From positions 1 to 64,000 of the IMG/VR virus record IMGVR_UViG_3300037420_001376: a stretch of DNA of 64,000 nt. One strand, 5' to 3'. Source of the DNA: a virus (lineage: Duplodnaviria > Caudoviricetes). Below are positions 1 to 64,000 of this stretch, in pieces (positions within the stretch are counted from its first letter, which is position 1; each line of letters starts with the position of its first letter). Below the pieces are notes generated by a model, which worked only from the letters and a program-made list of their open reading frames with translations, did not search any database and was not told the origin of the DNA. The position numbers and the translations under genes are program-made.

Positions 1-65
1 TAAACGCACGAGCGCCGATTCGTATTACGCAGCCCTGACAGGTACCTCAAATAAAAGACATTAGT

Positions 66-401
66 CTATGATGGTGCTTCCATCTGGGATGGATTTGCAG
101 TTTGCCAATTTTCATTCACTAGCGAGCGCGCTTCATCTAAAGTGATATTTAAACCACGCACCATATCGTTTACCACAGTATTTTTGATATCTTCCACAGA
201 CATATTTGCAGGATCAAAGGCGTCATAAGGCACACCTGTTGCCGCTTCTGCCAATGCCCGCCACTGGACATCACGCCTAGCGAAAGCGATAACCTGCTTT
301 TCTAATGCAGCAATATAAATTTTCTGTCGTATATCAGATACTAGGTCTAATGATGGGTTGCGCAATTGTGTTGACTGCACGGGGCGTTCCATGGGTAACA
401 T
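66..401 (-). CDS. hypothetical protein downstream of lysis cassette
   Basis: 111-aa ORF, AGGAG RBS upstream of ATG, in line with operon. Confidence 0.8.
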   Translation of the reverse strand: MLPMERPVQSTQLRNPSLDLVSDIRQKIYIAALEKQVIAFARRDVQWRALAEAATGVPYDAFDPANMSVEDIKNTVVNDMVRGLNITLDEARSLVNENWQTANPSQMEAPS

Positions 402-412
402 TTTTCTCCTAA

Positions 413-736
413 TTAAATAGCTGTCTTCGCAGCATTATTAGCGTCATGCAAACGCCTCTTAGCGTTAGGCCCAATGTCGCTTTCCTCTATAATTTCGTCC
501 AAAACATCTGTTAATTTTATAAAGGCTTTACGTAGGTCTTTGTTTTCTTTATCTAAACGTGCATTAGTTTTCTCAAGGCGATCAATTAATCCACCAGCGG
601 CTTGAGTTACTAGGTCTGCTGCGCTAGCGCGTGATTCACCTTTTTTGGAAAAAGCATTAATAAGCGCAACTGCAACACTGGCTAACAGTGCACCGAGGCC
701 ACCTGAAATTAGAGAATTAAGAACTTGATTCATCAT
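413..736 (-). CDS. membrane protein (N-terminal TM plus coiled coil), lysis-associated
   Basis: Hydrophobic LISGGLGALLASVAVALINAF followed by heptad-like LIDRLEKTNARLDKENKDLRK. Confidence 0.75.
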   Translation of the reverse strand: MMNQVLNSLISGGLGALLASVAVALINAFSKKGESRASAADLVTQAAGGLIDRLEKTNARLDKENKDLRKAFIKLTDVLDEIIEESDIGPNAKRRLHDANNAAKTAI

Positions 737-1223
737 TTTCCCTATTTTCTTTATTAACTTGTATGGCCTCTGCTACTCGCTCAGTAAGAACCAGCTTCCA
801 TGAATCACGCATAATAAGGACAATCAAAAACCACCAAATGGTAGTGAATACCCATGAGGCATAGACTTCAGAGGCAATAGCATCGATATTTTGAGCAATT
901 GCTATTAAGAATGAAGAAAAACTAGCAAACTGCCCAACGTCTGCGCCTAGCCTTAACCATAAACCCATATACCTTAATTTTCCTGGAAACTTTTTTATAA
1001 GTAACCAAGATAAAAAAGCTAGTGGAGGGCACAAGACACTTAGAACTACCCACCAAAAAAATGTTGGGTCTTCGCCAAAGTTAGGGTGATATATTCCAGC
1101 AAAAAGAATAAGTATCGCTGCAATAAAGAACCCTAGATACAGAATTGGCTGAAAAGGTAAAACCCTCCAATTAACGGAAAAGTAAACATTTCCACGATTG
1201 ACAAGCTTTTTCAGCCAATTCAT
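717..1223 (-). CDS. multi-pass membrane protein, lysis-associated
   Basis: About four hydrophobic segments; overlaps both neighbours. Confidence 0.75.
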   Translation of the reverse strand: MNWLKKLVNRGNVYFSVNWRVLPFQPILYLGFFIAAILILFAGIYHPNFGEDPTFFWWVVLSVLCPPLAFLSWLLIKKFPGKLRYMGLWLRLGADVGQFASFSSFLIAIAQNIDAIASEVYASWVFTTIWWFLIVLIMRDSWKLVLTERVAEAIQVNKENRENDESSS

Positions 1224-1483
1224 AGTATCCCTAAACTACCTAAACCCAATATCCCTCCGATACCACAAAGCAAACCTCGACATCGACTGCCACCGTGACC
1301 ACGATTTTCACCTAATATAAATTCGTCACACTGGTCACGATCCCATACGTGAACATTTGAATTAGGACATTCAATAATTGGTTTTGGTGGTGGAGCTAAG
1401 GGTTGATACGGTTCAGCATGTGAAACCGAAATAGTAGTGGGGGCAAGCGTTGCCACCAATACTATTCCAATAAATTTCTTCAC
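1220..1483 (-). CDS. small putative secreted protein
   Basis: Signal-peptide-like MKKFIGIVLVATLAPTTISVSHA|EP, four Cys, hydrophobic Gly-rich C-terminus. Confidence 0.65.
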   Translation of the reverse strand: MKKFIGIVLVATLAPTTISVSHAEPYQPLAPPPKPIIECPNSNVHVWDRDQCDEFILGENRGHGGSRCRGLLCGIGGILGLGSLGIL

Positions 1484-1508
1484 GCATCGTTGCCTGTCTT
1501 AACCTGAG

Positions 1509-1787
1509 TTAACGATCTTGCTTCCATTTATCAAGAAGAGCCATAAGATCGGACAAAGAAACATCGCCCTTCTCAATAGCAAGATCAATAGTATCCACAG
1601 TTTGCCTATTACGAACCAGATAGGCCACAACACCAGCTAAAATTGAAGACCCTGCTGTAACTGCGCCTAAAACTCCCGGCGGGACAACAGCAGTTACATC
1701 TGGATCAACAGCAACCGTTGCTAATGTTCCTGAAATTGGTGCTAGAAAAGCGATAAATGCTTTTACCCATGTTCCTAATTTTGGCAT
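1509..1787 (-). CDS. holin (putative)
   Basis: 92 aa, two TM segments, charged C-terminus, directly after lysin B. Confidence 0.7.
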   Translation of the reverse strand: MPKLGTWVKAFIAFLAPISGTLATVAVDPDVTAVVPPGVLGAVTAGSSILAGVVAYLVRNRQTVDTIDLAIEKGDVSLSDLMALLDKWKQDR

Positions 1788-1802
1788 TTCATTTTCCTTT
1801 CG

Positions 1803-3113
1803 TTACCTTGTGAAACTAGCGATGTGATTAAAAGCTTGATCCATCATAAAAGGATCAAACGGATAATTACCATGCGCTTGTAATCCTGGTAATGCAGCAA
1901 TTAACTGAATTAAACCAGGAATGTTTTCTAAAACTCCGGTGGGAGATAAAAGATATTCCAGTTTATTTGTCGTCTCTATGTCAATATTTGATCCAGCCAG
2001 CCCCAATAGATTCCCCATTTGAGGATCATTGGCGACACCTTGTAAACCATTTATCATTCCTAAGCCAAGCTGAACCATGGGTCCAAACCCGCCAAGCAAA
2101 GGACCAATAAACGGTATAAAGGTGGCTGCCCATTTCATAATAATGGGAACTGCAATACGTATCACATGGACGAAATAGGGCAACTCCATTTCAGAAGTGA
2201 CAATTTCCGCATAAAACGTTGGCCGAATATTATCACTCAATGGAACTTTTGCGTAAAAATCATTATCGTAGTTGACGTTTCGCACTTTACGCGCTAACCA
2301 GGGGGAGCGAGTTTTACGTGCGATTCCGGTAATCGGTGTGGAAGGGTTACCGAAGTTAACAACAAGCTTTAGTGTATGTCGAATGAGACGATATTTACCC
2401 GGCGCACTTGGCGTTTGAGTTGGATCACCAGGATGGATAAATCCACCATCACCATAAATATATTCACATGCCTCTTCTACACCCTGTGCAGACTGTGAAT
2501 AGCCGGAATGATGATGCTCAAATTCTAAGTTCTGCGCAATCTCTACTAGCTGAGAGTCTGTGACATCTTCTTCTCGCCAACCTTTTTTGGCCAAGTATGC
2601 ATAAGCCAAACGCATTGCTTCTTGAGCATCAGCATTGTTGTCTAGGAATGATAAAATTGCATGGTACTGATCCCAGATAACTTCATTGTAGCTAAATGCA
2701 GGGTTGCCGCCCAATAGACCTAAATAACCACCTTTTTGAAAACGCATCATTTGGTGGTTAAGTTTTAATACGTCTCGGCACCTATCGCCTAAATCATGAC
2801 TTGGGCCAAGTTCTGCATCGGCACCAGAACCGGGCGAACTGGTAATCCAAATTTTTCTACGTGGTGCAACCACTGGCGGGGATTGTGTTCCCGGCCAAGT
2901 ATAATGCACGGCAGCGGCAGTACGATCCCCAAATACACCGTCAATAACAATACCGAGACGACGCTGCATTTCACGGACAAATAAATCTTCGCCATTACCG
3001 AAGTAGCCGTCGCGTGCGCCAAGCAGAAAATTATATGACTTGGCATATTTGAATGCCCAATCATACCAAGGATAATATAGTGGCCCTTGATAGCCTTTTT
3101 TAAGTTCAGGCAT
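1803..3113 (-). CDS. lysB: lysin B (mycolylarabinogalactan esterase-like)
   Basis: N-terminal PG-binding-like repeat (VREMQRRLGIVIDGVFGDRT), G-Y-S-Q-S nucleophile motif, follows lysin A. Confidence 0.85.
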   Translation of the reverse strand: MPELKKGYQGPLYYPWYDWAFKYAKSYNFLLGARDGYFGNGEDLFVREMQRRLGIVIDGVFGDRTAAAVHYTWPGTQSPPVVAPRRKIWITSSPGSGADAELGPSHDLGDRCRDVLKLNHQMMRFQKGGYLGLLGGNPAFSYNEVIWDQYHAILSFLDNNADAQEAMRLAYAYLAKKGWREEDVTDSQLVEIAQNLEFEHHHSGYSQSAQGVEEACEYIYGDGGFIHPGDPTQTPSAPGKYRLIRHTLKLVVNFGNPSTPITGIARKTRSPWLARKVRNVNYDNDFYAKVPLSDNIRPTFYAEIVTSEMELPYFVHVIRIAVPIIMKWAATFIPFIGPLLGGFGPMVQLGLGMINGLQGVANDPQMGNLLGLAGSNIDIETTNKLEYLLSPTGVLENIPGLIQLIAALPGLQAHGNYPFDPFMMDQAFNHIASFTR

Positions 3114-3913
3114 TAGAGTTTAATTCCATATACAGCTAAACGTGCACGGGTAACAGGGCCAACAATTCCATCAACGGCTCCGCATTGACCATCGCGCGCC
3201 TGGAATTCTTTAACTGCAGATTCGGTTTTAGGTCCGAAATCACCGTCAACAGCCAACGGCATTGCTTTATAACGCGGGAAAACTTTGTTCATTTTATCTT
3301 GCAGGGCAGCCACCTGATTACCGTGAGAGCCATACTGCAAAAGCGTTTCATCGCCGGGTTCCGTCGGTGTCACAACAACAGGTGGTGGCGGGGTACCTGA
3401 GAAAATCCCTAAATATCCACCAAGCAGTTTATCTGCAAACTCACGATTAAGTGGGTTAGACTCTGCCAGATTTAATTGGAAATGCATGGGATCTTTCGGA
3501 GAATTCCAATCCTGACCCCACCAAATCATCTGTGCACCCTTGTAGGTAAACAGACGCAATCCCTCACGACATTTAGAGATTTCAACTGGGCTGAAACCAG
3601 AATAAGAAACTCGAAAATTATGCTCAGACCAGTTTAAATCAGCAGCGGTTCCACTAAGATGATTTGAATTTCCAACATCATTTGTCCACGTAAATGAACC
3701 CTCATCGGTATAACCACGCCCGGGATTATTTAAATTCTCGACATTACGATTAAACCATGAGAGCCAAGCGCGCATAATATCATTCGCAGCGCCTTTACGA
3801 AATGGCAAACGAAGACCACTGCCGGGAATTTCCATTGTGTCGCATTCGGCGGCGTCACACATACGCCAACCATTTTCAGAATATGAATATCCGTAAACGG
3901 TACGAAAACCCAT
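3113..3913 (-). CDS. lysA: lysin A endolysin (M15-type peptidase plus PG-binding domain)
   Basis: Mycobacteriophage-type N-terminus (SENGW), SNHLSGTAAD and DPMHFQ Zn motifs, C-terminal DGDFGPKT/DGIVGPVT PG-binding repeats. Confidence 0.9.
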   Translation of the reverse strand: MGFRTVYGYSYSENGWRMCDAAECDTMEIPGSGLRLPFRKGAANDIMRAWLSWFNRNVENLNNPGRGYTDEGSFTWTNDVGNSNHLSGTAADLNWSEHNFRVSYSGFSPVEISKCREGLRLFTYKGAQMIWWGQDWNSPKDPMHFQLNLAESNPLNREFADKLLGGYLGIFSGTPPPPVVVTPTEPGDETLLQYGSHGNQVAALQDKMNKVFPRYKAMPLAVDGDFGPKTESAVKEFQARDGQCGAVDGIVGPVTRARLAVYGIKL

Positions 3914-3978
3914 AACAAAACCTACTTTCGTCCTATTGCCCTAGACTAGCCCACTGACCAGCACAAACCGCTTAACCT

Positions 3979-4155
3979 CTACGGCGTGTCGCCATCAACA
4001 TTGATCCGGCCTGCCCTTAAGAGATAGATTTTGGCAGCCTGTAACCATTCGTTATGGTAGTTAACTATCTCTGTTTTCTTCTTATCCTCATTTTCCTTGT
4101 ACTGAGAAAAGAATGCACTTTCAGCCGAAATTACAGATGGGCCGTTGCCTTTCAT
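3979..4155 (-). CDS. small hypothetical protein (58 aa, not in ORF track)
   Basis: Manual translation MKGNGPSVISAESAFF...; ATG overlaps upstream TAA (TAATG). Confidence 0.6.
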   Translation of the reverse strand: MKGNGPSVISAESAFFSQYKENEDKKKTEIVNYHNEWLQAAKIYLLRAGRINVDGDTP

Positions 4156-5621
4156 TACGCTACCCTCGCTAACCTCTTGGAACTAACAGGAATCTTTGCC
4201 ATTTCTTGAGCAATTCTGGTTCCATAATATTTCTTACCAAGATAGTTCATATGGATTCCATTTGGGCCAATTAGCCTGCCCTGCTGGCTTGTCCCTGTTG
4301 GACTGTTATTGCCGGTTCCTGTGGTCCAATCGATTGGGTTTAATGGATCAATGAAAAATGCTTTAGAAGTTTCCATGACAGCATCAATTTGTCCCAATCT
4401 ATTTTTATCATGATTGGTTCCTGGATCAACCTCAGTACCAAAAACTTTAAATGGCTCAGGTCCAACCTGAATAATTGGAACTAAAGCGTCCACTGCACGA
4501 ATTCTTGAATATCCTGCCAATGCTCTAGTGTGCATACCTGATTGGCAGTTGGCTAAAACCCCACCACCGGATAAAGTACCATCATTTTGGGTGCCATTAA
4601 TTATATATGCAGATAGCAATTTATTCATGTAATAAGTATTAGTCCAGTTGAACCTTTGATCCGAAAGAAAGACCGAAGTTCCATTTACCACTTCACCAAC
4701 TGTGTGAGCCTGTCCATCATTAGCATTAAAGAACCCTGTCCCGCCACAGCCACCACGAATTAACCAAAAAGTTGTGGCTTCCATTATTGCTGTAACAATG
4801 TCGAAAGTCTGAAAATCGGTCATGCCATTTGCATTACCGCTGTTCCAAATAGCATCGTCATAAGCGCCATTTGATGCCTCGAAATAGGAATCGCCATCTG
4901 TAAAACCAATTGGCCTATCTAACGGTGGCGCGTAGGTCACTGTGGCCGCGTCAACCCAAACACCGTGGAACCAGGCGTGTCCCGGCAGGATAACCCTCAC
5001 TCGCCACACTCGGGCCTCGGCGAATTCCACATGGCGATAGGCTGTAATCGCATTAACACATAAAGGCAAATCTCTTAACTTCTGTAATTCGCCATCAATA
5101 TATACATAAATCTGACAGTCAAATTTGTTATTCCCGGTATAACCAGTGTAGTGTTTCCATTGCAAACTGAAGCGTTTACCCACAATCACAAACTCAAACT
5201 CATGGGTTGATCCATAGAAATTTGGCGTTGCAAAATGAGTTCGTGGCGTTGATTTATTAATGCACGGCGTATTAGGCGATGACGGTGGAGACATTTCTGC
5301 ACCCACTGCCACCCAATTACAGGGCGGTGCAGAAAATACACCGGAATTCCAGCCATAAAAAGTCGGGGTGACATATCCCGTCATTTCAGTAGCCGGTACA
5401 GTAGTGTTGATAACATCTTTAACTACCGGACTTCCAGCAGCACCGGGAATAGGCGTTACAAATTTTTGAACTGGCTGCATTTGGCTGCCAAGCATTATGT
5501 CTGACGTCCCAGACCCGCCACCGACAACTAACGAATCAGCATAAGTTTTTGGTACTAAATGCTGATCTGCCGTAGGACTTAAAGGCATGGTGACTCTTGA
5601 ATGTGCCTCGATTGCACTCAT
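4155..5621 (-). CDS. tail-associated SGNH/GDSL hydrolase-domain protein
   Basis: GDSY, GTQND and GIHMN blocks; start moved to ATG 5621 next to upstream stop. Confidence 0.7.
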   Translation of the reverse strand: MSAIEAHSRVTMPLSPTADQHLVPKTYADSLVVGGGSGTSDIMLGSQMQPVQKFVTPIPGAAGSPVVKDVINTTVPATEMTGYVTPTFYGWNSGVFSAPPCNWVAVGAEMSPPSSPNTPCINKSTPRTHFATPNFYGSTHEFEFVIVGKRFSLQWKHYTGYTGNNKFDCQIYVYIDGELQKLRDLPLCVNAITAYRHVEFAEARVWRVRVILPGHAWFHGVWVDAATVTYAPPLDRPIGFTDGDSYFEASNGAYDDAIWNSGNANGMTDFQTFDIVTAIMEATTFWLIRGGCGGTGFFNANDGQAHTVGEVVNGTSVFLSDQRFNWTNTYYMNKLLSAYIINGTQNDGTLSGGGVLANCQSGMHTRALAGYSRIRAVDALVPIIQVGPEPFKVFGTEVDPGTNHDKNRLGQIDAVMETSKAFFIDPLNPIDWTTGTGNNSPTGTSQQGRLIGPNGIHMNYLGKKYYGTRIAQEMAKIPVSSKRLARVA

Positions 5622-5622
5622 G

Positions 5623-8196
5623 TTATGCCGCCTTTTGCAACAGAACCGAAGCTGCCGCGTTGTAGTGACTATTAGAGGATGTCGTAAACGATGGGTTAGC
5701 AGTAACGCTTGCTTCACCAATTAAGATGTAGTCGGCCAAACCATTGACAGCAGCACCGGCAGAATGTCGAGTTGTCTTGTTGAATCCTGCTGGCGCGCTG
5801 TTGAATACAGCACCCAGCAAGGCAAAGTCATCAACTGTGACACCTGTCGTTGCTACGCTTAATGCACCCGTGACGTTAGCCCCGGTACAGGTATTAATTG
5901 TTACCGCGCCAACTCCGCTGTAAGAAAGCGATTGCGCTTTAACCGAAGCGAAAGTATTTCCATCTTGCACGTGCACGGTTAATACGTGAGCACCGGCAAT
6001 TGGGTTCATTAAATAGAACCAGTGGAAGCTACCCTGTTTCTGTCCGCTTGGCCCAATATCATCGACAGGACTTGGACTCAAATGGGTAAAGTTAGTAGTA
6101 ATCCCATTGCCAACATTTGATGTAACGGTAAACGTATCAATTGATGTTTGGCTCATCCAGCTAGCATGAGACACTGCAACACCAACCAGCAAAACACTAT
6201 TGGTTAAGCCAGCTCCAACAGTGTGATTAACCGTTCCTGTTTTATTGGTGCCTGCTGTGTCATCTTGTAGTGATGTGGTGCCGACTGAATCAAAGGTAAC
6301 AGGCCCGCTGCCACCAGCAGCATTTGTTGTTACCGAAACTGTATTAGAGAATGGACTTTCAAGTCCTTGTGCATCAACGGCAGTAGCATTTAATTGCGAA
6401 TATGTTGTTGATGCCGTTAACCCGGTATAGCTGTAGTTTGGCCCGGCAACAGGCCCACCGGTGGTAACTCGATCACCATTATTATAAAAGTGATATCCGG
6501 TAACCCCCACGTTATCTGTTGCGCCAGAAACGCTAACAGTAATTGTTGTAGAAGTATGGGAAACCTCGGCTAATGTTGGCGCTGTTGGTGCTTCGGTGTC
6601 GCCAATAGCAGTGCCACCAGAGCTTCCCAATTGCACATCTAGTTTACGAGCCAATAAATCACCAAAGAACGCATGACCAAAGTTGTTCATATGAACACTG
6701 ACGTCATACATAAAGTTACGGAAATCAGAACGATCACTGTCGTATCCGATTCCAATTTGCTTAAAGTCCTGTGTGCAGTCGACAAACAAACGCTTATTTG
6801 GGTCATCGGCTACAATATCTTTAACCATATTCGCATAAGTGTCCCAGGTGATTGTTTTACCACCCTGGTCCCAACGAGGATAAATATGCAAAAAGATATG
6901 TAAAACAGGGGTTGTCGCTGCGGCGTCAATAGCCGCCACACGAGCCTCAATATTTGCCTTTGACGTGGCGGGGTCAGTTTGGTTATACCAGTCCCAGGCA
7001 TCCGCTTGATGAATAACAACAGCCGGATTTAAATGTCCAATATCTGTTGCATTTCTAGCACCAGCAGTTAATGTAATATAAGTAGTAGAAGTTGCACCAC
7101 CTAAGCCGAGATTAACGCCTAAAATTCCTTGAGGCAAAGTTCCTGTTGGAATTGACGTGACTACTGCCGGGTGTGTTCCTGCGTCTCGCGGATAAGCGTC
7201 TTGGAAAGCCTTAATTAATCTATTAAAAAACCTAGCTGCTGCAGAGGTTGCAGCTTGACCTTCTGTTGTGGAAGAGCCGCAAGCAACGATTGTGCAAGTC
7301 CTCGACAACTTTGCCATAGCTAATGCTGAATGCATTTTTGCTAAAACAGGGCTGCTAAAAGCCGACGTACCACTACTGCCACCTGAGCCAGCAGACGCAT
7401 CAATAGCGTTTTTTACGGCTAAAGAAGTCGGTATAGTTGTATTATTTGGGTTTGCCGCAATTCCCTCAGACGAAAGAACAACCATAGCCGGGTCAAGTTT
7501 TGCCAAGGTAATACTACCGTCGGCAACAGAGCCACCACTTGGCAAATCAACCGTGGCAACCATTTTTGAAACAACGACACGAAATTGATCTACTGTCCAA
7601 GTAGTGTCTGGTTTTAAGGTTACAGTGTTTGTTGTAGTGCGCTCAACATAAACTAACTTGATTTCATCCCACGGACTGGTTGTACGATAAACAGTTACAT
7701 GGACATCACGAGTTCCGAGATTATGTGTAATAGTAACTGGATCAGTTGTCCCTATTCCAGCATTTGCCGCATATCCAACTGCAGTTCCACCACCACCACC
7801 GGAACCCGTTGGAACATCGGCAATACTAATTGCACCAATTGCATCTCGTGCACTTTGAGCATCTGTTGAATCTAATAAAGCATTGACTTGGGTACTAAGT
7901 CCCGAAATGTCGCCTTTATCATGAGTGTGTGCAGATGGTGGAAAAGCAGTTGGTTTATCCTCAATCGCATCCCATGTAGCAGGCCCGCCACCTTCGCCAC
8001 CACCAGGCTGTAGGGCTGTGTTGGCCCTGTTGATGGCCGTTTGAACGGCAGCATCCATATCGGTTGCTGGAATACCGGGAGATGGCTTTGAATATTTTGC
8101 ATTTGCCGTTGACTGAGCAGTATTGACATCTGTGCCAAGTTGATTAAGTTTGGCAGCAGTTACTTGTTCACCGTCAACCCAATCAGTTTTTGCCAC
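5623..8196 (-). CDS. minor tail / receptor-binding protein with SGNH-like and FN3 domains
   Basis: CGSSTT and VHMN blocks, FN3-like segment (APTAPT...DNVGVTGY...YSYTGL), Gly-rich linkers. Confidence 0.75.
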   Translation of the reverse strand: MAKTDWVDGEQVTAAKLNQLGTDVNTAQSTANAKYSKPSPGIPATDMDAAVQTAINRANTALQPGGGEGGGPATWDAIEDKPTAFPPSAHTHDKGDISGLSTQVNALLDSTDAQSARDAIGAISIADVPTGSGGGGGTAVGYAANAGIGTTDPVTITHNLGTRDVHVTVYRTTSPWDEIKLVYVERTTTNTVTLKPDTTWTVDQFRVVVSKMVATVDLPSGGSVADGSITLAKLDPAMVVLSSEGIAANPNNTTIPTSLAVKNAIDASAGSGGSSGTSAFSSPVLAKMHSALAMAKLSRTCTIVACGSSTTEGQAATSAAARFFNRLIKAFQDAYPRDAGTHPAVVTSIPTGTLPQGILGVNLGLGGATSTTYITLTAGARNATDIGHLNPAVVIHQADAWDWYNQTDPATSKANIEARVAAIDAAATTPVLHIFLHIYPRWDQGGKTITWDTYANMVKDIVADDPNKRLFVDCTQDFKQIGIGYDSDRSDFRNFMYDVSVHMNNFGHAFFGDLLARKLDVQLGSSGGTAIGDTEAPTAPTLAEVSHTSTTITVSVSGATDNVGVTGYHFYNNGDRVTTGGPVAGPNYSYTGLTASTTYSQLNATAVDAQGLESPFSNTVSVTTNAAGGSGPVTFDSVGTTSLQDDTAGTNKTGTVNHTVGAGLTNSVLLVGVAVSHASWMSQTSIDTFTVTSNVGNGITTNFTHLSPSPVDDIGPSGQKQGSFHWFYLMNPIAGAHVLTVHVQDGNTFASVKAQSLSYSGVGAVTINTCTGANVTGALSVATTGVTVDDFALLGAVFNSAPAGFNKTTRHSAGAAVNGLADYILIGEASVTANPSFTTSSNSHYNAAASVLLQKAA

Positions 8197-8486
8197 TAGT
8201 TACTCCCGTATCGTTGTTGGTAATCGTCCTGAGTCATACTTTCAATATTGGTGCCAATCATCACAATCACTTGGCCAATATTAGCTTTATAGGATCTAAC
8301 ATCAGCGCCTTGTCCTGAGACAATTTGAATTGTGTGAGTCCTCTCACCCGTTGGCGTTTCAGGCCCGTTATCTAAAATTACGCTATAGTTCATTTGGTGA
8401 AAATCAACATAAGCTTCATGCATTTTTTCTATGCTGTCTAACACCCAGCGCTTAAAGGTAAGTTCCGCTGTAATTTCTTCAGCCAT
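8196..8486 (-). CDS. small minor tail protein
   Basis: Coupled ORF inside tail-tip cluster. Confidence 0.65.
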   Translation of the reverse strand: MAEEITAELTFKRWVLDSIEKMHEAYVDFHQMNYSVILDNGPETPTGERTHTIQIVSGQGADVRSYKANIGQVIVMIGTNIESMTQDDYQQRYGSN

Positions 8487-10378
8487 TACGCTATCTTTCT
8501 ATCGGATGCAGCAAACACACCAACATCTGCTGGTTTTCTTTGGAAATAAAGCCAATATGCAATAGCGACACCGGCAACTCTTGTCATTGCCGGGAAGCGA
8601 TAGCTGGCTCCAAGAGCTGAAACATTACCTGTATCAGTTTTATCTAATACTGTCAGACCATTGCGCAAGAATAATAACTGCCGGTTATGGACTGACGTAC
8701 CAAAACGGAATTCAAGTGTGTCTCCGTCATTTAAAGTAATGCCGGTAACAGGTGTGCCAATTTGTGTATAGGTGCCTGCTACAGAGCACCCGGCAACTAA
8801 AGTAAAAGGGCCATCGAAATTTCTTGTTATCGAGACTTCTACCCACGTATCTTTAGCAGAATTCATTCTACCTTGTAACTTAATTACGGGAGGTGTGGGA
8901 TTAGCAAATTCCATTGCCTGGTTCCACACAATTGCTACAGTCCCAAAATCAGTGCCTAATGGAGTATTGTGCTTTTCTAAAACTCCACGCCACGCGGCAC
9001 CATTTTCATTCCAACTAAGATTTCCCTGTCCGTCAATGCCATCATTTCCAGCACCAGGACCAAAATAGACCGTTTCAAAACTTGATGGCGGCGAAGACGA
9101 TTGCGCGCCATTAAAGTCCTCAACTACAGTCACACCACCGGTCGCATTGCTACCATTTAATGTTGCCCAAATCGCGGTGACTTGTGAGTTAGCAGTATTA
9201 GCTGAACCCTGAGCGTTATTTCCGATTCCTAAAAGTCCATTGATTACATCAAAGATAGGCTTGATATAATCGCCAATAAATGGCAGCCCCTCAAAGGCCG
9301 ACTCAATAGTTAGAATAATATCGGAAACAATTTTTGGTGCCTGGAAATCTGGAAGTAATCCTGTTATCGGGTCTAGCCAAGCCAACAAACCTGTCGGCTT
9401 GAACATTACGTCAATAACGGTTTTCCAGATTTCTAGTGGATTAAAGTCTCCATTTAGCCATCCGGTGATATTAAATAGCTGCAGGAAATTATAGACAAAC
9501 ATCAAGATGGGGTTAGCCCCACCTTCACCCAAAGTAAATGGAAGATTGAGCGGTAAGTTGTTGGCAAAATTTATTACAGCATTTGGGAAGCTTGTTATAA
9601 GTGAAACCAAGTCGGCCCAAAAGTCAATCACATCAACAATCAGATTGACAAAGGGGATGCTCCACTGAGCAATAATGTGGAAAACTGCCGTGAAATCAGG
9701 TAACTCAACGCCATCGAGTGCAGCAGATATTGCATCCCAAATAGGCTTTAATGGACCAAAGAAATCTCCAATGCCTTCGATATTATCAATATCAATATTA
9801 AAGGCGTCAAAGAAGGCATCTATGGCTGCTGCAATCGGGCTTAAGATATCCCGAATTTCGCTAATAATTACGGCTAATTGCTGAAGAGCTTGCCCAACAA
9901 TCGGAACTTCGCCAAAGATATCAAGAATAGAGGCGATTGCTCCGTCGATAATAAAGTCCATAAGGTCTTTAAAGTTATCAACCGGAACAATATAGGTTGA
10001 AAAGAAATGCCATGCAGCTTGAAAAAGGTTTATTGGCAATACGCCTTGGTCAAACCCAAATAAAGCTCCAACAGCCTGCAACAAATATTTTAAATCACCG
10101 AAATCTAAGCCGGTATCCCCGCCACCACCTAGCAGCACAAGAAAGTCAGTGAGCAGACTTTGAATTTGCTGAACAAAGTTTTGATTTGCCTCGTCAATGC
10201 CTTTCTGCATTTTGCGCATCATGCCGCCCATAAACGACACGTCGCCAACGAGTTTAGAAACTACCTTTGTCTGATCCCGATAATCATAGGATTCGGGTGT
10301 AATTTTACCTAGTGCCCGTAAAGTTGGAGACTGATAGCTATAGCCTCCGTAAAGTCCTGGAATTCCACCGGCTGTCAT
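8486..10378 (-). CDS. minor tail protein
   Basis: 630 aa, amphipathic helical N-half and beta-rich C-half, typical actinophage post-hub position. Confidence 0.75.
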   Translation of the reverse strand: MTAGGIPGLYGGYSYQSPTLRALGKITPESYDYRDQTKVVSKLVGDVSFMGGMMRKMQKGIDEANQNFVQQIQSLLTDFLVLLGGGGDTGLDFGDLKYLLQAVGALFGFDQGVLPINLFQAAWHFFSTYIVPVDNFKDLMDFIIDGAIASILDIFGEVPIVGQALQQLAVIISEIRDILSPIAAAIDAFFDAFNIDIDNIEGIGDFFGPLKPIWDAISAALDGVELPDFTAVFHIIAQWSIPFVNLIVDVIDFWADLVSLITSFPNAVINFANNLPLNLPFTLGEGGANPILMFVYNFLQLFNITGWLNGDFNPLEIWKTVIDVMFKPTGLLAWLDPITGLLPDFQAPKIVSDIILTIESAFEGLPFIGDYIKPIFDVINGLLGIGNNAQGSANTANSQVTAIWATLNGSNATGGVTVVEDFNGAQSSSPPSSFETVYFGPGAGNDGIDGQGNLSWNENGAAWRGVLEKHNTPLGTDFGTVAIVWNQAMEFANPTPPVIKLQGRMNSAKDTWVEVSITRNFDGPFTLVAGCSVAGTYTQIGTPVTGITLNDGDTLEFRFGTSVHNRQLLFLRNGLTVLDKTDTGNVSALGASYRFPAMTRVAGVAIAYWLYFQRKPADVGVFAASDRKIA

Positions 10379-12546
10379 CGCAACACCCTTACGTCATCCC
10401 AGAAAGAAATGCCCCCTGTCACAGCGGAATTGACTAAAAGGCTAACTGAAATTTCACCAACACCAGTGGCAGGAACGGTAAAATCTCCACTCATTGGAGT
10501 AAATGGTCCGGTGCCATCATGAGTAAAACTATCCACGATTATTCCCCGTGTTACATCACCCCCATTAAGATGGGTATTAACTGCAACAGCAAAGGTGTAT
10601 GGTGGAGTTCCAGTTTGAACTAATTCCTGATAACGAACAGCCGCTTGAATGTGTAGCGTTTCCCCAGGTATGATTGAAATCTTGTTTGACTGAAACTCTT
10701 CGCCATCGTCGTCAAGGTCTACTCTTACGCAACCATCTGAGGTGTATCCAAAGGCGGCGGTACGGAACCATTGCCCCCGAACGGCTTTCCATCCCGAGAG
10801 ATTATTTGTAAAGTATCCATTGGATAAAAGATTTGGATCTTCAGTAGGTTGCTGATCGTAATCAGGGTTGAATTCAATTGGATCGTAGTTAAAAGCTCCC
10901 TCAACCTTTAATCCAAGTTCTACGAGAGGCTCATCACCTTTAACTGTAAAACTAGTGATTCTATGCCATTCTTTAATATCACCGTGCCATGGATAATCTG
11001 GTGCTTCAACATAAATTGAATCTCCCACCCACCATGTACCAAAAGGAGCATGTGAATGTTCGGGATCAATTGTAATTTTAGAAAAAGACTTAGGAATATT
11101 GCGGCGAGTAAGTTTTCTTTTCGCCCAAGCCGCAGCGCGCTCGCTGCTCGTAATGGAAGCGTCCTCTTCCATAATCACACGACGGGCACGTGTCATATCT
11201 GCATTGCCAAGCGTCGCGCTATAAACTCGTCCAGGTGCCCAACTACGAATAATAACATCTGATACGGGTTCAATATCTAGCTCTTCGGCTTTCTCAGCAT
11301 TTATAACATTTTCGCCTAAACGGAAAGCCAGTCCGTTTTGAACAAATCCTCCAAGCGGATAAGCAATACGTAATGTCTTATTGATTTCTGTACGAAGTTC
11401 AATTTCTTTTGTTAGTAATATATCATCAAATCTGACTGTACCGGTAAGAGATTTTTCTCTAACAGCAATTCCGGCCGATACATATCTAACACCGGTAGGC
11501 ACTGTGAATGTTGGACAAGTTAGCTTTTCCCATGCAGACCCACCAGGGGATGCCGGGTTGATTGGATAACCAAAACTGGGCCAGTCAACATGGCTGTGAG
11601 AATCATCAAAACTTTCAATATATAAATAAACAGGGTCGGAAGATCCATCATGGGTAAACCCATTTGATCTTATCCATCCTGATAAATTAATTTTATCGCC
11701 TGGTGATACAGCAATTTGCTCACTGGAAGCACCTTGAAAAGTACCATTAGCAGTAAACAAAATTGAGCCATTAGAATCATGACCCTGTGAATTATCCCAG
11801 CTTTCACCAGTGCCAGACCAATTATTCAAATTAAAATTAAAAGAACCATTGTTAAGAAGATTCGGCCCTGGTCCACGATTCCACGACACTTCTTCAAACA
11901 TATCAAAAGGCAAATCTCTTGACAATGCCATCATTTGATCGCCACAGTCAGGAAAATCAACAGCCCTAATAAATAAGGCAAAGAAATCGAAGCTTAAGAT
12001 GTTCCCATCGAATCCATAACCGGGAAGCATCTGAGTTCCAGTAGAAGACGGCTGGACATCGATTCCAAGATTAGCGTGTGGAAAAGACTGTAGGTGTGCC
12101 CAAATTCGCTGAATTACTTCTGCAGGATCAACGGCGATGGGGTTAAAGTTTTCTAGCCATGGAATTTCTTTTGGATAACCCATAAAACCAGTGCCATCGA
12201 TAACCATATCGCCTGACTCTGGATCGACTTTATTGTCGGTAACCATTTGAGCGCCAAGGCAGAATCGCCCAATATGAGTCTCAATTTCTGGGATGATCCA
12301 TTGTCCATAATTTTTCCAATTAATTCCATATGCAGACTGGCCAATCTGAGCTTGGCCTTGGTCAATTTTAAATCCGCACCTAGAAGGCGCAGAAAGCTGT
12401 ACCGTAACCTCTGGCTCTTTGACTACTAAATCACGAGTAAGAATATTATTGGTATTCACTTCAATGATTGTGAAACGTAAGCGATCTTTAAACCATGAAG
12501 ATGAATAATCTGGTGGAGAAAAACTCTCAATGATTGGTGTGCTCAT
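10375..12546 (-). CDS. minor tail protein (baseplate hub-like) with two carbohydrate-binding-module-like domains
   Basis: Second gene after tape measure; NLLNNGSF and NLLSNGYF CBM-like starts. Confidence 0.75.
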   Translation of the reverse strand: MSTPIIESFSPPDYSSSWFKDRLRFTIIEVNTNNILTRDLVVKEPEVTVQLSAPSRCGFKIDQGQAQIGQSAYGINWKNYGQWIIPEIETHIGRFCLGAQMVTDNKVDPESGDMVIDGTGFMGYPKEIPWLENFNPIAVDPAEVIQRIWAHLQSFPHANLGIDVQPSSTGTQMLPGYGFDGNILSFDFFALFIRAVDFPDCGDQMMALSRDLPFDMFEEVSWNRGPGPNLLNNGSFNFNLNNWSGTGESWDNSQGHDSNGSILFTANGTFQGASSEQIAVSPGDKINLSGWIRSNGFTHDGSSDPVYLYIESFDDSHSHVDWPSFGYPINPASPGGSAWEKLTCPTFTVPTGVRYVSAGIAVREKSLTGTVRFDDILLTKEIELRTEINKTLRIAYPLGGFVQNGLAFRLGENVINAEKAEELDIEPVSDVIIRSWAPGRVYSATLGNADMTRARRVIMEEDASITSSERAAAWAKRKLTRRNIPKSFSKITIDPEHSHAPFGTWWVGDSIYVEAPDYPWHGDIKEWHRITSFTVKGDEPLVELGLKVEGAFNYDPIEFNPDYDQQPTEDPNLLSNGYFTNNLSGWKAVRGQWFRTAAFGYTSDGCVRVDLDDDGEEFQSNKISIIPGETLHIQAAVRYQELVQTGTPPYTFAVAVNTHLNGGDVTRGIIVDSFTHDGTGPFTPMSGDFTVPATGVGEISVSLLVNSAVTGGISFWDDVRVLR

Positions 12547-12549
12547 ATA

Positions 12550-13452
12550 TCACAACACCTGATAAGTGTCGCGCCACTGAACAGCAAGTGCTGAATTGCC
12601 GTCCATTCCGGTAGCTGCTAATTCAATGTCGATATTCTGATTAAAGTTAAACTGTAATTTATCTAAATAAGGCGTCTCTCCAATAAGCTTGGCGGGCAAC
12701 GATAATGGCGGATCATCGTTAGACACCACCCGGCGCGACCATGGCTCAGAATTAATTTCAACTATTTTTCCCGAAGGAATATTGTAGTTGAAATCAATAA
12801 CAATATCGCCTGTAGTTTGATATAAATTGCTTAATGTAATAATAGGGTGATTCATTGGCCCTTGAAGTAAAAGCTTCAGCCACGATGGAGCTTGACCATT
12901 TGTCCCATTAATACTTGTCGCTGTAAGAGCTTGCGTCATGACAATAGAATTATAATTCAAACCATAAGCATAAGTGTCCGCGCGTCTAAATTCTGCAACA
13001 ACCTTGACAACTTCTCCGTGATCAAACATGTCATCTTGAGTTTCCCCGAATTGACCTGTACGACCAAGAATAACTTTATGAAGCTCGTCATATTTAGAGC
13101 AAAGAAAAATAGGCTTCATTTGGTTCCAAATTTTACGAACCTCGTCAGCCCGCCACTCCCTTTTTAGATCAACAATGGACGGCATAGAGTGCCAAAAATT
13201 TGGTTTAGTATCTTCAAAGCCTGGTAACAAATAGTTGTGAAGCACTTCAAAAGTGAACTCGATAGTGGTCGGCTTCCAACTATCTTTGCCAAAACTCACT
13301 TCGTCAGCACGGGCACGTTGATAATCTTGTGCATCAATATCGTATGGATTATTGTTAACCGTCTCTACCAGAATATTTGTTCCACGACCCATGACAATAT
13401 CCCCGATTTGCCATTGACCGGGAACCAAATTTCTATAGTAAGTTGTTGGCAT
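12550..13452 (-). CDS. distal tail (Dit-like) minor tail protein
   Basis: 300 aa directly after tape measure. Confidence 0.75.
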   Translation of the reverse strand: MPTTYYRNLVPGQWQIGDIVMGRGTNILVETVNNNPYDIDAQDYQRARADEVSFGKDSWKPTTIEFTFEVLHNYLLPGFEDTKPNFWHSMPSIVDLKREWRADEVRKIWNQMKPIFLCSKYDELHKVILGRTGQFGETQDDMFDHGEVVKVVAEFRRADTYAYGLNYNSIVMTQALTATSINGTNGQAPSWLKLLLQGPMNHPIITLSNLYQTTGDIVIDFNYNIPSGKIVEINSEPWSRRVVSNDDPPLSLPAKLIGETPYLDKLQFNFNQNIDIELAATGMDGNSALAVQWRDTYQVL

Positions 13453-16400
13453 TATTGTCCTGTAGGCGCTGTCATTTGATTCATCTTAATCTGCAGCATC
13501 ATTTGTCGAGTATTATCTCGTGGGTCTTGTCCTGGTCCACCGAATACATAAATATCTCGCGCTAATTGATTTCTACTATCTGTATTACGCGAACCACCAA
13601 CACCCTCATGCGTACGCTTATCTAATGGATTATCTTGGCTGTATGACAATAATTCATTGGTCTGTGTATCAAGCAGGAACTTAATATTTCCTCGCAGAGA
13701 ATCTTGGCCACCAACCAGGAATCCTAAGAAATCACCAACATAGGTGCCGATAATTCGGTATGCTTCTTGCCCTAAATCAATGACGGCATTAACCGTTTCC
13801 AGTGCTGACTGAATTATTCCTGCAATTTGCGCAACACCCTGCACCGCTGCTTTTGCAGCACTTGTGCCGCCGAAATCTGCGCCACCAGCAGAGGGAATGG
13901 CGCTGCCAATGGCGTTAGCTATCGAAGACACCGCACCGGCAATATCTGCACCTAGCTGAATATACTTCTGAAAATCATCGATCATTCGGAAGATATCTTC
14001 GGTATTGCTCGGATACCGAATTAAAGTATCAGTAATATCCTTTGTTGCACCAACTGCTTCAATAGCAGAATTAACGACTTTGAAGATATCGCCAGCAACA
14101 CCAGCAATATTGGAGATAACGCTTGATGCCTGATCTATCGCGTTCGGACCCTCTGTTAATCCATAGTCGCCCATTATCTGAGAGCGCATACTTCCCAGAG
14201 AATCGATAATAGCTTTGCTTTGCGGAGTGTTATTATTATTCTGATCTGCAATTAATGAATCAATTTGCTGCAAAGCAGTAACGGCTTCATCTTGACTCTT
14301 TATATTACGAGGATCAGGCACACCAATATCTTGCAGTGCTTGTGGAAGTGGAGCAAGATTTCCATCGATATCAGTTAATAAATCGTTGGTGGTACTTAAT
14401 GAATTATTTGGGCTCATAGAAGCCGTAGGGGGAATACTTGTCAAAAGATTCCCATTTTGATCACGAACTTCAGTAACGCCAGTTGTGCCAGCTGGTACCG
14501 TTGTAATTGGGTTACCGTTTTGGTCCACAACCTTAACTTCGACAGGCGTATTTTGTGCAGTCTCAGTAGGTGAAGTCAAAGCGCCTGGCGGCAAATTATC
14601 TGGTTGGAAACCCGGTTTGAAAGTTAAATGAACATGATCAAAATGGCCTGCTGTTGGACCTTGGGATGCTCTACCTAAAGAATTTCCTTGACCACCGGGA
14701 GGCTGCCAAAAGTCTTGCCAAATAGTATCTTCTAGGCCAAGTTTATCGGCATTTGCTAAAGCCCACGCTTTAATCTGGTCGCCCAAAAGTTTTCCTTGTG
14801 GATTAGCACCGCCCATTGTGCTACCACCTGGAATCATTATGTCAAGAGCGCGGCCTTCTGGATGATAAGGCATTGAATCCGGACGTGCCCCACCAATATT
14901 TGAAATTTGTGGGAAAAGTTGTTCAATTAAATTAGCGGCATTAATTGATGCAGCTTGAGATACTTTTCCTCCGGTATCATGTAAAACCCCTGGCCGTACT
15001 GGCCCTGGCGCTTGACTTGCACTTGTTGCACCTAATAAACCTTGTCTTAATAAGTCTTCGTTTTCACGTCCACCCCAAGGATCAACACCTTGATCTAGGA
15101 AAATTTTAGTGGCAATTTCTGCCTGTTGTTGAGGCGTAGCCTCACCTGCTGTGGGCGCGTATTTCGTACCACCATTAGATGCCCAAGTGCCTTTTGCAAT
15201 TTGGAATAACCCAGATGCTTCATTACCCCCAGTATTAGAATCAGTAATTTCTTGTTTCCTATTTGCAACCCCACCGGATTCTCGGGCAATAAGTTTTGCC
15301 CACTCAGGATTACTAGATGTCCAGGTTCCATCAGGTTTTTGAACTAATGGAATTTGGCCACCAGCAGCAGTTGGTTGTCCCGAAGGCATACGCAAATTAC
15401 TAGGTGTGCCCTGTGGATTAAATGGAGCCAACCTATTTCCACGACGACGATCAGCAGTAGGATCAGGAATATATTGCTTGGGGGCTAATCGACCACCGCT
15501 GAAAGTATTAGCTAGCTGCGCAACATTAATCGCAATATCAGCAATGCTGGTAAAGGCGTCAAGAATATGCTGGCCAAAACTAGATAGATCTTTAAGCTGC
15601 TTTAAGAAATTATCCATGCCACCGGCTTGAGGATCATATGATCCTGTTGCTACGGCAGCTTCACCCGCCACGCCAGATACAGCACCTTTAACAGAACCGG
15701 CTTCAGAAGTAATACCTTGTGCCCAAGATTTCGAGAAAGTTTTTCCTCGATAAAGTGTCCAACCTCTGCCAGATAATGGACCGTATTTTGCAGGTGAATG
15801 TCCTAGTCCATCACCAGCTAATTCAGCTAATTCCTCGATGGCTCTTTTAACTGCGGGGTCACCATCTTTAATACCTTGCGCGAAAGCTTCTGAGAAACTT
15901 TGCCCTTGCTCTGCTGCCTTTTCTGTGTACGGACCTAAAATCTGTGCAATATCAGGATGTGATGCAAAAATCTGCGTTAGCTGATCATCACTCAGTTTTC
16001 CTGCAATTTCTGCAGCATTTGGTGCAGCGGGCGCTGTCGGTGGAGGTAATGGTTGCGGAGCCGGTAAAGGCAATCCTGCGCCTGCGCCTGGCCCTGTGCC
16101 CGGTAATCCAGAATTAGACCACCATCCGTGAGGTTGCACACCTGGCATATTCGGGTCAAATACAGATGGAATATGTAATTTGCCATCAGGGCCAACGATT
16201 TTATTGAGAATATCCTCGTTGGTGCTAAGCAGATTTAATACCGAATCAAGCTTGGCAGGATCTTGATGGAAAATATCTTCAATAGTTTTCCTGGGATCAG
16301 CGCTTGACATGGCATCTTTAAGGCCCTGCTGGAAAGCATCTGCCGGGAAATACGTATTAATAATTTGTTGCTGTAAATTCGGATCAGTAATGTTAAACTG

Positions 16401-19400
16401 ATTGAGAAGTTCTTTCAAAACGTCACTAGTATGCTGATATGCCTCTTCCGGTGTTGCATCCCCAGTGGCAACTAATGCCGCGCTGTCCTGAACTAATTGA
16501 CGAATAGTTTTTGAAAGCTCTCGACCGTTTTTGGAGTTCTGGTCGATTCTGCCATTTTGTAAAACAAGAGCGGCACCCGTTTTATCTAAAGCATCAACGA
16601 GATTTGCTTGATAACCAATAGCTTGCTCTACGTCATCTTGATACTTAGCTAATGCGTCATCATTAGGGAGTTTGCCAAGATTTTCAAGAGACTTAATAAA
16701 GTTTTGTGCTCGCTGATCAGCATCAATCGTTTGATCACTAAAGTCACGAATGGCATCGGTCAACTTCTTGACTTGGCTGCCACCATTTTCAAATTGATCA
16801 CGCATTTGCTTAAGCGTATCAATTAATGCTTGCGGCGCTTTCTTGTCAGCCAGCATTTTCAGGAATTCTGCGAACTGATCCGCGCTTCCCTGAATTGCAT
16901 CTGCCGCAGACTTAGCGTCAACGTCTAGTTTTGCCAAAGCCTCTTCAACTGGACTGACAGCCTTACTAACTTCATCCGTTGATGGAGGCTTAATGTTTGG
17001 CGTAATGCTTGGCAGTGTATTTGGATCAGCCTTTTTATTAGTGGTGTCAATACCATGCTGATTAAGTGTATTAATTAAATTCTGAAGAGAGGTCGGATTT
17101 AACTTAACGTCTGGCTTAAGAACTAAATTGGTGCCATGCAAATCAAGTACATCTTGCCCTATAGCGGCTTCAATCTGCCTCTCTAAATCAGCCTGAGACT
17201 GCGGTGTGGCATCTTTAAATGTAATCGGAACAGCAACGCCACCATTAGCAATTGCCTGCAAACTAATAAGCAGTGTTCCAAGTGCTTGTGTTAGTTGATC
17301 TTTTCCTTCAATCTGAACTGCAATCTTAATCGGCTCAGGAACAATACCTTCATAATTCTTGATAAATTCCCGAAGTTGATCGACAGAAATTCCAAGTTGT
17401 TTGGCAACATCCGGTAACTGTGCATTCAGTTGAGCAAACATTTCATCAACGTTGCCACCACTAGAAGCAAACGTTAAGAAATTCTGGGACAACTCCCCAA
17501 AGACGCCAATGAGATTACGGCCAGTTTGTGTGTTCTCATTGAACTTATTATTTACATTATCCCAAACGTTATTCAGGCCATCGCCGGAAGAGATAGCTTC
17601 AGAAACTTTTTGAGACAGATTCTGGATAGCATCTGCATAATTTGATGCAGCTTCCAAAGCGTCTGTCTTCAGGAACCCTAGCGCCTGTAAAACTAACTTA
17701 AGGCCATCAAGTTTAGTTGTTGCGTCTCCTGCAGCATTTTTGATTTTATCAATGCCTGCAGCTAATTGAATACCACCGGTGCCTAATTCTTGGGCAGATT
17801 GTGCAGCTTGGTTAAATTGATCACGTAATGCATCTACCTGTGCTTTTGCCTGATCAGCACCAGCACCGGCATCATAAAGTCTTTTAACTAAATCATTATA
17901 CGCATCTGCAGAACCAGATATCGCTACGCGCAATTCATTCTGAGTTACGCCAGCGGATTTAAAATTATTTAGTGCTTGTTGTGCGTCAGCAGCAGATTTT
18001 TGAATAGCGTTTAATTGATTCGACTCACCACCGAGAAAACCGAATAATTCTTGTGACCAACTTTTACCAGCATCATTGGTAAAGTTTGTTCTGATAACAT
18101 CGCCAATATGAGATATAATTCCTGGCATTGCCTCAGATTTAGCTTGTAAATCCGAGAACATTGTGTCAAGACTCTGAGTGATCGCGTCCATAACCGTATG
18201 TCCGGCCACGCCACGATCATCGATAAACGCATTTCTAATATCTGTTCCCGCCTGCTTTATATGAGCAGCGGAATCATTTATTGCGTCTAAACCTTTTTTA
18301 ACCGTCTTATTTCGTTCGTCCCACGCTAACCAACCAGCGCCAACTACAAGTAAAACCCCAGCAATAGGACCAGCTAATCCAGCAAGAGTGCTGATAACCC
18401 CCGACAAAGACGTACGGACGTTTGAAATAGATTGAGATGCTTTTTTGCCAACAGGCCCAAAATTATCAAGAACACTAAGAACTTTAAGTAATGCAGTATC
18501 TAAACCACTAATAATTTTACCAGCGTTTCTCAAGGTTAAGAAAACGCCAACAAAAGTCTTGATGGTATTAATGCCAACCATGGCAATATGATCGAATATC
18601 TTCCATGCAGCAATAATGCCAAGCAGCCTACCAAGAACTTCATCAAGTCCTAGCGCGTGCTTTAGTTCAGCCATTGCGCTAATAAACTGCATTAAACTTT
18701 GAAGCGCTGGCAAAAACTCTGCAGAAAATGCATCGGCAGTTGACTTGATAACCGTGTAGACATTTTTCATCATGTCTACAAAATCATGGAAGGTGTCTTT
18801 GAAATCTTGTAAACGGTTGCCACCGGGATCAGACATTTCCCGAACAGCGTTACCGATATCTCGTAAGGTTCCAGCCGCCGCTGATTTTTGAACGGACTGA
18901 TTGAACCGTTCCATTGAATCGGCAAATCGAGCGAGGAAATCCCCACCCGTGTTGGTTCTAAATACTGTGAGTAGACTCCACACAGCCTTTGTTAAGCTGG
19001 TGAATCCAGAAATTAAATCCTTAACTCCCTGGCGGGCATCCTGCATCCACTTAAGTAAATTACCATTTTGCCGATTAACATTAGCCCATTGTGCAAATTG
19101 ATTAATAAGATTTGGTAACCCGCCACTCAAATCCCTAATAAAGCTACTACCGACAGCAGCGATATCTCGCAGTCCATCTAAAGCAGGGCGAATAGCCTTT
19201 GCTAAAGTTTCAATAGTTCCAGCGGTATTAGTGAAAAGCGTGGATACATCTTTTTGCGTTTGGCCTGCCTGCGCAAAACCAACCAACGCATCTTTGGCGT
19301 CACGTAAGGCGGCAACAACTTTTGTCGCGCCACCTTCCCAAATTGGGAAATACGTTTGGCCCAGTGCTTTAATTTGATCTGCTGCACCGGCAAAAGCTGT

Positions 19401-20633
19401 GCCTCGCAATGATTCCTGAAGTTCTTTCCACTTCGGAATTAAACTGTCAATAGCATCTGCAACCGGTCGCAAAGATTTTGGAAGCTTGTAGTAAGCCTGC
19501 AGCGCTTTGATAGGATCGTCAGAAAATACGTCTTTAAATTTATCTTTTAATCCAGCGAACACCGGGACCAGCGATGCAGCCACCGCGCCTATGCTGGCGA
19601 AGACTCCCGGCAGCACTAGCAGGCCGCCGCTCAACTGACGCACGCCGTCTGCTAAGCCCAGCAATAGGTTAGAGGTACCCGAGAGCGCTTTAGATAGAAC
19701 TGATAAGGCTAAAGGTAAAGTTTGACTGATAGTTAACGCCAAACCCTTAAGAATAGGTGTCGGGATTCTCTTCAAAAATTGGAATTTAGATATGATTCCA
19801 TCGACGCCAGACTTAATTAAGGCAACACCGGTAATGAATCCACGTGTTGCCTTGGCGAAATCAGCTATGGGCTGAAAACCTCTGTTGAAAGCATCAAAAG
19901 CCCTAGGTATTTTTTCTACAGTTCTGAATACTCGCTCGGCACCTACTGCAAATCTCTCATTGGCTAAAATCATTTTACGAATAGGGCCAGTATTCGCAAA
20001 TTGATTAACCCACTTGGTAATAATTCCAGTTCTAGATATACGACCTATTGCTAAACCTGCAGACCCAAGAACTGCTAATTTCGTGGCGAATCTATTAATA
20101 TTTTGTGTCCATAGCGGCATGTCTCTAACAGCTTCTTTAATACCCAAGAAGTTAGAGACATAACGCCTCAAAATATTATTATATACGCCTGCGCCAGACA
20201 GAGCTTTGTTAAAGCGAAGCAGTCCATTGGTTGGACCGTCAAACCTCACTTTCTGCATTAAATCTAAAACACGATACGCTCTATTTAATGGTTGATACCA
20301 CGAGTTAGCGCGTTCAATAACAGATGATAGTCTGTTAAAGTTATCGTATAAATCCCTAACGTCTCGTGAGAAACGAGTTACAGATTTATTGGCGGCAAAA
20401 ACTCCGCTGGCAAATCCTCTGGTCGCCTTAGTTGTACGATCTATAGATTTAGCTGTGTGTTCAAAAGTATTGTCAGTTGACTTAAGCGTCTTTTCAATGC
20501 GTCCAAGACGCTTATTCATTTCATCAAATTGACGAGAAAGCTTAACTAAGGTTTGTAGAAGTTTTCCTGAAGCCCTGTCTTCTAGGTCAATGCGAATAGA
20601 GCCATGAGCGGTACCTAAATTATCATTAGGCAT
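13452..20633 (-). CDS. tape measure protein
   Basis: 2393 aa, Ala/Leu-rich helical, LGTAHGSIRID N-terminus, transglycosylase-like and peptidase-like motifs in C-terminal part. Confidence 0.95.
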   Translation of the reverse strand: MPNDNLGTAHGSIRIDLEDRASGKLLQTLVKLSRQFDEMNKRLGRIEKTLKSTDNTFEHTAKSIDRTTKATRGFASGVFAANKSVTRFSRDVRDLYDNFNRLSSVIERANSWYQPLNRAYRVLDLMQKVRFDGPTNGLLRFNKALSGAGVYNNILRRYVSNFLGIKEAVRDMPLWTQNINRFATKLAVLGSAGLAIGRISRTGIITKWVNQFANTGPIRKMILANERFAVGAERVFRTVEKIPRAFDAFNRGFQPIADFAKATRGFITGVALIKSGVDGIISKFQFLKRIPTPILKGLALTISQTLPLALSVLSKALSGTSNLLLGLADGVRQLSGGLLVLPGVFASIGAVAASLVPVFAGLKDKFKDVFSDDPIKALQAYYKLPKSLRPVADAIDSLIPKWKELQESLRGTAFAGAADQIKALGQTYFPIWEGGATKVVAALRDAKDALVGFAQAGQTQKDVSTLFTNTAGTIETLAKAIRPALDGLRDIAAVGSSFIRDLSGGLPNLINQFAQWANVNRQNGNLLKWMQDARQGVKDLISGFTSLTKAVWSLLTVFRTNTGGDFLARFADSMERFNQSVQKSAAAGTLRDIGNAVREMSDPGGNRLQDFKDTFHDFVDMMKNVYTVIKSTADAFSAEFLPALQSLMQFISAMAELKHALGLDEVLGRLLGIIAAWKIFDHIAMVGINTIKTFVGVFLTLRNAGKIISGLDTALLKVLSVLDNFGPVGKKASQSISNVRTSLSGVISTLAGLAGPIAGVLLVVGAGWLAWDERNKTVKKGLDAINDSAAHIKQAGTDIRNAFIDDRGVAGHTVMDAITQSLDTMFSDLQAKSEAMPGIISHIGDVIRTNFTNDAGKSWSQELFGFLGGESNQLNAIQKSAADAQQALNNFKSAGVTQNELRVAISGSADAYNDLVKRLYDAGAGADQAKAQVDALRDQFNQAAQSAQELGTGGIQLAAGIDKIKNAAGDATTKLDGLKLVLQALGFLKTDALEAASNYADAIQNLSQKVSEAISSGDGLNNVWDNVNNKFNENTQTGRNLIGVFGELSQNFLTFASSGGNVDEMFAQLNAQLPDVAKQLGISVDQLREFIKNYEGIVPEPIKIAVQIEGKDQLTQALGTLLISLQAIANGGVAVPITFKDATPQSQADLERQIEAAIGQDVLDLHGTNLVLKPDVKLNPTSLQNLINTLNQHGIDTTNKKADPNTLPSITPNIKPPSTDEVSKAVSPVEEALAKLDVDAKSAADAIQGSADQFAEFLKMLADKKAPQALIDTLKQMRDQFENGGSQVKKLTDAIRDFSDQTIDADQRAQNFIKSLENLGKLPNDDALAKYQDDVEQAIGYQANLVDALDKTGAALVLQNGRIDQNSKNGRELSKTIRQLVQDSAALVATGDATPEEAYQHTSDVLKELLNQFNITDPNLQQQIINTYFPADAFQQGLKDAMSSADPRKTIEDIFHQDPAKLDSVLNLLSTNEDILNKIVGPDGKLHIPSVFDPNMPGVQPHGWWSNSGLPGTGPGAGAGLPLPAPQPLPPPTAPAAPNAAEIAGKLSDDQLTQIFASHPDIAQILGPYTEKAAEQGQSFSEAFAQGIKDGDPAVKRAIEELAELAGDGLGHSPAKYGPLSGRGWTLYRGKTFSKSWAQGITSEAGSVKGAVSGVAGEAAVATGSYDPQAGGMDNFLKQLKDLSSFGQHILDAFTSIADIAINVAQLANTFSGGRLAPKQYIPDPTADRRRGNRLAPFNPQGTPSNLRMPSGQPTAAGGQIPLVQKPDGTWTSSNPEWAKLIARESGGVANRKQEITDSNTGGNEASGLFQIAKGTWASNGGTKYAPTAGEATPQQQAEIATKIFLDQGVDPWGGRENEDLLRQGLLGATSASQAPGPVRPGVLHDTGGKVSQAASINAANLIEQLFPQISNIGGARPDSMPYHPEGRALDIMIPGGSTMGGANPQGKLLGDQIKAWALANADKLGLEDTIWQDFWQPPGGQGNSLGRASQGPTAGHFDHVHLTFKPGFQPDNLPPGALTSPTETAQNTPVEVKVVDQNGNPITTVPAGTTGVTEVRDQNGNLLTSIPPTASMSPNNSLSTTNDLLTDIDGNLAPLPQALQDIGVPDPRNIKSQDEAVTALQQIDSLIADQNNNNTPQSKAIIDSLGSMRSQIMGDYGLTEGPNAIDQASSVISNIAGVAGDIFKVVNSAIEAVGATKDITDTLIRYPSNTEDIFRMIDDFQKYIQLGADIAGAVSSIANAIGSAIPSAGGADFGGTSAAKAAVQGVAQIAGIIQSALETVNAVIDLGQEAYRIIGTYVGDFLGFLVGGQDSLRGNIKFLLDTQTNELLSYSQDNPLDKRTHEGVGGSRNTDSRNQLARDIYVFGGPGQDPRDNTRQMMLQIKMNQMTAPTGQ

Positions 20634-20650
20634 TCACAACCCCTTTCTAC

Positions 20651-21040
20651 CTAGAAGCCCTTCATAACAATGACTGAAGTGTCTTTTTCGCGAGACTGTT
20701 TTTTGCCGTCAGTGCCAACATCTAAATTGCCCTGGACATTTCCAGGATCGCGGTGTCGTTTAATGGGTACACCGAGATTCTTTTCCAAGGCAGCGAGGCG
20801 AGCAGCATTTGCAAGCCTGTCGGCAGCGATTCCTGCTTTTCTGCCTTTTCTACTTCTGGCTTCTGCAGCATTCATATCACCTTCGACTTTTCTACCGAAG
20901 TAGAAAACACCCCTATTGAGATAAAACCCCTTCGGTGTCCTATGGTCGTAACTCGGCCACAGGTCCGTCGGCAGACAGTGATATTCCCTGCACATCTGCC
21001 ACGTTTCCCACACCAGTCTCTTGTTCTTGGCGAAAGTCAC
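20651..21040 (-). CDS. tail assembly chaperone, downstream (frameshift-type) ORF
   Basis: Overlaps upstream chaperone by 101 nt in the +1 frame, directly before tape measure. Confidence 0.7.
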   Translation of the reverse strand: MTFAKNKRLVWETWQMCREYHCLPTDLWPSYDHRTPKGFYLNRGVFYFGRKVEGDMNAAEARSRKGRKAGIAADRLANAARLAALEKNLGVPIKRHRDPGNVQGNLDVGTDGKKQSREKDTSVIVMKGF

Positions 21041-21512
21041 TCAGCCCTTCCGTTTCAAAAATCACGGAGAATAACTCCATACGATCTTCAAAAGAAATGG
21101 CATCGACGTAGAATAAGCCTTTTTGTCGAGCATTTTCATGCTCTGGCTTTTCATAAATCTTCGGCTCAACAATGCCCTTCTGCACAATTTTGTTAATCAT
21201 GATTTCCATTTTGGCAAAATTGGCAGCTTTTTTAATGGCATTTTCTAGGGCCTTAGCCGCGTTTGCCTCACCGTCTTTATCAGCGGGGGCATCTGATGAC
21301 ATTAGTGCTCTGGACATAAAATCCATTTCCTCGGCCAAGCCAAGTTTTAGCACATCTGCCATATCTAGGCGAACAATTCTAACGATCTGATTGTCGCCAT
21401 CGTAGGCTTCTACTTGCTCTTCGGTAATAACGCCTTTTCCTACCAAGTAGTAAAAGGGTACCTTAAAGTCTTTATTCATCTCCCACTTGCGAGAGATTTT
21501 TAATTCAACCAT
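20940..21512 (-). CDS. tail assembly chaperone
   Basis: Between major tail and tape measure genes; AGGAG RBS. Confidence 0.8.
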   Translation of the reverse strand: MVELKISRKWEMNKDFKVPFYYLVGKGVITEEQVEAYDGDNQIVRIVRLDMADVLKLGLAEEMDFMSRALMSSDAPADKDGEANAAKALENAIKKAANFAKMEIMINKIVQKGIVEPKIYEKPEHENARQKGLFYVDAISFEDRMELFSVIFETEGLSDFRQEQETGVGNVADVQGISLSADGPVAELRP

Positions 21513-21557
21513 CCTGCGCTCCTAGGCGTCCTTTTGGATTATATTTAATTGGGAGTT

Positions 21558-21607
21558 CCCCGACGCACAGTAACCTTACGGGGGGCGAAAGTTACTGTGC
21601 GCCGGGG
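21558..21607 (-). terminator. stem-loop after major tail gene
   Basis: 17-bp stem; the single mismatch is G.U on the minus-strand RNA; no long U tract. Confidence 0.65.
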
Positions 21608-21617
21608 TAGCTTAGAA

Positions 21618-22460
21618 TTACGAAGTGGTAACCGTAATCGGCGGGCAAGGATCAGACTGTTCCGAATCAATAATTGTAGAGACTCGGAATTTATACTGAG
21701 TTCCTGTAGTAAGAGAAGCTGCCGTGCCATTTGCCACAGTGGGATTGGTCATTGCCGAAGTCCACGTAGTAAACGGAGAAACAGATTTCTCAACTAAATA
21801 AGCGTCTGCACCAACAACCGGGCTCCACGATAAAGCAACAGAAGTTGAGGTAACTGTACCTGCAGCTAAATTAAGTGGAGAGGGAATCGGGTTGGGATCA
21901 GGCGTTAAAGTAAGAGCCTCTGTAGTTTCACGACGGAAAATCGAATACAGAAGATCATTGGTGTCATCCAATAACGGATAACCAACGCCAGTCACAGACG
22001 ACGTTTGGAATTCGCCATCCGTAAAGTTAGCAGTAATATCACCGTTCGCTCGGCAACGATAAATGCGAACCAGAACGTCGCCACCAGAATCAGAAATAAT
22101 CTTGCCATCAATACGGAACCAGGGGCGTGCCTGAGTAGCCTTTTTCTGAAGTTCAATTTCACGATTCGGCTCAAGTCCGCGCTCAATGACAGAACCACCG
22201 GTAAACACCGCCCATGCAGCAATTGGTAAACCACCGGATTCCAAATCCCAGTTCACCATAGAACCGCGACCACGAGTAGTGATGAGCTTGTCATCGCCTC
22301 GCAGTTCTGCGAATTCCTCAGCCTCAGTAAAGTTTAAAGTCTGAATGTAGGGAAGATCGACAGAAGCTGTTCCCAAAACCATTCCAAGAGCATCAGTGTA
22401 CTGCGTGAGTTTTACGTCACGCACGCCATAAGGTAAACCGTCAGTGACCGGTGCAGACAT
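21618..22460 (-). CDS. major tail protein with C-terminal FN3/Ig-like domain
   Basis: GLPYGVRDVK tail-tube-type N-terminus; C-terminal PSPLNL...VALSW...YKFRVST FN3 pattern. Confidence 0.85.
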   Translation of the reverse strand: MSAPVTDGLPYGVRDVKLTQYTDALGMVLGTASVDLPYIQTLNFTEAEEFAELRGDDKLITTRGRGSMVNWDLESGGLPIAAWAVFTGGSVIERGLEPNREIELQKKATQARPWFRIDGKIISDSGGDVLVRIYRCRANGDITANFTDGEFQTSSVTGVGYPLLDDTNDLLYSIFRRETTEALTLTPDPNPIPSPLNLAAGTVTSTSVALSWSPVVGADAYLVEKSVSPFTTWTSAMTNPTVANGTAASLTTGTQYKFRVSTIIDSEQSDPCPPITVTTS

Positions 22461-22472
22461 ATTATATTCTCC

Positions 22473-22691
22473 CTATATTTTTGGTTGCTTATGAAATTTT
22501 GTGTCGAAGGGGTAGATACAACCATCTTCACTTGTTTTCTCAAGATTAAAGTAATGCTCTGCAACAGGTGGTGTTTGACCCTCTGGTACTTCTGGTTTAC
22601 ACAACTTACTGTTGCATCGAATTACTAAAATCCCTATTGAGTTGTCACTAACTACACCATGAAGGCGAAATCCACACCGAATTTCTGGCAT
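22473..22691 (-). CDS. small Cys/His (Zn-binding-like) protein
   Basis: RCGFRLHG...RCNSKLC...EHYF. Confidence 0.6.
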   Translation of the reverse strand: MPEIRCGFRLHGVVSDNSIGILVIRCNSKLCKPEVPEGQTPPVAEHYFNLEKTSEDGCIYPFDTKFHKQPKI

Positions 22692-22694
22692 GGT

Positions 22695-23072
22695 TTATTC
22701 TTCGTTTACATACTCGAAACTAGTGGGGTAATTCTTGGTCAGGAATTCAGCAACATCGGAGGGAACCTGACCATTTCCATCACCGACAACCAAGGTGCCA
22801 TATTCACGCTTGGTATCAAATTTCAAAGTATGTTTTAACTCAGGACCACCGGCTGTAGAAACATCAACAGGGCGAACCTCAATTAAAGTTCCACGGTCAC
22901 CGGATTTAGTAATTACTGCCGGAATTCCACGAACTCGTTTTCCACTTAATTTCGGCGATGCAGCGCGCGGAGACACGTCTGCGGGGTCCACAATGTTGCC
23001 AGAGCCGTCCTCGGTAGCGGCTCCACGCAGCTTGGGGGCAGCCTCGGTGCTCGGTCGATCAGTAGCCATCAT
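22695..23072 (-). CDS. hypothetical protein, head-tail region
   Basis: GGAGG RBS, in operon. Confidence 0.7.
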   Translation of the reverse strand: MMATDRPSTEAAPKLRGAATEDGSGNIVDPADVSPRAASPKLSGKRVRGIPAVITKSGDRGTLIEVRPVDVSTAGGPELKHTLKFDTKREYGTLVVGDGNGQVPSDVAEFLTKNYPTSFEYVNEE

Positions 23073-23102
23073 TCCTCCTGGTCAGGTACCTATTCTAAGT
23101 GA

Positions 23103-23540
23103 TTACGCGGCAAATTCGTCGTACAACACGCCGTAGACAGTGGTGGCAGTTATCGTCTGCCAACCCTCATCATGGGCGGGTCTAGAACGTCCTCGCCGTT
23201 TTACTTCAGTAATTCTTATTCCATCTGTTCCTTTTACCTGTTCTATTGGTAAAAGAATTTCATCCACCCTATTCAGAATGGAAATCAGTGTTGAGATATC
23301 TCTATCGATTTCCCAAGGATGATGAACAGCTATAGTTAAAATACGCGGGCCTTTAGCCAACGCACTAACTGCGCTCATCGACATTTCTTCAAAAGTAATT
23401 GAAAGCCAATATCCATCTGTAGGACGCGGTAAAAGAGGTGTCCCCCATGAATAAGATTCGGCGATTCGAGTACCGCTGCCCAGCAGAGTAGTTAATTGAG
23501 AATCAGCATTAAGCAACTGAGGGATAGCATTTGGCATCAT
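23103..23540 (-). CDS. tail terminator protein (putative)
   Basis: Size and position upstream of major tail gene. Confidence 0.65.
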   Translation of the reverse strand: MMPNAIPQLLNADSQLTTLLGSGTRIAESYSWGTPLLPRPTDGYWLSITFEEMSMSAVSALAKGPRILTIAVHHPWEIDRDISTLISILNRVDEILLPIEQVKGTDGIRITEVKRRGRSRPAHDEGWQTITATTVYGVLYDEFAA

Positions 23541-23914
23541 CTGTCAAAATCCCTCCTACTCATTTCATTGAGCATATATCGCATATCAGCCAATAATGCT
23601 TCGCCAGCAATTCTCATCATGGGCGTAATGATGGCGTATTTTCTGTCGTGGGCAACTTCCAACCAAATGCCATACGTGACGCTATACGCCATAAATATTT
23701 CTTCATACGTGCGTCCATGAATGGGAATTGCGACAAGACCAGAACGAGCCGCGCCGGTACGGTCAGTCCACCGCGCTTGTGTTTTAAGATCAGTTGTTGT
23801 AATTGCTGCACGACGATCAGTAATAACGGAAAGATTGCGACGAACATTGCGATTAAAATTGCGAACGTTCCTGCGTAATTGTTTATCATCAAACTTTGCC
23901 GTTATTTTCGCCAT
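23537..23914 (-). CDS. neck / tail completion protein (HK97 gp10-like)
   Basis: ARWTDRTGAAR and YGIWLE motifs typical of actinophage neck proteins. Confidence 0.7.
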   Translation of the reverse strand: MAKITAKFDDKQLRRNVRNFNRNVRRNLSVITDRRAAITTTDLKTQARWTDRTGAARSGLVAIPIHGRTYEEIFMAYSVTYGIWLEVAHDRKYAIITPMMRIAGEALLADMRYMLNEMSRRDFDR

Positions 23915-24111
23915 ATCGTCTGTAACTCACGGTTCTCGTCCATAATAATTCCGCACTTTAAATCGCGAAAACAGGAACCACAAATACGGCCTTTACCCGC
24001 CACGAAGACGCCAGCTAGTCCGACTTCGCGCTCACAATGAGGATTGACACAAATATCATCTTTTTCGGGATGCTCGTCTAAATCCTCAAGTGTTGCCGGG
24101 ATTCGAGCCAT
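23902..24111 (-). CDS. small Zn-finger-like protein
   Basis: CxxxxC...CxxC; start moved to ATG 24111 with GGAG RBS. Confidence 0.5.
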   Translation of the reverse strand: MARIPATLEDLDEHPEKDDICVNPHCEREVGLAGVFVAGKGRICGSCFRDLKCGIIMDENRELQTIWRK

Positions 24112-24469
24112 GGGATACTCCACCGGCTTTTACCTCATAATCGTTGTAGGGATAAATGTAGGTAATAACGTATTTATTGTCGCCTATGGAAAACGTATCT
24201 CCAATTTCGACGGTTGCATCGTGGACTCCGAGCAAAATAAAATCGAATCGTCTTGCGCCATCTGGTGTTTCTCTAAAAATTCCTGACTGCTCGCCCCAGA
24301 TAAGTTTGAATTGTTGAGGCTCTCTAGAAAATCCTGCTCCCGATACGACGGTGCCATCAACTACACTCCCACCTTGAGTTTTTAAAACAATCGTTGTTGG
24401 ATCAGCATTAATAAACCGTAAAGTGTTTTTACGGTGAATGTTTTTCTCTAAGGTAGAGGAAAGCGCCAT
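24086..24469 (-). CDS. head-to-tail stopper (putative)
   Basis: Beta-rich 127 aa with IGDTF...YVIT pattern after adaptor. Confidence 0.65.
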   Translation of the reverse strand: MALSSTLEKNIHRKNTLRFINADPTTIVLKTQGGSVVDGTVVSGAGFSREPQQFKLIWGEQSGIFRETPDGARRFDFILLGVHDATVEIGDTFSIGDNKYVITYIYPYNDYEVKAGGVSHGSNPGNT

Positions 24470-24796
24470 TTACACTCGATTCGCTGTGTAAATGCGTGCA
24501 GATTCTTTAGCGACTACACCGCCTGCTAAATCTTCGTCTTTAACAGCTTGGGTCCATACGTCAATTAACTGTTTGATATTGTCAAAGAATCGGCTAGTCC
24601 TGGACGACCCTGATTCTGAAATGTCTTCAAAGCTCGACGCTTTCGCCGATATTCCTCGTAAGACAGCCAGAATAGTGCGAGATTGGCTAAGACCCGAATC
24701 AAGTAAATTACCAATTGCCGTTGAGTCATATCCAAGTTCTTCGGCTTCATCAGGTAACTGCAGCTTTACCGCATTTATTGCTGTATCGCTTGCCAT
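24470..24796 (-). CDS. head-to-tail adaptor (putative)
   Basis: Helical 108 aa with DISESGSSR motif, after capsid genes. Confidence 0.65.
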   Translation of the reverse strand: MASDTAINAVKLQLPDEAEELGYDSTAIGNLLDSGLSQSRTILAVLRGISAKASSFEDISESGSSRTSRFFDNIKQLIDVWTQAVKDEDLAGGVVAKESARIYTANRV

Positions 24797-25363
24797 TTAG
24801 CTCTCGCTTAAATTGATTTCCTCACCGGCATCGCGTTTATCCTGCAAAGCAACAGCTAGGCGTTCTTGTAATTTTGCTTTATCGTCGTCAGAAGAGTATT
24901 CAACTCCCTCTTCATCTAAGCGAGCCTTAAGCTTATCTTTTGTCTGCGACCGAGCTAAAACGAATTCGGCAATATCTTCATCGATATCATCACCATCATC
25001 ACTGCGGCCATAATCAGGATCACGCTGAGCGCTTAAATCAGAACCAGAATGATGCAAACCCATTCCCACGGGTTCAACAATTACGCCATTATCCCGATCA
25101 TAAACTCGCCCAGTATCCTTATCTAAAACTGTACCGGGAAGTGGAGCACCACCTACGTCATAAACCGCCTTGTCACGAACGTCTGAATCGTAGAAAGAAT
25201 TAACGGAAGGCTGTCCTGCCTCTTCCCCAGGGGCAGGCGTAGCATTTCCATCAACACCAAAACGACGTTCGTTTGCGGGAATTAAATATCCTCGACCGCG
25301 AGAGATAAGATATTCTTTATCTTCTGCGCTAAGCGGTGAATCTAAGTCAACCTTGCGGCCCAT
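24797..25363 (-). CDS. virion-region protein with C-terminal HeH/LEM-like domain
   Basis: KLKARLDEEGVEYSSDDDKAKLQERL; AGGAG RBS. Confidence 0.6.
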   Translation of the reverse strand: MGRKVDLDSPLSAEDKEYLISRGRGYLIPANERRFGVDGNATPAPGEEAGQPSVNSFYDSDVRDKAVYDVGGAPLPGTVLDKDTGRVYDRDNGVIVEPVGMGLHHSGSDLSAQRDPDYGRSDDGDDIDEDIAEFVLARSQTKDKLKARLDEEGVEYSSDDDKAKLQERLAVALQDKRDAGEEINLSES

Positions 25364-25378
25364 GATTTCTCCTTTTGG

Positions 25379-25426
25379 TCGGGGGAGTCGGTCACCCGGA
25401 ATAGTTTATTTTCCCGACTCCCCCGA
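25379..25426 (-). terminator. stem-loop after major capsid gene
   Basis: Perfect 13-bp inverted repeat TCGGGGGAGTCGG/CCGACTCCCCCGA. Confidence 0.7.
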
Positions 25427-25434
25427 AGCTTTAA

Positions 25435-26649
25435 TTAACCTGCAAGGAATCCGGTGCCACGCTTGTACTGCGTGGGAATATCGTAAGTACCAGAAGCTTT
25501 AATCTGCATAATTGCAGCACCGCCGCGCTGACGAATACCCGAACCAAAGCTGCGGGCATAAAAACCGTCAACGAGAGGATAGCGCTGGTAGTTACCAGGA
25601 ATAATGCGAAGACCCTGCATTGCCGGATTGGCGTGCTGGCGTAAACCAATCGGGTTACCGAGATTAAATCGGCCACCATAACCAATACCAACAAGATAAC
25701 CGGGAGGAATATAATCCTCTTCAACAATATTCCAGAAACCGTACGAGCCGATTACCGCTAATCCACCAAAAGTAGGTGCAGGCTGATTTCCTAATAAACC
25801 TTCGGCATTAGGCAGCATCATTGCTGGCTGAGTGGGCGAAGGAATAAAGTCATATCCTGCAGTCTGACCATTGTTATTCACAACACCACGACGGAACTGG
25901 CGAATAACGTCTGTCTCTGCTTTATTTGCCAAAAGCAAGAAACTGGTTCCGGCCTGCGGTGAATAACCATGCTCTGCAATAAGCTCCATTAAATCTTCAA
26001 CATCAGAAGAGTCAACGGTGCTATTGCCAGAAACAACGTAATGGCTGTGATTTTCGGTAAAGGTGTTGTTCTTAAAGCGTGGCGGTGCAACACCCTCACC
26101 GTTATACAGCGGGTAAACGTTGTACGCCTGGTTACGAATATTGGCCCGACGAGTACGATTGTCAAAAAGGGCTTCCATAACCTTTTTGAAAATAAGTCGC
26201 TTATCGGCCCAGAGAATGCTTTCGTGAATTGCCTCAACCTGGCGGGCGTCGGCTTCAGCTAAAAACATCCATGTATAGGCAGTACGCTTGTCGTAGTGAC
26301 GTAAATCGTAGCCCATTTGGAAAACTTCAATCGGCAAACCACTACCACGAGGAATGCCCATTTCGGTGGCTTCCTCGAACGTGGTTTCGCCAATTTGCAC
26401 CACAGGCTCAACCGGTGTAGTAACCGGATAAGTCAAAAGTGCAATTAGGTCATCCATTGCCTCATTGTAAATCGCAATGGATTCTGCGAAAGAATTCCAC
26501 AGAGCATTTAAATCAATACCGTCAGCGGTAACCGTAACCAAATCGCCTTGGGTAAGAATACCTTCTTGGCGAACCGGTGCAGTACCACCGAAAATAGGAC
26601 CAACGGGAATGCCCTTGACGAACAATCCGTTTTTCTTATATGCCATCAT
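25435..26649 (-). CDS. major capsid protein
   Basis: ~404 aa after scaffold/decoration genes, followed by strong hairpin; start moved to ATG 26649 (GGAAGG RBS). Confidence 0.85.
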   Translation of the reverse strand: MMAYKKNGLFVKGIPVGPIFGGTAPVRQEGILTQGDLVTVTADGIDLNALWNSFAESIAIYNEAMDDLIALLTYPVTTPVEPVVQIGETTFEEATEMGIPRGSGLPIEVFQMGYDLRHYDKRTAYTWMFLAEADARQVEAIHESILWADKRLIFKKVMEALFDNRTRRANIRNQAYNVYPLYNGEGVAPPRFKNNTFTENHSHYVVSGNSTVDSSDVEDLMELIAEHGYSPQAGTSFLLLANKAETDVIRQFRRGVVNNNGQTAGYDFIPSPTQPAMMLPNAEGLLGNQPAPTFGGLAVIGSYGFWNIVEEDYIPPGYLVGIGYGGRFNLGNPIGLRQHANPAMQGLRIIPGNYQRYPLVDGFYARSFGSGIRQRGGAAIMQIKASGTYDIPTQYKRGTGFLAG

Positions 26650-26677
26650 GGCATTCCCTTCCAATCTGACTTTAAAA

Positions 26678-27370
26678 TTACGGAGTCGCGTCAAGAACAT
26701 TAACGATTAAACGATCTTTTTCTGCGGTATGTCCAACATAAACACCGTCAGAACCCTTTGTTGCGGTAACGGAACCGTCAGCATGTGCGTAATAATTCTG
26801 ACCTGCAACCGGAGTGGTTGCACCAGCGGTTACCGTTGCACCGGTTCCTGCAGCTAAAGTAAATCCATCGGCCACTTGCGCCGAAAAATTAGGTGCAGTT
26901 CCAGTAACAGTGACATCGGCATCAACCATATTGTCGTCAACGGCAACAATTGCTGCCTCAACAGCAGTATTAGTTGCGTTAAACGCAATATTGCCGGTAA
27001 CTTTTCCGTTTACCGTTAAAGTGAAGCTGCCAGAACCAACGGTTACAACAATCGCGTAAGTACCGTCAGCTGGATTTGCAACAAAGTTAACGATTTCACC
27101 ATGTTTGCCAACGTCACATGGATCACCAGATTGGTTATTAATTCCACCGTCTAAAAGGTTTCCATGAATATCTGCGCCAACCGGCACAATCATTAAACCT
27201 TTAATTCCGGTTTGACCACTTCCGATTACAACTGCACCATCAGAATTTAATCCGACACCGAGAACCACATTGGCTTCAGTATCTAAATCAATATCTTCGG
27301 CCAGAACACCACGAAAGTTGCCCATGTAGCCGTCGTATTTATCCCAACGCGGCTTAGTCGCCAGAGCCAT
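26678..27370 (-). CDS. capsid decoration / minor head protein (putative)
   Basis: Between scaffold and capsid; Thr/Val/Gly-rich beta insertion; GGAGG RBS. Confidence 0.6.
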   Translation of the reverse strand: MALATKPRWDKYDGYMGNFRGVLAEDIDLDTEANVVLGVGLNSDGAVVIGSGQTGIKGLMIVPVGADIHGNLLDGGINNQSGDPCDVGKHGEIVNFVANPADGTYAIVVTVGSGSFTLTVNGKVTGNIAFNATNTAVEAAIVAVDDNMVDADVTVTGTAPNFSAQVADGFTLAAGTGATVTAGATTPVAGQNYYAHADGSVTATKGSDGVYVGHTAEKDRLIVNVLDATP

Positions 27371-27447
27371 GTGAATCCTCCATTAGAGTTGTTCGGCAGC
27401 AATAGTATCAATCTTGTGTCCTGAAACTCGGGAGGACACGCGGCGTG

Positions 27448-28212
27448 TCACCCTAAAGCTGCACGTCCAGAAGCAATCACCGGCCACTTGGCTTCCAGTT
27501 CCTTGCGGCGTTGGGCTGCAGTGGGATTGGTCGGTGCCGGTCCTGGGGGATTTCCGGTAGAACGGCGTTGACGCGATGGTGGCGGATTATCGTCAATCGT
27601 GGGCTTTTTCACCAAATATGGATAATCTTTAGCAATACGAGAAAGTTCATTTTCAATACCACTAGCTGTTGCTCTTCCGGCTTCTAAATCAACCTCAAGA
27701 TCATAACCACCGGCGTCTAATTTAGAAATCACATCATCGACATTATGAAATTGAAGATTCTCATTTCCCTGAATTGCGTTCACCACTGCAAGGCGCTTAA
27801 TAACTTGATCCATACGATCAATTGTTTCCTGAGCCTTAGTTAAATCCTCAGTTAAGGCTTCTTCGCGACCAAGGCTTTTCTTGCGCTCGTCCTCTTCTTT
27901 AGTCTGATATCCTTGAAGCGTCTGAGTAAGCTCAGTATTTTTCTGAGTTAATTGAGCAACCTGCGTAGTTAATTGCGCAAATTGTTCTGGCGTAATTTCT
28001 TTTGTACCATCCCCGCCACCTGAACTTGTGGCACTATCGTCAGGATCACCAGAAGGTTTATTTTCGGCGGGAGTAGAACCAGCGGGCTCGGCTGAGGTTC
28101 CACCGAAAATCGGCAAAGCTGCTTTAGCTGCTTCTAAAGAATTAATCTTTACAGAAAAATCAAAACTATTTGCAGGTGTTAATCCGCTGTATTTGGTTTG
28201 GAAGGGCATCAT
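27448..28212 (-). CDS. scaffolding protein
   Basis: Low-complexity N-terminus, long coiled coil, Pro-rich C-terminus; start moved to ATG 28212. Confidence 0.8.
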   Translation of the reverse strand: MMPFQTKYSGLTPANSFDFSVKINSLEAAKAALPIFGGTSAEPAGSTPAENKPSGDPDDSATSSGGGDGTKEITPEQFAQLTTQVAQLTQKNTELTQTLQGYQTKEEDERKKSLGREEALTEDLTKAQETIDRMDQVIKRLAVVNAIQGNENLQFHNVDDVISKLDAGGYDLEVDLEAGRATASGIENELSRIAKDYPYLVKKPTIDDNPPPSRQRRSTGNPPGPAPTNPTAAQRRKELEAKWPVIASGRAALG

Positions 28213-28243
28213 TTCATGTTCTTTCATGGGCTGGGTAGAGCGT

Positions 28244-29176
28244 TTACGCTGCATTGCTAATCCAATCGTTATAGTACCCGGCTGTCAAGTTTCTAGTGAA
28301 CACATCAAGAGATTCGACCTGCGGTGTCACAAAGCACCGGCATTGCGGGTGGGGTTTGGGAGGTACGTTGTCAACGTCAAACAATTGTTCTTTGTAACGA
28401 TCACAAATTTCTATTACGCCATCTTCAATTTCATGCGTTTGTGAAGTGTGCCAAACCATGCCTTGAACCCATGGACGATCTTGTGCAAGTGCAACACTAG
28501 TAGCATGAAAAGCATTATTAAGCTCGGTGCGACCGAGACGAAGGGCAGCATAACTGACCCCACCAGGGGTATTTGGCCTAATTGATCTTCTAACTTTTTC
28601 TGCAATTTCTTTCGCACTAGCGCCCCTAACTATTCCAGAATTAATTTCTCTTTGCACCCACGTATTTGCCATACGCCGGGTTCGATAAACTCTAGTAGAT
28701 AATGGCTGATTTGATTTTTCGAGGCGCGACACCAAGTTTGCCACTGATAATTCTGCCTGCACGTATTGGGATTGAATAAAGCCCTCAACGTTCCCTCTAG
28801 AGTTTTTAGCTGATTCAGCGAAAGCTCTGGAAAGAAAGTCTCTATCAGTTTCTGAGAAGGCAGTAACGGCTGCTCTAGCGGATTCTTTAGACCCGGCAGT
28901 AATGAGGGGGATTTGTTTTTTGAAGAGGTCATTGAGAACCTCGTTGACTATTTTCATCACTAGTCGCAATTGCGCAGTGCGGACACCCGATGAAAAAGTT
29001 GAGTTTGTGCTCAAAGCAGAGACTTCTTGTGCTGCATCTTGCGCTGCTTGGATTAATGCGGTACGAACCTTTGTATCGTGCCGGGACTGTATCATCAGAT
29101 ATTTCGTAAGCCATCTTTTCCTCAAAGTTTCAAAATCATCATTTAAACCCCCATCTAACGGAGTCGGCCTAGTCAC
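28244..29176 (-). CDS. MuF-like head morphogenesis / minor capsid protein
   Basis: C-terminal PPKPHPQCRC motif. Confidence 0.8.
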   Translation of the reverse strand: MTRPTPLDGGLNDDFETLRKRWLTKYLMIQSRHDTKVRTALIQAAQDAAQEVSALSTNSTFSSGVRTAQLRLVMKIVNEVLNDLFKKQIPLITAGSKESARAAVTAFSETDRDFLSRAFAESAKNSRGNVEGFIQSQYVQAELSVANLVSRLEKSNQPLSTRVYRTRRMANTWVQREINSGIVRGASAKEIAEKVRRSIRPNTPGGVSYAALRLGRTELNNAFHATSVALAQDRPWVQGMVWHTSQTHEIEDGVIEICDRYKEQLFDVDNVPPKPHPQCRCFVTPQVESLDVFTRNLTAGYYNDWISNAA

Positions 29177-29609
29177 CCAGTAACCTCCACTCCGTTACGT
29201 CACCCCTGCTGACCAGGAAATACCGCCAACCCAGCGCCGGATTGGGCCAACCCACCAGATCACGCGGGCTCGGCCAGGGGTAGCCGTTGGGATGGGTATG
29301 ATAAATACCTAAAATCTCAGTTTGCTTTTTTCCATAAATTTCGTCTAACACCCATTCAGTGTCTTTTGGGTGCATATAAAAATTCATGCGCGGTTCTAAA
29401 TGTGAATTTAAAACACCGATCACTTCAAATTCAGACGTAATGAATCCGCATCGTTCTTCTGAATGTCTAAAGCACTCGTCCAATAATTCAGAACGAGTGC
29501 TTTCAGGCAAAGGATTATGAGAGTAGAAAAGCTGTTCGGCTTGTCTACCCTTAGATGAAATTAAATAATTACTATGTCCAGGGTGCGCTGGATTATTAAG
29601 GTCCAACAT
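29169..29609 (-). CDS. JAB/MPN+ (JAMM) metalloprotease
   Basis: EERCG plus H-T-H-x7-S-x2-D (HTHPNGYPWPSPRD), complete JAMM signature. Confidence 0.85.
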   Translation of the reverse strand: MLDLNNPAHPGHSNYLISSKGRQAEQLFYSHNPLPESTRSELLDECFRHSEERCGFITSEFEVIGVLNSHLEPRMNFYMHPKDTEWVLDEIYGKKQTEILGIYHTHPNGYPWPSPRDLVGWPNPALGWRYFLVSRGDVTEWRLLGD

Positions 29610-29621
29610 GATGCTCCGCGT

Positions 29622-30197
29622 CTACTTACCACGTCTTTGTGGCCTAACTACTTTTTTACCAGCAATGGCTCGCATTCTCGTGTCGTATTTTTTCACCCCT
29701 TTTCGAGTCTGAGTAAGCGGTGTTTTATGCTTCCCACGACGTAAAATAATCGTAGGACCGGCTCCGCGAGAACTACCAAGGCGAGCCTGGTGTCTACCGA
29801 CATTTGCTCGAATTGTGGGATTTGTAATCGTAACGTTTTCTTTGAAATATTTCCTGACTTTACCTCGGGTAGTTCCATAGGGCATCGCCTTATTTCCAGC
29901 TTTAGCTAATGCTTTATCGATTGCGCCTTTACGGTTGGTGTTTTCGACCCGAACGTATCCACCAAACACAAGGCGTTTGCCAGTTCCAGGCAAAATTGAG
30001 CCGGTATTAAATCCTGCAGTTTGGCTCCTTTTATTGGCTCGAAGATATGGCACAGTGTTTTTTGTAAAACCATGCTTACCAACCCCACGAGTTACAGGAT
30101 TACTACCATATAATCTTTTAGACTTTCTTTTACGTGCTCTACGAGCCTTTGCTAGCGCTGCCGCTCTAGCAGGTGTAAAGACATAGGCTCTAGTCAT
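29622..30197 (-). CDS. Arg/Lys-rich basic protein (array member)
   Basis: N-terminal TPARAAALAKARRARKRK. Confidence 0.8.
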   Translation of the reverse strand: MTRAYVFTPARAAALAKARRARKRKSKRLYGSNPVTRGVGKHGFTKNTVPYLRANKRSQTAGFNTGSILPGTGKRLVFGGYVRVENTNRKGAIDKALAKAGNKAMPYGTTRGKVRKYFKENVTITNPTIRANVGRHQARLGSSRGAGPTIILRRGKHKTPLTQTRKGVKKYDTRMRAIAGKKVVRPQRRGK

Positions 30198-30199
30198 GA

Positions 30200-30568
30200 T
30201 TACCGCACTCTACTACGAATTCTTGTTCCTGTGTGCCTACCAGAGATGTGTGTTGCTCGCCCACGACCGTAGTAACGGAGCGGTTTATGATTTGAACGCA
30301 AAGCCACGCCGGGGGCATTTGGATCGACCCGTGGTCCTTTAGATAAATAACCTTTGACCGCTTTATAATGTTTAGGAACTAATTGAGGATTGCGTGCATA
30401 ATTATTTGCATGATGAACTAAAGCACCTACGGCAACCGTACCCGCCACGGAGCCAACAGCTTTTAATCCACCAATAACAGCGCGTTTACGCCTTTTTCGT
30501 GCGCTCGCTTTTTGTGCTCGTGCTAAAGCTGCGCGACGTGCAGGGGTCATGCGATAGCGTTTAGCCAT
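30200..30568 (-). CDS. Arg/Lys-rich basic protein (array member)
   Basis: TPARRAALARAQKASARKRR then Gly/Ala hydrophobic segment. Confidence 0.8.
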   Translation of the reverse strand: MAKRYRMTPARRAALARAQKASARKRRKRAVIGGLKAVGSVAGTVAVGALVHHANNYARNPQLVPKHYKAVKGYLSKGPRVDPNAPGVALRSNHKPLRYYGRGRATHISGRHTGTRIRSRVR

Positions 30569-30569
30569 A

Positions 30570-31364
30570 TTATTCTCCGAAGTCTTTAATCCACTGCTCT
30601 AAAGCTTTAGCCTCAAGAGTTTGTTTTGGTTGGCCCTTGCGCGTAACACCTGCACGAGAATTAACTGGTTTAATGGGTGGCTTTTTACCTTTTAATTTCT
30701 TACCGGCATATACGCGAGTCACCGAACCGTCAGCGATCATGGAATGCAAAATGCCAGAAGCATCAACATCTTCGCCAGTAATTTTTCCTTTAGCCTGCGC
30801 ATGTGCGTCTACTGCACGAGAAGCGGCATTGCCGGTAACTCGCTTTCCATAAACCAAACCTTTAACGCCTTTAGGTAAAAATTTATCAACGTTATATGGC
30901 CGATCAGAACCGGAAATAAGTTTATTGGTAACTTCTACATCTCGTTGTTGACGTGGGAAAGCATTATTGCGCGATGGATCAACAATATTGGGATTAACTT
31001 TTCCAAGGTCAATGCGCGTCATGGTTTTTGCGCCCTTGGTAGCAGCGGTTTTCTTGGTAGGCTTTTTAATTAAATTTCCACCAATAGCATTGGCTAAACG
31101 AACTCGTTCTTTAGAACCCGGTTGCACTGCGGCTTTCCAACGAACCGAAGTTGCCTGAATACTGGATCTATTTTTATATCCATAGATCGCTGCGGCTCCG
31201 ACACCAGCAATGGTTGCGCCGACAATTGCACCTTTAATCGCTGAATTGCGGCGGCCCTTGCGTTTTCTCGCGCTAATTGCCTGCGCTCGTCTAAGCGCGA
31301 CAGCACGCTTTTGTGTATATCTATATTGGCCTCGCCGCACATTTCGCCCTCGTTTCTTAGCCAT
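30570..31364 (-). CDS. Arg/Lys-rich basic protein (array member)
   Basis: TQKRAVALRRAQAISARKRK then GAIVGATIAGVGAAAIYG. Confidence 0.8.
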   Translation of the reverse strand: MAKKRGRNVRRGQYRYTQKRAVALRRAQAISARKRKGRRNSAIKGAIVGATIAGVGAAAIYGYKNRSSIQATSVRWKAAVQPGSKERVRLANAIGGNLIKKPTKKTAATKGAKTMTRIDLGKVNPNIVDPSRNNAFPRQQRDVEVTNKLISGSDRPYNVDKFLPKGVKGLVYGKRVTGNAASRAVDAHAQAKGKITGEDVDASGILHSMIADGSVTRVYAGKKLKGKKPPIKPVNSRAGVTRKGQPKQTLEAKALEQWIKDFGE

Positions 31365-32032
31365 TATCGCCTCTTTAAGTTTCTCAAGTAAACATCTAAA
31401 GGTTGACCATTGACTGTTGCCACACTTCTTGGTCGTTTCGGAACGAATTTTTTATCTTTGTAGTCATCACTTAATCGAATATCTCGACTGGGCAAACTAA
31501 CCGATTTTCCTTTAGCAAAAGTATATCCCGGAAAAATCTCTTTTCCACCAAGTGTTTTAATTGGTGTTTCTTTAGGTAATCGTTTACCACCAGAACCATA
31601 TCCACGAGTGGATTCTTTTCTATACTTTGGTGCAAATGGATTCTCAAAATGCTGACTGGCTAAAAGTCTATTGGTAGTTGTAGTGCCCAAAACCTGCTTC
31701 ATGGTTACCGGAGAGTGATTATAAGAAAGCCTTGTTTTAGTTGCACCTTTAGCACGAATTAAAGAAGCACCAGCTCTATTAACCGCAAATCGTGTACCAC
31801 TAGGCAACTGTTTTCCTGTGACACTAGAAACGTTGGCGTGTGTGGTTTTAGAAAAACTAGAGCCCGAAAGACGATGGCGGGCAACAACACCTGCTGTCGT
31901 TAAAGCGCCAACACTGACGGCACCAACGCCAATAGCAATTCTGCGATTACGCTTCTTGCGTGCTTGAACTAAATTCCTACGCGAAGCAACACGCTGTCTT
32001 GCAGTAGTTCTTTTACGTCTACGACTAGCCAC
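31364..32032 (-). CDS. Arg/Lys-rich basic protein (array member)
   Basis: TARQRVASRRNLVQARKKR then IAIGVGAVSVGALTTAGVVA. Confidence 0.8.
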   Translation of the reverse strand: MASRRRKRTTARQRVASRRNLVQARKKRNRRIAIGVGAVSVGALTTAGVVARHRLSGSSFSKTTHANVSSVTGKQLPSGTRFAVNRAGASLIRAKGATKTRLSYNHSPVTMKQVLGTTTTNRLLASQHFENPFAPKYRKESTRGYGSGGKRLPKETPIKTLGGKEIFPGYTFAKGKSVSLPSRDIRLSDDYKDKKFVPKRPRSVATVNGQPLDVYLRNLKRR

Positions 32033-32474
32033 GTCTTGCTCGCTTTCGTCTTTGTGTTCTCGGGCTCATTCCATCATATTTAGAACGAATCTTTTTCTCA
32101 TAACCTGGCACCAATCCGGCTCTGCGCTTTGCATCATATAAACCACGCGGCCTACGCACATACGTTGCCTCACCAGAAGAATTAACTTTAAATGCACCTT
32201 TTCGCGCAGGAATTGGCCGTTTAACAGTACGAACTTTGGTGACATTTCTGCCCGGTGGCAAAGCTAATTGATGGGTGGGATGAAAAGCAGATGGGCGATA
32301 TGGCCTGCGTAAATGATTAACGTAGCTTCTACCGGCTACACCCAAAACCGTTGCGGCACCAATGGTTCCAACAATACCTGCGCCAATGGCAATTCTTTTA
32401 TTTCTTTTACGGCGCGCAGCAATCAAGTTGCGCCGTGACGCAACTCGCTGTTTTGCACTACGCCGTTTAGCCAT
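32025..32474 (-). CDS. Arg/Lys-rich basic protein (array member)
   Basis: SAKQRVASRRNLIAARRKR then IAIGAGIVGTIGAATVLGVAG. Confidence 0.8.
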   Translation of the reverse strand: MAKRRSAKQRVASRRNLIAARRKRNKRIAIGAGIVGTIGAATVLGVAGRSYVNHLRRPYRPSAFHPTHQLALPPGRNVTKVRTVKRPIPARKGAFKVNSSGEATYVRRPRGLYDAKRRAGLVPGYEKKIRSKYDGMSPRTQRRKRARRG

Positions 32475-32695
32475 TAACGTCTACGTCTGCGCTTTCTGTT
32501 CTCAATATCATTAATCTCTTTAAGATTAACGATCATACCCGCCACGCCTAAAGTGGCTTTATTTCCAGCCCTACGAACACCTTTAGCAATCCAATAACCA
32601 ACCTGATTTTTGGCGCTGGTGTGTTTCTTTCGCGCAGAAATCCTTTGGGCCTTTAAAATGGATTGCCTTCGTTTAGGCGTTAAACGATAGGCCAT
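32474..32695 (-). CDS. Arg/Lys-rich basic protein (array member)
   Basis: RLTPKRRQSILKAQRISARKK; TAATG coupling. Confidence 0.75.
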   Translation of the reverse strand: MAYRLTPKRRQSILKAQRISARKKHTSAKNQVGYWIAKGVRRAGNKATLGVAGMIVNLKEINDIENRKRRRRR

Positions 32696-33054
32696 TATCG
32701 CCTCTGCTTTGCATAAGCGCTATAAACTTGAGCGTGGGTTAAGTGCTTTACTTTCTTTTTAGATGTTTTGCGCTTCTTTGGTCGTAAAACCCCAACAGCA
32801 ACGTTGTGTCTACCTACGCGACCACGAACGGCAACATGTTGAGAGCTTCTATGAGCACTAATTCTTTTAGTTTTCTTTCTAGACTTAGAATGAGAAACTT
32901 GTGCTCGATAACCTTTTTTATGCGCTAAATATGCAGCACCACCTGCTAACGCAACACCGGTGGCTACTCCTGCAGCTATACGACGTCTGCGTCGTTTCTT
33001 TCGGGCTTTTTCTAGATTTCTCCTAGAAGCAGCTTTTTGCCTAGCGGTCGCCAT
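32695..33054 (-). CDS. Arg/Lys-rich basic protein (array member)
   Basis: TARQKAASRRNLEKARKKR then IAAGVATGVALAGGAAYLA. Confidence 0.8.
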   Translation of the reverse strand: MATARQKAASRRNLEKARKKRRRRRIAAGVATGVALAGGAAYLAHKKGYRAQVSHSKSRKKTKRISAHRSSQHVAVRGRVGRHNVAVGVLRPKKRKTSKKKVKHLTHAQVYSAYAKQRR

Positions 33055-33055
33055 A

Positions 33056-33493
33056 TTAATATCGCGTTCTTACAGAAACCGATCCATGACGGCTTGCAAC
33101 AAACACACGATTATGCTTGGTAGCACCGCGACTACGCGCGACGGGGCGTGTATTTGAATAGTGCACTCTGCGCTTTTTATCTTGCTTTAAATGTGCGGCA
33201 TAGTCGTTATAGAACTTTTTAGAATTAGCGCTGTACTTTTTAGCAGCGGCTTGGCCTTTTTTATGTTTGCCATAAGCGTGTGCAACATGGGCTGCGCCAT
33301 AAGCGACTAATGCAGCGCCAGCAACATAATTTCCAGCATTGCGCCGTAAATGTCCTTTTACGCCACCACCAGAAATTTTACGATTGGCAGCGGCTAATTT
33401 GCCTTTACCTTTTCCACGGCGTTTTCGTGCAGAAGCGGCTTGAGCTTTTTTCAACGCCGCTCTACGAGCAGGCGTCATTCGATGTGCTGCCAT
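33056..33493 (-). CDS. Arg/Lys-rich basic protein (array member)
   Basis: RMTPARRAALKKAQAASARKRR. Confidence 0.8.
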   Translation of the reverse strand: MAAHRMTPARRAALKKAQAASARKRRGKGKGKLAAANRKISGGGVKGHLRRNAGNYVAGAALVAYGAAHVAHAYGKHKKGQAAAKKYSANSKKFYNDYAAHLKQDKKRRVHYSNTRPVARSRGATKHNRVFVASRHGSVSVRTRY

Positions 33494-33660
33494 TATCGCC
33501 GCCTAACAGTAAACCTCGGTCCACCACCAATAAATAATAAGTACACCCCATACACACACAGCAATATCCCAGCAATGAGCAGAATAATATGCAATACGTA
33601 GGGCATTACGACTAAAAAAGCGATAAGTAAACAGGCGATTCCAGCAAGTAACGCTCCCAT
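33493..33660 (-). CDS. small two-TM membrane protein (55 aa, not in ORF track)
   Basis: MGALLAGIACLLIAFLVVMPYVLHIILLIAGILLCVYGVYLLFIGGGPRFTVRRR; TAATG overlaps at both ends. Confidence 0.75.
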   Translation of the reverse strand: MGALLAGIACLLIAFLVVMPYVLHIILLIAGILLCVYGVYLLFIGGGPRFTVRRR

Positions 33661-33845
33661 TAGCGTCTACCTTTCTTTCCAGAATGCTTGGATTCGGGCA
33701 GGCGGCGATACCTTATTTTTTTGCCGCCTTTAGTGCGATGGGCCATGCGATGCGCGAATTCTTTTTTGTTCGCGAAAGCCCATTTCCATTGCTTTTTCGA
33801 GAAGAAGCCAGTTTTGCGACCTTTACGCTTTTTCTTTTTTGCCAC
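33660..33845 (-). CDS. small basic protein (first of array)
   Basis: MAKKKKRKGRKTGFFSKKQWKWAFA; Lys/Arg-rich. Confidence 0.7.
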   Translation of the reverse strand: MAKKKKRKGRKTGFFSKKQWKWAFANKKEFAHRMAHRTKGGKKIRYRRLPESKHSGKKGRR

Positions 33846-33884
33846 GTCACATCACCTGAAGTGTTGATCATCGTGGCTAAGATT

Positions 33885-35537
33885 CTACGCGGTCACACCC
33901 AAATCAACGGTTTGCTCATCCGGCGTGTTGGGCACGGGATTGCCCTGGTCATCGACGCTTTGGCCCTGATCTTGGCCACCTGCGCCCAACGCGAACGGAT
34001 CTAGCGCTGCGGCCTGGGCAGCACTTTGAGATACCAACATTTCTGCTAAATCATCATCGGTTAACGGATTTCCCAAAGCATCATGAGTTGGCCACTTCCA
34101 TCCTAATTCTCTTAGCTTTTGAATCATCATTACTGTGAGAATCATATTGGATGAATATAAAAGTTGTGTCTCGGTGATTTCAGTATCACGGTTTTTCGGC
34201 ATGGGATCATCAAACACACACACCACGGTAAGCTCTGCCATTTTTGCCGCATCGCCAAACATTTCTGGCTCATAGGCGGGCAACCATTGCGTGGTAATAT
34301 CGAAATGCATCTGATCTAAAATCATGAGCATTTCAAGTTCTAGCTCTTCATTAGACGCCAACAAAGGCATCATTTGAAGTTGTAGCGATATTCCGCTTTC
34401 AGCAACCGCCACATCAACGCGACCAATCGCAATTTCAGGCGTACCTGAAGATTCGCTAATACCTTTTTCATCAATCCAATTCATGTGTTCTTGGAATGGG
34501 GAAACCGAATCCACACCAGTAACTTTGTCAAATTTCTGTTCTTGACCAATTTCAATGACTTGTTTCGGCCCAATATTCCAATCGGTGGGATTGCCATTAT
34601 CATCTTTGGGTCTACCGGCAGTGGTGACATACATGCCCAAACCCTGAAAAACAATGGTGCAATCTTCATCCGTTAAAGATTGATTGATCGCATAAAGGAG
34701 TGTTTCAAGCCCCGTAAGTATAGAGTGTCCCCAAGTAGAATTTTGAGGCGCTCTTGTTCTCCATTTATAGATGGGAAGATTTGTGATGGGCACAGAATCA
34801 GACCCAATGAATTCCGGATCTTCGTCTTGATCACTATTGACAACTCGTTCTTGGTCTTCACGAGCTTTAACACTGCGATCATCCCATTTCCCTAATTCAT
34901 AAAACTTCAGTTCGCTAGTGACGCCAGTGACCGTGCCGGTTTCATCATAGACTTTGCGAAAAGTACGAACTTTAGCCACTTGCTTATCGGGCTTATCCGG
35001 TTCACGGAAGTCCTGAACTTTTTCAACAATATGATAACCACTTACTTCTTTGGCATCATGGGGAGACTCATTGATTTCAAAGATAAATCGGGGATCGAGT
35101 TCTTCGATACAAATTCGTTTTCCAGAAGTTTTATTAGGTTTGGCGTATACATAAAAGGCTGCATCTCCACGGACGAGGCCCCATCGTTTGTTTGACTCAA
35201 ATTTACTCCTAATGCCTTCGCGCTTATACGTATCTGCCCACCAAGCATCAACTGCTAATTGTGCAGCTTCATCACCAGTAGCATCAACAAACCATTGAAG
35301 ATTTTTACCAAGAAAACGAGTAGTCGCCTCTACAATCTTTTTAGCATTGGGAACAATCAGGGGAACTTGATCTTCACCACGTAAATTCAGCGCAAGATTT
35401 ATAGTAGAGTTAATATATAAATCTTCGTAATAATCGTACGCCTGAATGCGCTTTAAATCCCACGGGTCAACAATATTATCGTCGCCAGTTGTCAAAAAAT
35501 CTAAAGCGGCTTCATATTGCTTATTATTGTAGGGCAT
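33885..35537 (-). CDS. portal protein
   Basis: 550 aa directly after terminase; SGISLQLQMMPL motif typical of SPP1-like portals. Confidence 0.9.
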   Translation of the reverse strand: MPYNNKQYEAALDFLTTGDDNIVDPWDLKRIQAYDYYEDLYINSTINLALNLRGEDQVPLIVPNAKKIVEATTRFLGKNLQWFVDATGDEAAQLAVDAWWADTYKREGIRSKFESNKRWGLVRGDAAFYVYAKPNKTSGKRICIEELDPRFIFEINESPHDAKEVSGYHIVEKVQDFREPDKPDKQVAKVRTFRKVYDETGTVTGVTSELKFYELGKWDDRSVKAREDQERVVNSDQDEDPEFIGSDSVPITNLPIYKWRTRAPQNSTWGHSILTGLETLLYAINQSLTDEDCTIVFQGLGMYVTTAGRPKDDNGNPTDWNIGPKQVIEIGQEQKFDKVTGVDSVSPFQEHMNWIDEKGISESSGTPEIAIGRVDVAVAESGISLQLQMMPLLASNEELELEMLMILDQMHFDITTQWLPAYEPEMFGDAAKMAELTVVCVFDDPMPKNRDTEITETQLLYSSNMILTVMMIQKLRELGWKWPTHDALGNPLTDDDLAEMLVSQSAAQAAALDPFALGAGGQDQGQSVDDQGNPVPNTPDEQTVDLGVTA

Positions 35538-35546
35538 CGCACTAGC

Positions 35547-37199
35547 CTACTTGCTCATCCAGTTAGACCTGCGCTTATTAGTGTGGCGTGTCGCAATCCC
35601 AGCAGGTGTCGACCCATACCCATCACCAGTTCTATACCGGGTATTTCCCAGATTCGACAGAAACTTAGCCTTAGAAATTCTAGTACCACCACCATACTGT
35701 TCAGAAGCACTGTGGTAACGACTTGCTAAAAATCTACCTAAAGCTTCTGGCGTATGGTCATCTTTTTTGAGTGGTAATTCAAACCTTTTAACCGAAGTTT
35801 CTTGTTGCTCGTCCTTTTTCTCAGGATACCGGTATTCACCGAATTCATATATCGTATGTGGACATTTGGTCGAAATCATTAATCTTGGTCTTTTAACATC
35901 CTGCCTCGGAGGATGAGATTTCCAATTTGTCTTATTGACTTCCGTATCGTTTACTCGATCTTTTAACGCTAAGCGAATAAGGTTGAGTCGATCTTGTAAT
36001 TCGCCGCCGGTGTGGGGCCTAGCTCTAATTTGTTTCCCAGCTCGCAAAAATATATTTTCCAAGGTTCTGGTATCCCCGGGTAGTGCAGGGTCGGGGAAGA
36101 ATTCTTGACAGCTATCGGGTAACAAGCCTCTTCGGAGAACTTCTTTTGCGAATTCATCAGGCGCTAACGTGTCTTGATATAATTCATCGATAACATTTAT
36201 TTCACCCCAAGGACCAATTTGAATAAGCAGCCATACCGAAGGATTGCGATATCCATAGTCAACAGCAGCCACCGTTTCCCAACTCGGATTGTATGGTAAT
36301 AGTCGAGTGTGTGTCTCTTCGTTGTATTCCTTAAATACCTTTCCAACGAAATCTGTAAAGTCAGCGGCAATTTCCTGCTGAAACTTAGGGATGGTAAGGG
36401 CATCTGCTTGAACCACGATTTCTGAATCAATTGTCAATCCTTGCATGGCAACTATTTCAGCAGCGGTGTATTCAGGGTTTTCCTGCATCATGTAAAGCAT
36501 TTGCTTCACATGAGCATCAACAGTTTCTTCAAGATAAACGTATGGATTATACCAACTAGGAATTCTATGAGCGCTCCATAATTCTTTCCTACGAGCGTCC
36601 ATAAATAACTTATAAAACCAATTTTTACCTTCTGGTGTGGAAGTGAATTTAGCCCATCCCTTATTATCCGAAAGCGACGGCATCACATACTGCGTCCACA
36701 CCTCTTCTTTAAGTTTTGCCGCCTCTTCCATATGCACACCGCTTAACGCCTCGCCAACCAGCGTGTCAGGGTGCTGTGCAGATTTTGCGCTATAAATAAA
36801 ACGACCATCCCACAATGAGATAGTCATTTGGCCAGAACCAGGAGAATTATATGATCCTGGTTTATCCATGGGAATTTCTAATCTACGACATAAATCCCAA
36901 AAGACACGAAAGGGCTTCTCAGAGTCAGAATACTGTGGACCTACTGACCAAAATTCTCTACGCTTGCCTTCGGCTTTTAAATGATGAGCGATCTTTTGAG
37001 TCAGTGCCGCTTCTGGCAATAACTCATTGGCCACCATTTTAGATTTACCAAAACGTCGTCCACAAGAGGCAACCAAAAAACGGGCTGGATCTTCCATTAA
37101 ACGCAATTGTGCGCGATGAGGATCGAAGACTTTTTCTTCTCTACCGTTTTCTGGATTTACATAATCTCTATCCAGTATGGCCCACTTTGAGAATCCCAT
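35547..37199 (-). CDS. terL: terminase large subunit
   Basis: Walker A GRRFGKS, Walker B VHMEEAA, TSTPEGKNWFY coupling motif, AVDYG nuclease motif. Confidence 0.95.
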   Translation of the reverse strand: MGFSKWAILDRDYVNPENGREEKVFDPHRAQLRLMEDPARFLVASCGRRFGKSKMVANELLPEAALTQKIAHHLKAEGKRREFWSVGPQYSDSEKPFRVFWDLCRRLEIPMDKPGSYNSPGSGQMTISLWDGRFIYSAKSAQHPDTLVGEALSGVHMEEAAKLKEEVWTQYVMPSLSDNKGWAKFTSTPEGKNWFYKLFMDARRKELWSAHRIPSWYNPYVYLEETVDAHVKQMLYMMQENPEYTAAEIVAMQGLTIDSEIVVQADALTIPKFQQEIAADFTDFVGKVFKEYNEETHTRLLPYNPSWETVAAVDYGYRNPSVWLLIQIGPWGEINVIDELYQDTLAPDEFAKEVLRRGLLPDSCQEFFPDPALPGDTRTLENIFLRAGKQIRARPHTGGELQDRLNLIRLALKDRVNDTEVNKTNWKSHPPRQDVKRPRLMISTKCPHTIYEFGEYRYPEKKDEQQETSVKRFELPLKKDDHTPEALGRFLASRYHSASEQYGGGTRISKAKFLSNLGNTRYRTGDGYGSTPAGIATRHTNKRRSNWMSK

Positions 37200-37249
37200 T
37201 TAGCCCGCCACGCGATCTATCCTTTAACGAGATAAACGCTAATGATAGT

Positions 37250-37364
37250 AAACGCGGAAAACCACTCTAGGACGCGGATGAAACTAGAGTGGTTCCCCTA
37301 AGCCAAAAAGATTCTCACCGGACGAAGAGTGAGAATCTTTGAGGCCAGTTTACGATCCGCGTTT
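37250..37364 (-). promoter_or_regulatory. structured intergenic element upstream of terL
   Basis: 12-bp and 11-bp perfect hairpins enclosed by a 9-bp outer stem; a loop carries a second copy of the outer-stem sequence. Confidence 0.55.
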
Positions 37365-37675
37365 TATTCCATTTCCTGCAAACCAGTAGCAGGATTAAAA
37401 GTACCGCTTCGATTATTAATTACGTTTCCTGGTGCGCCAGTAACTTTTGTACCAAAAACTGCATCCGCTCCACCGGGCCTGGGTCCGGTCGTCGGGAAAT
37501 TAACAGCCGAAGTTTTCGGTTTTTGATCGGCAGCCGCAGCGGCAATCGCACGACGTTCGCCCGAATCGACAATAATCGGAATTGGCCTGGTTGCCACATT
37601 TCTACCGTCATACATCTTTTTCATTGCCGGTTTCACACCCTGTGTCGAGGGGCTCACCGTTCGGTTCTTCGCCAT
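37364..37675 (-). CDS. hypothetical protein
   Basis: AGGAG RBS, 103 aa. Confidence 0.7.
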   Translation of the reverse strand: MAKNRTVSPSTQGVKPAMKKMYDGRNVATRPIPIIVDSGERRAIAAAAADQKPKTSAVNFPTTGPRPGGADAVFGTKVTGAPGNVINNRSGTFNPATGLQEME

Positions 37676-38987
37676 TTTCGTCTCCTACCTGAACTTGAGA
37701 ATCCTCGTCTACCTCGGGATATAGCAGGGATAGTACCAGATCGGTATCGGCATTGGTCGCTTCGACACGCGCCAGCCTAGCCTCAGTCAAATCATCAGGA
37801 TGAATTAACCGACACATTAATTTCCCAGCCAAGGAACCCGTTTTAATTATTTTAAACTCTAAAAAATACGGAAGTCGATCTAAACTAGTAGCTCCCACAG
37901 CTCTAGCGGCGAATCGTCGCTGTTTTGCTTTTTGTCGGGCTTTGCGTAATCTTTCTTTCTCATCCCGATACTCAGTGCGTTTTTCACCATGGACAGTAAG
38001 CCCGGTATCCGAATCTCGTCCATCCCTGGCTTCAAATGAATTTGTAGACTCCCCGGCACCCGGTACGGATTCGCTAAATCCGCGTACTCCACTCTGTCCA
38101 GAATTCCCCAATCCTGAAGTTTCACTTCCATCCGAACTTCCATATCCGACAATTCCCGGCGAAGCTTCAAGATCATCTTCTTGTCCATAAATATAATCCT
38201 CTTCAGTTTCTGCGTCCAGTATCTCACTGGCAGAATTATTTCTGCCTCGTTGATTCGATCCGGAATCATCCAAACTTTCACCACGAGACGATTCAATAGA
38301 TTTTCGATAATCTTCTCGACTACCAGACTCAACCGAAGTGTCAAAAATCGTTTCATAAACTTTGCTCGCATCTCCGGTAAGTAATACTTCAGGAGTTTTA
38401 CCAATAACTCTTTCAGCCAACCATGTAGCAGCTTTAAATCTGTCGCCAGGTTCAACTAATTCAGAATCAGCGATTTCAAAAACAACCTGGATGGCCCGCA
38501 TACTCTTAGATTTAATATACTCATTAAGTCTAAGAGATAGTTCTTTATTTAACTTGGCTTGAAATCGTCCAGCAGTCCCGCCACTGGCTCGTGAACCAGA
38601 ACTGTTTTCTATAACAGCAAAGGGAACCTTGAAAAACCCATGTCCAGCCGGGAGAACCTTATCGCTATCTCCAAATTTTTGCTCATTGAGAATGTATCTT
38701 CCCATAAGCTCATCATCGGTTAAATCTTTTGGGTCAAGAAAACCTTTAATAAACTTGGTGACTCGATCTAGCTTAGAAACCTCAACATCGGTGATGCCTC
38801 GTTTTTTCTCCTGATACTGTCTTTTACGATCCTCATTGACACATACTTTACATTTAGAAAACTTACCATCCGAAGCTGAATGATTGTCGTAAAAATCTGA
38901 CAGAGGCTTATCAACCCCACATTTTTTGCAGGTTTTTAAATCCTCATACTGCGAGGTTTCATCATCAACTTCAACATCAACCGACAT
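37608..38987 (-). CDS. putative terminase small subunit with N-terminal Zn-finger
   Basis: CxxC...CxxC N-terminus; DRFKAATWLAERVIGK helix pattern; position upstream of terL. Confidence 0.5.
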   Translation of the reverse strand: MSVDVEVDDETSQYEDLKTCKKCGVDKPLSDFYDNHSASDGKFSKCKVCVNEDRKRQYQEKKRGITDVEVSKLDRVTKFIKGFLDPKDLTDDELMGRYILNEQKFGDSDKVLPAGHGFFKVPFAVIENSSGSRASGGTAGRFQAKLNKELSLRLNEYIKSKSMRAIQVVFEIADSELVEPGDRFKAATWLAERVIGKTPEVLLTGDASKVYETIFDTSVESGSREDYRKSIESSRGESLDDSGSNQRGRNNSASEILDAETEEDYIYGQEDDLEASPGIVGYGSSDGSETSGLGNSGQSGVRGFSESVPGAGESTNSFEARDGRDSDTGLTVHGEKRTEYRDEKERLRKARQKAKQRRFAARAVGATSLDRLPYFLEFKIIKTGSLAGKLMCRLIHPDDLTEARLARVEATNADTDLVLSLLYPEVDEDSQVQVGDENGEEPNGEPLDTGCETGNEKDV

Positions 38988-39017
38988 TTAAAAATCAGCC
39001 CTAAACCTTAGAATTCA

Positions 39018-39368
39018 TCATTCTTGCCGATCCACTGAAGTACGAATTTTTGGTTGTTTAAACTTTGCGGGACTTCTCTGCGGTTTCGTTTGAACCATTG
39101 GTGCATCGGGACCAAAAGCGTCAGGATTGCCCCGAACATATAACATTGATTCTTCGGTTTCATCACTTCTTGTCGAATCCATCCGATTTTGGGCCTGTCT
39201 AATCATGTCGCCCGTCATTCCACCCCGTTTCGACCCGCCACGGCGGCTGGCGATGGTCCAGGGCAGCTTTCTGGCGCTCTGGTAGTCACTATCGGGATGG
39301 GCGAATTTGCCTGGTCCGTGACTGCGTTCTGACCGGCCCGGCGTATCTGACGATAACGGTGCGCTCAT
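39018..39368 (-). CDS. hypothetical protein
   Basis: Start moved to ATG 39368; the ORF-track extension only reads through the repeat cluster. Confidence 0.5.
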   Translation of the reverse strand: MSAPLSSDTPGRSERSHGPGKFAHPDSDYQSARKLPWTIASRRGGSKRGGMTGDMIRQAQNRMDSTRSDETEESMLYVRGNPDAFGPDAPMVQTKPQRSPAKFKQPKIRTSVDRQE

Positions 39369-39404
39369 AATGTCGATTTTACCCCTACCTGCGGTTTTTC
39401 TATA

Positions 39405-39647
39405 GGTAGCACATTTGGTAGTAGAAAAGGTAGTACAAAAAACATGCTCTGACCTGCAAGGTAGTACAGGTAGCACAAATTTGTTGGTTCGCTCTATACG
39501 TGAGAAAAAGAGGGCGTGTAGTAGTGCTTTGGTTGTGTTTCTCTCATGTGTGTAGTTATAGATATTTGTACTACCTTCTACTACTCTACTACCTTGATAT
39601 ATTTGACCTGCACTTTTACAGGTAGCACATCGGGTAGTAGGTAGTAC
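39405..39647. repeat. GGTAG(C/T)A(C/G) iteron-like repeat cluster
   Basis: 8 direct copies (39405, 39417, 39429, 39460, 39469, 39621, 39633, 39640) and 2 inverted (39568, 39586). Confidence 0.8.
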
Positions 39648-39651
39648 ATAT

Positions 39652-42522
39652 TCACTTTGTACCATTGTTCATACCACTGTCTGCGCTGCTTTTATCAAAT
39701 GGAATTACATTTGATCCCGTAAACTTCACATTTAAAAAGTAATTATCTACGATGCCATTTACTTTCTTTTGTTTCTGTGGAAAATCTAAAGCCTTTAGTC
39801 TCCGAGTTAATAATGGCTGCGATGCAGTATCTTTTCTTTGAATATTATTAAGATCACACCACTCAAGATATTTTATTTTTACATCTTTTGGCCTAAGATA
39901 AGATTCAACGCCAACCTTAGTTAAGCACTGAGAAGCAAAGGTTGAAATGTGATCTAAGCCGTTAACAAAATCATCTGTTTCTGCTTCAATTAATTTAGAT
40001 GTAGGCAGTTCTCCTAAGTTGCGATACTGCTTGTATCCGTCAATGAGCCATGAAAGTACGGCAGTTGCACATACGTCTTTAACGACTCTGGAAAAAGATT
40101 TATCAATGTTTCTCGGTGTAACATCGAACGGTATGACAAGCAGGCGATTGCGCAATGCTTTGTCTGCACCAGAAATTTGTGGGACGGCATTCGTCGCCAA
40201 TATGGGAACGAATTGCGGCACACCCTCAATTGTAGTATTTGACCCTTTGAGTTCAGCCTGGATCTTATCTGAACCACCAGTGAGCCTTTTGACTTGAGAA
40301 GCAGAAAGCTGATCTTTTTCGTCAAATTCAGAACATACAATGATTCGTTTGGTAAGTGAGTTTGCCAAAACTGGGTTAAGTTTGTGATTCTGAAATATAG
40401 TTTGGTTAACACTTTGCGCATAATCTCCTAACGCAGACTCAAGTGCAGAAATCATTGTTGACTTACCAGTGTTTGGATCACCCTTTAAAACGACCATAAT
40501 TTTCTCAGGATTGCCTCCAATAATGGTATGTCCTAATACCACCTGAACAATACGTTGTAGCTCAGGATCAGGCAGAAAAGTATCTAAATACTCCTGCCAC
40601 TTTTGTGCCGCAAAATCTGTTGGCTGCTCCCATTTAATGTTAGTATTTAGTGTAATAAAATCATCTAATTGAGCTTTTCGTAATCTAACTTCGTCACGGT
40701 CAAGCTCTACTACTCCATTGGCAACACCTAAAAGCATTTCATTTTTATCTAAATCGTTGACAGATATAGACACCCCAGTAATCGAGGTTGCAGCCTTCAA
40801 AGCATTTTCTGCTTGTCGATTATTTCCGCTCAGTTCCGCCCATTTTTGCCATTTTTGATACTTCGCTCTCGCTAAAATTAAATCTGCCGGTGCATTTTGG
40901 CCAGAAGTAGGTTGTCCGCCACTGATGGCAGCTTGTAATTTATTATCAAAATCAGCTTTTAAAGCATCAACATAAGCTTTTTGGCGCTCTTTTACTTTGT
41001 GCCACATTCGCCTAACTTGTTGATTTCCTAATTCATCGCGTTGCCAATGAGATTCAACATCGCTGCTACCATCATGCCAAACAATCCAGCCATAACCTTC
41101 TGCGAATCTAACAGAAGGGCCGTGAGCAAGAGAACTAAACATATCCACAAAATGTGCAGCATTACCATCGTCGTTAGTTTCATATTCTTCTATCGCCTTT
41201 AAAGCGCCTTTAGGAACATCATCTAATTCATCGGGTGGGTCTAACGATCCATCATTATCACTATCCAATGATGATAAAGAATTCCGTTGGTCAGAAGCAT
41301 CCCCAGCCAAAACGCCAGAATTATGTGATACGTCGGACCCACTAGAAACCACAGAAAGTTTCGGACTTTTCGATCCGCAGATGCCCACTTTAATGCAAAG
41401 CGGGTCCACAGCTTTTGCGCCGATTTTTCTTCTTTCGTCGGATTTCCCTTTAATCTGCCGTAGAGCCTGTATTCTGCTTCTAAAAATCTCTCCGTGAACT
41501 TCTGATAATCCACGCTTCCCGCGAGCCACGGTGATTTCTTCAAACTTTTGCTCCAACTCATTAATCGCCGCGTTCCAGCCCAAATGTCCCTCGAAGGCCA
41601 AATGGAGCAAGTTCCAGTGCGCGTTAGTGAGCTTGTCATGAGAAGTTGCCTCATCTTCAATTAACCTCAAATGTTTATCTAGTTTGGATCGCATTAATTC
41701 ACACGGCAGAGTGAAATCTCCACACGCCGTTGATTCGTCACACTCAAAAAGCTGACCGTTTTCATCTAAATCTGGATGACGGCAATCGTCTTTATGAAAA
41801 GTATCGGTAGCCCAGTCGTAAATTTCTTGAACCGCTGAATCAACATCAATAATTTCATCTTCAACGGCTAAAGTTCCACCAGAAGTTAAAAAATCTATCC
41901 ATTTTTCAGGAAGTAGGGGCATCTTTCGCGCATCTGGAAGCACCCCGTTCCACAAGGTTCGCTCGGATTTTCCAGGCGACACGGAAGGCGCAAACCACCA
42001 GTAGATTCCTCCCTCGGGGTGAATACTGGGCCAGACGACGGCAAATCGGTGTCCTTTTCGGATGACTTCGATATCTTTGTCAACCTTCCCACGAAACGCC
42101 AATCCGCGCGGTACGCGGAAATACCGAATACCACTTTTTCCATCGGTTCTTGCCGAGGAAATCCATGTCGGTGGTAAAGTCCCAAGCGTAGTCTCCAATT
42201 TTTGAAGCTGACTATAACCCTCTTTTTTCTTTCCACCTTTAGGGTAATCATCTACATCTATTCCAATCAATTCATGGTGTTCATCAACACCCGCCAGTCG
42301 AACACAAATATTATGCTTTTTACCGTCATTGCACCATTCCTCGAAGTCTTCTAGACCAGGATATGGTGCGCGTTGACCGGTGAAATCGACCGGTGGGGGG
42401 AATTTATCTTTATAAGGAATCGGCAATGGGCCTCTAAACCCAGCCTTTAAATACTTCTCATAAGTATCTTTATAAGGATTTAAAACTCTGGGAACATTAT
42501 TATTTCCATCGTTTTGAACCAA
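39652..42522 (-). CDS. DNA primase/polymerase - SF3 (D5-like) helicase
   Basis: N-terminal prim-pol motifs (GIDVDD, RYFRVP); Walker A GDPNTGKST; GGAGG RBS before TTG. Confidence 0.9.
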   Translation of the reverse strand: MVQNDGNNNVPRVLNPYKDTYEKYLKAGFRGPLPIPYKDKFPPPVDFTGQRAPYPGLEDFEEWCNDGKKHNICVRLAGVDEHHELIGIDVDDYPKGGKKKEGYSQLQKLETTLGTLPPTWISSARTDGKSGIRYFRVPRGLAFRGKVDKDIEVIRKGHRFAVVWPSIHPEGGIYWWFAPSVSPGKSERTLWNGVLPDARKMPLLPEKWIDFLTSGGTLAVEDEIIDVDSAVQEIYDWATDTFHKDDCRHPDLDENGQLFECDESTACGDFTLPCELMRSKLDKHLRLIEDEATSHDKLTNAHWNLLHLAFEGHLGWNAAINELEQKFEEITVARGKRGLSEVHGEIFRSRIQALRQIKGKSDERRKIGAKAVDPLCIKVGICGSKSPKLSVVSSGSDVSHNSGVLAGDASDQRNSLSSLDSDNDGSLDPPDELDDVPKGALKAIEEYETNDDGNAAHFVDMFSSLAHGPSVRFAEGYGWIVWHDGSSDVESHWQRDELGNQQVRRMWHKVKERQKAYVDALKADFDNKLQAAISGGQPTSGQNAPADLILARAKYQKWQKWAELSGNNRQAENALKAATSITGVSISVNDLDKNEMLLGVANGVVELDRDEVRLRKAQLDDFITLNTNIKWEQPTDFAAQKWQEYLDTFLPDPELQRIVQVVLGHTIIGGNPEKIMVVLKGDPNTGKSTMISALESALGDYAQSVNQTIFQNHKLNPVLANSLTKRIIVCSEFDEKDQLSASQVKRLTGGSDKIQAELKGSNTTIEGVPQFVPILATNAVPQISGADKALRNRLLVIPFDVTPRNIDKSFSRVVKDVCATAVLSWLIDGYKQYRNLGELPTSKLIEAETDDFVNGLDHISTFASQCLTKVGVESYLRPKDVKIKYLEWCDLNNIQRKDTASQPLLTRRLKALDFPQKQKKVNGIVDNYFLNVKFTGSNVIPFDKSSADSGMNNGTK

Positions 42523-42845
42523 CTTCTGACCTCCGCGTTACCTAACTCAGCGGCTCCAATGCCAACTGACAGGAAACGTCCAACTTAACATATGCCCTGC
42601 TCAGGGCCACTATTTACTAGATCTATGGGGTGTCGGGCAAAGCCACCACTACAGGTTGTGCTTGCACGAGCAAACAAACCCCCTTCCCTCTTCAAACATT
42701 TATTTGCTTACTGATCGAAATAATTCTAAAAAATCCATAATCATATTTGTTGCCACTTCTTGCCAAGATTCTCTCATTCGTTTTCCAGTACATATTCAAC
42801 CCCTATGGGGTGTTTAGACTATCTACCCCAATATGTTGTGGTTGG

Positions 42846-43031
42846 TCATTTTTCCATCTGACTCTTTATAAAACCTTGGATAACTTTTTCAGAATCCACA
42901 GGCCAATAAATAAAATTACTTTTAGTAAAGTTGCAGATACTTAGTTCTCTATCGCTTAAATACCTTAAGAAGTCATTCAAGAAAATTTCTGACTTATCGC
43001 AACACATTCCCCTAATACTGTCGCCGCTCAT
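42846..43031 (-). CDS. hypothetical protein
   Basis: ATGA overlap with upstream gene. Confidence 0.55.
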   Translation of the reverse strand: MSGDSIRGMCCDKSEIFLNDFLRYLSDRELSICNFTKSNFIYWPVDSEKVIQGFIKSQMEK

Positions 43032-43426
43032 GACAACCTTTCTCCGTTCACCCGATCCACAGTTTCTTTATACTCATTCAGCATAGAAGAGTTTTTCATA
43101 ATAGCTAAAGCATCACAGATGCCACGAATATAATTGTCTATAAAAATAGGTAAATCACTAGGAGCTAATTTCTTTTCAACCTCATAATCTAAAGCCGTCA
43201 GAAAACGTCTCTGGTGATAGTCAGCAAGTTCCTCTAACCGCTTAATAATACTTTTTCCTGGCGGTACTGAGTGCCCTTCCATTTGTGCCGAAGATTTGCG
43301 AACTCTTACTGATTCTCGTTCTTTGACTCCGGTAATAAGATAATCGCTTTCCACAGGATCAACTTCAACTACCTGTCCAAAAGAAATTCCATGGTCTTCC
43401 AGAGCATCTTTGATAAGTTTTTCCAC
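43028..43426 (-). CDS. hypothetical protein
   Basis: Start moved to GTG 43426 preceded by GGAGGT RBS. Confidence 0.7.
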   Translation of the reverse strand: MEKLIKDALEDHGISFGQVVEVDPVESDYLITGVKERESVRVRKSSAQMEGHSVPPGKSIIKRLEELADYHQRRFLTALDYEVEKKLAPSDLPIFIDNYIRGICDALAIMKNSSMLNEYKETVDRVNGERLS

Positions 43427-43507
43427 GATGTTACCTCCAAAATTTCTTGAATGATTTTTGCGAACGTCGAGCCTGTAGGCTAGCCCACACTTAATCAGTT
43501 TAACCCC

Positions 43508-43537
43508 TTGCGCTAGCACATACTCATGCACTATCGT
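43508..43537 (+). promoter_or_regulatory. candidate SigA-type promoter for the + strand RNA
   Basis: TTGCGC-18 nt-TATCGT; first hairpin begins 8 nt downstream. Confidence 0.4.
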
Positions 43538-43544
43538 AGGTATC

Positions 43545-44534
43545 GCTGTTGATTGAACGGGTCACAGCAAACCCGGTGAGAACACGAAAGACGGCAGAGG
43601 CATCCCCGAAGCACGCGCTCACCGGGTCTGAACTTTCATAACTCCATCGAAAAGCTTTGGGGCATGGCCCTATAACTACGGGCAACCGTAGGAAAGGCTG
43701 GCATGACACCCGGCCACTACACCCTCTCGCCTTCGGGCGAAAGGCTCTGTAGCAAACCATGCACGGCAGTCCTTAAAAATTCAACTGAGGTTGGATTTGG
43801 ATATCGACCGGAACTGTGTGAAACACCAACTAGCGTAAAAAACTAGAGTTTCAGCCATTGCGAGAATGCGGCAAGTTGGCAGCAGGGAAAAGGAAGATAA
43901 TCTTGGAGTGCGGGGAACGTTTTTAAAACTGCGAGTAGGCATACAAGTGGGCGTTTCAGGAAATTCTGGGCTAGGCAGGCATGTCTAGGAAGTACAGAAA
44001 AGTACAGAGAAAGTAGACCGCAAATCGAAATCTCCGTTGGCGTGAAGCATTCCGTAGCTTAAAAGGGTACGGAACTTCATGGGGAAGCACGTCAACAGTC
44101 CGGAGTTATCCGTTAAATATCACACGCTGTGTTAGCTCAATTTGGCGAGAGCATTCTGTTAGGGACAGAAATGTTGGTGGTTCGATTCCTCCACACAAAA
44201 AGCAAAAGTCTTTCCCCTTCGTTAACGAAAGCGTCATCTAAGCCGTAGCGCGTAAGCGAACTACGGAATCTCTGAGCCGCAAGCAATATGGGATTTTCAT
44301 AAACAAGTAGTTGTAGGCAGTGGGCGGCCACCTATTGTTGAAACGAAAGTTGTGGAGTAGTTAACGAGAGAAAACGAGTGGTTTACGTTCCCCACTAAAA
44401 ACTACTTCGGTAGGTTTGAAAAGGAAAACAAACCGGGCGTGGTGATTACAAGTGAGAGCTTGTGGAAAAGTTGCTAAACCATAAGGCAACGAAAGATCAC
44501 TAAAAGAGGCGGGTATTCTCACCGCCTCTTTTTT
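43545..44534 (+). ncRNA. large structured non-coding RNA (GOLLD-like candidate)
   Basis: ~1 kb with no credible ORF; many nested stems with cUUCGg and GNRA loops and G.U pairs on + strand; ends at a U-tract terminator. Confidence 0.75.
44126..44200 (+). tRNA. degenerate tRNA-Pro(AGG)-like module embedded in the ncRNA
   Basis: D arm GCTC/GAGC, anticodon arm TTCTG-TTAGGGA-CAGAA, T loop TTCGATT; only 5 acceptor pairs, no CCA. Confidence 0.65.
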
Positions 44535-44535
44535 A
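44501..44535. terminator. bidirectional intrinsic terminator
   Basis: AAAAGAGGCGG-9 nt-CCGCCTCTTTTTT; U tracts on both strands at a convergence point. Confidence 0.85.
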
Positions 44536-44559
44536 GTGCCTAAAATCCGATAAAACCGA

Positions 44560-44805
44560 TTATGTCGGGTTGGCGTCGTACTCCACCGCAGCGGCGGCAG
44601 TGACCTTGCCGACGTGCTCTACCAGCAGCGGAATGCCGTCAATGCTCGACGGAACCTCACCCGCTGGCGGATTCAGCGTGTTGACCTTGAGCACCCAATC
44701 GTTCTCGCCCTTGCCATCCAAGGTCAGCCCAAAGCCGGTGGGCTTTGCTTCTATCAGGTTGTACCAACGTCTCTTGAGGTCACGGACCTCCGACAAGCTA
44801 GCCAT
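44560..44805 (-). CDS. hypothetical protein, GC-rich
   Basis: GAGGA RBS; ~60% GC by manual count. Confidence 0.75.
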   Translation of the reverse strand: MASLSEVRDLKRRWYNLIEAKPTGFGLTLDGKGENDWVLKVNTLNPPAGEVPSSIDGIPLLVEHVGKVTAAAAVEYDANPT

Positions 44806-44854
44806 ATGTTTCCTCTCTGCTGATAATTTCGCCTTACGTCAACTATCCTTAGTT

Positions 44855-45025
44855 TTATTTCCTGCTATTAAGTGTCGGCATTTTTCTGTTATAAGCGTCG
44901 GCATCTCGCATAATGTTTGCCAATTCTACAACGTCACCGGCTGTCAGTGATTGAGCGTCTTTAAGATCAAATTCAAGAGCATATCTTTCAAGAAGATCCC
45001 TGGCCTGTTGTTCGTAACTTTTCAT
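44855..45025 (-). CDS. small hypothetical protein (56 aa, not in ORF track)
   Basis: MKSYEQQARDLLERY...; TGATG overlap, GGAGG RBS. Confidence 0.65.
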   Translation of the reverse strand: MKSYEQQARDLLERYALEFDLKDAQSLTAGDVVELANIMRDADAYNRKMPTLNSRK

Positions 45026-45705
45026 CACCACCTCCTTGGTTGACCACTGGGATAAAAACGTTGCTTAGAGGCTTGGCCACGAAAAATCTCTGGCGCTTGT
45101 GGAGACGTAACCGCCTGAAGTTTTTGAATATCCTCTTCGGTTAATTTCTTACGAGGTGCAGAAAATTCTACTGATTCTTCAAAAGGACCAACAATACTTT
45201 CAACATGTTCTGCCAAAGTCATATCTTTTTCTTGAATAACCTTGGCGTTAGCACTGGCATCACGCATTTTAAATTCAACATCTTCTGCGTTCCAGCCAAT
45301 ACAATCTGGACACCACGGCGCGTTATGCTCGTCATAAACAATATCTTTTGGATCAGTTACTCTTCTTTTACACGGTGGTTGATGATATTTGCAGCCTGAT
45401 GGATGATGCCACACTGCCGGGGCATTATTTTCTTTAAAACGCATAATTCCGGCACCATCGACATAACAGCCTGGAACGACTTGCATTCCTTTTGGCACGT
45501 TAACCCATGCACCCACCGGCACGTCCACCGATTCATAGACGGGTGCGCCTCCGTAATGGGAGCCGCTGTCGGTACGCCCTACCTCATAAATGCCTTGGTC
45601 TTGCCTCATCCCTACCGGCACCGGCGTTAGATGGGGCTTTTTCTCGCTAGAATCCCCGGGTGGCGTCTCAACGAATTTTTTCTTCTTACCTTTTCCCCGG
45701 CTCAC
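45025..45705 (-). CDS. hypothetical protein with Cys/His cluster
   Basis: 226 aa; CKYHQPPC and CPDC. Confidence 0.7.
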   Translation of the reverse strand: MSRGKGKKKKFVETPPGDSSEKKPHLTPVPVGMRQDQGIYEVGRTDSGSHYGGAPVYESVDVPVGAWVNVPKGMQVVPGCYVDGAGIMRFKENNAPAVWHHPSGCKYHQPPCKRRVTDPKDIVYDEHNAPWCPDCIGWNAEDVEFKMRDASANAKVIQEKDMTLAEHVESIVGPFEESVEFSAPRKKLTEEDIQKLQAVTSPQAPEIFRGQASKQRFYPSGQPRRW

Positions 45706-45807
45706 ATTGACTCCAAAATTTCCAATTGATCCTGGGTAATAATGCCTGACATTTTAACCTCTACCATTCCAGCCCATTCGCCCTCTTCAATAATTTTAGA
45801 CTCTATA

Positions 45808-46089
45808 TTAAGCATTACACTCTACCTTTTCCCTTTCTTTTTCTACTTGCTTTTTAGCCCACTCAGTTATTTCGCGTAGCGCTGCAATATGTCCAATGAG
45901 AGAATGTTTGGAAAACGTGAGAGTTTCAAACTGATCATCGCTCATGGTTTTACTGTCGCGCTCCAAAATAGCTTCTTCGCGCTGCAATTCCGCATAAAGT
46001 TTATTGGCTGTCTCCTGACAATAATCCACAAGCTCTTGGCGGGTAATCCACCCATCATATTTACGCGGAGAACTAATAGCACTAGTCAT
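45808..46089 (-). CDS. hypothetical protein
   Basis: ATGA coupling. Confidence 0.7.
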   Translation of the reverse strand: MTSAISSPRKYDGWITRQELVDYCQETANKLYAELQREEAILERDSKTMSDDQFETLTFSKHSLIGHIAALREITEWAKKQVEKEREKVECNA

Positions 46090-46472
46090 TCTTCAGGAAA
46101 CCCCACATACTCAACTTGCATTGTCATTACTTGATCTTCCCAATTCAGCCCGCCTTCACCACTGAATCTAAATCGGCACTCAACATCACCGATTCTTAGA
46201 TATATAAATTCATAACGCAATGCTCCTGATTTCTTAATAACAGTCAGATTACCGTTATCATCGTATTCTGAATCAGGGTAAAGATTTTTAACTAAAGCCT
46301 TATAAAAACGGCTGCCGTCGTCAGCAGCCAATTCCAGTGTCATTTTAGGCCGAGCATGTCGACGTTCATAAGTATCAATGACGCGCTTTTGGAATTCTTC
46401 GTAGGTTTCCCCTTGCCTACGGTTATCTATATCATCATTTCCACTGAAGCCATGTGTGCCCACAGTTACCAC
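46086..46472 (-). CDS. hypothetical protein
   Basis: In operon. Confidence 0.7.
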   Translation of the reverse strand: MVTVGTHGFSGNDDIDNRRQGETYEEFQKRVIDTYERRHARPKMTLELAADDGSRFYKALVKNLYPDSEYDDNGNLTVIKKSGALRYEFIYLRIGDVECRFRFSGEGGLNWEDQVMTMQVEYVGFPEE

Positions 46473-46836
46473 ATTCTCTCATTAAGTGCTTTGAACGTCT
46501 CGGGACTCTCTCTTGCATATATGCAAAGCTAAATTTTTGACACTTAGGGCATTCTTGATAAGCCTGGAACTGATTTAGCTCCCGCTCTCTTCTTAGTATC
46601 CAGTCATCATAAAGTTCTATTGGGATATTTTGAGTAAGGGTAATCTCTTGGGCTAACTCTTTTACTGAATCTGTAGCATCAGGTAAAACCGTTACTGCGT
46701 ATCTATTTCTAATTGCGGTTTTATCTTTCTTATGTGCTTTTCTAGCGTCCGATTTGTAACTGTATATTGCAGTCACTGAACAAGTAAAAGCGCATATCCA
46801 TATAATGAGCATAACCCGGCCTTGAGAATCGCCCAT
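46435..46836 (-). CDS. membrane-anchored Zn-ribbon protein
   Basis: N-terminal hydrophobic segment; CPKC...CGNCGHTW. Confidence 0.65.
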   Translation of the reverse strand: MGDSQGRVMLIIWICAFTCSVTAIYSYKSDARKAHKKDKTAIRNRYAVTVLPDATDSVKELAQEITLTQNIPIELYDDWILRRERELNQFQAYQECPKCQKFSFAYMQERVPRRSKHLMRECGNCGHTWLQWK

Positions 46837-47006
46837 TAGAACATACCGTTGAGCTTTAGACCATCTATTAAAAGCTTTCTCCCAGCCTCACTGAAGCTAA
46901 AGAAATTGCCGTGTTTTTGATAGTTTTTAATAGCATCAGCTAAAGATTCTTCGATGTAAATCTTTGCATGAAAATCCTTCTTTTCTAAAGGATCGATTGT
47001 CGCCAT
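46836..47006 (-). CDS. ribbon-helix-helix DNA-binding protein (56 aa, not in ORF track)
   Basis: HAKIYI strand, EESLADAIKNYQ helix, SFSEAGRKLLIDGL helix; GGGAGG RBS; TAATG overlap. Confidence 0.65.
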   Translation of the reverse strand: MATIDPLEKKDFHAKIYIEESLADAIKNYQKHGNFFSFSEAGRKLLIDGLKLNGMF

Positions 47007-47054
47007 TGTCCTCCCTTCTACCCTCGTGCCAACTGCTGGCCTTTTGTATTCAGC

Positions 47055-47360
47055 TTACCCTTGGGCTAGCCCACGCGGCAACGATTGAGCCACTGCTTCG
47101 GCGGCTGCTTGGGCGGCTCGTCCTATTGCCTCTAGACTTTGCACAAATGCATCCACGTTGACCGACAGTTCAGCCAAAGCTTTTGCTTGGATTTGGGCTA
47201 AAGGAATACACATTCCATCTTCGGCAACAATATATTCAGTGATCGAATCATTGCGCATCAACTCTATCCACGCAATATGTTCTAAATCAGATAAAGGTAA
47301 AGGCGTCCATGAAACCCAGCGATAAAACTTATGGGTAATATCTATGATTCTTTTCATCAT
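47055..47360 (-). CDS. hypothetical protein
   Basis: In operon. Confidence 0.65.
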   Translation of the reverse strand: MMKRIIDITHKFYRWVSWTPLPLSDLEHIAWIELMRNDSITEYIVAEDGMCIPLAQIQAKALAELSVNVDAFVQSLEAIGRAAQAAAEAVAQSLPRGLAQG

Positions 47361-47520
47361 AAGGAACTATATCCCATCCGTTAGCCGTCATATATTTAAT
47401 AAAGTCAGATGCTGCCTTGTTGTATTTAATTTCCCTAGTGCACCCAAGGTCTTCAAACATATCTTCTATCCACCCGGCTATATCTGCACGCTTATCTCTG
47501 TAAGTTTCGCTTTGGGTCAT
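47329..47520 (-). CDS. hypothetical protein
   Basis: TAATG coupling. Confidence 0.65.
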   Translation of the reverse strand: MTQSETYRDKRADIAGWIEDMFEDLGCTREIKYNKAASDFIKYMTANGWDIVPYDEKNHRYYP

Positions 47521-47777
47521 TACTTGTCGACAACCTCGGCAACAATTTCATCAGAGTCAGGGTCATTAATTATCACAATCTCTTCTCGGGTTACCCGCCA
47601 CACCCGAACACGACCGGTGTTAGCACCATAGGCAATAATCAATTCCTTTTCCCACTCTTCATAAGTAGGCGGTTTTTCCTCACTGCTATAACGCTGGACA
47701 AACTCTTCATAATCTGCGGTACGACTTGGCTCAGCCATACGGCCAGCTTGAAATTCAAGATGATGCCTAATTGTCAT
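47520..47777 (-). CDS. hypothetical protein
   Basis: Coupled ORF. Confidence 0.65.
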   Translation of the reverse strand: MTIRHHLEFQAGRMAEPSRTADYEEFVQRYSSEEKPPTYEEWEKELIIAYGANTGRVRVWRVTREEIVIINDPDSDEIVAEVVDK

Positions 47778-47905
47778 TTACTGTTCTTCTTTCTTAAATA
47801 TTCTATCGTTGGTTGAGCAGCGTGAGTTTGTCGCTTGTGCTTATGATGCCATGCGCCACGATGATAATAAATCTCTTGTGGATTTACTATGCACCATTTG
47901 CACAT
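47774..47905 (-). CDS. small hypothetical protein (43 aa, not in ORF track)
   Basis: MCKWCIVNPQEIYYHRGAWHHKHK...; fills gap, ATGA overlap. Confidence 0.45.
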   Translation of the reverse strand: MCKWCIVNPQEIYYHRGAWHHKHKRQTHAAQPTIEYLRKKNSK

Positions 47906-47907
47906 TA

Positions 47908-48675
47908 TCACTTAGCAAACCTTACTCTTTCTCCCTTGGCAATTCGCCTGGGCTTCAACGGTTTTGATTCTAAACTATCCTCTGGCTCTCGACTACTACC
48001 AGTGAATTGACTATAACGCTCTTGTTTCCACGGGTCACCGAATTTGTCTGGCCATGCGCGCCAACGGTTTTCGGCTGATTTTTGACCTCCACCATGACAC
48101 GTCCGCAAAAAATAAAAGGCGTGTCTAGTCGCGTCTCGTGCGTGTCTGCCTCCGGTGCGATCGAATAGCCCCCAGCGTTGCAGGCGCTTGTCGGCGCAGG
48201 TGGTTTTTGCCATAGAGCGGTTTTGGATGAAAAGCTTTGAGTAGAACGGCATTTCAGCGTCGATATACATCGCATAGGACAGCATCGACATAATGCGAAC
48301 CGGACTCAGCGTGTGGCGGGCTTGGTCGATTTTGGAGAAGTCAATAATGAAGTCTTCCACCACAATTGCTGGATCGGGTAGTTTCCAAATAAGGTCCATC
48401 ATTTTGGAAACACCGACTGCCTCAGCGCCAAAAGAGATTCCGGCGTGTTTATGCACGACGTCATCCCAACCACCGGTACCGACACAATCAATTTGGCCGT
48501 AATCGATATAGGCAATGCCGTGTTGTAATTCTTTGAAAGCCCCTGGACCACCGATTAATTGATCGGGGTGTATGCCCATCACACACCAGCCGGTGGTTTC
48601 ACCGGGATCAAAAGCTACGACATGACAAAGCTTTTGAGGATCAACCGTTCCAATCCCTCTGCGATAATCAGGCAT
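47908..48675 (-). CDS. RuvC-like Holliday junction resolvase
   Basis: VVAFDPGETTGW, IVVEDF, HARDATRHA. Confidence 0.8.
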   Translation of the reverse strand: MPDYRRGIGTVDPQKLCHVVAFDPGETTGWCVMGIHPDQLIGGPGAFKELQHGIAYIDYGQIDCVGTGGWDDVVHKHAGISFGAEAVGVSKMMDLIWKLPDPAIVVEDFIIDFSKIDQARHTLSPVRIMSMLSYAMYIDAEMPFYSKLFIQNRSMAKTTCADKRLQRWGLFDRTGGRHARDATRHAFYFLRTCHGGGQKSAENRWRAWPDKFGDPWKQERYSQFTGSSREPEDSLESKPLKPRRIAKGERVRFAK

Positions 48676-49200
48676 TTACGCGCCCACCTTTTTAAGCAAT
48701 TGATTGAGCTTGGAAAGCAGTCCATCGCGCAAGGTCAATTGCTCACCATTGGCGTTGAGTCCCCAGCTAGGCCAGTGTGGATCGGTAGAAGTCGAGCCCA
48801 CCGGCGATGGCCCGAATTGCGCTAAAACCTGATCAAGCTTTGTGTTAATGGCATTGAGTAATTCGCGATCCTCGGGTGTCATTTCTAAGTCCCTATTGTT
48901 GTAGTAGTAAAAGTATTCAGAGGCTTTATCGATATGTGGATAGATGTATCGCTTTTTGAAGTCTTGATAAAAGGTGGTTTCAACATGAAAATATTCTGCT
49001 AAAGCATATCCTTGGTCAATATGCTTTGCAGAAACAGATTCAAAGTTTTTAACGAATTCTTCTACGTTATAACCGTTATTCCATTCAGCCTCTATTGCCC
49101 AAGCTAGAACGTGAATAGTAGCTGCCGGTTGAATCGGTAGAACTTCACAGGCTTTACATATTCTTTCATAGTCCATCTTGAACCTTTGGTTTGCGTACAT
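48676..49200 (-). CDS. protein with endolysin-type C-terminal domain
   Basis: C-terminal EDRELL...HWPSWGLNANGEQLTLRDGL resembles mycobacteriophage LysA C-termini (recalled, not searched). Confidence 0.6.
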   Translation of the reverse strand: MYANQRFKMDYERICKACEVLPIQPAATIHVLAWAIEAEWNNGYNVEEFVKNFESVSAKHIDQGYALAEYFHVETTFYQDFKKRYIYPHIDKASEYFYYYNNRDLEMTPEDRELLNAINTKLDQVLAQFGPSPVGSTSTDPHWPSWGLNANGEQLTLRDGLLSKLNQLLKKVGA

Positions 49201-49209
49201 TATCCATTA

Positions 49210-49662
49210 TTACCCACCCATTTCTTTTAACGATTCCCTGTCTTTTGTGGTGTCTAACTTTGGTTTGCGCGCATTATCTAACATCATATCGGCGAAATGT
49301 TCTTTCCAAATAAATTGCCAATTCCACGCAGCTAAGAAAGCTTCGCCAATTTTCTTAGCGTCATCAGGCTGCAGGAATTCATCTCTGTCATCTTTAAAAT
49401 CAACAGTCCACTTATCATCTTGTATGGCATAAGTTGCAATAACAGACACAGTGTCTAAAATAGGTTCCCATACCCATTGATATGTATATTCTGCTACTAA
49501 TTGGCTCTTAGGCAAAGGTAATTGCCCTTGCGCTTGGGGAGTTTCGTCGGCATCGTTTTGAGATTCGGTGGCCTTTTCTTTAGCCTCTTCTGCAACCTTG
49601 GCCAGAATTTCTCTAAGACCTTGGCCTTTAGCATTACGAGGAAATTGTGATTTATTACTCAT
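49210..49662 (-). CDS. hypothetical protein
   Basis: In operon. Confidence 0.7.
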   Translation of the reverse strand: MSNKSQFPRNAKGQGLREILAKVAEEAKEKATESQNDADETPQAQGQLPLPKSQLVAEYTYQWVWEPILDTVSVIATYAIQDDKWTVDFKDDRDEFLQPDDAKKIGEAFLAAWNWQFIWKEHFADMMLDNARKPKLDTTKDRESLKEMGG

Positions 49663-50009
49663 GATTTTGTTCCAGGCATTGACATGTACCGAATTTTATT
49701 TGGGTCGTCTACATCTGTGTATGACTTACCGCCATCTGTTGAAAACATACGAGAACAACGACGGTTTTGCCACATGCCGTAACCAACTTCAATCCAGTCT
49801 TCAGGATTATCGGTTAACGGAGCCAGGTTTTCAAATTGCAATAACTTATTGATAGTAGGAATAGCAACTGACGCTGAACCACCTGAATGGCCCATATCAG
49901 CAAAGGCTTGAATTACCTTGAGATAACCTTTAATGGTTTCAGGTTCTTCTCCTATTAATTCTAACTCTCGTTTTGCATGAATAACTAAATTACTATCTTC
50001 ACCACTCAT
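49659..50009 (-). CDS. conserved-type phage hypothetical protein
   Basis: MGHSGGSA and PLTDNPEDW motifs; GGAGG RBS. Confidence 0.75.
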   Translation of the reverse strand: MSGEDSNLVIHAKRELELIGEEPETIKGYLKVIQAFADMGHSGGSASVAIPTINKLLQFENLAPLTDNPEDWIEVGYGMWQNRRCSRMFSTDGGKSYTDVDDPNKIRYMSMPGTKS

Positions 50010-50017
50010 TTTTCCTC

Positions 50018-53000
50018 CTAATCCGGATCGAAAACCCAGAGGTTTCGGGCTTGTATTCTATTTGGTCGCCCGGTAAAAGTTCTTCCCCAGACAACGACAA
50101 TACTGTCGTTTTCGACAATGTTTGAGATTGCCTCACTGAGATTATCGTAGACCCACCGACTAACATTGATTGATACTTCTGCTGATTCATCGTAAGCAAA
50201 TAGCGTGGCTTTCTTGGATTTATCCGGCTCATCCATTTCAGCACGAATTTCTTCAACCGATTTTCCGGTTTTGACTCGCAATGTGTCGATTTCATCTTTT
50301 TCATGAATGTTGGAAACCAATCCAACCCATGCCACCCAGTTTTCTTCGCCAGGTATATCTGACCCTCCGGTGAGTTCAGAAACTTCCTCAGACGAACTGC
50401 TTCCGGCGAATTCACTAGCTGTTGTGCCCACGAATTGGTCGATATCGGGGAGACCGATTTCTGCGAATTCTCCATTAATCAACTGCTTTCTAAATAGTCC
50501 TAATTGATGCGATGTTTTGAAGATTTCCAGAGGATCATCTTTACAGCAGAACATGATCATTTTTTCAACTGTTGGCAGCCCAATACCTTTGATTTGTATG
50601 AGGCTTGCCCAACCAGCGGCATCATCAGTTAACCCGCCACGGGTTTCTATGAAGTCACCAATGTCTTTTGCGGTGAATTCTCCAATAGTTTCAATCTGCT
50701 TATAGCCGGGGATAATGCACGGGTGTCCATCTATTTTATTATCTAAAGTTCCGACATACCAATTGCCTCGCATAAGGTTTGGTGTCATCGGAGCAATAGA
50801 ATACCCGTGCTCGATATAGTCTTGCAGAACTTTTGTACGGCGCGCTATATCGTTTTTGCCGTCTCCATTTTTCGCTAGAGTTGCAGCATAAAATTCTAAT
50901 GGATGATGAATTTTAAAGTACGCTTGCCACCAGGCTACGAGGGCATAGCTATAAGCGTGTGAAGTATTGAATGCGTATCCAGCAGCAGTTGTGATTCCAC
51001 TCCATACTTTGCTAGCAGCGTCTTCTGAAACACCGTTACTCGCGCAACCGTCTCTGAATTCTCCCCACAATTCTTTGAATTGAAATTCTCCAAGCTTCTT
51101 TCCGATAATCTTACGAACCTTGAGAACTCGTTCCGTAGAGAATCCAGCAAGGTCACGGAGAATCCACATGATTTGCTCTTGATAAACAATCTGGCCATAT
51201 GTCCATTCGACATGTCTATCGAAGCCAGTTGGATGTATACGTTCCCAGTCTCGTTCGCCATTTTTTACCTTAATGTATTCACTAGTCTGTCCTCCGTACA
51301 GTGGTCCAGGGCGAGATAATGCGTTACATGCGGCTAGTTCATCGAAATTATCTGGTTGCACGTCCCTTGTGACTTGCCGGGTAGTTCCACCTTCATATTG
51401 GAAGATGCCGGTAATGTCATCATCTCTAAAAAGCTGCAATATTCTATCGTTTTCGCCGTATGATACGTTCTCGGAATTGGAATAAAAAAGACTATAAAGT
51501 TCATCTAAACTCATTCCCGTCCATTTACGACATAAGCCGATCATCCCCATGGTCGTTAGACCAAGGAAATCCATTTTGAGAAGGTTTAAGTATTCTGCGT
51601 CTCGTTTTTCATAGGGAATGACTTGAACAGAAACTCTCGCACGCCCTGTACCTTTTGTTTTTTCATAAATTGGGCATGTTTCCGGTATGGGTTGTGACGA
51701 GATAACAAATCCCCCAGCATGAATACCCATTGAGTGTTCCATGTCTTCGAGTCGCATTGCTTCATTAATCTTATCCCAATGACTATCAAGAAGTTCTGAT
51801 ATTTTAGGATGATTGCGATACGCCGTGATCGTATCTTCAATTGAATCAGCAAGGCGCTCGTCAGTTTCGACTCTATCGGGAATTCTCTTACCGATTTCGT
51901 TGAAAAAGTTGCGCGGCAAACCATAAGCTGCCGCAACACCAGCCAAAGCGGCTTTTCCTCGATACTTGTTATGGTTGGCGACGTGGCAGACGTTTTCTGG
52001 TCCATATATTTCTTGAGCTCTTCCGACAATATGCTCTCGTTTTTCATCATCAAAATCCAAATCTATATCGGGCATATCAGTTCTGGACGGGTCAATAAAT
52101 CGCTCGAAAATCATGCGAGAAAACGTCGGGTGCAACGGGTCTATCTCGGTGATACCGAGTACATAGCATATGAGCGAACCGGCTGCTGAGCCGCGTCCCG
52201 GCCCAACGGTGATGTCCTGGGCTGGTTGCTTGCACCAGGCGACTAGATCGGCCACAGATAAAAAATAATCGGCAAAGTCCTTGTCAGCAATTACTTTAAG
52301 TTCGTGTTGGATTCTTTTATTGTATTCGGCACGCCGGGATTGTAAATCGGGCCGCTGTTCACATCGTTTCTTCCACCCTCGCTTGATAAAATCTTTAAGA
52401 GTAAGGATGGCGGCGAATCCGGCAATAGTATCCCTATCGGCTTCGCTGGGTTCGCCTTTTCCGCAAGCAAAACCCCCGGCTTTAACACCTGGAAAGCGAA
52501 GTTTCTTCGCTTTCGGTAATTCCACAGTGCATTTCTCAGCGAGGTTTGCACTTGCCTGTATCGCGGCTTTGGAATCCTTACGATTGAGTCCCGTGGCAAC
52601 CAAGTCATCTTCTATTTCCTTATCGCTTTCTGGATAAGTTAACTTAGCGTTGAGTTCCCAACTTGCGTCTTGTGCGAATTCGGGTTGAGTATTTGCCCAG
52701 CGGCTCGCATGCAAAATCGCTTGAATACGCCGGTCTGCAATGTGGGGATAATGTACGTCAGCCGTAGCAATAAGGGATATTCCGAAATCTTTTGCCAATT
52801 GTGCGAACGTCGGATTGAGCGCACAAGTACGCTCATAGTAAGGAAATCTCTGAACTTCCAAGAAAAATCTGTCGGGACCAAATACATCAATGAACCATTG
52901 TAATTTCCGATTAACACGCTCCCTATCGCTGGGAGATAAACCGTGTGTCCGTAATGTTTCAGGCTCCCTTCTCTCACCAAGGAACTTTCCACCCAACAGT

Positions 53001-53419
53001 GTGCATGATATGAGAGAATCTGCACATCCCGACAAAACAACGATTCCCTCATTATACCTCTTCAAACTAGAAGGTGAAACTGTGGGCCATTTATTAAAAG
53101 TGTTCTGATAAGACTCAGTGACTATTTTGTTGAGGTTGTGGTAACCCTCTTGGTTTTGCGCAAAGATTGTAAGGTGCGTTTTCGAGCGCGTTTGTTTTTC
53201 TCCGACTGGGCCAAAATACGCCTCAAGTCCGAAGATCGGTTTAATCCCCGCTTCTTTGCAGTGTCTTTCAAGTGCTGCATGTGAGTTAACATTGCCGTGT
53301 TCGCTAACAGCAAGGCTAGACATACCAAGATCAGCGACACGTTTGACATGTTGTTCTACCGTTCCAAATCCATCAGCATGAGAATGTGTGGTGTGAGTAT
53401 GAAATGATACCCATTTCAT
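50018..53419 (-). CDS. dnaE: DNA polymerase III alpha subunit
   Basis: PHP domain (HTHTTHSHADG), GPGRGSAAGS, catalytic PDIDLDFD, KMDFLGL, YAFNTSHA. Confidence 0.95.
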   Translation of the reverse strand: MKWVSFHTHTTHSHADGFGTVEQHVKRVADLGMSSLAVSEHGNVNSHAALERHCKEAGIKPIFGLEAYFGPVGEKQTRSKTHLTIFAQNQEGYHNLNKIVTESYQNTFNKWPTVSPSSLKRYNEGIVVLSGCADSLISCTLLGGKFLGERREPETLRTHGLSPSDRERVNRKLQWFIDVFGPDRFFLEVQRFPYYERTCALNPTFAQLAKDFGISLIATADVHYPHIADRRIQAILHASRWANTQPEFAQDASWELNAKLTYPESDKEIEDDLVATGLNRKDSKAAIQASANLAEKCTVELPKAKKLRFPGVKAGGFACGKGEPSEADRDTIAGFAAILTLKDFIKRGWKKRCEQRPDLQSRRAEYNKRIQHELKVIADKDFADYFLSVADLVAWCKQPAQDITVGPGRGSAAGSLICYVLGITEIDPLHPTFSRMIFERFIDPSRTDMPDIDLDFDDEKREHIVGRAQEIYGPENVCHVANHNKYRGKAALAGVAAAYGLPRNFFNEIGKRIPDRVETDERLADSIEDTITAYRNHPKISELLDSHWDKINEAMRLEDMEHSMGIHAGGFVISSQPIPETCPIYEKTKGTGRARVSVQVIPYEKRDAEYLNLLKMDFLGLTTMGMIGLCRKWTGMSLDELYSLFYSNSENVSYGENDRILQLFRDDDITGIFQYEGGTTRQVTRDVQPDNFDELAACNALSRPGPLYGGQTSEYIKVKNGERDWERIHPTGFDRHVEWTYGQIVYQEQIMWILRDLAGFSTERVLKVRKIIGKKLGEFQFKELWGEFRDGCASNGVSEDAASKVWSGITTAAGYAFNTSHAYSYALVAWWQAYFKIHHPLEFYAATLAKNGDGKNDIARRTKVLQDYIEHGYSIAPMTPNLMRGNWYVGTLDNKIDGHPCIIPGYKQIETIGEFTAKDIGDFIETRGGLTDDAAGWASLIQIKGIGLPTVEKMIMFCCKDDPLEIFKTSHQLGLFRKQLINGEFAEIGLPDIDQFVGTTASEFAGSSSSEEVSELTGGSDIPGEENWVAWVGLVSNIHEKDEIDTLRVKTGKSVEEIRAEMDEPDKSKKATLFAYDESAEVSINVSRWVYDNLSEAISNIVENDSIVVVWGRTFTGRPNRIQARNLWVFDPD

Positions 53420-53706
53420 TTGCTCACCCTGGTTGCAGTGTGAAAGCGATAATCACCTATGAGTGGAACGCTACTAAATTCATTAAAAACGCCTTGAATT
53501 TCTTTCCCTATTCCATCTTCTATATGCCTTAAAGCATCACAGGCGTCTTTGAACTTACCGATTTCCAATGCATCATCGTCCATCTCAAGCCAAACACTTA
53601 TTTCCAACCTACCGTGATTCTTAGTTCGTTTACGAGGATCGGATGGAATATTGGTGCCAGGTACTTTTGGTTCTTCTCTAACAGGCATATCTTGTTCATC
53701 ACTCAT
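53416..53706 (-). CDS. hypothetical protein
   Basis: ATGA couplings. Confidence 0.7.
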   Translation of the reverse strand: MSDEQDMPVREEPKVPGTNIPSDPRKRTKNHGRLEISVWLEMDDDALEIGKFKDACDALRHIEDGIGKEIQGVFNEFSSVPLIGDYRFHTATRVSK

Positions 53707-53897
53707 TGCAAACCACCAAACAAATCGCTTAAACTTGTGCTGCCAAAACCAGGGCGCTCACGTCGCCCACCGTTAGCCTTACGACGTGCAGTCAAATATC
53801 CGTAAGCCACAGCTTTGGGCATATTTTCAGTGAGCTTTCTTTCTGCCTCACTCAAACCCATTTTTTCCAACAAAAACTCATACTGTTCCGGAAGCAC
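53703..53897 (-). CDS. hypothetical protein
   Basis: In operon. Confidence 0.6.
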   Translation of the reverse strand: MLPEQYEFLLEKMGLSEAERKLTENMPKAVAYGYLTARRKANGGRRERPGFGSTSLSDLFGGLQ

Positions 53898-53955
53898 TTT
53901 TTACCTTTCCATTCCACATTTCATGCAAGACAGTAAGTGCCATGAATTAACCCAA

Positions 53956-54351
53956 TTACATTTTAGGCATTTCCACATTTTCCGCAGCCCTTTTCTGGTC
54001 TATTTCAGTTTGTCGTTTGGAATATTCTTGCGCCATACCCCGCCAGCGGACCACTAATTCACGTAATGCTTGCGCTTTATACGCAGAACTTAAACCACTG
54101 TCTAGGGCTTGCTCTAAACCACTAGCGCAACCGCTTAAAGTTCCTGATAGGTGAGCATAAACAGAATTATCAGAGGTTTCATCTGGCGCTATTTGATTGG
54201 CAATTCGATGAATATCGTCACAGAGGCGAGAAAACAATTCAAATTCAGGGTTGGTAACAATGCTCTTTTTTATCGGCACTCTGAAACCTTCTGGCGGCCC
54301 AGGATCAGGACGTGGAAAACGCAATTCATCATTCTCTAAGTCATTCATCAA
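53956..54351 (-). CDS. hypothetical protein
   Basis: In operon. Confidence 0.7.
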   Translation of the reverse strand: MMNDLENDELRFPRPDPGPPEGFRVPIKKSIVTNPEFELFSRLCDDIHRIANQIAPDETSDNSVYAHLSGTLSGCASGLEQALDSGLSSAYKAQALRELVVRWRGMAQEYSKRQTEIDQKRAAENVEMPKM

Positions 54352-54628
54352 ACGCCCACCCAGCTATCGTGGCGGGAAAAACTTGAATAGTTTTCTTAGC
54401 AGTTACCAGTAAAGGGCCATCGACGCTAGCTTTAAACTCAATAAAGGGAACGCCTTTATTGGTTTTATAAAGTTTAAATGAGCCTTTGACAATTTCAATC
54501 CACTCACCGCTGGCCATTTTAACGTGAGTGATTTCTTGGGAATGGGCTTGTGGAGCCTCAGTTGCGTTCCCGCCTTGAGCTAACTCCGTGAAGTCTACTG
54601 CTGGTTCCTTGGTCCCGGCTTCCTTCAT
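54341..54628 (-). CDS. hypothetical protein
   Basis: GGAGG RBS. Confidence 0.7.
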   Translation of the reverse strand: MKEAGTKEPAVDFTELAQGGNATEAPQAHSQEITHVKMASGEWIEIVKGSFKLYKTNKGVPFIEFKASVDGPLLVTAKKTIQVFPATIAGWAFDE

Positions 54629-54851
54629 TGCCTATTCCTCCAAATTGTTCTTGATTAATCTCAGTAATACTTGTTGTTTCTGTTTCCAGTAAGTCGAGTT
54701 GAGTAGTCGCTGTTTCCTCAATATAAAAACCCTTGTCAACAAGGGCTTTAGCTTTATCTTGATCTTCAGCGAAGACAAAATATCCAGTGGCTTGCAAGAC
54801 TGTATCTTGTTTAACAACTAAAAAGAGTCTCTTGTCAACCACGATGATCAT
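54558..54851 (-). CDS. hypothetical protein
   Basis: Overlaps next gene by 71 nt. Confidence 0.55.
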   Translation of the reverse strand: MIIVVDKRLFLVVKQDTVLQATGYFVFAEDQDKAKALVDKGFYIEETATTQLDLLETETTSITEINQEQFGGIGNEGSRDQGTSSRLHGVSSRRERN

Positions 54852-54999
54852 TCCCCTGCGCGCTAATATTGCGAATATCAGTCACACTGGGTAATTTAGT
54901 ATTCTCCGCTATTTCAGATAATTTCCCATAAATGGTCGCACTCACTATAAATGTCCACACAAACTGTAAAATCGTAAACACCATTATGGTAGTTAACAT
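54835..54999 (-). CDS. small membrane protein (54 aa, not in ORF track)
   Basis: MLTTIMVFTILQFVWTFIVSATIYG... Confidence 0.55.
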   Translation of the reverse strand: MLTTIMVFTILQFVWTFIVSATIYGKLSEIAENTKLPSVTDIRNISAQGNDHRG

Positions 55000-55045
55000 T
55001 CGTTTCTCTTATCCTTTCCTTTTTTATCTTTGATTTGTGGTAATT

Positions 55046-55121
<76 letters not shown>

Positions 55122-55126
55122 TCGCA

Positions 55127-55180
55127 CCGAAAAGTGAAGGGATGCCCCAAAGATTATGAGTCTTTGTTGCCACTTTTCGG
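55127..55180 (-). ncRNA. truncated tRNA-like element with CAU anticodon loop
   Basis: 10-bp outer stem enclosing CAAAGA-CTCATAA-TCTTTG; no D or T arm. Confidence 0.45.
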
Positions 55181-55290
55181 ATTGACCACATTTTTCCAGA
55201 CCCTCATCCGGTGGTTATGTGGAACCAGGAATTCGGGGTAACCCGTGTCAGTTGCGTATCTGACCTCATTCCGTCTACCCTGCCTTTCCG

Positions 55291-55375
55291 TGTCTCCGGT
55301 GGGACTTGAACCCACAAAGTCTTTCGACCGACAGATTTTAAGTCTGTTGCGTTTGCCAAATTTCGCCACGGAGAC
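55291..55375 (-). tRNA. tRNA-Leu (UAA)
   Basis: GTCTCCG/CGGAGAC acceptor, ACAGA-CT TAA AA-TCTGT, long variable arm, GGTTCAAG T arm; CCA not encoded. Confidence 0.93.
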
Positions 55376-55454
55376 AAAGGAATTGGTGGGACTTACAGCC
55401 CCTTTGCGACCCGGCCAACCCGGCGCAGCACGCCCACCAATTCCGGCTATTTAG

Positions 55455-56123
55455 TTAATCCTCCAACAATTCCTCATCAGCGGAATCATCGTCGTCATCC
55501 AATTCTTCATCGGCATCAACATCTACCGAATCATCCAACTCTTCTTCTTCAACTTCAGGAACTTCTGGGCCACTGGAACCATTACGTGACCCGCCAGAAA
55601 CTTCGGCATCAGATAGATAAGAGGTAATATCCGTTGAAACTCCGGATCGCTTGGTTTTTTCATCAAACCACGGTGTAGCTTTCAACGAAATCTTAATGGG
55701 CAACTCACCCTTGGGCGAATTGATATTCACTCGACCAATCTTGAGCACATGCTTTTTGCGCTCATCGGTAACAAAACCTTTATCAAAAGCGGCCTTGATG
55801 GCAGCGAATTGCTTATCTGATCCATCGGTCAGTGCCAGCAAAAACTGGTTAATAAAAGCCTCTGAACCATCAATAAGATTCAGGTGACCCCATGCGGTGT
55901 AACCGTCGTACTTACCGTCAACAGTATCGGTAAGCTCAACTCCGATAAGGAACTTGGGCTTTCCCCTATTTTCAGGCTTGGCGTTATCGCCAATGTACTT
56001 AATGGCAACCGTGCGCAAAATTCCCGAATACGAACCGCTCGGAGGAATTTCACCTTCCCACTGCTTACGACCTTCAGCGGTACCCTTGTCAGAAACTTTA
56101 ACGCCAGTCTTAAAAGTAGCCAT
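55455..56123 (-). CDS. putative single-stranded DNA-binding protein
   Basis: Beta-rich core, strongly acidic C-terminal tail, follows AAA ATPase. Confidence 0.55.
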   Translation of the reverse strand: MATFKTGVKVSDKGTAEGRKQWEGEIPPSGSYSGILRTVAIKYIGDNAKPENRGKPKFLIGVELTDTVDGKYDGYTAWGHLNLIDGSEAFINQFLLALTDGSDKQFAAIKAAFDKGFVTDERKKHVLKIGRVNINSPKGELPIKISLKATPWFDEKTKRSGVSTDITSYLSDAEVSGGSRNGSSGPEVPEVEEEELDDSVDVDADEELDDDDDSADEELLED

Positions 56124-56187
56124 GATAAAACACTTTCTTTAATGTGATTGTCTAAATTGACTTTTGGTTGAGCTAAACTGCTATGCT

Positions 56188-57186
56188 TTACGCATCAATT
56201 GCATCTAATTCAGCGGCTACCCCCTTGATTTCTGGTGCTCCATCACTCAAATCTGGCTCTGGGCTTAACTTTACCTGATCGTCAGCCTTTGGGCTAGCCT
56301 GAGCCTCAACCTTTTTCACTGCTGGTCGCTTAGCCGGTGCTTTCTTGGCAGGCGCATCATTTTGAACACGGTTAACAAGTCTTCCCTCAGAATTGCGAAC
56401 CATTTCTCCGCTGACAGCCTTACGAATTGCAGCAAGAGTAGGTTGAATAATAAACGGCTTGAGCTTATTCGTCCTATCCTTACCGCGCTTTGTTCCGGTG
56501 TCCTCGAAGTAAATAACCCGGCGCTTAACGGACTTAAATTCCGGCTCGTTACTATCGCCATCTTCTTTAGAAACAGGAACTTCATGAATCTCGGTTTGCA
56601 TATAGCCAAACGAAGTCATGAGTGAAGCGATTTTCATCGCTACACCGTAATCCTTTTTGCCCTGCAAATCTGGCACTAGGAATTCATTGCCGTCAGCATC
56701 TTCCACCTTCTTTGCTGTGGCAGTATAGAAGACATTGATAGGCAGATCGTTAATGCGCCTGATAATGTCTTCTAGCATTTCGTGCATTTCCCCGTAGTCC
56801 TGAATTTGCATTTTCTCAGGGTCTTGGTTCTTACGGCGCTTGTCTTCGGCATTCATGCGAAGCACGTAATCCTTTGTGAGATACTGCATTTCGCTCACAG
56901 AATCCACACTCAAGACATCCCATTGATCAAGCTCATTTTGGTTTTCCTCATACCATTCAATGGCATTGAGAAGTGTTTCCAAGTCAGGCATGAGAATTCG
57001 ATCAGCAGTGGTGCCCTTGCCAAAAGTTTGTGCGCTCATAATGCCGTCAACTTCTGGCACCCACATTAGGACTTTAGCGTCACTTGAAGCCAATACCGTT
57101 TTTCCGGCACCGGGATCAGCGTAAACCCAAATATTCCATTTGAGCAGATCGTCTTTAATAGGTTTAACTACGGGTCGTGTTGCCAC
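56188..57186 (-). CDS. AAA ATPase (Sak4-like recombination protein)
   Basis: Walker A ADPGAGKT, Walker B SVDSVSE; sits between nuclease and SSB-like genes. Confidence 0.75.
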   Translation of the reverse strand: MATRPVVKPIKDDLLKWNIWVYADPGAGKTVLASSDAKVLMWVPEVDGIMSAQTFGKGTTADRILMPDLETLLNAIEWYEENQNELDQWDVLSVDSVSEMQYLTKDYVLRMNAEDKRRKNQDPEKMQIQDYGEMHEMLEDIIRRINDLPINVFYTATAKKVEDADGNEFLVPDLQGKKDYGVAMKIASLMTSFGYMQTEIHEVPVSKEDGDSNEPEFKSVKRRVIYFEDTGTKRGKDRTNKLKPFIIQPTLAAIRKAVSGEMVRNSEGRLVNRVQNDAPAKKAPAKRPAVKKVEAQASPKADDQVKLSPEPDLSDGAPEIKGVAAELDAIDA

Positions 57187-57603
57187 TTATTTCCCCTTAT
57201 CTGAATCTTCTGAATCTTCTGTGCCATTCTTAGGCTTGTATTCACAAATTACGAAATGATTCTGTGCGAACGTTTGGAACGTGTATCGTTCTGGGAAATC
57301 ACCAAACACTCCGTTTTCCCAGTCAAAATTATTCGGCTCCCATTCGGGCACCCCCTCCGCGCTAAAGAATCCGTTGACGGCTCCACCGGCCCTATCGTAT
57401 CCCTCGCCACCGACAGCTACGACCTCTCCGTTGGGGGCTTCTTTAGTCCATCGCCACTGCCATTCGCTACGAGTATCAGAAATTGCCTCTCTGCCCTTTT
57501 TAAAATGAGTCCTGCTGACTAACGTTTTTTCATCATAACCGGTCACTTTATTTACACCTATAAACCTTTCGTATTCTCCTGGACCCCACATTGATTTAGC
57601 CAT
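57187..57603 (-). CDS. hypothetical protein (DUF1508/YegP-like segment)
   Basis: WQWRW..APNGEVVAVGGEGY. Confidence 0.6.
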   Translation of the reverse strand: MAKSMWGPGEYERFIGVNKVTGYDEKTLVSRTHFKKGREAISDTRSEWQWRWTKEAPNGEVVAVGGEGYDRAGGAVNGFFSAEGVPEWEPNNFDWENGVFGDFPERYTFQTFAQNHFVICEYKPKNGTEDSEDSDKGK

Positions 57604-57739
57604 CTTTACTCATGGCCCCAATCTTCATAATTTCTGCTAAACGCTTAACCATCATTGCCAACCTAGTGAAATCTTCATCACTTGGATTTTCAACATGCTC
57701 AAGAAGACCAGCTTCATTAATAATATCATCTAGGCTCAT
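57596..57739 (-). CDS. small hypothetical protein (47 aa, not in ORF track)
   Basis: MSLDDIINEAGLLEHV...; GGAG RBS. Confidence 0.6.
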   Translation of the reverse strand: MSLDDIINEAGLLEHVENPSDEDFTRLAMMVKRLAEIMKIGAMSKDG

Positions 57740-57760
57740 TTCGTTTCTCCAATCTTCATT

Positions 57761-57967
57761 TTATTCCAAATCGTCTGGCTCTTGACCTATTGGAAAAGCA
57801 ACTTTCTTGTGATGAATATCTGCGATATGTTGCCCCAGTCTTTTTCTAGCCGTAGCTGATTGATCTTTCATATGCCAATCACAATACGGACACCAAATAG
57901 CCTTGGTAGGGTCTGGCGGGTGTTCCCTAACTGGCTCAAAATTGGTTTTCCTACCACGCTCTCTCAT
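57761..57967 (-). CDS. C2H2-type zinc finger protein
   Basis: CPYC-x14-HIADIH. Confidence 0.65.
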   Translation of the reverse strand: MRERGRKTNFEPVREHPPDPTKAIWCPYCDWHMKDQSATARKRLGQHIADIHHKKVAFPIGQEPDDLE

Positions 57968-57968
57968 G

Positions 57969-58166
57969 TCACTCTTTATAATTATGTCGACTAGCCCTAA
58001 TTAGTCGTACACCTAAATCCATGGCTTCTTGACAAGTCATTTTTACATGGACACCTTTAGGGAAATTATGGACTCCGTTGTAGTTATATATCTCCACCTC
58101 ATCAATACCTAGTCCTAAATGAGTGTTTCTTTTAACCTCAAGTCGTTCTGTATCTATAATCTCCAT
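57969..58166 (-). CDS. hypothetical protein
   Basis: In operon. Confidence 0.65.
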   Translation of the reverse strand: MEIIDTERLEVKRNTHLGLGIDEVEIYNYNGVHNFPKGVHVKMTCQEAMDLGVRLIRASRHNYKE

Positions 58167-59420
58167 TTATGTTATTCCTGTCTTTTTCTTTGATGCTACG
58201 CTTTCTTTAGAGTTAATTGCACCCTCTCTGTGGTCTGCATAGCGATCTTCTTTTTTGAAGAAATCGTTAAGAAATGTTTCGGTATCCCCGCCATCCTCGT
58301 CGATGTCACACACATCATTAAAGGTACACCAGTTACAATGATCACCGGGATTTTTAGTTATCGGTAATATTCCATTTCGTACACTGGCCATGACCTGTGC
58401 GTCATCAGCGATACGCGATATTTGCCTAAGTCGATTAGCTTTATTTCTACGAACGATATCTCTCCAAAAAAGCGCAGCTCCCTGATTTTTCGAGATTTCT
58501 CCATAGACTTTTATCCCGGCTTTAGCAGCAATAGCTGCAAGTTGAGTTAGATTGATCCCTTTAAAATCTGATTCTGACATAAATGTCAAAGCTTCTTTGT
58601 AATGTTTAATCTGAGGATTATTTCTCAGTCGCCCTTGTTCGTCTCTGACGCCATCCATAGGCTTAGCCTTGCGAGCAAACGAGAAAATAAAATCTCGGAC
58701 CTCTTCGTCTTTGTTGATTAAGCCCTTTGACTTCAGAAACGAATTAATGACAGAAATATATGTGCCTAGTTGATCGTCTTTATTGAGCGATTTCATGGTG
58801 CGCCGGTCGCGCGTGGTCTTCCAGTCGATCACCTTGGGCTGGCGCTTTCCAGAGGCGTGATCGAACACGGTCAGGTCGAACGTGCCAATGACCGTGACGA
58901 TGTGGTCGCCAGCGTGCGGACCTCGGGGGTACCCAAACCCACCCCAGAAGTCTTTAGATGAGGCTTCTTTTTGACGACTATTAAAAGGTACGTTGAAACG
59001 GAATCTTTGTTCTGGCGCGATGACTTCCCAAGCCGGATCTAAATTCCACTGAGCAAGTTGTCCATTGATCATAATATGCCCAAGTTCCTGGGCATCAACA
59101 AAATCTCTTTCTGCATCCTCATCAAAATATGGAAAAGCTGCTATTTTTACATAAGCATCTTTCATGATGGTATCCCACAGTTCATGAATTTCTGAGTGAT
59201 TAGAAATGCCACGAACAAAACCATCATTACCAGGGGGCGTGTAAACTTCTGCCCACAATAGGTGCCAACATGTTCCAAACCATGCAGCGTTTTGTAGTGG
59301 TGCTTTAGGTACCCAACCTTCTTCCCATCCCCACCACCATTTTTGCTGACATTCTTTAAAGTCTTTACGCTCACTATTTCGCAACAAAGGCGTGCCACTA
59401 AAAATATTATTATTGGTCAT
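58167..59420 (-). CDS. Cas4/RecB-like PD-(D/E)xK exonuclease
   Basis: N-terminal Cys (KECQQKW), GTFDL...IDWKT nuclease motifs, C-terminal CNWC...C; start moved to ATG 59420. Confidence 0.85.
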   Translation of the reverse strand: MTNNNIFSGTPLLRNSERKDFKECQQKWWWGWEEGWVPKAPLQNAAWFGTCWHLLWAEVYTPPGNDGFVRGISNHSEIHELWDTIMKDAYVKIAAFPYFDEDAERDFVDAQELGHIMINGQLAQWNLDPAWEVIAPEQRFRFNVPFNSRQKEASSKDFWGGFGYPRGPHAGDHIVTVIGTFDLTVFDHASGKRQPKVIDWKTTRDRRTMKSLNKDDQLGTYISVINSFLKSKGLINKDEEVRDFIFSFARKAKPMDGVRDEQGRLRNNPQIKHYKEALTFMSESDFKGINLTQLAAIAAKAGIKVYGEISKNQGAALFWRDIVRRNKANRLRQISRIADDAQVMASVRNGILPITKNPGDHCNWCTFNDVCDIDEDGGDTETFLNDFFKKEDRYADHREGAINSKESVASKKKTGIT

Positions 59421-59632
59421 AGCCGCCTCGAATCTCCAACGACACAATACACTTGCCAGTCCTTACGTAAAGGATATAAAACCACAGTTCTTACGAAAAA
59501 TGTTTGATCTTGTGGTTGGTCATCACTAACAGAAAAGTCTATTTCAGTATTTACTGTTGGAATAGCATCCATTTCTACAATATAATTAATATTACCTCTA
59601 GCGGAACCGACACCAGTAAAATAAACCTTCAT
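59417..59632 (-). CDS. hypothetical protein
   Basis: Start moved to ATG 59632 (GGAGGT RBS). Confidence 0.65.
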   Translation of the reverse strand: MKVYFTGVGSARGNINYIVEMDAIPTVNTEIDFSVSDDQPQDQTFFVRTVVLYPLRKDWQVYCVVGDSRRL

Positions 59633-59634
59633 TT

Positions 59635-59961
59635 TCACACCTCCACAAGTAGTGGGCATTCATAAGCTTCTGCATTAAATGGACCAAATGGGATAATTCT
59701 TACAGCGTTTCCTACAATCCCTGCTTTATGTAGTGCAGCGAAAAGACCTTCGTGTTCAGAATAATCCCCATAGATAAGAATATTACCCTCATCAGGACTT
59801 ATTCCGTAATCGACAAGATTAACCGTAGCTGTCATGAGCGGTTCACCAATAGCATTTTTAATGACCAAAGCCGTTTGACCGTTAGAATATTTTCCGCTTT
59901 CAACGATAGCCTGATCCGCCACAGCATACTTAGTTTTAAAACCGTGAATAATTCTACTCAT
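59635..59961 (-). CDS. hypothetical protein
   Basis: In operon. Confidence 0.7.
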   Translation of the reverse strand: MSRIIHGFKTKYAVADQAIVESGKYSNGQTALVIKNAIGEPLMTATVNLVDYGISPDEGNILIYGDYSEHEGLFAALHKAGIVGNAVRIIPFGPFNAEAYECPLLVEV

Positions 59962-60139
59962 CCAAGAACCTCTTCAACTCTCTGTAATGGTCTGGGCACA
60001 AGTCTCTTTCTTTACCCAAAAGAACTTCTTCTACCAACCACCCATTATCTTTTGCATAGTTTTCACCATATGCTGTAAGAGTTTCTGGGCAATCAGGGAT
60101 ATCACATTCCCAAGTAAACGCAGTTAAAGATTTGCGCAT
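59954..60139 (-). CDS. small Cys-containing hypothetical protein
   Basis: CDIPDC...DLCPDH. Confidence 0.65.
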   Translation of the reverse strand: MRKSLTAFTWECDIPDCPETLTAYGENYAKDNGWLVEEVLLGKERDLCPDHYRELKRFLDE

Positions 60140-60174
60140 TAAAACGAATTTCCGTTCGCTCGGTTTAAGTTAGA

Positions 60175-60224
60175 GGAAATCCCTGCCAGGGGAGGTCAGT
60201 CACCCCGGCAGGGATTCCTTTTTT
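60175..60224. terminator. GC-rich stem-loop terminator
   Basis: 16-bp stem with two bulges; T6 tract lies on the + strand. Confidence 0.7.
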
Positions 60225-60251
60225 AGCGTAGATCCATTACGCTAAACTTTT

Positions 60252-60770
60252 TTACTTCTTGCGAGTAATCCGACGCTTTTCGCCAGAATCAGAACCATTT
60301 TGAGCGGATTCAACTGCAGCGGCCAAATCTGCGCCACTTAAATCCTTACCCTCACGCAATGCAGCCGCGCGTGCCAGGGCCTCTGCCACCTTTGCCTGCA
60401 TTTTCTGAGCGGTACGCTCAGCCCGACGAGCGGCTTTCTCAGCCTTAATTTCCTCATCAGACATTCCGGCAAACTGCTTCTTTTCCTCTTCACGCTGACG
60501 CTTACGCTCTTCACGCTCAGCCTTGCGCTCGGGAGTATCGGCCCATTCAGTACGGAGAGCCAAAACAGCCTTTACAAGATTCGGAGAAATCTCCAAACCG
60601 GCTTCTTTTACCTTTTCGTCTGCGTTAATGTAGTTGGCTAAAGACTCATGAGCCTCGGTGTACTTTGTGAAATCGCGCTCCTGCTTCTCACCCTTGGGAC
60701 GACCGCGCTTTTTCGGTGCCTCGGTAACCTCGGTGCTCTCGGGAGCCTCTGCCTCAACAGTTGCAGTCAT
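60252..60770 (-). CDS. charged Ala-rich protein with AT-hook-like motif
   Basis: PKKRGRPKG; long Glu/Arg/Ala helix; long leader and following hairpin. Confidence 0.75.
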   Translation of the reverse strand: MTATVEAEAPESTEVTEAPKKRGRPKGEKQERDFTKYTEAHESLANYINADEKVKEAGLEISPNLVKAVLALRTEWADTPERKAEREERKRQREEEKKQFAGMSDEEIKAEKAARRAERTAQKMQAKVAEALARAAALREGKDLSGADLAAAVESAQNGSDSGEKRRITRKK

Positions 60771-60839
60771 GTTCTTTCCTATCTATCTGTAGTGCTCTAC
60801 TCAAGTTCTCCGCGTCTTTCGTCTTCGGAGTCGCTTTCT

Positions 60840-60868
60840 AACCTAGTCGATTGCATCAAATGATGCAA
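60840..60868 (-). promoter_or_regulatory. SigA-type promoter overlapped by palindromic operator
   Basis: TTGCAT-17 nt-TAGGTT; TTGCATCA-N2-TGATGCAA palindrome at 60851-60868. Confidence 0.55.
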
Positions 60869-60873
60869 GGAAA

Positions 60874-61221
60874 TCAAGAATCTTTTTCGGGTCGATTTTG
60901 ACCAAACGGGCCACGCCGTTTGAACCTAAGCCCACTGCTTCTATATGAGGGCGCTCGCGCTATGTTGCGCACGACTGCCGGTGGTCCAGAATCCTCACGT
61001 GGCGGGTATGGCATGTTCGAGTCAAATGCTTCTCTGCGACGCGCTGATCTTTCTAATTCAGCATCGATAACATCTGGATCGGTTAAAATGTCTATCCTTT
61101 CTTGTTTCTCTCGTTCTAGAATTTCTACTTGACGCCAAAGAATAAATAGCATCCGGCCATACACTAACGCGAACAAACCCACGCCAATTAAAACTGTGAC
61201 AACCACTTCTCCATTACTCAT
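60874..61221 (-). CDS. membrane protein
   Basis: N-terminal TM VVVTVLIGVGLFALVYG. Confidence 0.7.
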   Translation of the reverse strand: MSNGEVVVTVLIGVGLFALVYGRMLFILWRQVEILEREKQERIDILTDPDVIDAELERSARRREAFDSNMPYPPREDSGPPAVVRNIARAPSYRSSGLRFKRRGPFGQNRPEKDS

Positions 61222-61372
61222 GAACCTTCACACTTTCTATATTACACACTTTTGAAGCAAAACAGCAATTGCAATTAACCCAAACTAAACCTCGTTTAGT
61301 GTTAACTTTTTCTATAATTCCTGAAAATGATCCTCGCCCATCAGTAACTATTACATAGTCACCTTTTTTCAT
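61214..61372 (-). CDS. small KOW/SH3-like protein (52 aa, not in ORF track)
   Basis: MKKGDYVIVTDGRGSFSGIIEKV...; ATGA overlap with helicase stop. Confidence 0.65.
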   Translation of the reverse strand: MKKGDYVIVTDGRGSFSGIIEKVNTKRGLVWVNCNCCFASKVCNIESVKVHE

Positions 61373-63393
61373 GCCACTTTCTTTTCTTGTCGCTTCTTTG
61401 TCATTTGGATCAACTGTCGTACATAAATTACGCCACGTTGCTTGTCGAGAATTGATTTGGCAGAATCTTCTCGTTGAACATTAGTTATTGCGATATCTTC
61501 GTCAATGGTCCCAAGCGAAGCAAGATACCAAACCGTGACATTGTGATTTCTACTAACCCGATATGCACGGTTTTCGACTTGCTCTTGATCGTCCGGTATC
61601 CAGGTTTGGTCGCAGATAACCACATCATCGGCGGCGTCCAACGTAAGTGAAACACCACCAGCCTTGGTATTAATAAGGACCACCATTTCGTCTTGGTTTG
61701 AATCATCTTGGAATCTATTTTTGATGTAAGACCGTTCATCAGGCTTAGTTTTTCCTGTCAGTGTGAAGTGCTTTATTTTCTTGCTGTCCAAATACTCACT
61801 AAGTGCATCAATAAATCCTGTAAACTGGCTAGCAACAATCGTTTTAGTTCCTGCGTCAATACGATCAACCAAAAATTGTTCAATCCACTCAGCCTTATTG
61901 GACAAAATTTCATTATTCTTTTTAATAATCGGCTTGACATCGTAATTAGAATTACGCTCCAAACAAGCATTGGCAACTTGTTTGAGCCTGGTCATTTCCG
62001 CTAGCACACCATTAACATCAATGGTGTCTCCCATTTCATCAATGGTGAGCAATGCGTCATCAACAACTTTGTCATACTGAGCCTGTTGTTTTTGACCCAT
62101 AGGCAACCACACAGCAATGGGGGAATTTAAATCATGAGGATGCAGATGTGTACCACCGTTAAACTTCTCACCTATTTCAATTAACTTTTTCGCCTTAAGT
62201 TCAGTATATGTACGGCGTACCATATAAGGCTGAAGCTCTTTGAAAAATCTTTTTTCGTCAAGAATACTTCCGCCTTTGGCAATTCCTGATCCCCATTGAC
62301 TCCCGGTATTGACGATTCCATAATGTCGCTTTACCCAATTCCAATAAGAAGTATATTTTTTAGGAGCCAGCCAATTTAGGGTTCCCCAAAGATTTTCAGT
62401 CTTTCCACGAAATGGCGTGCCACTAATTGCGATCTGCAAGCCTCCATCTTTAATGGTAAGGGCGCCCAAGCCCAATCTTTGTGCAGATTGTTTTTTCTTA
62501 TTTCCAGATGCACCTGCCAATGTTTGATGGGACTCATCAACGATAACCGCAGACCATCTAATAGCGAACAGATCAGCAAGTCCCTCGTTGACTGTGCGAA
62601 CAATTTTGTGTCCTTTAGCATCATATTTATAGTTGCCATAGTCGTCTAACTCCGGTCTAATACGTAAATAATTAGGACCACATAACACCCACACGCGAAG
62701 ATTAGGATTGGATGCACAATGATCTGCTACCGCCTTAAGAGTTAGTTTTCTCTCTAAAGGTTTCATATCTCCGGTAATAGGAAAAACCAACTCATCTTCA
62801 ACTTCATCCAAACCTAGCCATTGTTCGATTTCATCGGGCCACGTGACGTGCACCGCCGACTTTGGGGCCACCACCAAAATTGGTCCACGTATGTCGCGCT
62901 CAGCCACAGCGGCAAGGGTTTGAATCGTCTTACCTAACCCCGGCACATCAGCCAGCAGCACATTAGATTGACCCACCATAAAAGCTGCACCGGGAATTTG
63001 CCACGGTTTTTTCTCCATTGCAGCAATTAATTTTGGGCGTTCTTTACGTAAACGAGGTAGCCACTGTGACTGATCTGCGAGAAAATCGTCAGGTTTGAGT
63101 AAGTTGGCGTAACGTTGTTTTTCCCCTCGTATCCAATTTGCAAGGGGGCCGTCAATAAATAATTTTCCCCCAAAATACTTCGCAACTGATGCGATATCCT
63201 TTGCGGTTTCCATATCGAGTGGCGCATGAAAAAACCCAGCTCCCTTGTCATACCGTAAACCCGCCACACGTTCTTTGAGCAGCGGTCCAACTTCTACGCC
63301 ATTAACGGCAAAAGGAAAATCAATCCAGATTCTATCCTTTGAGTCACGCAGTCCGATTCGCCACTGCGACGGTAAGGTCATTAGCGACACCAT
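61369..63393 (-). CDS. SNF2-family DNA helicase
   Basis: LADVPGLGKT, IVDESH, SGTP, AGGVSLTL, QVENRAYR motifs. Confidence 0.92.
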   Translation of the reverse strand: MVSLMTLPSQWRIGLRDSKDRIWIDFPFAVNGVEVGPLLKERVAGLRYDKGAGFFHAPLDMETAKDIASVAKYFGGKLFIDGPLANWIRGEKQRYANLLKPDDFLADQSQWLPRLRKERPKLIAAMEKKPWQIPGAAFMVGQSNVLLADVPGLGKTIQTLAAVAERDIRGPILVVAPKSAVHVTWPDEIEQWLGLDEVEDELVFPITGDMKPLERKLTLKAVADHCASNPNLRVWVLCGPNYLRIRPELDDYGNYKYDAKGHKIVRTVNEGLADLFAIRWSAVIVDESHQTLAGASGNKKKQSAQRLGLGALTIKDGGLQIAISGTPFRGKTENLWGTLNWLAPKKYTSYWNWVKRHYGIVNTGSQWGSGIAKGGSILDEKRFFKELQPYMVRRTYTELKAKKLIEIGEKFNGGTHLHPHDLNSPIAVWLPMGQKQQAQYDKVVDDALLTIDEMGDTIDVNGVLAEMTRLKQVANACLERNSNYDVKPIIKKNNEILSNKAEWIEQFLVDRIDAGTKTIVASQFTGFIDALSEYLDSKKIKHFTLTGKTKPDERSYIKNRFQDDSNQDEMVVLINTKAGGVSLTLDAADDVVICDQTWIPDDQEQVENRAYRVSRNHNVTVWYLASLGTIDEDIAITNVQREDSAKSILDKQRGVIYVRQLIQMTKKRQEKKVA

Positions 63394-63847
63394 CCTTTAT
63401 ATGAAATTGATTCCAAGGATTATCAAAATAATTCTCGCCAAGATATGTTATTTCACTAGAGTAGGACTCATAAAACTCTGGCAGCTCTAAGTGATAGCGT
63501 CCATAATCGCGCTTAACCATTTTCTTTTCTCGTTGGCTATAAACCATTTCTGCAAAAGTGATGACTTCCTTGTTCTTAAACTTCTTCTTCTCTCGACCGT
63601 CAACAACAAATTTACGACGAGGTCTAGCGTTATGCGTCTCACAAGCGCGCTTTGCCGATTTCATTCGACTAATAGTGTAAGTATGTGGTAGTCGACGCCA
63701 TATGCGTTTTGCAGGGTCTTTGGTGTAATACATATAAAAAGCTTCCCACTGGATACCCTCGCCAATAACCTTATACTTATATTTATTGACGTAATACGTT
63801 GTCTCATAGTGACCGGCATAAATTCGATCCCAATAAAGATCAGTCAT
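63344..63847 (-). CDS. hypothetical protein
   Basis: Start moved to ATG 63847. Confidence 0.65.
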   Translation of the reverse strand: MTDLYWDRIYAGHYETTYYVNKYKYKVIGEGIQWEAFYMYYTKDPAKRIWRRLPHTYTISRMKSAKRACETHNARPRRKFVVDGREKKKFKNKEVITFAEMVYSQREKKMVKRDYGRYHLELPEFYESYSSEITYLGENYFDNPWNQFHIKDGVANDLTVAVANRTA

Positions 63848-63962
63848 TGTCTTTTTCTGCCTCTCGGTTAACCCTATCAATTCTTTCAGGGCAATTTTGT
63901 GCTTGAGGGAATAGACAGTGTTCAAACATTCCGCATTCCTGACATTGACTTGGCCTAGGCAT
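63840..63962 (-). CDS. small Cys-rich protein (40 aa, not in ORF track)
   Basis: MPRPSQCQECGMFEHC...; AGGAG RBS. Confidence 0.5.
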   Translation of the reverse strand: MPRPSQCQECGMFEHCLFPQAQNCPERIDRVNREAEKDND

Positions 63963-64000
63963 TATTACTCCTGATAATCTGCAATACGAATAGGCTGAAA

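Follow-up and report, generated by a model that had tools for sequence, protein, structure and literature searches.

GOLLD RNAs are among the largest non-coding RNAs of bacteria and phages and build RNA-only cages, resolved in published cryo-EM as 12- to 14-mers with the linker pointing into the interior. The env-38 and S. agalactiae GOLLD RNAs self-assemble into such multimeric cages (PMC12286853, PMC12990946), the 5′ and 3′ regions of the RNA being separate structural domains (PMC12286853). The linker, J13/15, sometimes holds tRNAs and lies, disordered and variable, inside the 14-mer cage (Kretsch et al. 2025, PMC12286853). A 2026 review describes a tRNA in J13/15 of Mycolicibacterium GOLLD together with an "inhibited storage" idea (PMC12990946, citing Morgado et al. 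2020), and the pseudo-tRNA in the Mycobacterium aubagnense GOLLD gave no separate transcript detectable on Northern blots (PMC6582537). A tRNA in the GOLLD linker is an already published feature (PMC12286853, PMC12990946, PMC6582537), to which the copy analyzed here adds an unusually worn example. The only part that we did not find stated in the literature examined is that erosion of the acceptor top and odd anticodons appear, from the loci compared, to be regular across lineages.

The locus studied here, on a 64,000-nucleotide stretch of phage DNA (the window), shares with the published GOLLD linker tRNAs the RNA family (191.7 bits), the position of the insert between the 5′ and 3′ domains and the phage setting, with the cage-interior location of the linker being reported for the published ones. 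It differs from them in that the insert is degenerate (acceptor 5/7, A34, T-stem mismatch), in that the RNA lies outside any tRNA array and antisense to all phage genes, and in its carrier, which is Patience-like and whose nearest isolate has no GOLLD. With the M. aubagnense pseudo-tRNA (PMC6582537) it has in common that a tRNA-like element inside GOLLD is judged non-functional; the M. aubagnense element, however, belongs to a chromosomal cluster of 32 tRNAs that derives from a phage, and the two are likened by description, not by sequence. Among the related linker elements examined, those of mycobacteria and of cluster M are His-like (GUG, AUG or 8-nt loop), whereas that of the window is Pro-like. 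Ordinary phage tRNAs have the same cloverleaf, elbow nucleotides and 7-nt anticodon loop with U33 and G37, but are free-standing, co-oriented with genes and mostly intact in the acceptor. An embedded tRNA shape with no ordinary decoding is also seen in the tRNA-like domain of tmRNA, the 3′ TLS of plant viruses and the tRNA mimics of bacterial Y RNAs. In these modules the acceptor end is functional, can often be aminoacylated and lies at a free 3′ terminus, whereas the acceptor end in the window is internal and eroded; we note the resemblance only and claim no homology.

The source record is a 72,328-bp IMG/VR virus, rated 100% complete, with 44% G+C. Its primase/polymerase (window 39652-42522, minus strand) shares 57% identity with its counterpart in Mycobacterium phage Patience (cluster U), and the phage that hosts the GOLLD is, by sequence, a Patience-like actinophage. 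GOLLD was looked for in Patience and is absent there, so that the RNA looks acquired in the lineage of the window. All 55 of the 55 ORFs of at least 120 aa (55 kb) lie on the minus strand, as do the two true tRNAs, Lys-UUU and Leu-UAA, leaving GOLLD as the only plus-strand feature; in L256, which carries the nearest GOLLD relative, GOLLD is co-oriented with its neighbours. The phage uses AAA for 63% of Lys, UUA for 32% of Leu and CCU for 27% of Pro codons, with no strong CCU bias. The ORFs flanking GOLLD gave no informative Pfam or PHROG matches, and no synteny was found between the window's phage and the L256 phage.

The large RNA in which the earlier note had placed a cloverleaf proved to be GOLLD: Rfam RF02032 matches at 44035-44525 on the plus strand with 191.7 bits against a gathering score of 150, over model positions 1-416 of 416. 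Searches with nhmmer against other GOLLD loci extend the homology upstream to about 43625, with the 5′ alignment start falling at about 43625-43656; window 43625-44537 aligns with the L256 GOLLD at 197 bits, the variable 5′ domain being present upstream, and alignments with cluster-M-type GOLLDs score 81-92 bits. The total length of about 900 nt (43625-44535) agrees with the 800-900 nt expected of the family. Its parts are as follows.

43625..44097, plus strand: GOLLD 5′ domain (nhmmer against L256 and cluster-M-type GOLLDs, pairwise alignment and Rfam alignment; 5′ boundary approximate)
44081..44086, plus strand: 5′ strand, GGGGAA, of the linker-closing helix (predicted fold; pairs with 44212-44217)
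44098..44125, plus strand: variable segment on the 5′ side of the linker, containing a small hairpin, 44101-44104/44109-44112 (predicted fold)
44126..44200, plus strand: tRNA-like cloverleaf, anticodon AGG, acceptor 5/7 paired, T-stem U.U, no CCA (ARAGORN; Rfam tRNA 41.5 bits)
44196..44209, plus strand: conserved GOLLD junction CAAAAAGCAAAAGU (upper-case consensus in the Rfam alignment; overlaps the final five bases of the tRNA-like element)
44210..44535, plus strand: conserved GOLLD 3′ domain (Rfam alignment to model positions 130-416; sequence)
44212..44217, plus strand: 3′ strand, UUCCCC, of the linker-closing helix (predicted fold and covariation)

The last hairpin of the 5′ domain, 44035-44097, corresponds to Rfam model positions 1-62, and the segment that follows it, 44098-44125, is conserved neither in length nor in sequence in the aligned relatives. 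At its 3′ end the RNA closes with the hairpin GAGGCGG (44507-44513)/CCGCCUC (44523-44529), which has a 9-nt loop and is followed by U6 (44530-44535). Across window 44503-44535 this terminal hairpin is flanked by A4 before and U6 after, and it could terminate transcription in both directions; if so, GOLLD would be shielded from antisense read-through of the minus-strand genes. A sigma-70 promoter scan around the RNA returned no sites; the terminal hairpin escaped that scan because of its 9-nt loop.

ARAGORN calls a tRNA-Pro(agg) at 44126-44200 on the plus strand, and the Rfam tRNA model RF00005 matches with 41.5 bits, where the gathering score is 29 (E 2.2e-05, in a search of the whole window, both strands, against all families); the proposed cloverleaf is thus real and at the place where the earlier note had put it. 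As drawn by ARAGORN, the acceptor, GCUGUGU/ACACAAA, forms five pairs (44128-44132 with 44193-44197), above which stand C2.A71 and G1.A72. The D stem is GCUC/GAGC and its loop contains GG; the anticodon stem UUCUG/CAGAA carries the loop UU-AGG-GA, the variable region measures 5 nt, and the T stem GGUGG/CCUCC has one U.U mismatch and the T loop UUCGAUU. No CCA is encoded at the 3′ end, where an A-run at 44197-44201 is followed by G44202 and C44203. Every structural detail that the earlier note had read off the letters (D arm, anticodon loop, T loop, U.U mismatch, five-pair acceptor, missing CCA) is recovered in this drawing. The absence of CCA is uninformative where CCA is added after transcription. 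G18 and G19, a T arm with a UUCRA loop and a 7-nt anticodon loop with U33 and a purine at 37 are all present, and five of the seven acceptor pairs of a canonical tRNA are formed. The identity set read by bacterial ProRS is G35, G36, A73 and G72 (E. coli tRNA-Pro), with G72 being required; the cloverleaf has the first three, with an unpaired A in place of G72, and its set is incomplete.

By covariance model the match is well above chance; by thermodynamics it is not, since the minimum free energy of -17.4 kcal/mol lies at z = 0.01 against shuffles. The two ordinary tRNAs of the phage stand at z = -2.9 and -2.8 against shuffles and score 66.8 and 60.1 bits with the Rfam tRNA model, compared with 41.5 for the cloverleaf. 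Descent from a tRNA-Pro(UGG) was considered and is unsupported, the body being no closer to Pro tRNAs than to those for Ile, Thr, Asn, Arg and His, to which it is about 70% identical. Wobble A34 in bacteria is normally confined to Arg-ACG, and the earlier note had argued from this against decoding. The AGG anticodon is there, but the argument is weak alone: 7/461 ordinary tRNAs of phage arrays near GOLLDs carry a non-Arg A34, as do 3/25 junction-adjacent tRNAs.

In the Rfam alignment the cloverleaf occupies the central linker of GOLLD, between the last 5′-domain hairpin and the consensus AAAGCAAAAGUCU; we score as a linker tRNA any match to the tRNA model between that hairpin and the conserved AAAGCAAAAGU, and in the window the junction starts at 44196-44200. 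The 3′ acceptor strand (44193-44199) and the discriminator (44200) continue gaplessly into the invariant junction AAAAAGCAAAAGU, and AAGCAAAAGU does not vary among 14 GOLLDs whose linker tRNAs differ and have unrelated acceptors. Because the acceptor strand runs straight into this invariant junction, we assign the AAAA and the GC that follows it (44197-44203) to the GOLLD core and not to the tRNA. It had been suggested that this GC pairs back across an AAAA bulge; the letters are as described, but the pairing is rejected, since the GC belongs to the invariant core and also occurs beside non-complementary acceptor 5′ ends in relatives. With the same GC standing next to unrelated acceptor sequences, its complementarity in the window is best read as coincidence.

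The junction is also flanked by a helix. GGGGAA (44081-44086), directly 5′ of GCACG, is predicted to pair with UUCCCC (44212-44217), directly 3′ of the junction, and the same two positions in other GOLLDs hold at least nine different complementary, covarying sequence pairs. The Rfam structure line leaves this helix unmarked; it probably corresponds to one of the helices in the published GOLLD model.

GOLLDs with a linker tRNA were collected by pattern scans of IMG/VR, metagenomes and genomes, giving about 13 lineages, and their identity was verified with Rfam. L256, L235, L251, L268, L260, L267, L285, L290 and L291 score 171-226 bits, above the cut-off, L261 scores 145 bits (E 2e-38), and L250, L253 and L271 score 96-107 bits (E below 1e-23); L274, L276, L287, L270 and L244 were accepted as GOLLD because each is nearly identical to a scored locus, and L293 from the conserved hairpin and junction alone. 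The linker tRNAs are varied: Gln-CUG in L256, the window's nearest relative; His-GUG in L290, L291 and M. alsense L293; His-AUG in L235; an 8-nt anticodon loop in the L251 group; Met-CAU in L260; Arg-UCU with encoded CCA in L267 and L244; Lys-CUU in L261; Asn-AUU in L250; Leu-GAG-like in L253 and L271; and an odd anticodon loop in L285. In all 16 of 16 the 3′ end lies no more than 6 nt from AAGCAAAAGU, and the copy of the window overlaps the junction by 1 nt.

Aligned with one another, these 16 linker tRNAs have standard pairs throughout the D stem (100%) and in 98.8% of the T stem, where the window's U.U is the sole break, and acceptor pairs 3:70 to 7:66 are standard in 79/80 cells, with pair 1:72 being unpaired in 6/16 and pair 2:71 in 8/16. 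The elbow nucleotides are invariant, while the anticodons drift. A broken top pair (1:72 or 2:71) occurs in 12/18 unique linker tRNAs versus 21/177 array tRNAs of the same loci (Fisher p = 7e-7, the counts including related sequences, so that p-values overstate independence), and both top pairs are broken in three linker tRNAs, the window's copy among them, versus 0/474 array tRNAs; a complete 7/7 acceptor is found in 82% of the array tRNAs. An A at positions 71/72 is seen in 44% of linker tRNAs versus 10% of array tRNAs, and aberrant anticodons (non-Arg A34 or wrong loop length) in 5/13 linker lineages versus 18/461 array tRNAs. The window's copy has the lowest Rfam tRNA score of the 15 linker tRNAs scored (41.5 versus 43.5-69.7 bits) and is the most eroded of the set. 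Intact linker tRNAs exist as well, with a 7/7 acceptor and encoded CCA in L267 and L244 (Arg-UCU, 69.7 bits) and in L250, and release of a working tRNA is plausible in these lineages.

The close relatives L235 and L251 are separated by two compensatory double changes in their linker tRNAs (L235:2206-2276 and L251:4622-4693), the first affecting the D stem and the second the anticodon stem, and their anticodon loops are non-canonical. The near-identical GOLLDs of L260 and L291 have linker tRNAs (L260:8396-8469 and L291:608-680) with identical acceptor strands and different anticodon arms, Met and His respectively. Such comparisons suggest either partial replacement or fast, structure-preserving change of the linker insert. 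Several of the GOLLDs have further RNA genes nearby: tmRNA genes are found at a distance of a few kb in phages of the cluster-M type and in others with tRNA arrays (L251:2657-3013, L260:6386-6734, L268:777-1170 and L236:8016-8390), and the 68.8-kb viral contig of L261 carries, near its tRNA array and GOLLD, a full-length, sub-threshold match to the archaeal RNase P RNA model (798-1046, minus strand; 54.1 bits against a cut-off of 84, E 2e-12), which may be a phage-borne RNase P-like RNA.

Among 115 GOLLD loci recovered via a 3′-end pattern, a sample dominated by few clades that gives no frequency estimate, none has a tRNA abutting the junction, and many carry tRNAs immediately upstream of the entire RNA. 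A 14-base junction word run over IMG/VR hit 118 loci, none of them GOLLD, all chance matches. Metagenome and genome scans for close relatives of the window's GOLLD returned only His-type mycobacterial relatives and L292, a chance match.

We lean, with moderate confidence, towards the reading that the cloverleaf is a non-decoding, tRNA-shaped domain that would stay covalently tethered in GOLLD and would not be cut out, CCA-tailed and charged with proline, because the core is kept while the acceptor top and a usable anticodon are lost. The kept core comprises the D arm, the T arm, the elbow nucleotides and the 5-bp anticodon stem. The acceptor top has been lost, its 3′ strand having merged with the A-rich conserved GOLLD junction, by which the terminal pairs seem to have been overwritten, and the covarying long-range helix closes the whole linker. 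Selection would keep the tRNA core and let go of the terminal acceptor pairs, with their discriminator context, and of a usable anticodon. The retained shape may be used inside the cage, for instance in engaging a tRNA-binding factor of host or phage. That the element is not a translational tRNA, as had been proposed, is probably right: it fits the two missing top acceptor pairs, A72 and the T-stem U.U, as well as the lowest score of 15, the fusion of the 3′ strand to a GOLLD segment and the recurrence of the erosion across lineages; it is not thereby proven. Against the tethered reading, the lineage of the window has one distant relative only (L256), and this copy may simply be decaying.

The cloverleaf could instead be a neutral relic, a decaying tRNA gene trapped in a permissive, disordered linker, with no present function and tolerated as filler, which we think unlikely. 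The state of the window's copy suits a relic, it being the lowest-scoring linker tRNA (41.5 bits), with two acceptor pairs lost, a mismatch in the T stem and a folding energy no better than that of shuffles (z = 0.01), and so do the disorder and variability of the linker (PMC12286853) and the lack of a linker tRNA in most GOLLDs (0 abutting the junction among the 115 loci, in a clade-biased sample). Across lineages, however, the D, T and inner acceptor pairs are 98-100% paired with many compensatory changes, double changes of this kind separate even the close relatives L235 and L251, and the 3′ end always lies at the junction, not at random positions of the linker.

That constant position favours a processing handle, in which the cloverleaf would be cut on its 5′ side by host RNase P and on its 3′ side by RNase Z or RNase E, splitting the GOLLD domains, with the anticodon being irrelevant. 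In every lineage the 3′ end of the tRNA falls where the conserved 3′ domain begins, the two regions of GOLLD form separate structural domains (PMC12286853), and the elbow nucleotides, recognised by both enzymes, are invariant while anticodons drift. We nonetheless consider a handle improbable: the acceptor top, which adjoins the cut sites, is exactly the eroded part, with two consecutive terminal mismatches in the window's copy; the covarying linker-closing helix and the conserved junction suggest a continuous strand; and no released pseudo-tRNA was detected in M. aubagnense (PMC6582537).

A working tRNA-Pro(AGG), released from the GOLLD precursor, CCA-tailed and charged, and decoding CCU for an AT-richer phage in a GC-rich host, is very improbable, for although the element passes the ARAGORN and Rfam tRNA thresholds, has G35, G36, G37 and A73, and belongs to a phage whose other two tRNAs fit the codons that it uses most (AAA, UUA; CCU being 27% of Pro), with a few non-Arg A34 tRNAs known from phage arrays, G1.A72 and C2.A71 remove the G72 identity element of ProRS and weaken it as a substrate of RNase P and the CCA enzyme, its T stem has the U.U mismatch, its 41.5 bits compare with 66.8 and 60.1 for the phage's own tRNAs, it lies on the strand opposite to every gene and both true tRNAs, and the Pro codons show no strong CCU bias.

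Going back to the tethered, non-decoding domain, a more speculative form of it, to which we give little credence, would make the erosion of the acceptor top adaptive and not decay. Fusion to the junction would block cutting by RNase P and RNase Z, and the cage would display 12-14 tethered tRNA mimics in its interior, where they might act during infection as a sponge or bait, be it for defence nucleases of the host that target tRNAs or for other factors that bind tRNA; if this were true, A34 and the odd anticodon loops would be tuned to such partners and not to codons.

The linker tRNA is the only part of GOLLD with a recognisable biochemical identity, and its state therefore bears on the role of the cage. 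The example of the window alone adds little, the cross-lineage comparison being more useful: an abutted junction, a kept core, lost terminal pairs and often unusable anticodons argue for a tethered tRNA shape over a stored working tRNA. The idea of a tethered shape can be tested in cluster M mycobacteriophages, which can be cultured.
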